A stretch of 45,585 nt of DNA from the IMG/VR virus record IMGVR_UViG_2582580752_000004. One strand, 5' to 3'. The notes below the pieces were generated by a model, which saw only the letters and a list, made by a program, of their open reading frames with translations, had not been told where the DNA came from and made no database searches. This document shows, piece by piece, positions 1 through 45,585 of this stretch. How positions within the stretch are numbered: position 1 is the first letter of the stretch; each line of letters begins with the position of its first letter. The DNA comes from a virus. Its lineage: Duplodnaviria; Heunggongvirae; Uroviricota; Caudoviricetes. Made by a program: the position numbers and the translations under genes.

Positions 1-651
1 TTACCAGTCAATCCAGAGTGGACCGTGTTCAGCGTAAATATAACTGTACACATCCAGATTATATTTGTGGTCTGTTAAGAACAGGCCGCAAATACATGCC
101 GAAGCTTCCAGTGCAGCGGCTCTGTTACTGAATAACCATGTAGCAACATTCCAGCGTTTTTCTGCATCCCAGTCTTTCTCAAGGCCTGATACCATGAAGA
201 AACCGTTAGTGTTGCCATCAAATAATTCTGTTTCCAAATTTTTAAGCAATGCCTGATGGACTCTTGCCAGGTATTCCGCCGGAATTTCGCCACGAATTCT
301 GATGAGATTGTCATAAACAAACATGTTCCCCGCATATGGCGATTTTTCTTTCTTGTTTTTTAAACCAGCATCATGAGCAAACTGATCAATTTCTTCTTCC
401 GTTGGTTTCGTATTGATGTTTTGCGCTGTCGTTTCTGCAATTTTATTTGCCACACTCTCTGAGTCGTGTTTATTTATAGACGCACAGAAATACAATCCGG
501 TAAACGCATCGCGCACATTACGAGCCATATTATCAGTGTCTTTTTTCGTTACCGATTCCAATTCAAGTTCGTTCAGACGATGACGAAGTGTGTGTGCTGC
601 AATCTCCTGGATTGAAGGAGGTAAATCTTTAAATTCCATCGTCAACCTCAT
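1..651 (-). CDS. Hypothetical protein (216 aa), distal gene of a two-gene operon at the rexAB-equivalent position downstream of cI; no family recognised
   Basis: Complete ORF with stop at 1-3. Start ATG at 651 overlaps the upstream ORF stop by 1 nt (ATGA); an alternative ATG at 639 has a GAGG SD. Same strand as cI. Confidence 0.55.
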   Translation of the reverse strand: MRLTMEFKDLPPSIQEIAAHTLRHRLNELELESVTKKDTDNMARNVRDAFTGLYFCASINKHDSESVANKIAETTAQNINTKPTEEEIDQFAHDAGLKNKKEKSPYAGNMFVYDNLIRIRGEIPAEYLARVHQALLKNLETELFDGNTNGFFMVSGLEKDWDAEKRWNVATWLFSNRAAALEASACICGLFLTDHKYNLDVYSYIYAEHGPLWIDW

Positions 652-884
652 CAGTCAGTGTTTCTGGCTAACCAGCGACGCGCGCCAGCTTCAGTTTTAA
701 ACGTTTTGCTTTTGGTATACGTCATCGCGGTGAACGTACCGTCCTGGTTGGGAAACACGCCGCATACCAGAGATTCGTTGTTGCCAAGATCGATAGTATC
801 CATGCTGACCTCATTTCCCCTTAACGCCGGGGTAGCGGAACAAAAACCTGCTGCATAGTTATTAAAGTTGAACCCTGCCGTCAT
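651..884 (-). CDS. Hypothetical small protein (77 aa), proximal gene of the rexAB-position operon
   Basis: ORF with GAGG about 8 nt upstream of the ATG at 884; stop overlaps the start of the 216-aa ORF (translational coupling). Confidence 0.4.
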   Translation of the reverse strand: MTAGFNFNNYAAGFCSATPALRGNEVSMDTIDLGNNESLVCGVFPNQDGTFTAMTYTKSKTFKTEAGARRWLARNTD

Positions 885-982
885 GTTCTTACGCCTCGGG
901 CTGGCTACTTAACCCCTGACCACTGCCTGGTAACTCGAAGTATTGCCCTGCATTCTGTGGGGCGGGGTGAGGGAATGAATGA

Positions 983-1011
983 AGTTTAGAAAAATGAACA
1001 TTTAAGGTCAA
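983..1011 (-). promoter_or_regulatory. Candidate sigma70 promoter for the two-gene operon (TTGACC, 17-bp spacer, TAAACT on the minus strand)
   Basis: Hexamer match by eye in the 211-bp gap between the cI stop and the small ORF. Confidence 0.25.
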
Positions 1012-1095
1012 TGTTTTTTTATCAAAACATTTTAAGCAGGCAGCTGTTACGCCATCACTACGATGGCATACAGTTAATCAAATAGATGAGGTTGG

Positions 1096-1734
1096 TTAAA
1101 TATCTTGTTGAATTTTAAAGCATACTCCCAATATGCAAGATAGATCATCCAGCATAATTGAAGGGTAGCGAGGATTCGTGGGGACTAAAAGAATATCCGG
1201 CCCTTCTATCTCCAGTTTGCGAATGACAGGCGTTGTGGTCCCTTTGGGTAAGGCAAGGACAATATTTCCTGGTTGTACGATTCGATCGGGATCAACAAAA
1301 ACTGTTGAACCATTTGGGATGGAAACTCCACCACCAGATGTCGACATACTGTCACTCTCTAGAACAACAGCAAAGGTATTGGCCGGGATTTCTCCGACAA
1401 GCTGCACACAAGAGGTTATTGAGGAATTTTTCATATAATCACTCCAGCTTGCTGCCTGCTGAAGTGATAGTAGCGGAACCGTTTTTATCGGCGGTAAAGA
1501 TAGATCAAGCGAATCACCTGTATTTAACTCTCCTCCATTAAGAAGCCAATTTTCGTTTACTTTCAATATCTTTGCCAGTGAACTTATGTAACGCGAGGAC
1601 GGCGCTCCTCCACCGTTCATCCATTGACTTACGGAGCCTTTTGATGCGCCAGTGGCATTGACAAGGTCTTTGCCTTTCAAGTTTAGCGCATGCATACGTT
1701 GGGTTATGCGTTCAGATATTGTTTGCTTGTTCAT
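1096..1734 (-). CDS. cI-like prophage repressor (N-terminal HTH, C-terminal S24 LexA-type autopeptidase)
   Basis: 212 aa; HTH region GASKGSVSQW, Ser in the DSMS motif and a downstream Lys (VIRKLE) consistent with an S24 Ser-Lys dyad. Divergent from the cro-like gene. Confidence 0.85.
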   Translation of the reverse strand: MNKQTISERITQRMHALNLKGKDLVNATGASKGSVSQWMNGGGAPSSRYISSLAKILKVNENWLLNGGELNTGDSLDLSLPPIKTVPLLSLQQAASWSDYMKNSSITSCVQLVGEIPANTFAVVLESDSMSTSGGGVSIPNGSTVFVDPDRIVQPGNIVLALPKGTTTPVIRKLEIEGPDILLVPTNPRYPSIMLDDLSCILGVCFKIQQDI

Positions 1735-1825
1735 GTTTTGATTTTAAAACACAGATGGTTTTGTTTCTTGACTTTCTTTGGTTTTGATTATTAAACTTTT
1801 GGCGTTCAGTTTTATGGAGCGACTC
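1735..1825. promoter_or_regulatory. Divergent immunity promoter/operator region with two 16-bp palindromic operator-like sites (GTTTTGATTTTAAAAC at about 1735-1750; GTTTTGATTATTAAAC at about 1781-1796)
   Basis: Two near-identical inverted-repeat sites between the divergent repressor and cro-like genes; TTGACT -35-like hexamer at about 1768-1773. Confidence 0.5.
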
Positions 1826-2068
1826 ATGAAAAAATCAGAAGTATTAGGCTATTTTGGCGGAGTTGTTAAAACAGCCGCCGCTCTAGGAACGTCAAAAACC
1901 ACAGTCAGCATGTGGGGGGAAGACGTTCCGTGGAAATGGGCGTTGCTAATTCAGGCAGTCACTGCCGGGGCGCTCAAATATGAGTTACACATACCGACGG
2001 TTGTCATTCCCGATTCTGATCATAATCCGCCTTCTAACCAAGGGGGGATTCATGAAAATCAAGCATGA
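1826..2068 (+). CDS. Cro-like HTH regulator
   Basis: Small ORF divergent from the repressor; GGAG SD 7 nt upstream of the ATG at 1826; HTH-like TAAALGTSKTTVSMW. Confidence 0.6.
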   Translation: MKKSEVLGYFGGVVKTAAALGTSKTTVSMWGEDVPWKWALLIQAVTAGALKYELHIPTVVIPDSDHNPPSNQGGIHENQA

Positions 2069-2477
2069 ACACATCCGCATGGCGATGAATGCCTGGGCGC
2101 ATCCGGACGGCGAAAAAGTACCGACTGCGAAGATTACCAAAGCGTATTTCGAACTGGGTATGACGTTCCCGGAACTGTATGACGACAGCCATCCGGAAGC
2201 CCTGGCTCGCAATACCCAGAAAATTTTCCGCTGGATAGAGAAAGACACCCCTGATGCAGTTGAAAAAATTCAGGCGTTGTTACCAGCGATCGAAAAGGCA
2301 ATGCCACCTTTGCTGGTGGCCAGAATGCGCAGCCACAGTTCAACTTATTTTCGGGAGCTGGTGGAGACGCGGGAGCGACTGGTGAGAGACGCTGATGATT
2401 TTGTCGCAGTGGCAATCGCCGGTTTCAATCAGATGAACCGTGGTGGCCCGGCAGGAAATGCTGTGGCAGTACATTGA
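2052..2477 (+). CDS. YdaT-like protein at the cII position
   Basis: Starts MKIKHEHIRMAMNAWAHPDG after a GGGGGG SD; overlaps the cro-like gene end in another frame. The YdaT assignment is from memory. Confidence 0.5.
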   Translation: MKIKHEHIRMAMNAWAHPDGEKVPTAKITKAYFELGMTFPELYDDSHPEALARNTQKIFRWIEKDTPDAVEKIQALLPAIEKAMPPLLVARMRSHSSTYFRELVETRERLVRDADDFVAVAIAGFNQMNRGGPAGNAVAVH

Positions 2478-2542
2478 CTGACAATAGCCATATCGAATCG
2501 CTTCCGGCAATTCGTGAGTAAAAAGATTCGGTATCAGAGGAG

Positions 2543-3655
2543 GTGAGTATGGCTAACGCTTGGCTCAGATTATGGCATGACATGCCAAATGACCCTAAGT
2601 GGCGAACAATTGCCAGGGTGTCAGGGCAGCCAATTGCAACAGTGATGGCAGTGTATATCCACCTCCTGGTGAGCGCGTCACGAAATGTCACGCGAGGTCA
2701 CATTGATGTCACGACAGAAGATTTGGCAAGTGCGCTCGACGTGACAGAAGAGGTAATTGATTCAATTTTGCAGACGATGCAGGGGCGGGTACTTGATGGT
2801 GATTTAATCACTGGATGGGAGAAACGCCAGGTGCTTAAAGAGGACAACGGCAATATTTCGCAAACCGCAAAATCTCCGGCAGAGCGCAAGAGGGCGCAGC
2901 GTGAGAGGGAAAGAAAGCGGGAACAAAATGGCGATTGTCACGGCGCGTCACGAAATGTCACGCACATGTCACGACGAGTCACGACAGATAAAGATACAGA
3001 TAAAGATACAGATAAAGATACAGATAAAGATACAGATAAAGATACAGATCAAGAAGATCAAAACACTATGGTCCATGGCGTAAAAAACGCCACGAACCAG
3101 GCAGGGGATGTTCAGACCGTCAATCCTGGTCAGCCAGCAGGCACGACACCGGAAGCCGATTCAGCGTATGCGCTGAAAGCCGATTCGGGCGCTGTGCAGC
3201 AGGTGATGACCGCAAGGCCGAAGCAATCACACCAACTGCAGCAGCCTGAAGCCGATTCCGCCATTCAGCGGGAAGCCGATCGGGTAGTCCCGGAAAACAC
3301 CGGGCTGTCTGTGGGACGAGTGGATTATCCGGATGTGTTCGAACAGGTCTGGCGGGAGTACCCGTTGCGTGCCGGAGCAAACCCGAAGAAATCCGCATTC
3401 AGTGCCTGGAAGGCCAGATTGCGCGAGGGGGTGCCACCAGAGACCATGCTGGATGGTGTGAGGCGTTACGCGAGATACCTGGCGGCGACCGGGAAAGCGG
3501 GAACGGAATTTGTTCAGCGAGCGACGACGTTTTTTGGGCCGGACCGGAATTTTGAAAACCCCTGGTTGCTCCCGGTAAGCGGCACGAACAACCAGCGTTG
3601 TGTGAATCATATTTCTGAACCGGATACCGAAATTCCGCCGGGATTCAGGGGGTGA
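2543..3655 (+). CDS. Phage replication initiation protein (O-like/DnaT-like) with internal (DKDT)x5 repeat
   Basis: 370 aa, immediately upstream of the DnaC-like gene; GGAGG SD; contains iteron-like DNA repeats. Confidence 0.6.
   Translation: MSMANAWLRLWHDMPNDPKWRTIARVSGQPIATVMAVYIHLLVSASRNVTRGHIDVTTEDLASALDVTEEVIDSILQTMQGRVLDGDLITGWEKRQVLKEDNGNISQTAKSPAERKRAQRERERKREQNGDCHGASRNVTHMSRRVTTDKDTDKDTDKDTDKDTDKDTDQEDQNTMVHGVKNATNQAGDVQTVNPGQPAGTTPEADSAYALKADSGAVQQVMTARPKQSHQLQQPEADSAIQREADRVVPENTGLSVGRVDYPDVFEQVWREYPLRAGANPKKSAFSAWKARLREGVPPETMLDGVRRYARYLAATGKAGTEFVQRATTFFGPDRNFENPWLLPVSGTNNQRCVNHISEPDTEIPPGFRG
2673..2963. repeat. Two copies of a 21-bp direct repeat GCGCGTCACGAAATGTCACGC (about 2673-2693 and 2943-2963), each followed by further GTCACG hexamers; candidate ori iterons
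   Basis: Exact 21-bp repeat read by eye; four to five GTCAC(G) hexamers in each cluster. Confidence 0.6.
2987..3046. repeat. 12-bp tandem repeat (GATAAAGATACA) x5 inside the replication initiator gene
   Basis: Five perfect tandem copies encoding DKDT x5; anchored to the ORF frame at 2901. Confidence 0.85.
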
Positions 3656-3661
3656 TGTGGC

Positions 3662-4408
3662 ATGAAAAACATTGCGGCAGCCGGGGTTCTTGAACGTATT
3701 CGCAGACTTGCACCACCGGCGTCGGTTCCACCGTACCGGACGGTGGAGGAGTGGCGGGAATGGCAACTTGCTGAAGGACGAAAACGCAGCGAGGAGATTA
3801 ACCGCCAGAATCACCAGTTGCGGGTGGAAAAAATCCTGAATCGTTCGGGCATCCAGCCTCTGCACAGCAAATGCTCGTTTGCGAATTATCAGGTGCAGAA
3901 CGACGGGCAAAAATACGCGCTGAGCCAGGCCAAATCCATAGCTGACGAACTGATGACCGGGTGCACGAATTTTGTGTTCAGCGGTAAAACCGGCACCGGG
4001 AAAAATCACCTTGCAGCGGCGATGGGTAACCGGCTGATGGCGAAGGGGCGCAGCGTGATTATCGTCACCGTGTCTGATGTCATGAGCGTGTTGCATGACA
4101 GCTACGACAACGGCAAATCCGGGGAAAAATTTTTACAGGAGCTTTGCAGTGTTGATTTGCTGGTCCTGGATGAAATAGGCGTTCAGCGGGAGACGAAAAA
4201 CGAGCAGGTGGTATTACACCAGATAATTGATCGCCGGACAGCATCACTGTGCAGTGTCGGGATGTTAACAAACCTGAATCATGCCGCAATGAGTACGCTT
4301 CTTGGTGAGAGGATTATGGACCGCATGACCATGAACGGTGGTCGATGGGTGACGTTTAACTGGGATAGCTGGCGTCCAAATGTCAGCAATATGAGGGTTG
4401 TGAAGTAA
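3662..4408 (+). CDS. DnaC-like replicative helicase loader (AAA+ ATPase)
   Basis: Walker A GKTGTGKNHLAAA, Walker B LLVLDEIG; 248 aa; directly follows the initiator gene. Confidence 0.85.
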   Translation: MKNIAAAGVLERIRRLAPPASVPPYRTVEEWREWQLAEGRKRSEEINRQNHQLRVEKILNRSGIQPLHSKCSFANYQVQNDGQKYALSQAKSIADELMTGCTNFVFSGKTGTGKNHLAAAMGNRLMAKGRSVIIVTVSDVMSVLHDSYDNGKSGEKFLQELCSVDLLVLDEIGVQRETKNEQVVLHQIIDRRTASLCSVGMLTNLNHAAMSTLLGERIMDRMTMNGGRWVTFNWDSWRPNVSNMRVVK

Positions 4409-4429
4409 TTTTGTCCGGAGGAAATTTTA

Positions 4430-5200
4430 ATGGAAACCGTATCTGACGCACTGAAAGCACTGAAAAAAGCCTCTTCACATGTGGTGGCAGCTCGCCTTGG
4501 AATCAGTCGTGAAGAGGCTGTCAACGAGCTGTGGGAACTCAAAAGAAATGGCGTCGTTGATAAAACTGGTCACACCTGGTTTCTGGCTGGCGAAGGTGAA
4601 TCCCGGGTAACCGAAGAGCGGCCAGTAAAATCTGAAGCACAGGATATGCTGACCGGGGAGGTCGAACAAAAAGTTACCGCAGACATGATGATTGAGTTTA
4701 TCGGTCAGGATGGGGCTAAAACGTGTGAGGAACTGGCGGGTAAGTTCGGTGTCAGTACTCGCAAGGTTGCTTCCACGCTGGCGGTGGTAACCGCAACGGG
4801 GCGGCTGGCACGCGTTAATCAGAACGGTAAATTTCGTTACTGCATGCCGGGCGATAATTTACCAGCAGAGCCGAAAGCCGCGCTGGTAACGGAAAGTGAT
4901 GGTAAGGCCTTTCCTCAGCCAGCAGGTGCTGCGTTACCAGTCCGGGAAGCCGCAACACAGGAAGAAATTAAAACAGAAACTGTGGCGGACATTGTGCAGC
5001 CGTTGCCATCGTTTACCGAAACGCAAGCAGATGAGCTGATTTTTCCGTCCCTTCGCAGGGCAAACCTGGCGCTGCGCAGGGCGAAAAGTGATGTTCAGAA
5101 GTGGGAGCGAGTCTGCGCCGCGCTGCGGGAGCTGAACAAGCACCGGGATATTGTTCGACAGATTACTGATTCTTCCCGCCGTGTTGTATCGGAAAAGTGA
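4430..5200 (+). CDS. Hypothetical phage protein with two winged-helix-like segments
   Basis: 256-aa ORF starting 22 nt after the DnaC-like stop. Confidence 0.55.
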   Translation: METVSDALKALKKASSHVVAARLGISREEAVNELWELKRNGVVDKTGHTWFLAGEGESRVTEERPVKSEAQDMLTGEVEQKVTADMMIEFIGQDGAKTCEELAGKFGVSTRKVASTLAVVTATGRLARVNQNGKFRYCMPGDNLPAEPKAALVTESDGKAFPQPAGAALPVREAATQEEIKTETVADIVQPLPSFTETQADELIFPSLRRANLALRRAKSDVQKWERVCAALRELNKHRDIVRQITDSSRRVVSEK

Positions 5201-5215
5201 TTGCCGGAGGCGCTT

Positions 5216-5629
5216 ATGGCAAAAGTATTTACACAGGAAGAGCGGGAAAAAATTAAAGGGCAGGTTGTTGAGCTAGTACGCCGGAGTGGGCGCGAGACGT
5301 TACGGCAACTGGAAGCCAAGACAGGTGCGACAAGATATCTGATGAGCGTTCTTGCCAGAGAGCTGGTTGCCAGTGGCGATGTATACAACTCTGGTTACGG
5401 GTTATTCCCATCTGAACAGGCTCGTAAGGACTGGCAAAACGCCCGCAAAAAACTATCGAGGGCAAAACTGAAGAAACCGGTTGTGGTTGATCCTGACCTT
5501 ATCTGGTCATTACCAGACGGAGAAATACGCCGCTATGACAGGCAATTGAACATAATTTGTAGTGAGTGCCGTAACAGTGAAGTGATGCAGCGAGTTTTGA
5601 TATTTTACACAGGAGTAATGATGGAATAG
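5216..5629 (+). CDS. Hypothetical phage protein
   Basis: ORF with GGAGG SD before the ATG at 5216 (MAKVFTQ). Confidence 0.5.
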   Translation: MAKVFTQEEREKIKGQVVELVRRSGRETLRQLEAKTGATRYLMSVLARELVASGDVYNSGYGLFPSEQARKDWQNARKKLSRAKLKKPVVVDPDLIWSLPDGEIRRYDRQLNIICSECRNSEVMQRVLIFYTGVMME

Positions 5630-5980
5630 TGAAAATAACATGAAACCTTTGGATTCTGGTGTTTCAGTGGATGGGAAAAGAGCAGATACATAGAAAATGA
5701 ATAGCAATAATTCACAGTCTGGATGTTGTTTGTATGCTTATAAAATGATCCTAGTATGCATTGCCGGAGTTGAATCAGCTCCAATGAAGAAACTGAGAGG
5801 AGTATTTAGAAGATAGCTAAATGGATGTAATTATTAGTATCTAAAAAATAGTATTTTTGAAATGGGTCTAAGAACACAACAATGTACAAATGAGAAGTTA
5901 TCTTTTAATATGTTCAAAGACCCATTAGGATTGATATCAGTTATGTTAGCTAGATTGATAAAGTGATTACATATTTTCTG

Positions 5981-6754
5981 TTATATGCTGAAATGAATAA
6001 TGCTATTCCAGAGTGCAGCAGAGAAAGTCTCCTGATGATTGAGCTCTGGAAATTGTACAATAGAAAAATTACTGTATTTTTCTGTCAAAATATTTCTCAA
6101 AACAGATTCCGCTTTGATGGCTTCAGGATATAAAGATGCGGAGTAATCAAGGCTAAGATTTCCGTTAAGCAAGCATATACTTTTAGTGTGCTTTGATTCT
6201 GATATATCATCTTTAATTATCTTGATGATTCTTTCATTCTGCCATAGAAGTGATGGTGCAGATATATAATAATAGTTAAAGCATGAATTATTTTTTAAGC
6301 AATCAAGCACAAAAATAGCACCTAGCGAGTGCCCCCATATACCGATTCTGGAACTGTTCGGAGCAATAGTACTAACCCATGGCATGATCTGAGTTAGTAA
6401 TAATTCTCGGAAAGACTGGCTTCCTCCACCAGTAAAGTAGATCCATGCTGGTTTAGAGTTATCAACAATAGCATTTTCACCATCAGGAGTATAATCGTAA
6501 GCACGGCGATGAATGCTAAGGTTATTCCAAGATTCATAACCAAGTGTAACTAACACTGGTGGATTGGGTAGTGCATCAATAACAGGCAGAATATCAGAAA
6601 TGTAATTGTTGGCACTATTCCCATCAAGTATATAAAGAGTTGCATTATTTTTTTTAATGTTTTTTGGAGTAAAAATACATATTTTATATTTGGTGTCATG
6701 GTTAATTGAGTTAAATATGCGTGTTTGACAATGAATGTCCATATGTTTAGTCAT
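5981..6754 (-). CDS. Alpha/beta-hydrolase fold esterase (GHSLG nucleophile elbow), AT-rich moron
   Basis: 257 aa with GxSxG motif IWGHSLGAIF; lower GC than flanking phage genes; opposite strand. Confidence 0.7.
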   Translation of the reverse strand: MTKHMDIHCQTRIFNSINHDTKYKICIFTPKNIKKNNATLYILDGNSANNYISDILPVIDALPNPPVLVTLGYESWNNLSIHRRAYDYTPDGENAIVDNSKPAWIYFTGGGSQSFRELLLTQIMPWVSTIAPNSSRIGIWGHSLGAIFVLDCLKNNSCFNYYYISAPSLLWQNERIIKIIKDDISESKHTKSICLLNGNLSLDYSASLYPEAIKAESVLRNILTEKYSNFSIVQFPELNHQETFSAALWNSIIHFSI

Positions 6755-7301
6755 GCGTTCTCCCCATGAGCATTAAAGGATGCTTAAGATATGCTATGTC
6801 ACTGATAAAAAATTTGTTGTGTGTGTTTAGTTATTTTATCTACCTCCATTATGATTTAAGACTGATATATGTTATCAGCAAAGGTACATCGTTATTATTT
6901 TACCTGTCAATACATTTGATATTGATTATCGTTTACATCGCTTGCTTAGGAAATTGAAGGCAGGTAACTATCATGTCAATGAACTAACCCACAGTCTAAC
7001 GTACTTCTTTCCCCAATCACCAACAACCAAATTCCTGTTATCACCACTGGGATTTTGGCGCAACTTCATGGTGCAGAGGTAAATAGCATCAAGCAAAATC
7101 TCTTTTTCCGTTGTTGTCCTTATGGGACGTCTGTCTTTCTGACCGATTTCATATTGGCGAGGTAATGGGAAGTTAAGTAGAATAGCTGCGGGTGCTTGAG
7201 GCTATCTGCCTCGGGCATGAACACCAACGGCAGATAGAGAAAAGCCCCAGTTAACATTACGCGTCCTGCAAGACGCTTAACATTAATCTGAGGCTCAATC
7301 T

Positions 7302-7514
7302 ATGAACGGCAAATCTAGGTTAGCCTCTTACGTGCCGAAAGGCAAGGAGAAGCAGGCTATGAAGCAGCAAAAGGCGATGTTAATCGCCCTGATCGTCATC
7401 TGTTTAACCGTCATAGTGACGGCACTGGTAACGAGGAAAGACCTCTGCGAGGTACGAATCCGAACCGGCCAGACGGAGGTCGCTGTCTTCACAGCTTACG
7501 AACCTGAGGAGTAA
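7302..7514 (+). CDS. mok: Mok-type in-frame leader ORF overlapping hok
   Basis: 70-aa ORF whose last 51 codons are hok; GAGG SD before the ATG at 7302. Confidence 0.5.
   Translation: MNGKSRLASYVPKGKEKQAMKQQKAMLIALIVICLTVIVTALVTRKDLCEVRIRTGQTEVAVFTAYEPEE
7359..7514 (+). CDS. hok: Hok/Gef family type I toxin
   Basis: MKQQKAMLIALIVICLTVIVTALVTRKDLCEVRIRTGQTEVAVFTAYEPEE, the hallmark Hok/Gef sequence; AGGAGA SD. Confidence 0.88.
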   Translation: MKQQKAMLIALIVICLTVIVTALVTRKDLCEVRIRTGQTEVAVFTAYEPEE

Positions 7515-7582
7515 GAGACCAGGCGGGGGAGAAATCCCTCGCCACCTCTGATGAATCAGGCATCCTCAACGCACCCGCACTT

Positions 7583-7609
7583 AACCCGCTTCGGCGGGTT
7601 TTGTTTTTT
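7583..7609 (+). terminator. Rho-independent terminator downstream of hok
   Basis: Hairpin AACCCGC-TTCG-GCGGGTT followed by a T run. Confidence 0.55.
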
Positions 7610-7681
7610 CCTGGCATTCTGGTTTACAATTCGCACGCCAGCCTGAACAACTGGCACCTGCTGCGCCAGCAGAGACAACCG

Positions 7682-7960
7682 ATGGCGCACGATACCAAAT
7701 TATACAATTCTGATGATTCTGCCGTCTTTGCCAGCAGGCGCGGACGGTGTTTTCACGCATTCAAATCTGACTGGTACCAGCATCCCCCATGCACTGAAGA
7801 ACAGGCCGAATGGCTCATTCAGTGTTACCGCAGGCGCGGATGCGAGGTTAAAAAAGCCCTTAGCCTCGACTACCGTCACTGGATAATCTCCGTCAGGCTC
7901 CCTTACTCCGAACGGCCACCGCGTCCGTCCCGCACATTCCAGCAACGGATCTGGAGGTAA
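7682..7960 (+). CDS. Hypothetical nin-region protein
   Basis: Start placed at MAHDTK because the upstream ATG at 7601 lies inside the hok terminator; stop 2 nt before the next gene. Confidence 0.4.
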   Translation: MAHDTKLYNSDDSAVFASRRGRCFHAFKSDWYQHPPCTEEQAEWLIQCYRRRGCEVKKALSLDYRHWIISVRLPYSERPPRPSRTFQQRIWR

Positions 7961-7961
7961 T

Positions 7962-26216: not shown

Positions 26217-28179
26217 TCTTTCACACATTATTGCCGCAGCATTCAATGAACCGCTGCTTCTGGAGCCCGCCTATGCGCGGGTTTTCTTTTGCGCGCTCGG
26301 GCGCGAGATGGGGGCAGCAAGTCTTTCGGTACCACAACAGCAGGTACAGCTTGATGCTCCCGGAATGCTGGCTGAAACGGACGAGTACATGGCCGGAGGT
26401 AAACGACCGGCCCGTGTTTACCGGGTGGTGAACGGTATTGCGGTACTGCCGGTGACCGGCACGCTGGTGCACCGGCTGGGGGGGATGCGGCCATTTTCCG
26501 GAATGACTGGCTATGACGGCATTGTCGCCTGTCTTCAGCAGGCAATGGCAGATAGCCAGGTGCGGGGCATACTGCTGGACATTGACAGTCCGGGCGGGCA
26601 GGCCGCCGGCGCGTTTGACTGCGCTGACATGATTTACCGCCTCCGTCAGCAGAAGCCGGTCTGGGCACTGTGCAATGACACGGCCTGTTCTGCAGCCATG
26701 CTGCTGGCGTCGGCCTGCTCCCGACGGCTGGTTACCCAGACATCCCGTATCGGCTCCATTGGCGTGATGATGAGCCATGTCAGCTATGCCGGTCATCTGG
26801 CGCAGGCCGGTGTGGATATCACGCTGATTTACTCAGGGGCGCACAAGGTGGATGGCAATCAGTTTGAAGCCTTACCGGCAGAGGTTCGCCAGGACATGCA
26901 GCAGCGCATTGATGCGGCGCGCCGGATGTTTGCCGAAAAAGTGGCGATGTTTACCGGTCTGTCTGTTGATGCCGTCACGGGAACAGAGGCCGCCGTTTTT
27001 GAAGGTCAGTCCGGCATTGAGGCCGGGCTGGCGGATGAATTAGTCAATGCGTCGGATGCCATCAGTGTGATGGCCACGGCGCTGAACAGTAATGTCAGAG
27101 GAGGCACTATGCCGCAATTAACTGCAACGGAAGCCGCCGCGCAGGAGAACCAGCGAGTGATGGGGATCCTGACATGCCAGGAAGCGAAAGGACGTGAACA
27201 GCTTGCCACGATGCTGGCAGGACAACAGGGCATGAGCGTTGAACAGGCCCGGGCGATTCTGGCCGCGGCGGCACCGCAGCAGCCGGTGGCATCCACGCAG
27301 AGTGAAGCCGATCGCATTATGGCGTGTGAAGAAGCGAACGGTCGTGAACAACTGGCGGCAACGCTGGCGGCGATGCCGGAGATGACGGTGGAAAAAGCCC
27401 GCCCGATCCTGGCTGCTTCACCGCAGGCGGATGCCGGACCCTCACTCCGTGATCAGATCATGGCACTGGATGAGGCAAAAGGGGCTGAGGCCAGGCTGAC
27501 GGATGAATTAGTCAATGCGTCGGATGCCATCAGTGTGATGGCCACGGCGCTGAACAGTAATGTCAGAGGAGGCACTATGCCGCAATTAACTGCAACGGAA
27601 GCCGCCGCGCAGGAGAACCAGCGAGTGATGGGGATCCTGACATGCCAGGAAGCGAAAGGACGTGAACAGCTTGCCACGATGCTGGCAGGACAACAGGGCA
27701 TGAGCGTTGAACAGGCCCGGGCGATTCTGGCCGCGGCGGCACCGCAGCAGCCGGTGGCATCCACGCAGAGTGAAGCCGATCGCATTATGGCGTGTGAAGA
27801 AGCGAACGGTCGTGAACAACTGGCGGCAACGCTGGCGGCGATGCCGGAGATGACGGTGGAAAAAGCCCGCCCGATCCTGGCTGCTTCACCGCAGGCGGAT
27901 GCCGGACCCTCACTCCGTGATCAGATCATGGCACTGGATGAGGCAAAAGGGGCTGAGGCGCAGGCTGAACAACTGGCTGCCTGCCCGGGAATGACTGTGG
28001 AGAGCGCCCGGGCTGTGCTGGCTGCGGGATCAGGTAAGGCAGAACCGGTCTCTGCATCCACAACCGCCCTGTTTGAACGCATCATGGCGAACCATTCACC
28101 GGCAGCGGTACAGGGTGGCGTGCCACAGACGTCAGCAGACGGTGATGCGGACGTGAAAATGCTCATGGCCATGCCATGA
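26206..28179 (+). CDS. C: Head maturation protease C (S49/ClpP-like) with in-frame scaffold (Nu3-like) C-terminal region; contains a 156-codon tandem duplication
   Basis: 657-aa ORF in the lambda C position; residues ADELVNASD...DEAKGAEA occur twice in tandem. Confidence 0.85.
   Translation: MRRNLSHIIAAAFNEPLLLEPAYARVFFCALGREMGAASLSVPQQQVQLDAPGMLAETDEYMAGGKRPARVYRVVNGIAVLPVTGTLVHRLGGMRPFSGMTGYDGIVACLQQAMADSQVRGILLDIDSPGGQAAGAFDCADMIYRLRQQKPVWALCNDTACSAAMLLASACSRRLVTQTSRIGSIGVMMSHVSYAGHLAQAGVDITLIYSGAHKVDGNQFEALPAEVRQDMQQRIDAARRMFAEKVAMFTGLSVDAVTGTEAAVFEGQSGIEAGLADELVNASDAISVMATALNSNVRGGTMPQLTATEAAAQENQRVMGILTCQEAKGREQLATMLAGQQGMSVEQARAILAAAAPQQPVASTQSEADRIMACEEANGREQLAATLAAMPEMTVEKARPILAASPQADAGPSLRDQIMALDEAKGAEARLTDELVNASDAISVMATALNSNVRGGTMPQLTATEAAAQENQRVMGILTCQEAKGREQLATMLAGQQGMSVEQARAILAAAAPQQPVASTQSEADRIMACEEANGREQLAATLAAMPEMTVEKARPILAASPQADAGPSLRDQIMALDEAKGAEAQAEQLAACPGMTVESARAVLAAGSGKAEPVSASTTALFERIMANHSPAAVQGGVPQTSADGDADVKMLMAMP
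27032..27967. repeat. Perfect 468-bp in-frame tandem duplication (2 copies) within the C/Nu3 gene
   Basis: Minus-strand ORF pairs in the track are identical at a 468-bp offset (27107/27575, 27118/27586); junctions carry GAGGC...GGCTG microhomology. Confidence 0.85.
27577..28179 (+). CDS. Putative nested scaffold protein (Nu3-like) from an internal in-frame start
   Basis: Strong internal SD AGAGGAGG plus ATG (MPQLTATEAAAQ...) in the C frame; the same SD/ATG also occurs at 27109 because of the duplication. Confidence 0.4.
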   Translation: MPQLTATEAAAQENQRVMGILTCQEAKGREQLATMLAGQQGMSVEQARAILAAAAPQQPVASTQSEADRIMACEEANGREQLAATLAAMPEMTVEKARPILAASPQADAGPSLRDQIMALDEAKGAEAQAEQLAACPGMTVESARAVLAAGSGKAEPVSASTTALFERIMANHSPAAVQGGVPQTSADGDADVKMLMAMP

Positions 28180-28215
28180 AGTCAGTGCTGATCATCAACA
28201 GGAGGTTTTTACAAT

Positions 28216-28563
28216 ATGGTAACGAAAACCATCACTGAACAGCGTGCGGAAGTACGTATTTTTGCCGGTAATGATCCGGCTCATACCGCCACAGGCAGCA
28301 GCGGGATTTCCTCGGCAACACCGGCACTGACGCCCCTGATGCTGGATGAAGCCAGCGGGAAACTGGTGGTCTGGGACGGACAGAAAGCCGGTAGTGCAGT
28401 TGGCATACTGGTACTGCCGCTTGAAGGCACAGAGACGGTACTGACCTATTACAAGTCGGGGACCTTTGCGACGGAGGCAATCCGCTGGCCTGAAAGTGTG
28501 GATGAACACAAAAAGGCAAATGCCTTTGCCGGCAGTGCCCTGAGTCACGCGGCGCTGCCGTAA
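28216..28563 (+). CDS. D: Head decoration protein (lambda gpD-like)
   Basis: NDPAHTATG...TPLMLD...YKSGTF matches gpD. Confidence 0.85.
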   Translation: MVTKTITEQRAEVRIFAGNDPAHTATGSSGISSATPALTPLMLDEASGKLVVWDGQKAGSAVGILVLPLEGTETVLTYYKSGTFATEAIRWPESVDEHKKANAFAGSALSHAALP

Positions 28564-28620
28564 CACGTTATCAGGCCACCGCGGTGGCCTGACTGATTTC
28601 TGAATGAAAGGAACTGATTT

Positions 28621-29649
28621 ATGGGATTGTTTACGACCCGCCAGTTACTCGGTTATACCGAACAAAAAGTGAAATTTCGTGCGCTGTTTCTGGAGCTGTT
28701 TTTCCGCCGTACGGTGAATTTCCATACCGAAGAGGTGATGCTGGACAAAATTACCGGAAAAACGCCGGTGGCGGCCTATGTCTCCCCGGTTGTTGAAGGA
28801 AAAGTGCTGCGTCATCGTGGTGGTGAAACCCGCGTGTTACGTCCGGGCTACGTCAAGCCGAAACACGAATTTAATTACCAGCAGGCGGTTGAGCGCCTTC
28901 CTGGTGAAGATCCGGCTCAACTGAACGATCCGGCTTACCGCCGTCTGCGTATCATTACCGATAACCTCAAACAGGAAGAGCACGCGATTGTCCAGGTGGA
29001 AGAAATACAGGCGGTAAATGCTGTGTTGTATGGCAAATATACGATGGAAGGAGACCAGTTCGAGAAAATTGAGGTCGATTTTGGCAGGTCGACGAAGAAT
29101 AACATCACTCAGGGTAGTGGTAAGGAGTGGTCAAAACAGGATCGTGACACGTTCGATCCTACACATGATCTTGACCTCTACTGCGACCAGGCCAGCGGTC
29201 TTGTGAATATTGCCATTATGGACGGTACCGTCTGGCGTCTTCTGAATGGTTTTAAGCTGTTCCGCGAAAAACTGGATACCCGTCGCGGTTCAAATTCTCA
29301 ACTCGAAACGGCAGTGAAAGATCTGGGCGCAGTGGTGTCCTTCAAGGGGTATTACGGCGATCTGGCCATTGTGGTGGCGAAAACGTCTTATATAGCAGAA
29401 GACGGTATCGAAAAACGTTATCTGCCGGAGGGCATGCTGGTTCTGGGGAATACTGCTGCAGATGGGATCCGTTGTTACGGTGCCATTCAGGATGCGCAGG
29501 CGTTGTCCGAAGGTGTGGTGGCCTCTTCCCGTTATCCGAAACACTGGCTGACGGTGGGGGATCCCGCCCGTGAATTTACCATGACGCAGTCCGCGCCGCT
29601 GATGGTGTTGCCGGACCCGGATGAGTTTGTGGTGGTACAGGTGAAATAA
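28621..29649 (+). CDS. E: Major capsid protein (lambda gpE-like)
   Basis: 342 aa collinear with lambda E (KLDTRRGSNS-LETAVKDLG...GDPAREFTM-QSAPLM). Confidence 0.9.
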   Translation: MGLFTTRQLLGYTEQKVKFRALFLELFFRRTVNFHTEEVMLDKITGKTPVAAYVSPVVEGKVLRHRGGETRVLRPGYVKPKHEFNYQQAVERLPGEDPAQLNDPAYRRLRIITDNLKQEEHAIVQVEEIQAVNAVLYGKYTMEGDQFEKIEVDFGRSTKNNITQGSGKEWSKQDRDTFDPTHDLDLYCDQASGLVNIAIMDGTVWRLLNGFKLFREKLDTRRGSNSQLETAVKDLGAVVSFKGYYGDLAIVVAKTSYIAEDGIEKRYLPEGMLVLGNTAADGIRCYGAIQDAQALSEGVVASSRYPKHWLTVGDPAREFTMTQSAPLMVLPDPDEFVVVQVK

Positions 29650-29700
29650 TCCGTGAGCGGGGGCGAAATGCCCCCGTGTCTTTTTTCACAGGGGGCTGAT

Positions 29701-30075
29701 ATGGCAACGAAAGAGCAAAATCTGAAACGGCTTGATGAACTGGCCCTGATTCTGGGGCGTGAGCCGGATATATCCGGGAGTGCCGCAGAGATAGCGCAGC
29801 GGGTGGCGGAATGGGAAGAGGAAATACAGTCATCCGGCGAGGATGTTCAGGTTGGGGATACGGTGATCCGGGAGCGGGAAACCGCGGCTCATGATGTTCG
29901 TGAGGATACATCCGGTGCGTTAACGCGCATCAGAGTTCTGACCTGCCTCCATCTCTGTGGCATTGATGGTGAAACAGGGGAATCCGTTGAGATTGCGGAT
30001 GTTGGTCGGGTGATTCTGATTATGTCCTCAGATGCAAAAACACACGTTGATGGCGGAATGGCTGTTTATGCGTGA
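29701..30075 (+). CDS. FI: DNA-packaging protein FI-like
   Basis: Position between E and FII; start at MATKEQ; acidic protein. Confidence 0.65.
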   Translation: MATKEQNLKRLDELALILGREPDISGSAAEIAQRVAEWEEEIQSSGEDVQVGDTVIRERETAAHDVREDTSGALTRIRVLTCLHLCGIDGETGESVEIADVGRVILIMSSDAKTHVDGGMAVYA

Positions 30076-30421
30076 TTTTCAGAATGCCTTTGATGCTGCC
30101 CTTGCCGGGGTGGACAGTACGATTGTTGAAGTGATGGGGCTCTGTGCACAGTTCACCTCGGGGGCACAGTGTGGCGGAGAAGTTCAGGGGGTTTTTGACG
30201 ATCCGGAGTCGCTGGGATTTGCCGGTAGCGGGGTCCGTATTGAAGGAAGCAGCCCGTCATTATTTGTGCGGACGGATACGGTTCGTGCTGTGCGGCGTGG
30301 TGACACGCTGACCATTAATGGTGAGACGTTCTGGGTGGATCGTGTTTCTCCGGATGACGGGGGCAGCTGTTATCTCTGGCTCAACCGTGGGCAACCACCC
30401 GCCGTTAACCGGCGACGATAA
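30068..30421 (+). CDS. FII: Head completion protein (lambda FII-like)
   Basis: C-terminus SSPSLFVRTD-VR-RRGDTLTI...FWVDRVSPDDGGSC-LWL-RG-PPAVNRRR matches lambda FII. Confidence 0.8.
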   Translation: MRDFQNAFDAALAGVDSTIVEVMGLCAQFTSGAQCGGEVQGVFDDPESLGFAGSGVRIEGSSPSLFVRTDTVRAVRRGDTLTINGETFWVDRVSPDDGGSCYLWLNRGQPPAVNRRR

Positions 30422-30436
30422 ACGCAGGGTGAAATT

Positions 30437-30970
30437 ATGGCGATAAAAGGGCTTGAGCAGGCGATTGATAATCTGAGCCGGGTTCGTAAAAACGCCATTC
30501 CGGCGGCTTCTGCAATGACCATTAACCGCGTGGCCACAACGGCGATTAATCAGTCTTCATCACAGGTTGCCCGGGAAACCAGGGTGAGACGGAAACTGGT
30601 TAAGGAACGGTCCAGACTGAAACGGGCCACGGTCAGAAATCCGAATGCCAGAATTATCGTTAACCGCGGTGATCTCCCGGTGATTAAGCTGGGGATCAGG
30701 ATGCCGGGGCGTCGTCCGGACAGCATACTCAAAGCCGGTCAGCATCGTTATCAGCGGGCATTTATTCAGCGATTAAAAAATGGTCGCTGGCATGTCATGC
30801 AGCGTGTGGTCGGGAAAAACCGTTACCCCATTGATGTGGTGAAAATCCCGATGGCGGCCCCACTGAAACAGGCGTTTGATGAGAATGTTGACCGTATCCG
30901 GCGTGAACGTCTGCCCGGAGAACTGGCATACGCGCTGAAACAACAACTGAGGATTGCGATAAAACGATGA
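30437..30970 (+). CDS. Z: Tail completion protein (lambda gpZ-like)
   Basis: MAIKGLEQA-NLSR...RGDLPVIKLG...NGRWHVMQRV-GKNRYPIDVVKIPMA matches gpZ. Confidence 0.85.
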   Translation: MAIKGLEQAIDNLSRVRKNAIPAASAMTINRVATTAINQSSSQVARETRVRRKLVKERSRLKRATVRNPNARIIVNRGDLPVIKLGIRMPGRRPDSILKAGQHRYQRAFIQRLKNGRWHVMQRVVGKNRYPIDVVKIPMAAPLKQAFDENVDRIRRERLPGELAYALKQQLRIAIKR

Positions 30971-31362
30971 AACATACTGATATCCGTGCTGCAGTGCTGG
31001 ATGCACTGGAGCTGCATGAACACGGGGCGACGCTGTTTGATGGTCGCCCCGTTGTTTTTGACGAAGAGGATTTTCCCGCGGTCGCGGTTTATCTGACGGA
31101 TGCAGAGTATACCGGTGAAGAGCTGGATGCAGATACCTGGCGGGCCACACTGCATATTGAGGTGTTTTTACCAGCACAGGTACCGGATTCGGAGCTGGAT
31201 TCGTGGATGGAAAGCCGGATTTATCCGGCGATGACTGCGATCCCGGCACTGGCAGACCTGATTACCACGATGGTTACGCAGGGCTATGAGTATCGTCGTG
31301 ATGACGATATGGCGTTATGGAGTTCTGCGGATCTGACTTATTCCATTACATACGAGATGTGA
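30967..31362 (+). CDS. U: Tail terminator protein (lambda gpU-like)
   Basis: [14 protein letters not shown]...[25 protein letters not shown] matches gpU. Confidence 0.85.
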
Positions 31363-31369
31363 GGACGAT

Positions 31370-32122
31370 ATGTCAACACCAAATCCCCTTGAGCCGGTAA
31401 AAGGTGCCGGTACCACCCTGTGGGTTTATAACGGTCAGGGTGACGCCTATGCAAACCCGTTGTCAGACGATGACTGGCTGCGACTGGCTAAGGTGAAGGA
31501 TCTGACGCCGGGCGAGATGACGGCAGAACCCTACGATGATAACTACCTGGATGATGAAGACGCGGACTGGACCGCGACCGGGCAGGGGCAGAAGTCTGCA
31601 GGAGATACCAGTTTTACGCTGGCCTGGAAACCGGGAGAAGAAGGTCAGAAAGGGCTTATAGGCTGGTTTGAAAGCGGGGATGTGCGGGCCTATAAAATCC
31701 GTTTCCCAAATGGCACGGTGGATGTGTTCCGTGGCTGGGTCAGCAGTATCGGTAAGGCCGTGACGGCGAAAGAAGTGATCACCCGCACGGTGAAAGTGAC
31801 CAACGTGGGCAAACCTTCTGTAGCGGAAGAACGCAGCAAAATTACGCCGGTCACTGCGATTAAGGTGACGCCGACATCCGGTACGGTGGCAAAAGGGAAA
31901 ACAACCACCCTGACGGTTTCTTTTGAGCCGGAAAGTGCAACCGACAAGACGTTCAGAGCGGTTTCCGCCGATCCGTCGAAAGCCACCATTAGTGTGAAAG
32001 ATATGACAATTACGGTAAACGGCGTGGCGACAGGTAAGGTGCAGATCCCTGTGGTGAGCGGAAATGGTCAGTTCGCCGCAGTGGCTGAAGTCACCGTTAC
32101 TGAAGCGGGCGCTGCAGGGTAA
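31370..32122 (+). CDS. V: Major tail tube protein (lambda gpV-like)
   Basis: Strong collinear similarity to gpV ([11 protein letters not shown]...[25 protein letters not shown]...). Confidence 0.9.
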
Positions 32123-32135
32123 ACGGAGGTAATAC

Positions 32136-32567
32136 ATGTTTCTGAAAACAGAACAATTTGAATATAACGGTGTGTCCGTCACGCTTTCCGAATTGTCTGC
32201 GCTGCAGCGTATTGAGCATCTTGCCCTCCTGAAACGGCGTGCAGAACAGGCAGAATCCAGCGGCAACCTGCAGGTAAGCGTGGAAGATCTCGTCAGAACC
32301 GGCGCGTTTCTGGTGGCGATGTCCCTGTGGCATAACCATCCGCAGAAAACGGCATCACCGTCAATGAATGAGGCTGTGATGCAGATCGAACAGGAGGTGC
32401 TCACCACCTGGCCTGCGGATGCCATTGCCCGGGCGGAAGATGTGGTGTTGCGTCTGTCCGGGATGAGCGGGGCTGTTCATGCGGATACTGACAGCACCGA
32501 AGTGGCGAAAAATAACGCGCTGACTGATGATGATTTTTCTGCGGGAAAGTCTTCGACGGCGAGCTGA
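32136..32567 (+). CDS. G: Tail assembly chaperone (lambda gpG-like)
   Basis: MFLKTE-FE-NGV-VTLSELSALQRIEHLAL-KR-AEQAES matches gpG; slippery heptamer near the 3' end. Confidence 0.85.
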   Translation: MFLKTEQFEYNGVSVTLSELSALQRIEHLALLKRRAEQAESSGNLQVSVEDLVRTGAFLVAMSLWHNHPQKTASPSMNEAVMQIEQEVLTTWPADAIARAEDVVLRLSGMSGAVHADTDSTEVAKNNALTDDDFSAGKSSTAS

Positions 32568-33007
32568 ATTTTGCCCTCAGACTGGCGCGTGAGATGGGGA
32601 GGCCTGACTGGCGCGCCATGCTTGCCGGGATGACATCCACCGAATATGCCGACTGGCGACATTTTTACCGTACGCATTATTTTCTCGATACCCAACTGGA
32701 TATGCATTTTTCCGGGCTGACGTACGCCGTACTCAGCCTGTTTTTTTGCGATCCGGATATGCATCCCTCTGATTTCAGTCTGCTTGCCCCCCGGCGTGAG
32801 GAAGCGCAGACGGAGATGCCGGATGAGGAAAAAATGCTGATGCAGAAAGCGGCAGGACTTGCCGGAGGCGTCCGGTTCGGTGGGGACGGAGGGCGCGATA
32901 TTTTATCGTCTGCGGATGTGGCGGATGTCATGGTGGATGATGCCGCATTAATGATGGCTTCAGCGGGGATTCCGGGAGGTGTGAGATATGTCCCAGCCGG
33001 TTGGTGA
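32552..33007 (+). CDS. T: gpT-like extension made as a G-T fusion by -1 programmed ribosomal frameshift at GGGAAAG (about 32552-32558)
   Basis: Slippery heptamer G GGA AAG near the end of G; the -1 frame reads into the ORF containing MGRPDWRAML, overlapping the start of H. Confidence 0.7.
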   Translation, partial: FDGELNFALRLAREMGRPDWRAMLAGMTSTEYADWRHFYRTHYFLDTQLDMHFSGLTYAVLSLFFCDPDMHPSDFSLLAPRREEAQTEMPDEEKMLMQKAAGLAGGVRFGGDGGRDILSSADVADVMVDDAALMMASAGIPGGVRYVPAGW

Positions 33008-35894
33008 TCTTGTTATTGACCTGAGTCTGGATGCGGTCCGTTTCGATGAGCAGATGAGCCGGGTAAGGCGTCATTTTTCAGGTCTGGATACCGACGTCAA
33101 AAAAACCGCCAGTGCTGTTGAACAGGGCCTGAGCCGCCAGGCGCTGGCTGCACAAAAAGCCGGGATTTCCGTCGGGCAGTATAAAGCGGCCATGCGAACC
33201 CTGCCCGCACAGTTTACGGATATCGCCACGCAGCTTGCCGGTGGTCAGAATCCCTGGCTGATCCTGCTGCAACAGGGCGGTCAGGTGAAGGACTCCTTCG
33301 GCGGGATGATCCCCATGTTCAGGGGACTTGCCGGTGCGATCACCCTGCCGATGGTCGGGGTCACCTCGCTGGCGGTGGCGACAGGTGCGCTGGCGTACGC
33401 CTGGTACCTGGGGGATTCCACGCTTTCAGCGTTTAATAAAACCCTGGTTCTTTCCGGTAATCAGTCCGGACTGACTGCCGATCGCATGCTGACGCTCTCC
33501 AGAGCCGGACAGGCCGCAGGGCTGACGTTTAACCAGGCGAGAGAGTCACTGGCAGCCCTGGTGAATGCCGGTGTGCGTGGTGGTGAACAGTTTGATGCCA
33601 TCAACCAGAGTGTCGCGCGTTTTGCTTCTGCATCCGGTGTGGAGGTGGACAAGGTTGCAGAGGCTTTCGGAAAACTGACCACCGACCCGACGTCGGGGCT
33701 GATTGCGATGGCGCGCCAGTTCCGTAACGTGACGGCAGAGCAGATTGCGTATGTTGCGCAGCTGCAGCGTTCCGGTGATGAGGCCGGGGCCTTACAGGCG
33801 GCGAACGATATCGCCACGAAAGGCTTTGATGAGCAGACCCGTCGCCTGAAAGAAAACATGGGGACACTGGAGACCTGGGCGGATAAAACAGGGAAGGCGT
33901 TCAAATCGATGTGGGATGCCATTCTGGATATCGGTCGTCCTGAGTCCTCAGCGGATATGCTCGCCAGTGCACAGAAGGCATTTGATGAGGCGGATAAAAA
34001 ATGGCAGTGGTACCAGAGCCGGAGCCAGCGCCGGGGAAAAACCGCCTCTTTCCGGGCCAACCTTCAGGGCGCATGGAATGACCGGGAAAATGCCCGTCTG
34101 GGGCTGGCAGCGGCCACGCTGCAGTCGGATATGGAAAAAGCCGGTGAACTGGCCGCCAGGGACCGGGCCGAACGGGACGCATCACAGCTGAAGTATACCG
34201 GAGAGGCGCAGAAGGCGTATGAGCGTCTGCTGACGCCGCTGGAGAAATATACCGCCCGTCAGGAAGAACTGAATAAGGCCCTGAAAGACGGGAAAATCCT
34301 GCAGGCGGATTACAACACGCTGATGGCGGCGGCGAAAAAGGATTATGAATCGACGCTGAAAAAGCCGAAGTCGTCAGGAGTCAAAGTGTCAGCCGGTGAG
34401 CGTCAGGAAGACCTGACGCATGCGGCGCTGCTGGCGCTTGAAACCGAGCTCCGGACGCTGGAGAAGCACAGCGGAGCGAATGAGAAAATCAGCCGGCAGC
34501 GCCGTGATTTATGGAAGGCGGAAAGTCAGTATGCGGTCCTGAAAGAGGCTGCCACGAAACGACAGTTATCTGAGCAGGAAAAATCCCTGCTGGCCCATGA
34601 GCAAGAGACGCTGGAGTACAAACGCCAGCTGGCTGACCTGGGCGACAAGGTTGAACACCAGAAACGCCTGAATGAGCTGGCACAGCAGGCGGCGCGGTTT
34701 GAGCAGCAGCAGGGCGCGAAGCAGGCAGCCATCAGCGCAAAAGCCCGCGGCCTCACCGACCGTCAGGCGCAGCGGGAGTCGGAAGAGCAGCGCCTTCGTG
34801 ACGTGTACGGTGATAATCCGGCTGCGCTGGCGAAGGCCACATCTGCACTGAAGAACACCTGGTCTGCGGAGGAGCAGCTTCGTGGAAGCTGGATGGCCGG
34901 GCTGAAGTCCGGCTGGGGCGAGTGGGCAGAAAGTGCGACGGACAGTTTTTCGCAGGTTAAAAGCGTGGCCACGCAGACCTTTGACGGTATTGCACAGAAT
35001 ATGGCAGCGATGCTGACCGGCAGCGAACAGAACTGGCGTGGTTTCACCCGTTCTGTGCTCTCCATGCTGACAGAGATTTTTCTGAAGCAGGCGATGGTGG
35101 GGATAGTCGGGAGTATCGGCAGCGCCATGGGTGGTGCTTTCGGTGGTGGTGCGTCTGCCTCCACGGGGACGGCCATTCAGGCTGCGGCGGCGAACTTCCA
35201 TTTCGCGACCGGGGGATTTACGGGGACGGGGGGTAAATATGAACCTGCGGGGATTGTTCATCGCGGGGAGTTTGTCTTCACGAAGGAAGCAACCAGCCGG
35301 ATTGGCGTCGGCAACCTGTACCGCCTGATGCGGGGCTATGCGGAAGGTGGTTATGTGGGCGGTGCCGGAAGTCCGGCGCAGATGCGGCGGACGGAAGGCA
35401 TTAATTTTAATCAGAACAATCACGTGGTGATTCAGAACGACGGCACCAACGGACAGGCGGGGCCGCAGCTGATGAAGGCGGTGTATGACATGGCCCGCAA
35501 GGGGGCGCAGGATGAGCTCCGGCTGCAGTTGCGTGATGGCGGTATGTTATCCGGGGAGCGGGCGATGAAAACCTTTCGCTGGAAAGTGAAGCCGGATATG
35601 GAGGTGAACTCGCAGCCATCGGTGCGTGAAGTGCGTTTTGGTGACGGGTATTCGCAGCGTATGGCGGCGGGGCTGAATGCTGACCTGAAAACATACCGTG
35701 TGACGCTTTCCGTGACCCGGGAGGAGGCCCGACATCTGGAGGCATTCCTGGCAGAGCACGGTGGCTGGAAGGCGTTTCTGTGGACACCGCCTTATGCCTG
35801 GCGGCAGATAAAGGTGACCTGTGCCGCCTGGTCATCACGGATTCGCATGCTGCGGGTTGAATTCAGTGCCGAGTTTAAGCAGGTGGTGAACTGA
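32988..35894 (+). CDS. H: Tail tape-measure protein (lambda gpH-like), here with no stop before the M-homologous segment
   Basis: 968-aa ORF: about 859 aa collinear with lambda H, then 109 aa collinear with lambda M in the same frame. Confidence 0.85.
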   Translation: MSQPVGDLVIDLSLDAVRFDEQMSRVRRHFSGLDTDVKKTASAVEQGLSRQALAAQKAGISVGQYKAAMRTLPAQFTDIATQLAGGQNPWLILLQQGGQVKDSFGGMIPMFRGLAGAITLPMVGVTSLAVATGALAYAWYLGDSTLSAFNKTLVLSGNQSGLTADRMLTLSRAGQAAGLTFNQARESLAALVNAGVRGGEQFDAINQSVARFASASGVEVDKVAEAFGKLTTDPTSGLIAMARQFRNVTAEQIAYVAQLQRSGDEAGALQAANDIATKGFDEQTRRLKENMGTLETWADKTGKAFKSMWDAILDIGRPESSADMLASAQKAFDEADKKWQWYQSRSQRRGKTASFRANLQGAWNDRENARLGLAAATLQSDMEKAGELAARDRAERDASQLKYTGEAQKAYERLLTPLEKYTARQEELNKALKDGKILQADYNTLMAAAKKDYESTLKKPKSSGVKVSAGERQEDLTHAALLALETELRTLEKHSGANEKISRQRRDLWKAESQYAVLKEAATKRQLSEQEKSLLAHEQETLEYKRQLADLGDKVEHQKRLNELAQQAARFEQQQGAKQAAISAKARGLTDRQAQRESEEQRLRDVYGDNPAALAKATSALKNTWSAEEQLRGSWMAGLKSGWGEWAESATDSFSQVKSVATQTFDGIAQNMAAMLTGSEQNWRGFTRSVLSMLTEIFLKQAMVGIVGSIGSAMGGAFGGGASASTGTAIQAAAANFHFATGGFTGTGGKYEPAGIVHRGEFVFTKEATSRIGVGNLYRLMRGYAEGGYVGGAGSPAQMRRTEGINFNQNNHVVIQNDGTNGQAGPQLMKAVYDMARKGAQDELRLQLRDGGMLSGERAMKTFRWKVKPDMEVNSQPSVREVRFGDGYSQRMAAGLNADLKTYRVTLSVTREEARHLEAFLAEHGGWKAFLWTPPYAWRQIKVTCAAWSSRIRMLRVEFSAEFKQVVN
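35565..35894 (+). CDS. M: Minor tail protein (lambda gpM-like), internal start within the fused H-M frame
   Basis: MKTFRWKVKP...RVEFSAEFKQVVN matches gpM; GGAG SD upstream of its ATG. Confidence 0.7.
   Translation: MKTFRWKVKPDMEVNSQPSVREVRFGDGYSQRMAAGLNADLKTYRVTLSVTREEARHLEAFLAEHGGWKAFLWTPPYAWRQIKVTCAAWSSRIRMLRVEFSAEFKQVVN

Positions 35895-45585: not shown

What the first reader, a model, noticed from the sequence alone, without database searches (positions are those of the whole stretch)
2673..3046. Iteron-like repeats inside the replication initiator gene (candidate origin)
The O-like gene contains an exact 21-bp direct repeat about 270 bp apart, each followed by more GTCACG hexamers, and then five perfect tandem 12-bp repeats that encode (DKDT)x5. 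Lambda places its iterons inside O, so this is probably the origin with the initiator binding its own coding sequence. Perfect tandem copies could also be recent slippage.
Basis: seen in the sequence. Interest (0 to 1): 0.45.

Follow-up and report, generated by a model that had tools for sequence, protein, structure and literature searches.

The report
Prophage replication origin inside initiator gene
The repeats are real and are almost certainly binding sites of a prophage replication origin embedded in the gene of its own initiator protein, a layout long known from phage lambda but here found in an uncharacterised initiator family that occurs in nearly half of complete E. coli genomes.

Summary
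There is an exact 21-bp repeat at 2673 and 2943. Nine GTCACG boxes lie in 307 bp (0.18 expected, P≈4e-13). A 12-bp unit repeated 5.9 times (2984-3054) forms the AT-richest spot of the region.

The boxes form two arrays, A (2677-2713, plus an inverted box at 2740) and B (2937-2983), spaced 10-11 bp apart, so they fall in all three codon phases.

Across 21 diverged homologues, synonymous sites inside the boxes are 93% identical, against 41% outside them. Relatives keep GTCACG in both arrays in 28 loci from many genera. More distant relatives carry GTAACG (5 loci) or CGAACG (11 loci), always the same box in both arrays.

An AT-rich, purine-rich AGATAAAGA tract follows array B in 44 loci.

The N-terminal module and its boxes travel together. 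The C-terminal domain and the helicase partner are swapped between loci: DnaC-like, lambda-P-like or primase-helicase.

The 12-mer copy number varies from 1 to 5 among near-identical genes, so the expansion is slippage of a conserved tract.

Verdict: a lambda/SPP1-style origin (iterons plus an unwinding element) in a replisome-organizer-like initiator that is not a lambda O homologue. It is a new member of a known kind, and it has not been tested experimentally.

The parts
2549..3655 (+). Replication initiator gene, 368 aa (phage replisome-organizer-like). It comprises an N-terminal winged-helix module, a linker and a C-terminal domain that pairs with the loader.
   Evidence: ORF; homologues start at MANAW, which is 2549. 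PHROG 3729 'replication initiation protein', E 1.8e-253. No Pfam family at E<=0.01. NCBI names relatives 'phage replisome organizer'.
2549..2845 (+). Coding region of the winged-helix N-domain (aa 1-99).
2677..2713 (+). Box array A: GTCACG at 2677, 2687 and 2708, and a degenerate GTCACA at 2697, spaced 10/10/11 bp. It encodes the end of helix 3 and the loop at aa 46-55.
   Evidence: Synonymous third positions inside the boxes are 0.93 identical against 0.41 outside them across 21 loci, p=1.5e-6.
2740..2745 (-). Inverted GTCACG box 32 bp downstream of array A.
   Evidence: The same inverted box sits at gene nt 192 (or 180 in loci whose match starts 4 codons later) in many relatives.
2937..2983 (+). 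Box array B: five GTCACG boxes at 2937, 2947, 2957, 2968 and 2978. It encodes a disordered linker (aa 130-145).
   Evidence: pLDDT is below 50 here. The array is kept at the equivalent position in 28 loci of many genera, and is replaced by GTAACG or CGAACG arrays in more distant relatives.
2673..2693 (+). First copy of the exact 21-bp repeat (two boxes plus their spacer).
2943..2963 (+). Second copy of the exact 21-bp repeat.
2984..3066 (+). AT-rich, purine-rich tract, the candidate DNA unwinding element. It contains the 12-bp tandem repeat ACAGATAAAGAT x5.9 (2984-3054), which encodes (DKDT)5, and two GATC sites at 3047 and 3056.
   Evidence: for the tandem repeat. GC is 0.25 at 2990-3049. The equivalent tract in 44 loci has AT 0.65 against 0.43 and purine 0.69 against 0.54, p about 1e-8. 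Copy number runs from 1 to 5 among 83 near-identical genes. GATC sites.
3069..3099 (.). Inverted repeat (hairpin) just to the right of the AT-rich tract. Whether it belongs to the origin is uncertain.
   Evidence: free energy -8.7 kcal/mol, z-score -3.7. Its conservation was not examined.
3060..3655 (+). Coding region of the exchangeable C-terminal domain. Its tail, ...EIPPGFRG, resembles the C-terminus of DnaT.
   Evidence: Many E. coli genomes match only nt 512-1107 or only nt 1-458 of the gene. NCBIfam DnaT matches aa 345-368, E 0.0017, far below the family cut-off. Similar tails occur only in loci whose next gene is DnaC-like.
3662..4408 (+). DnaC-like helicase loader, the initiator's presumed partner.
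   Evidence: NCBIfam PRK12377, 509 bits, and DnaC, E 6e-89. Pfam IstB_IS21. PHROG 50.

Best explanation
This stretch is the replication origin of a lambdoid prophage, embedded in the gene of its own initiator.

Proposed mechanism, by analogy and not shown:
1. The N-terminal module of the initiator (aa 1 to about 150: a winged helix plus a basic helix) binds head-to-tail to 6-bp boxes spaced one helical turn apart. These form two arrays, A (four boxes plus one inverted) and B (five boxes), about 260 bp apart.
2. Array B abuts an AT-rich, purine-asymmetric tract, which here has expanded into five perfect 12-mers. The loaded initiator complex melts this tract.
3. The C-terminal domain then brings in the DnaC-like loader with host DnaB.
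4. Array A probably helps by building a larger or looped complex, or by regulation.

What is shown: the boxes are under selection as DNA; the box sequence changes in both arrays together and with the initiator lineage; and the boxes travel with the N-terminal module.

What is inferred: binding by the initiator, melting of the tract, and origin firing.
For: - Clustering is far beyond chance: 9 boxes against 0.18 expected, P=3.9e-13.
- Spacing is 10-11 bp, so boxes fall in all three codon phases. A peptide repeat would not do that.
- Across 21 diverged homologues, synonymous third positions are 0.93 identical inside boxes and 0.41 outside, p=1.5e-6.
- 28 loci from Escherichia, Pseudomonas, Bordetella, Serratia, Aquitalea, Acidovorax, Gilvimarinus and others keep GTCACG in both arrays at the same positions. 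Five loci have GTAACG in both arrays and 11 have CGAACG in both. No locus mixes classes.
- The loop that array A encodes takes insertions made of extra boxes: +7, +14 and +22 aa.
- An AT-rich, purine-rich AGATAAAGA tract directly follows the last box in 44 loci, even in loci that are about 60% GC. The AT-rich region of lambda ori is likewise purine-asymmetric (PMC5043065).
- The N-module and its boxes are the constant unit. C-domains and partners differ: DnaC-like, lambda-P-like, Toprim-DnaB primase-helicase or DUF6475.
- The N-domain is predicted to be a winged helix similar to the DnaD N-terminal domain and Crp, and is a distant relative of PF09681.
- Precedents: lambda ori lies in O (PMC7466680), and SPP1 oriL lies in gene 38 and is bound by the replisome organizer G38P (PMC5737612).
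Against: - There is no experimental evidence for binding or for origin activity in this family. None was found in the searchable literature.
- The predicted 'recognition' helix (aa 67-77) is acidic, and the winged helix of DnaD mainly serves oligomerisation. Which part of the N-module reads the boxes is therefore unknown.
- Nine homologous loci show no obvious boxes, so the N-domain can exist without them.
- The spacing between the arrays is not conserved: about 260 bp in the GTCACG class and about 220-230 bp in several CGAACG-class loci (e.g. L111, L113, L114, L117, L120, L124), though it is larger in others. This weakens any strict looping geometry.
- The 12-mer copy number varies freely, so the expanded repeat itself is not needed.
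Confidence: 0.78

Rival explanations
1. The boxes are bound by the initiator but are not the origin. They would serve autoregulation, copy-number control (handcuffing) or as a transcription roadblock, and replication would start elsewhere in the phage.
For: The arrays lie inside the initiator's own transcription unit. Array A has no AT-rich tract next to it. L118 has array B but no array A, which shows that the two arrays can be uncoupled.
Against: Array B is always followed directly by an AT-rich, purine-asymmetric tract, the classic origin signature. No other box cluster exists anywhere in the 45.6-kb window. The known precedents, lambda and SPP1, place the origin exactly at such sites (PMC7466680, PMC5737612).
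Confidence: 0.1
2. The boxes are sites for a different DNA-binding protein, for example a phage regulator, a partition or packaging protein, or a host factor, and happen to lie in this gene.
For: No direct evidence identifies the binder. The predicted recognition helix of the winged helix is acidic.
Against: The only gene that always accompanies the boxes is the N-module itself. Repressor and Cro types, the C-domain, the loader and the host genus all vary. The box class follows the N-module lineage. There are no DnaA boxes with one mismatch or fewer in 2600-3100.
Confidence: 0.07
3. The repeats have no function as DNA. They would be peptide repeats (SRNVT, DKDT) or recent slippage and gene conversion within a tolerant linker.
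For: The 12-mer copy number runs from 1 to 5 among near-identical genes, so that part does behave as a slippage-prone repeat. The exact 21-bp identity between the arrays in the E. coli lineage could come from gene conversion.
Against: The 10-11 bp period puts the boxes in all three reading frames. Synonymous sites within boxes are nearly frozen while neighbouring ones are saturated. The boxes persist from Escherichia to Pseudomonas and Bordetella despite about 30-35% protein divergence.
Confidence: 0.03

Closest known systems
Phage lambda ori within gene O (and lambdoid or Stx-phage variants)
   Same: The origin lies in the middle of the initiator gene. An array of initiator-binding repeats sits next to an AT-rich tract that is strongly purine-asymmetric. 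The N-terminal part of the initiator goes with the origin, and the C-terminal part goes with the helicase loader. The gene sits after cro and cII in the rightward early operon (PMC7466680, PMC5043065).
   Different: There is no sequence relationship to lambda O: no PF04492 hit. Lambda iterons are repeats of about 19 bp, four to six in one array, that bind O dimers (dimer binding: PMC5043065; the ~19-bp length is from my own knowledge). Here the repeats are 6-bp direct boxes at every helical turn, in two arrays about 260 bp apart. The loader here is DnaC-like rather than P.
Bacillus phage SPP1 oriL in gene 38 (replisome organizer G38P, AB boxes plus an unwinding element)
   Same: The origin is embedded in the organizer gene. 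Short repeated boxes are bound by the organizer's N-terminal part and sit next to an AT-rich unwinding element. The initiator is not an AAA+ protein (PMC5737612). The N-domain here aligns over its full length, though below threshold, to PF09681 Phage_rep_org_N. One relative carries PF09524, the family that paper assigns to G38P.
   Different: The similarity is below Pfam's gathering score. The hosts are Proteobacteria. The partners are DnaC-like, P-like or a primase-helicase rather than G39P and G40P. The box sequences are unrelated. No second copy like SPP1 oriR was found in the window.
E. coli DnaT-DnaC pair and DnaD-type primosome or organizer proteins
   Same: A DnaC-like loader gene directly follows the initiator gene. 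The initiator's C-terminal tail resembles the DnaT C-terminus. The N-domain fold resembles the DnaD N-terminal domain. Host dnaC is regarded as a domesticated phage gene (PMC5109545).
   Different: The DnaT match covers only 24 residues and scores far below the family cut-off (18 bits against 201). DnaT and DnaD are not known to bind iterons sequence-specifically (my own knowledge).
Tandem binding by OmpR/PhoB-type winged helices (an analogy for binding geometry only)
   Same: Winged-helix domains bind head-to-tail to short direct repeats spaced 10-11 bp apart, on one face of the DNA (my own knowledge). That matches the box spacing here.
   Different: It is a transcription factor family with no homology shown here. 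It is a lead from memory, not a test.

Membership tests
Lambda O family (Pfam PF04492 Phage_rep_O) | Sequence match of the N-terminal domain to the Phage_rep_O profile | tested here: not met
   No Pfam family at E<=0.01 for the whole protein. PF04492 is absent even at E<=10 for 23 N-domains.
Lambda O family (Pfam PF04492 Phage_rep_O) | Origin (iterons plus an AT-rich tract) in the middle of the gene | tested here: met
   Sequence signature only. Origin activity was not tested.
Phage replisome organizer (Pfam PF09681 / TIGR01714, N-terminal domain) | Profile match above the curated cut-off | tested here: inconclusive
   Full-length alignment of aa 5-123 to profile positions 1-119 of 121, but 16.2 bits against a cut-off of 23.3. 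Eight of 23 relatives match, best E 9e-4. TIGR01714 gives E 0.017. NCBI names relatives 'phage replisome organizer'.
Phage replisome organizer (Pfam PF09681 / TIGR01714, N-terminal domain) | Winged-helix, DnaD-like fold of the N-domain | tested here: met
Phage replisome organizer (Pfam PF09681 / TIGR01714, N-terminal domain) | Binds repeated boxes in an origin located in its own gene, as SPP1 G38P does | not testable with these tools
   Supported only indirectly by covariation and co-inheritance. It needs EMSA or footprinting.
Iteron-type replication origin | Multiple directly repeated, phased sites in excess of chance | tested here: met
   P=3.9e-13, and the spacing is 10 or 11 bp in 125 of 135 neighbouring GTCACG box pairs across the loci.
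Iteron-type replication origin | Site sequence is specific to, and evolves together with, the cognate initiator | tested here: met
   There are three box classes (GTCACG, GTAACG, CGAACG). Each is identical in both arrays of a locus and follows the N-domain lineage.
Iteron-type replication origin | Adjacent AT-rich DNA unwinding element | tested here: met
   GC 0.25 at 2990-3049. The tract is conserved in 44 loci. Actual unwinding was not tested.
Iteron-type replication origin | Supports autonomous replication when the initiator is supplied | not testable with these tools
   Requires cloning into an ori-less vector, or marker-frequency analysis.

The most novel reading that the evidence does not exclude
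The winged-helix loop (aa 44-56) and the linker (aa 130-145) are 'iteron cassettes': protein segments whose amino-acid sequence is set by the DNA sites that the same protein binds.

These box-encoded peptides are the parts of the N-module that differ most clearly between the three box classes: SRNVT.RGH..VT against SNATERGRT against mixed forms. They could themselves contribute to box recognition. A change of origin specificity would then alter the site and its reader in one mutational step. That would make a self-referential specificity switch, and a natural series of orthogonal initiator/origin pairs.
Probability: 0.1. Interest if true: 0.7.

Novelty: new member of a known kind. Interest (0 to 1): 0.35.

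Why it matters
Parts of this gene match 2502 of 5426 complete E. coli genomes, and 1645 of those carry a match over at least 80% of its length. Relatives occur in prophages of many Proteobacteria. I found no description of its origin in the searchable literature.

Knowing the origin and its box code gives three things:
- It predicts which co-resident prophages can compete for, or cross-activate, each other's replication.
- It offers three naturally orthogonal box classes on an otherwise conserved protein scaffold, which is useful for studying how initiator specificity evolves.
- It shows plainly how a DNA function can override protein coding: boxes sit in all three frames, and a protein loop grows by insertion of further boxes.

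It does not change the general picture of how phage origins are built.

Tried and rejected
- Pfam on the whole protein: no family.
- Profile of 23 N-domains against PDB sequences: only noise.
- Rfam at E<=1 across 1000-5000: only a chance lncRNA hit, so no RNA element explains the repeats.
- Promoter and terminator scan: counts no higher than in shuffles. The one promoter-like hit inside array B on the minus strand is made of the boxes themselves.
- DnaA boxes with one mismatch or fewer: none in 2600-3100, and no enrichment in the window. A DnaA-dependent origin signature was therefore dropped.
- GATC: two sites flank the AT-rich tract, but GATC is depleted across the whole window and this was not pursued.
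- Full-text searches (GTCACG with origin and phage; replisome organizer with iterons; lambdoid replication modules; phage D3) found no description of this origin.
- A strict looping geometry between the arrays was considered and weakened, because the spacing between arrays differs among classes.
- The first viral-contig scan returned only near-identical N-domains. That was useful for copy number but not for divergence. The one-genome-per-species scan supplied the diversity.

Full report
**Setting.**
The window is an E. coli-type lambdoid prophage. Around the finding the genes run as follows:
- an S24-peptidase cI-like repressor (1096-1734, minus strand);
- a P22-Cro-like gene (1826-2068);
- a YdaT/CII-like gene (2052-2477);
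- a 368-aa protein (2549-3655);
- a DnaC-like helicase loader (3662-4408);
- a DUF1627 gene.

The 368-aa protein matches PHROG 3729 'replication initiation protein' (E 1.8e-253). It matches no Pfam family at E<=0.01, and in particular not lambda O (Phage_rep_O).

**Checking the observation.**
- The 21-mer GCGCGTCACGAAATGTCACGC occurs exactly twice, at 2673 and 2943.
- GTCACG occurs at 2677, 2687, 2708, 2740 (minus strand), 2937, 2947, 2957, 2968 and 2978, with a degenerate GTCACA at 2697.
- That is nine boxes in 307 bp against 0.18 expected from the rest of the window (Poisson P=3.9e-13). No other 307-bp stretch has more than two.
- The tandem repeat is 2984-3054, period 12, 5.9 copies, 98% matches. 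Five perfect GATAAAGATACA units start at 2987.
- The repeat is the GC minimum of the region, 0.25.

**Anatomy.**
The boxes form two arrays.
- Array A (2677-2713) has four boxes spaced 10/10/11 bp, with an inverted box 32 bp further on.
- Array B (2937-2983) has five boxes spaced 10/10/11/10 bp.

Because the period is 10-11 bp, the boxes fall in all three codon phases. A repeated peptide would not do that.

Array A encodes the end of helix 3 and the loop at aa 46-55. Array B encodes the disordered linker. Both arrays therefore sit where the protein can tolerate almost any sequence.

**Are the boxes selected as DNA?**
I collected homologous loci by three routes:
- annotated phages and E. coli genomes;
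- viral contigs;
- one genome per species (52 loci from gamma-, beta- and alpha-proteobacteria).

For 21 loci of the GTCACG class whose first 100 codons align without gaps (protein identity about 58-75% to the window protein), I compared third codon positions of codons with a conserved amino acid. Mean pairwise identity is 0.93 at the 10 sites inside boxes and 0.41 at the 38 sites outside (Mann-Whitney p=1.5e-6). Most box positions are invariant in all 21 sequences, while the neighbouring synonymous sites are saturated. This is selection on the DNA sequence itself.

**Covariation.**
- Twenty-eight loci keep GTCACG in both arrays at the same gene positions (about nt 129-160 and about nt 390-430). 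They include Escherichia, Shigella, E. albertii, Pseudomonas, Bordetella, Serratia, Rahnella, Aquitalea, Chromobacterium, Acidovorax, Gilvimarinus and Castellaniella.
- More distant N-domains carry a different box at the same two places and with the same 10-bp spacing: GTAACG in 5 loci and CGAACG(C) in 11.
- No locus mixes classes between its two arrays.
- The three boxes share an ACG 3' half and differ in the 5' triplet.
- The loop encoded by array A accepts insertions made of additional boxes: +7 aa in L002, L003 and L085, +14 aa in L123 and +22 aa in L109.
- Nine loci have no obvious boxes, and L118 has array B only.

**The tandem repeat.**
Directly after the last box of array B, 44 loci carry an AT-rich, purine-rich tract. 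AT is 0.65 against 0.43 in the rest of the gene, and purine is 0.69 against 0.54 (both p about 1e-8). The tract usually begins (A/C)(C/T)AGATAAAGATA. It is present even in loci that are about 60% GC, for example Variovorax L135, which has (GATAAA)x6.

The window's 12-mer is therefore an expanded form of a conserved element. Among 83 genes with near-identical N-modules, the number of perfect GATAAAGATACA units is 1 (11 genes), 2 (57), 3 (10), 4 (3) or 5 (2, one of which is the window), while the boxes stay fixed. Most full-length E. coli matches are 36 nt shorter than the window gene, which fits three fewer units.

The tract itself is conserved and is best read as the unwinding element. The AT-rich region of lambda ori has the same purine strand asymmetry (PMC5043065).

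**Modularity.**
In E. coli genomes many matches cover only nt 1-458 or only nt 512-1107 of the gene, with the break at the AT-rich tract. The same N-module with its boxes is joined to unrelated C-domains and followed by different partners:
- DnaC-like loaders (window, L106, L123);
- lambda-P-like proteins (L002, L003, L086, L108);
- a Toprim-DnaB primase-helicase (Pseudomonas phage phi1, L001);
- a DUF6475 protein (L120).

Repressor and Cro types and the host genus also vary. The only constant companion of the boxes is the N-module, which makes it the most likely binder. This is the same division of labour as in lambda O.

**Comparison with known systems.**
- In lambda and the Stx phages the origin (iterons plus an AT-rich tract) lies in the middle of O (PMC7466680).
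- In SPP1, oriL (AB boxes plus an unwinding element) is embedded in gene 38 and is bound by the replisome organizer G38P (PMC5737612).

The present protein is not a lambda O homologue by sequence. It is a distant, sub-threshold relative of the replisome-organizer N-domain: PF09681 aligns aa 5-123 to profile positions 1-119 of 121, at 16 bits against a cut-off of 23, and 8 of 23 relatives match, best E 9e-4. NCBI annotators name its relatives 'phage replisome organizer'.

It differs from lambda in three ways. The sites are short 6-bp direct boxes at every helical turn rather than repeats of about 19 bp that bind O dimers. There are two arrays. The loader is DnaC-like.

Its C-terminal tail (…IPPGFRG) weakly resembles the DnaT C-terminus. 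Similar tails recur only in loci whose next gene is DnaC-like. This hints at a docking motif for DnaC, but that is an inference.

**Mechanism proposed.**
*Shown:*
- Phased boxes are under DNA-level selection.
- The box class is shared by both arrays and follows the initiator lineage.
- The AT-rich, purine-rich tract is conserved.
- The boxes are inherited together with the N-module.

*Inferred:*
- N-modules bind head-to-tail on one face of the DNA at arrays A and B.
- The complex, possibly bridging the two arrays, melts the adjacent tract.
- The C-domain recruits the DnaC-like loader with DnaB.

*Not resolved:*
- It is unknown which residues read the boxes, and the predicted recognition helix is acidic.
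- It is unknown whether array A is essential.
- It is unknown whether transcription through the gene is required, as it is in lambda.

**Rivals.**
- Peptide repeats or pure slippage are excluded for the boxes by the frame and synonymous-site results, and accepted only for the 12-mer copy number.
- A different binding protein is unlikely, because nothing else travels with the boxes, and no DnaA boxes are present.
- A purely regulatory role for initiator binding, with the origin elsewhere, cannot be excluded without experiments. It is disfavoured by the conserved unwinding-type tract and by the absence of any other box cluster in the window.

**Novelty and verdict.**
The design principle is textbook. 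The particular family, its box code and its bipartite layout were not found in the searchable literature. Older papers in subscription journals could not be searched.

I rate it a new member of a known kind, of moderate interest. It is a solid, testable origin prediction for a replication module whose gene matches in 2502 of 5426 complete E. coli genomes, 1645 of them over at least 80% of its length. It also offers a neat natural case of orthogonal initiator/site classes and of DNA function overriding coding sequence.

Noticed in passing
window 27018-27968: Tandem duplication of a 468-bp unit, 2.0 copies, 99% identical.
   Followed up: no
window 44713-45330: Tandem array of a 141-bp unit, 4.4 copies, 98% identical, near the end of the window.
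   Followed up: no
window 16710-16925: An exact 81-bp tandem duplication (16710-16874) overlaps an exact 31-bp x2.1 repeat (16862-16925).
   Followed up: no
window 33484-41838: No GATC site occurs in about 8.3 kb. GATC is also depleted in the window as a whole: 115 found against 175 expected.
   Followed up: no
window 3069-3099: A stable inverted repeat (free energy -8.7 kcal/mol, z-score -3.7) lies just to the right of the AT-rich tract. From my own knowledge, lambda ori has a palindrome in a similar position. Its conservation in relatives was not examined.
   Followed up: partly
window 3583-3655; L106 and L123 initiator C-termini: The initiator's C-terminal tail...IPPGFRG, weakly matches the DnaT C-terminus. 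Similar tails (IPDGFRG, KPAGFS) appear only where the next gene is DnaC-like. It may be a docking motif for DnaC.
   Followed up: partly
L109 nt ~1640-1720; L123; L002/L003/L085: The winged-helix loop encoded by array A carries insertions of 7, 14 or 22 aa that consist of extra boxes, so the loop grows by adding binding sites.
   Followed up: partly
L125 and L133, gene nt ~329-360: These two loci have the same N-domain but no GTCACG-type boxes. The protein continues into a different C-part, and the DNA carries ACTACG/TACGTA repeats instead.
   Followed up: no
L001, L087, L090, L094, L095 and others, just after the AT-rich tract: A run of C (CCCCCC, encoding Pro-Pro) often closes the purine-rich tract. 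Its meaning is unknown.
   Followed up: no
L001 2501-3400 (Pseudomonas phage phi1, KT887557): The initiator ORF (310 aa from the upstream GTG at L001 2468; about 299 aa from the homologous ATG at 2501) that carries the boxes is not annotated in the deposited record. Only a 68-aa ORF that overlaps its start by a few bases and the downstream primase-helicase, labelled 'replication protein P', are annotated.
   Followed up: partly

Follow-up and report, generated by a model that had tools for sequence, protein, structure and literature searches.

A hokD-type toxin gene with a hokW-type leader: an apparently intact hok/mok/sok module in a lambdoid prophage of Escherichia coli

Reading of both strands at positions 7150–7609 of the window, the whole 45,585-nucleotide stretch of viral DNA analysed here, confirmed that the segment 7154–7609 has the sequence of a complete hok/mok/sok type I toxin–antitoxin unit of an E. 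coli lambdoid prophage. We interpret the locus as an intact module that joins a hokD-type toxin to a hokW-type leader and lies in the nin-equivalent region of the prophage, between the replication genes and Q, and we put the probability of this reading at nearly nine in ten (about 0.88). The hok/sok system is a textbook one and the locus is already known, identical DNA being annotated as hokD in RefSeq; taken alone, the finding is a confirmation of a standard, apparently functional hok/sok module in a prophage. The elements recognised are as follows.

7154–7183, + strand: hok/mok promoter from the promoter scan, with -35 TTGGCG (7154–7159), an 18-nt spacer and -10 TAGAAT (7178–7183)
7190–7606, + strand: full-length hok mRNA, ~417 nt, for which no translation is predicted as long as its 5' and 3' ends stay paired
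7190–7201, + strand: tac, GGGUGCUUGAGG, the 5' end of the mRNA, its predicted partner being fbi in the full-length RNA and ucb once the 3' end is trimmed
7242–7250, + strand: ucb, AAGCCCCAG, predicted partner of dcb/SD-mok (7288–7295) in the full-length RNA and of tac in the truncated one
7290–7327, + strand: predicted Sok-target hairpin GAGGCU...AGCCUC, loop at 7306–7313, holding the mok Shine-Dalgarno sequence, the AUG at 7302 and the variable patch 7295–7316
7302–7514, + strand: mok, 70 codons from the ORF list, in the reading frame of hok and ending at the same stop codon, thus an N-terminally extended Hok
7345–7317, - strand: putative sok promoter, read on the minus strand, with -35 TTGCCT (7345–7340), a 17-nt spacer and -10 TAACCT (7322–7317)
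7310–7240, - strand: predicted Sok RNA, ~71 nt with predicted ends, unpaired at the 5' end (GCCGUUCAUAGAUUGA...), then folded into a long hairpin and ending in GGGGCUUUU
7344–7349, + strand: hok Shine-Dalgarno sequence AAGGAG, 9 nt ahead of the hok ATG and invariant across the family
7359–7514, + strand: hok coding sequence, 51 aa, a Hok/Gef-family inner-membrane toxin by Pfam and by alignment with K-12 hokD
7522–7543, + strand: 3'-UTR stem-loop GGCGGGGGAGAAAUCCCUCGCC, a stable hairpin in both folds
7564–7576, + strand: fbi (fold-back inhibition), CCUCAACGCACCC, complementary to the mRNA 5' end
7583–7609, + strand: intrinsic hok terminator, AACCCGC-TTCG-GCGGGTT and a T-run, found by the scan and common to K-12 hokD

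The Hok/Gef toxin that the initial annotation had recognised within 7150–7609 was borne out by profile searches. The translation of 7359–7514, MKQQKAMLIALIVICLTVIVTALVTRKDLCEVRIRTGQTEVAVFTAYEPEE, matched Pfam PF01848 (HOK_GEF) over residues 6–47 with 82.9 bits (E = 1.2e-23, cut-off 22) and PHROG 251, ‘MokW-like host killing’, with E = 2.8e-33. Alignment demonstrated that both the protein and its coding DNA are identical to those of K-12 hokD (relF), and the identical protein WP_000813254.1 carries the RefSeq name ‘type I toxin-antitoxin system toxin HokD’, while homologues in phage records go under the names of MokW, HokD, ‘host killer’ and gef. Two NCBIfam profiles, NF007279 (Hok subfamily, 48.5 bits) and NF007290 (HokA equivalog, 40.2 bits), scored below their curated cut-offs of 73 and 89, respectively; both are models of other Hok subgroups. 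In overexpression assays, HokD has been the positive control for toxicity (10.1101/2025.08.07.668861). The in-frame Mok-type leader ORF and the strong downstream terminator that had also been noted were recovered, the former with its ATG at 7302, 70 codons and the hok stop codon, and the latter as a G+C-rich stem at 7583–7600 followed by a T-run, and none of the hok and mok features placed in this interval by the initial annotation is a chance match.

The hok promoter is predicted to be of moderate strength, with a modest match to the consensus. Its -10 hexamer and the start site are invariant in 68 related loci, which are the unique loci encoding an identical Hok protein. The predicted start, G7190, coincides with position 1 of a match to Rfam RF01794 (‘sok’) on the plus strand at 7190–7364, which covers the full model (1–157) with 107.1 bits against a gathering score of 59 (E = 1.7e-23). 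This model runs up to the hok AUG and so represents the hok leader in the sense strand and not the antisense RNA. Weaker matches, including a reverse-strand ‘sok’ match of 15.7 bits and those to ceN48, rsmX and CRISPR-DR, were regarded as noise.

Structural modelling of the 417-nt hok transcript gave a minimum free energy of -172.9 kcal/mol (z = -7.3 versus shuffles) in a structure that joins the two ends of the RNA by base pairing. The tac-fbi duplex of 12 bp with one bulge (-21.5 kcal/mol) was present in both the minimum free energy and the centroid structures, and it is accompanied by compensatory changes in Pantoea (GGGCGCUUGAGG paired with CCUUAAGCGCCC) and in the R1-type plasmid locus (GGCGCUU paired with AAGCGCC), fbi being kept with covariation in distant homologues. 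As modelled, the tac-fbi pairing appears to be the lock of the R1 paradigm. In the same full-length fold, ucb (7243–7250) is paired with 7288–7295, within which the mok Shine-Dalgarno sequence lies; ucb is invariant in all aligned family members, R1 and hokC included. When the 3' end was removed in silico (fold of 7190–7560), tac re-paired with AAGCCCC at 7242–7248 and the target hairpin formed. This predicted refolding would reproduce the published activation pathway, of which we infer the 3' processing step, and the stem-loop at 7522–7543 is presumed, from the R1 paradigm, to be the point at which 3' exonucleolytic trimming stops. A match of isrK (RF01394) to the hok 3' UTR at 7523–7604 was rejected, as it reached 27 bits against a cut-off of 50 and has only the layout of two hairpins plus a terminator in common.

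The local fold of the Sok-target hairpin (-14.7 kcal/mol, z = -3.5) reappears in the truncated mRNA and equals the third helix of the RF01794 model. Inspection by eye for a YUNR U-turn motif in the target loop identified one in the hokW allele (CUGA), and none was evident in the allele of the window. A Shine-Dalgarno sequence for mok, GAGG at 7290–7293, lies upstream of the ATG at 7302. The sequence needed for hok to be translated through an overlapping mok with a Shine-Dalgarno sequence of its own is present, and translational coupling is predicted. In most loci of the hokD/hokW group mok encodes 70 aa in frame with hok, the remainder encoding either 68 aa in the +1 frame or no more than 19 aa; this variation in length and frame fits the established view that Mok translation matters and Mok sequence does not.

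The antisense RNA was the one component that the initial annotation had not identified with confidence, and the minus-strand promoter and structure prediction that it had proposed located both a promoter at 7345–7317 and an RNA of ~7310–7240 with a hairpin and a U-run, superseding that earlier doubt. A generic promoter and terminator scan, which returned the hok promoter and the hok terminator, missed the sok promoter and the Sok terminator, and the sok hexamers are weak relative to the consensus (4/6 and 3/6 matches). What supports the placement of Sok is consequently its homology to sokW and sokC together with the fold, consensus strength playing no part. The -35 and -10 hexamers and the 17-nt spacer are the same as those of sokW in Sakai prophage 5, the promoter blocks are invariant across the family, R1 included, and the pattern TTGCCT-17-TAACCT occurs once in the window, where 0.01 occurrences would be expected by chance. 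Between the -10 hexamer and the start, the bases at 7312 and 7315 differ from sokW. The predicted start at 7310 is 7 nt downstream of the -10 hexamer and 8 nt inside mok; likewise, the annotated start of K-12 sokC, on the strand opposite to mokC, lies 8 nt within mokC, an offset equal to that between 7310 and 7302. The fold of the predicted RNA had a free energy of -31.5 kcal/mol (z = -4.6), ending in a hairpin and a U-run. For sokW, 71 nt of complementarity have been reported, its RNA was observed on northern blots and its promoter was validated by a -10 mutation that abolished antitoxin activity (PMC8621323). The window is thus predicted to encode in cis a Sok RNA that overlaps the start of mok and has a promoter and a terminator of its own.

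The closest characterised relative is hokW-sokW of Sakai prophage 5, the Stx2 phage Sp5 (Takada et al. 2021, PMC8621323), which likewise lies in a lambdoid prophage, with the replication genes on one side and Q on the other. The two leaders are nearly identical between the transcription start and the start codon of hok, with the same sok hexamers and spacer, long Sok hairpin, tac and fbi; in both, mok is in frame with 70 codons, and Hok residues 1–44 are identical. The differences lie at the C-terminus of Hok (...VFTAYEPEE in the window and ...VFVDYESEK in HokW), in the Sok 5' tail and target loop, where 6 of 20 positions differ, and in the sequence 3' of fbi, where the window has a terminator of the K-12 hokD type.

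The K-12 hokD locus (relF) in the cryptic prophage Qin shares with the window the toxin, its coding DNA and the 3' UTR with fbi and terminator, all identical, as well as the downstream neighbours (a rem-like ORF, DUF968/ydfU and Q). Upstream of the hok Shine-Dalgarno sequence, however, K-12 has the end of relBE, and the hok promoter, tac, ucb, mok and sok, all of which the window has, are absent. That the same coding sequence stands in K-12 without its whole leader, and that in a few IMG/VR loci the leader has been replaced in the manner of K-12 hokD, might suggest that the locus of the window is also a decayed remnant with a non-functional regulatory region. We consider this very improbable, and by its sequence the locus already contradicts it: the window retains the promoter, tac, ucb, target hairpin, mok, sok promoter and fbi, and the Rfam score of its leader is far above the gathering score (107 against 59 bits).

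The founding member of the family, hok/sok (parB) of plasmid R1, shows the same order of elements as the window: tac, ucb, the target hairpin with the mok start, the sok promoter, the toxin, the 3' hairpin and fbi. In both, the sok promoter overlaps the hok Shine-Dalgarno region, the leader blocks GCUUGAGGCU, AGCCCC, GAGGC, GCCUCUUAC and CAAGGAGAAG are held in common, and the tac-fbi pairing is maintained by compensatory changes, although the R1 toxin has only about 44% identity with the HokW/HokD group (PMC8621323). The two differ in that mok is in frame with hok in the window and in another frame in R1, that the Sok hairpin is ~16 nt longer in the window (an insertion relative to the Rfam consensus), and that R1 hok/sok is carried on a plasmid with a proven role in post-segregational killing, whereas the window is a prophage. 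K-12 hokC/mokC/sokC (gef) resembles the window in its in-frame mok, its shared hok stop codon and the sokC geometry that was predicted here, but it is chromosomal, outside any prophage and flanked by IS186, with a shorter Sok hairpin (59 nt).

Across the 68 unique related loci, entropy is near zero from 7189 to ~7600, except in the patch at 7295–7316, and high outside, so that the low-entropy block delimits the hok unit that had been marked in the initial annotation. Differences per site amount to 0.014 at hok third-codon positions compared with about 0.5 in the unrelated flanks; a unit so much more conserved than its surroundings argues for selection on the whole hok/sok unit. These data bear on the suggestion that the locus is intact in sequence and physiologically silent, persisting as DNA that is selfish or hitch-hikes, in the manner of the chromosomal loci hokA, hokB and hokC, which in work of the 1990s, as recounted in the introduction to a recent preprint (10.1101/2025.08.07.668861), gave no killing after loss and did not respond to transcription arrest. 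The sok and hok promoters, which are only modest relative to the consensus, and the IS insertions in the late region of the prophage would be compatible with such silence. Given that every regulatory element is intact, that hok third-codon positions are so strongly conserved relative to the flanks and that the near-identical hokW-sokW is active in its native prophage (PMC8621323), we regard a silent locus as unlikely.

The locus is also widespread. Many complete STEC genomes of types O26, O145 and O103 share a 551-bp region with the window at 100% identity, which RefSeq labels there as ‘hokD’ only, and among 5,426 complete E. coli genomes, 4,737 have a match and 3,435 have most of the locus, with a median of 2 and a maximum of 10 matching places per E. 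coli genome.

Combined with the paradigms of R1 and hokW-sokW, the arrangement suggests how the unit would operate. Transcription from the promoter at 7154–7183 would give the ~417-nt mRNA, inert as long as tac (7190–7201) pairs with fbi (7564–7576). Slow trimming from the 3' end would then free tac for pairing with ucb and expose the target hairpin at 7290–7327, turning the stable mRNA into its active form. By the same models, the abundant and unstable Sok of ~71 nt would bind the target loop at the mok start via its 5' tail, thereby blocking translation of mok and the mok-dependent translation of hok, and RNase III would cleave the duplex. Once the supply of Sok stops, which may happen upon prophage induction, DNA loss or the shut-off of transcription by an infecting phage, the stable mRNA would be translated, and Hok would insert into the inner membrane and collapse the membrane potential. 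The orientation of hok is that of the early-right operon, and we infer that read-through on induction may interfere with the convergent sok promoter.

For hokW-sokW, toxicity and control dependent on the Sok promoter have been demonstrated, with a partial dependence on RNase III and Hfq (PMC8621323). On treatment with mitomycin C, sokW disappeared and HokW appeared in a RecA-dependent manner, and deletion of hokW-sokW delayed growth arrest by ~40 min and halved phage release (PMC8621323). The initial annotation had suggested that the locus may stabilise the adjacent cargo or act in defence; these are reasonable suggestions, but hokW-sokW, the one near-identical prophage locus with experimental data, points instead to a contribution to host lysis and to phage release on induction. 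By analogy, the most likely role of the locus in the window would be to accelerate host killing and lysis upon induction, with additional effects in prophage addiction or abortive infection being possible. Two IS elements lie in the late region of this prophage, which as a result may not be inducible, and in that case a lysis-helper role would be moot here.

The prophage setting that had been proposed for the hok locus was supported by genes for an S24-type repressor (1099–1734), replication, RusA, Q, lysis and terminase. The genes run in the order S24 repressor, YdaT-type protein, DnaC-like replication protein, DUF1627, DUF977, an AT-rich ORF and hok, and 3' of hok follow a rem-like ORF, DUF968, RusA, Q, tRNAs, the genes for lysis and terminase. 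This prophage has a mosaic make-up. No complete genome was found to contain the first 25 kb of the window as a single piece, the best match having 79% coverage and 98.7% identity.

Conservation upstream of hok ends at about 7170, at what appears to be a variable cargo slot. The AT-rich neighbour described by the initial annotation lies here, with a GC content of 0.29–0.35 over about 5700–7050. Within it, the window encodes a 257-aa AT-rich ORF that is alpha/beta-hydrolase-like, with a weak esterase match only (E = 0.005). It also matches PHROG 8493, a PHROG of unknown function; PADLOC returned 0 matches for it, and NCBIfam and Pfam nothing beyond the weak esterase match. In O26:H11 11368 this ORF is interrupted by IS1203.

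In the 78 related prophage loci compared, the position directly upstream of hok is occupied by 36 unrelated contexts or inserts, many of them AT-rich, among which are KwaB, PtuB, PD-Lambda-2, a PD-T4-6-like kinase and PDC-S39; the same slot holds relBE in K-12 and paa/adfO in PPompW. Such a slot would be in keeping with a main role of the locus in defence, through abortive infection that stops lytic phages like T4, or in cargo retention, the upstream cargo being anchored by addiction, and R1 hok/sok reportedly lowers the plating of T4 (Pecota and Wood 1996). The T4 effect, however, was measured with hok/sok on a high-copy plasmid, a published genome-wide survey found that hok is not enriched near defence systems, and the cargo gene of the window is without a PADLOC match. 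As the effect of hokW-sokW is also pro-phage and not anti-phage (PMC8621323), we doubt that defence or cargo anchoring is the main role, and faster host killing and lysis on induction remains the preferred assignment. The upstream cargo slot itself is a modest lead and not an established finding; it could make prophage hok/sok useful for studying the exchange of moron and defence genes in lambdoid phages.

The single gap in the conserved block, the 22-nt patch at 7295–7316, is hypervariable. On the mRNA it makes up the loop and the upper part of the stem in the Sok-target hairpin; on the antisense RNA the complementary stretch is the 5' tail by which Sok would recognise its target. Pairwise site differences within the patch average 0.32, compared with 0.014 at hok third-codon positions, and at least 18 alleles were counted in the 68 unique identical-Hok loci together with the hokW-type loci. 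The hairpin is preserved in all 9 main alleles (-13.2 to -14.7 kcal/mol), and the Sok tail of the window differs from that of every other main allele at 6–9 of 20 positions. In R1, the initial pairing of Sok with its target decides specificity. We tentatively propose that the patch is a fast-evolving specificity code of Sok and, linked to this, that hok/sok marks the 3' border of a lambdoid cargo and defence hotspot, a proposal on whose truth we would not rely. The variability could reflect relaxed constraint on the loop, which is conceivable because a cis-antisense RNA keeps its complementarity automatically, and could equally reflect selection for orthogonal antitoxins among co-resident prophages. 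In 6 of 7 genomes the co-resident copies differed in their patch allele; given the number of alleles this is the chance expectation, and the count does not discriminate between selection and relaxed constraint. Were the initial pairing to decide specificity here too, co-resident prophage copies of hok/sok would be mutually orthogonal, each reporting only the loss or induction of its own prophage. The patch, also a modest lead and not an established finding, could make prophage hok/sok a natural system for antisense RNA discrimination between paralogues.

The value of the locus is that it makes the architecture of an intact hokD locus visible, in contrast to the truncated K-12 copy. In the RefSeq copy examined (O26:H11 str. 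11368) the hokD coding sequence is annotated and the mok and sok features are absent, and according to a recent survey of Hok, its analysis left out the Sok and Mok elements. With exact positions now listed for tac, ucb, the target hairpin, fbi and Sok, the thousands of copies in STEC genomes that are identical to this one, or nearly so, can be annotated.

A further observation concerns the Tyr47 codon of hok, a possible editing site, which sits in UUACGAA, the motif for A-to-I editing by TadA. The local fold around this motif gave a hairpin that was not significant (z = +0.5); TadA editing of this kind has been reported for the hokD mRNA (10.1101/2025.08.07.668861).

The DNA directly upstream of the hok promoter forms a variable slot, which in this prophage holds an AT-rich reading frame:
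~5650-7170: variable cargo slot, compared with the regions upstream of hok in related loci L005-L084
5981-6754, minus strand: AT-rich ORF of 257 aa, with a GC content of ~0.30-0.35

Across 78 related prophage loci, 36 contexts of the slot were distinguished, including defence genes encoding KwaB, PtuB, PD-Lambda-2_C, a PD-T4-6/Stk2-like kinase and PDC-S39. The same position upstream of hok is occupied by relBE in the cryptic prophage Qin of E. coli K-12 and by paa/adfO in PPompW. The product of the 257-aa ORF is named alpha/beta hydrolase in RefSeq and gave a weak match to a Pfam esterase (E=0.005) as well as a match to PHROG 8493, a family of unknown function; PADLOC and NCBIfam scans of this ORF returned no match. 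In the STEC genome O26:H11 11368, the counterpart of this ORF is split by IS1203.

The mok configuration is not uniform among the relatives (L003, L088, L156, L176 and other related hok loci), in which mok is an in-frame ORF of 70 aa, an ORF of 68 aa that lies in the +1 frame, or one of 19 aa with an end near the hok start. The 68-aa +1-frame form arises through a 1-nt insertion (AAAGGTCAAGG), which also provides a better sok -35 element, TTGACC, and the sok -10 element in those loci is TAATCT. A hypervariable patch at 7295-7316, also seen in loci L002-L221, coincides exactly with the Sok 5' tail and the loop of the target hairpin. At least 18 alleles of this patch were found among loci with an identical Hok protein, with 0.32 pairwise differences per site in the patch versus 0.014 at hok third-codon positions. 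The stability of the target hairpin is kept despite this variation, and the same patch is variable in the Photorhabdus copies too.

Within hok, the Tyr47 codon (TAC) sits in the sequence UUACGAA (7495-7501), a tRNA-Arg-like motif edited by TadA, for which Tyr-to-Cys recoding of hokD mRNA has been described in a preprint (10.1101/2025.08.07.668861). Local folding around the motif gave no significant hairpin. The hok 3' UTR was also considered as a candidate isrK, a prophage-encoded Salmonella sRNA (Rfam), at 7523-7604 on the plus strand; the match scored 27 bits, below the cut-off of 50, and only the layout of two hairpins plus a terminator is common to both.

The following features lie 3' of hok:
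7601-7960, plus strand: rem-like ORF directly 3' of hok, PHROG 1212 (unknown function)
9902-10726, plus strand: CPBP/Rce1-like membrane protease gene, between Q and the tRNA cluster
11348-12061, plus strand: AraC-family regulator gene, between Q and the tRNA cluster
12090-12341: tRNA cluster (Met-CAT, Arg-TCG, Arg-TCT), downstream of Q
12439-12942: TerB-domain ORF, after the tRNA cluster
13111-13283: STnc100 sRNA-family match (100.8 bits), after the TerB-domain ORF
15282-16495, plus strand: IS3-family insertion sequence
16825-18069, minus strand: IS110-family insertion sequence

The rem-like ORF, which had no match in a Pfam scan, has counterparts directly 3' of hok in phage Rac and K-12 Qin; these carry the annotation Rem or 'antirepressor'. 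The CPBP/Rce1-like protease and AraC-family genes are additional moron-type cargo in the late-promoter region. No stx genes were apparent downstream of Q, where Stx phages carry theirs. Both insertion sequences are flanked by a SASA/DUF1737 esterase gene (13421-15256) on one side and by the lysis genes on the other, and the IS3-family element contains an ALIL frameshift pseudoknot (15563-15679). The two elements may weaken late-gene expression, and inducibility of the prophage may therefore be impaired.

What the first reader, a model, noticed from the sequence alone, without database searches (positions are those of the whole stretch)
35545..35570. Tape-measure gene H reads in frame into minor tail gene M
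In lambda, as I recall it, H ends with a TGA that overlaps the M start. Here the H frame has no stop and continues through all 109 codons of M, giving a 968-aa ORF. The +1 frame across the junction would read PGSGR then stop, resembling the lambda H end, which suggests a 1-nt indel in a G run just upstream. M keeps its own SD and ATG and could still be made separately.
Basis: partly seen in the sequence, partly recalled or inferred. Interest (0 to 1): 0.45.

Follow-up and report, generated by a model that had tools for sequence, protein, structure and literature searches.

The report
One-base insertion fuses tail genes H–M
A single extra base, seen in no other sequence searched, removes the stop codon of the tape-measure gene H in this lambda-like E. 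coli prophage, so H reads straight into the next tail gene M; this is an ordinary frameshift lesion or a base-calling error, not a new gene arrangement.

Summary
ORF 32988..35894 (+) encodes 968 aa: 859 codons of tape-measure H joined in frame to all 109 codons of minor tail protein M.

The cause is one extra base. The window reads TTATCCGGGGAGCGGGCGATGA. The closest relatives read TTAT-CGGGGAGCGGGCGATGA, where H ends ...LSGSGR-TGA and overlaps the M start as ATGA, as in lambda. The extra base is the C next to the G run (CC instead of C); the GGGG run itself is unchanged.

The insertion is private to this window:
- None of 2,666 matching places in 1,154 complete E. coli genomes has it.
- The exact junction has no match in the IMG/VR, JGI metagenome or GTDB contig sets, while the one-C version has 22 IMG/VR matches.
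- The 968-aa protein is not on record.
- The few junction-spanning proteins in large protein libraries are singletons from fragmented genes or a deletion fusion.

H is otherwise intact, and M is 100% identical to a relative's M. M keeps its GGAG and ATG.

Published lambda structures put the H C-terminus in the tip lumen and the M N-terminus on the outside of the ring. A four-residue link is therefore probably incompatible with normal assembly (inference).

Verdict: a recent private frameshift in a decaying prophage (about 0.6) or a sequence error (about 0.3). Low interest.

The parts
32988..35894 (+). Fused H-M open reading frame, 968 codons plus stop
   Evidence: ORF list and translation. Pfam finds TMP_2 at residues 54-256, Tape_meas_lam_C at 633-707 and Phage_min_tail at 861-967 in the one polypeptide.
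32988..35564 (+). Tape-measure gene H portion (859 codons). The last four codons changed from GSGR-stop to GERA.
   Evidence: tblastn with the H protein of E. coli 99-3311: residues 1-858 of 859 aligned, 98.4% identity, no gaps. Relatives annotate an 859-aa tape measure protein.
35551..35552 (+). CC dinucleotide. One of these two C's is the private inserted base that shifts the H frame.
   Evidence: Alignments with E. coli strain 9000, VT1-Sakai, OkiPb01683 and Stx1_111698 show a single gap at this column. All best matches to the 81-nt junction in complete E. coli genomes are 80 nt long with one gap.
35553..35558 (+). GGGGAG, the Shine-Dalgarno sequence for M. The GGAG ends 6 nt before the ATG. 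It is unchanged by the insertion.
   Evidence: Read directly from the sequence. It is identical in the relatives.
35566..35568 (+). TGA, the ancestral H stop codon within the ATGA overlap. It is now out of frame for H.
   Evidence: The +1 frame reads PGSGR* here. Relatives annotate H ending and M starting with a 4-nt overlap, and so does lambda.
35565..35894 (+). Minor tail (distal tail ring) gene M, 109 codons plus stop. Its stop overlaps the L start at 35894.
   Evidence: 100% identical over 109 aa to the M protein of E. coli 99-3311. Pfam Phage_min_tail.
35534..35536 (+). TGA that closes the ancestral M frame nine codons upstream of the M ATG. Only +1 shifts downstream of it can fuse H to M.
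   Evidence: Frame translation ...APAAVA*WRYVI..., read against the sequence.

Best explanation
A genuine, recent and private single-base insertion lies 13-14 nt before the ancestral H stop codon. It is an extra C that turns TTA TCG GGG AGC GGG CGA TGA into TTA TCC GGG GAG CGG GCG ATG A. It replaces the last four H residues (GSGR with GERA), puts the TGA of the ATGA stop/start overlap out of frame, and sends every ribosome that translates H on through M. The product is a 968-aa H-M fusion. Free M can still be made by initiation at its own GGAG-ATG. The termination-linked coupling expected at an ATGA overlap (inference from the gene layout, not measured) is lost. The fusion is a lesion, not a designed or programmed arrangement. 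It sits in a lambdoid prophage of an EHEC/EPEC-type E. coli that carries other signs of decay or rearrangement. It most likely impairs tail assembly. In lambda, the H C-terminus sits as a trimeric coiled coil in the closed tip lumen on the gpI tripod. The gpM N-terminus (K2, W6) lies on the outside of the hexameric ring. A four-residue link therefore cannot let both parts take their normal places. Shown here: the insertion, its uniqueness, and the integrity of the rest of H, M and the late operon. Inferred: that it exists in the DNA rather than only in the assembly, and that it harms tail assembly.
For: One-base gap against relatives that are otherwise identical across the junction. None of 2,666 places in 1,154 complete E. 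coli genomes carries the 81-nt junction; the best matches are 80/81 with one gap. The mutated 32-mer has 0 hits in genome contigs, viral contigs and metagenome contigs, while the one-C 31-mer has 22 IMG/VR hits. The 968-aa protein is not on record. Against two close prophages, this is the only unpaired 1-nt indel inside a late gene across about 22 kb; the other unpaired ones lie between genes. The assembly is therefore not indel-rich. The same window has a second private lesion in a morphogenesis gene: a 468-nt in-frame tandem duplication in gene C. Its junction is a hybrid of two short imperfect repeats, which points to replication slippage rather than an assembler join. IS3-family and IS110-family transposase ORFs lie between nanS-p and the holin gene. 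Relatives also carry tail-gene lesions; for example, VT1-Sakai J is annotated 'truncated protein by a mutation'. Structural basis for predicted harm: the gpM hexamer ring and the gpH 818-849 coiled coil in the lumen on the gpI tripod (PMC10721106); gpH cleaved to gpH* and gpHC, and gpM K2/W6 contacting the external Stf collar (PMC12617516).
Against: No reads are available, so a consensus error cannot be excluded. H is otherwise intact and M is 100% identical to a relative's M, which is what an error in an intact gene would also look like. The window's source genome is in none of the collections searched, so its sequencing quality is unknown. No experiment shows that the fusion is non-functional.
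Confidence: 0.6

Rival explanations
1. Sequencing or assembly error. The true DNA has one C, so H and M are separate with the normal ATGA overlap, and the fusion exists only in the record.
For: The allele is unique among thousands of relatives. The rest of H and M is intact. The context is a short C run next to a G run in a GC-rich stretch. Other junction-spanning 'fusion' proteins in public data are singletons from genes broken by many frame switches; for example, P0001's genome has H in five pieces and G in two.
Against: The window is not indel-rich: there is no other unpaired 1-nt indel inside a late gene across about 22 kb against two close relatives. A two-base C run is not a classic homopolymer-error site. 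The window's other private oddity, the 468-nt duplication, has a hybrid microhomology junction that an assembler would not create, so this genome does carry real private changes.
Confidence: 0.3
2. A real and tolerated, or even useful, fusion. The phage assembles working tails using H-M (or gpH* after normal cleavage plus a gpHC-M fragment) together with free M from internal initiation.
For: Lambda gpH is normally cleaved near its glycine-rich C-terminal region. A normal gpH* could therefore still be released from H-M, and only three of six gpHC copies are seen in virions (PMC12617516). M's own SD and ATG are intact. The four H residues that changed lie beyond the helix resolved in lambda, residues 818-849 of 853.
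Against: No relative keeps the arrangement. The lumen-versus-outside topology of the H C-terminus and the M N-terminus argues against correct placement. Three or six extra 12-kDa domains would have to fit in a closed lumen that is plugged by gpI.
Confidence: 0.07
3. Programmed recoding. A ribosomal +1 or -2 shift near CCGGGGAG restores the normal H end, by analogy with the G-GT frameshift in the same operon.
For: The operon does use a programmed -1 frameshift; the GGGAAAG site is conserved at 32543-32549. An SD-like GGGGAG lies within the junction.
Against: The 0 frame (TTA TCC GGG GAG CGG) has no slippery heptamer in register and no hungry or stop codon. The site is not conserved, because relatives simply lack the extra base.
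Confidence: 0.02

Closest known systems
Bacteriophage lambda H/M gene pair (J02459: H 10542..13103, M 13100..13429)
   Same: Same gene order G-T-H-M-L-K-I-J. Same Pfam domains (TMP_2, Tape_meas_lam_C, Phage_min_tail). Same ATGA motif at the M start. Same kind of H C-terminal tail (lambda ...GGLFSGGGR; relatives of the window ...GGMLSGSGR).
   Different: In the window the ATGA no longer stops H, because one extra base upstream puts H in the M frame. H here has 859 codons against 853 in lambda.
Lambdoid prophages of EHEC/STEC E. coli (for example E. coli 99-3311 and O145 RM9154-C1 prophages next to tccP2; VT1-Sakai; strain 9000)
   Same: 95-100% protein identity across Nu1 to stf, and the same flanking sodC, lom and tccP2 cargo. 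The junction is identical apart from one base.
   Different: All of them annotate separate H (859 aa) and M (109 aa) with a 4-nt overlap. They have a single-copy 501-aa gene C, against 657 aa here.
Sporadic H-M, T-M or truncated-H-M 'fusion' proteins in public protein sets (P0001, P0062, P0027, P0152, P0031)
   Same: These polypeptides also run from H (or T) sequence into M because of an indel or a deletion.
   Different: They have different breakpoints. All are singletons, mostly from genes with several frame switches or with internal deletions. None has the LSGERA-M junction, and none is a full-length H-M.
Lambda G-GT programmed -1 frameshift fusion
   Same: It is a fusion of two adjacent tail-assembly reading frames in the same operon. 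The slippery GGGAAAG is present in the window at 32543-32549.
   Different: G-GT is made by ribosomal slippage at a conserved heptamer and is conserved among phages. H-M here is hard-wired by a private DNA insertion and is not conserved.

Membership tests
Lambda-type tape measure protein gpH | Pfam TMP_2 (PF06791) and Tape_meas_lam_C (PF09718) domains above the gathering score | tested here: met
   231.2 bits (cut-off 30.2) and 73.8 bits (cut-off 23).
Lambda-type tape measure protein gpH | Full-length collinearity with the H proteins of close prophages | tested here: met
   Residues 1-858 of 859 align, 98.4% identity, no gaps.
Lambda-type tape measure protein gpH | Own stop codon, giving a free C-terminus just after the C-terminal helix that docks on gpI | tested here: not met
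   No stop until 35892-35894. The ancestral TGA at 35566-35568 is out of frame.
Minor tail / distal tail protein gpM (Phage_min_tail, PF05939) | Pfam domain over the full length, with near-identity to known M proteins | tested here: met
   125.8 bits (cut-off 39), profile positions 1-108 of 108. 100% identity over 109 aa to the M of E. coli 99-3311.
Minor tail / distal tail protein gpM (Phage_min_tail, PF05939) | Independent start codon with a Shine-Dalgarno sequence | tested here: met
   GGAG at 35555-35558 and ATG at 35565. Whether it is used while H ribosomes read through it was not testable.
Lambdoid H/M stop-start overlap (ATGA) | The H stop TGA shares bases with the M ATG | tested here: not met
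   The motif is present, but H is in the wrong frame to use it. It is met in lambda and in every relative examined.
Programmed or conserved gene fusion (G-GT-like recoding, or a natural tape-measure/distal-tail fusion family) | The arrangement is conserved in independent relatives | tested here: not met
   None of 2,666 places in complete E. coli genomes. 0 exact hits in three contig collections. No full-length fusion among the listed best hits of two protein searches: 120 of 180 listed and 150 of 4,882 listed.
Programmed or conserved gene fusion (G-GT-like recoding, or a natural tape-measure/distal-tail fusion family) | A slippery sequence in register at the junction | tested here: not met
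   The 0-frame codons TTA TCC GGG GAG CGG GCG contain no X XXY YYZ heptamer.
Degenerating (defective) lambdoid prophage | Private disruptive changes or mobile-element insertions in phage genes | tested here: met
   The H-M frameshift, the private 468-nt duplication in gene C, and IS3-family and IS110-family transposase ORFs at 15605-18069.
Degenerating (defective) lambdoid prophage | Loss of ability to produce infectious particles | not testable with these tools
   This needs induction and plaque, transduction or EM assays.

The most novel reading that the evidence does not exclude
The insertion is real and the prophage still makes infective tails. This would mean lambda-type tail assembly tolerates a tape-measure protein whose C-terminal fragment carries a whole distal-tail-protein domain. 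The extra domain might be removed with gpHC or take a non-canonical place, with the ring built from internally initiated M. It would be a natural experiment on what the H C-terminus and gpH cleavage are needed for.
Probability: 0.05. Interest if true: 0.4.

Novelty: already known. Interest (0 to 1): 0.08.

Why it matters
It matters little beyond annotation. The locus should be annotated as a frameshifted H followed by M (or checked against reads), not as a new 968-aa tail protein. If the insertion is real, this prophage is probably defective in tail assembly on its own. That bears on whether its cargo (sodC, lom, and tccP2 at the window edge) can be mobilised without help from other prophages. 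The case also shows that only +1 shifts within the last 30 nt or so of H can produce such a fusion. This explains why similar fusions appear sporadically as singletons in public data.

Tried and rejected
- **Same junction elsewhere (DNA).** I searched 5,426 complete E. coli genomes, INPHARED phages, IMG/VR, JGI metagenomes and GTDB species representatives. There were no matches. The control with the one-C junction gave 22 IMG/VR hits.
- **The protein or its source contig.** An exact-sequence look-up of the 968-aa H-M protein and of the 657-aa duplicated C protein found neither on record. The source genome could not be identified and no closer sister could be compared.
- **A conserved H-M fusion family.** I ran a word-indexed search with 60 aa of H plus M and a full HMMER scan of 1.84 billion representatives with 120 aa of H plus M. 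The junction-spanning hits were singletons with frame switches, short fragments, or a deletion fusion. I rejected them as precedents for a functional fusion.
- **A G-run length change as the cause.** Rejected, because GGGG is the same length in the nearest allele and the difference is CC versus C.
- **Programmed frameshifting at the junction.** Rejected for lack of a slippery site and lack of conservation.
- **Minus-strand ORFs over the junction (35407..35838 and 35547..35759).** These are mechanical ORFs in GC-rich coding DNA. No relative annotates a gene there.
- **Structure prediction.** Not run. A monomer model would not settle the assembly question.

Full report
**1. The observation**

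The window holds a lambda-type late operon. The ORF listing gives 32988..35894 (+) as one 968-aa frame. Its translation runs from an H-type tape-measure sequence into ...RLQLRDGGMLSGERA-MKTFRWKVKPDMEV...AEFKQVVN*.

The M ATG at 35565 lies 2577 nt after the H ATG, so the two are in frame. The neighbouring frame reads ...YPGSGR-stop across the same bases. Pfam finds TMP_2 (residues 54-256), Tape_meas_lam_C (633-707) and Phage_min_tail (861-967) in the single polypeptide.

In J02459, H is 10542..13103 and M is 13100..13429. The junction reads ...TCC GGA GGT GGA CGA TGA AGA, that is SGGGR-stop with an ATGA overlap.

**2. The cause**

I aligned the junction with VT1-Sakai, two Stx phages, and the prophages of E. 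coli strains 9000 and OkiPb01683. The alignment shows exactly one gap column:
- Window: TTATCCGGGGAGCGGGCGATGA
- Strain 9000: TTAT-CGGGGAGCGGGCGATGA

Strain 9000 is otherwise identical for about 200 nt upstream of the junction and about 90 nt downstream. Its H therefore ends TTA TCG GGG AGC GGG CGA TGA (LSGSGR-stop).

The window has one more C, giving TTA TCC GGG GAG CGG GCG ATG (LSGERA-M). The GGGG run has the same length in both sequences.

All relatives examined annotate H and M separately with a 4-nt overlap.

**3. How common it is**

- An 81-nt junction query matched 2,666 places in 1,154 of 5,426 complete E. coli genomes. None was identical. The best matches were all 80 nt long with one gap, 98.8% identity.
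- The exact 32-mer with CC has no match in the GTDB species genomes, IMG/VR or the JGI metagenome contigs.
- The 31-mer with one C has 22 IMG/VR matches.
- The 968-aa protein is not on record in the 153-billion-gene index.

I also looked for any conserved H-M fusion in two protein libraries.
- A word-indexed search used the last 60 residues of H plus M.
- A full HMMER scan of 1.84 billion cluster representatives used the last 120 residues of H plus M.

Almost all listed hits are either M proteins of about 109 aa starting at residue 1, or tape-measure proteins (whole or partial) that stop at the junction. The few that cross the junction fall into three groups:
- Singletons with several frame switches: P0001, P0027, P0062, P0071, P0137 and P0159.
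- P0235, an 88-aa fragment that also crosses the junction.
- An internal deletion that joins mid-H to M residue 13: P0152.

P0001 comes from a genome where H is split into five called genes and G into two.

**4. Context**

The window is a lambdoid prophage of EHEC/EPEC type.
- The late region is 97-99% identical over 97-100% of its length to prophages of O145, O157 and other strains.
- Gene by gene, Nu1 to the side tail fibre genes are collinear and 94-100% identical in protein to the E. coli 99-3311 prophage. H is 98.4% identical without gaps and M is 100% identical.
- sodC and lom lie in the tail region, and a cut tccP2 is at the right end.

Against two close relatives, the junction insertion is the only unpaired single-base indel inside a late gene across about 22 kb. 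The other 1-nt gaps either come in compensating pairs inside divergent patches or lie between genes; a 5-nt indel is also intergenic. The assembly is therefore not riddled with indels.

The window does carry other private or disruptive features (section 7). The G-T slippery heptamer GGGAAAG is conserved at 32543-32549.

**5. Likely mechanism and consequence**

*Shown here:* every ribosome that translates H now continues into M. M's GGAG (35555-35558) and ATG (35565) are untouched.

*Shown here:* in the ancestral sequence the M frame is open for only nine codons upstream of its ATG, back to a TGA at about 35534. Only +1 shifts within the last 30 nt or so of H can produce a fusion rather than a truncation. 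That is why such fusions are rare and sporadic.

*From the literature:*
- Six gpM form the distal tail ring.
- The gpH C-terminal helix (residues 818-849 of 853) forms a trimeric coiled coil inside the tip lumen, seated on a gpI tripod that plugs the tube (PMC10721106).
- gpH is cleaved after tail assembly into gpH* (roughly residues 1-710) and a gpHC fragment of about 14 kDa. Three copies of gpHC stay bound to gpI.
- gpM residues K2 and W6 contact the side-fibre collar on the outside of the tube (PMC12617516).

*Inferred:* a four-residue link between a lumenal H C-terminus and an externally exposed M N-terminus cannot satisfy both positions. Three to six extra 12-kDa domains would not fit in the plugged lumen. 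The fusion is therefore most likely deleterious for tail assembly, unless the extra domain is removed or tolerated.

Free M would depend on internal initiation, without the termination-reinitiation coupling expected at an ATGA overlap (inference from the gene layout, not measured).

**6. Real mutation or error?**

This cannot be decided without reads.

For a real mutation:
- The assembly is otherwise clean of indels.
- A two-base C run is not a classic homopolymer-error site.
- The genome carries another private structural change that looks biological.
- IS elements are present.
- Lesions in tail genes are common in such prophages; VT1-Sakai J is annotated as truncated by a mutation.

For an error:
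- The allele is unique.
- The flanking coding sequence is otherwise perfectly intact.
- Other junction fusions in public data come from fragmented gene calls.

I put a real private lesion at about 0.6, an error at about 0.3, a tolerated or functional fusion at about 0.07, and programmed recoding at about 0.02.

**7. Noticed in passing**

Gene C (S49 prohead protease with the nested scaffold gene) is 657 aa here, against 501 aa in relatives.
- The cause is an in-frame 468-nt tandem duplication, 27018-27485 and 27486-27953.
- Its junction is contiguous in none of 1,918 places in 1,298 complete E. coli genomes.
- The junction is a hybrid of two short imperfect repeats that flank the unit in single-copy relatives.
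- The repeated unit contains AGAGGAGGCACTATG, probably the nested scaffold start, so there may be two nested starts.

IS3-family and IS110-family transposase ORFs lie at 15605-18069, between nanS-p and the holin gene. Three tRNA genes lie at 12090-12341.

**8. Verdict**

The fused ORF is real in the sequence. It is explained by one private extra base. It belongs to a well-known class of event, a frameshift lesion or base-call error in a lambdoid prophage tail gene. It is not a new gene architecture. Interest is low.

Noticed in passing
window 26206-28179 (+); repeat copies 27018-27485 and 27486-27953: Gene C (S49 prohead protease with nested scaffold gene) is 657 aa instead of 501 aa because of an in-frame 468-nt tandem duplication. 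The junction is a hybrid of two short imperfect repeats. It is contiguous in none of 1,918 places in complete E. coli genomes, and the protein is not on record. The unit contains a likely nested scaffold SD and ATG (AGAGGAGGCACTATG), so there may be two nested starts.
   Followed up: partly
window 15227-18297: About 3 kb is inserted between the nanS-p/SASA esterase gene (13421-15256, whose C-terminal end is replaced) and the holin gene (18444). It contains an IS3-family transposase ORF (rve domain, 15605-16495, +) and an IS110-family transposase ORF (16825-18069, -). Related prophages show IS629 and ISEc20 here.
   Followed up: partly
window 12090-12341 (+): Three tRNA genes lie downstream of Q. 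ARAGORN calls them Met (CAT), Arg (TCG) and Arg (TCT). RefSeq annotates the first as tRNA-Ile in relatives, which may reflect a modified CAT anticodon (my inference, not tested).
   Followed up: no
window 32543-32549 (+): The GGGAAAG slippery heptamer for the programmed G-GT -1 frameshift is conserved near the end of gene G.
   Followed up: no
window 38118-38642 (-), 42317-42913 (+), 44695-45585 (-): Cargo genes sit within and beside the tail region: sodC (100% identical to a relative), a lom/ail-family gene, and a tccP2 effector gene with internal 141-nt repeats that is cut by the window end.
   Followed up: no
L031 (GCA_046576045.1, JAVRGT010000002.1) 760-4522: A related prophage in this public assembly has G split in two and H split in five called genes. 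The last H piece is fused to M through a different +1 shift (...GGLFLRRWT-MKTF...). This is either an indel-rich assembly or a heavily decayed prophage.
   Followed up: partly
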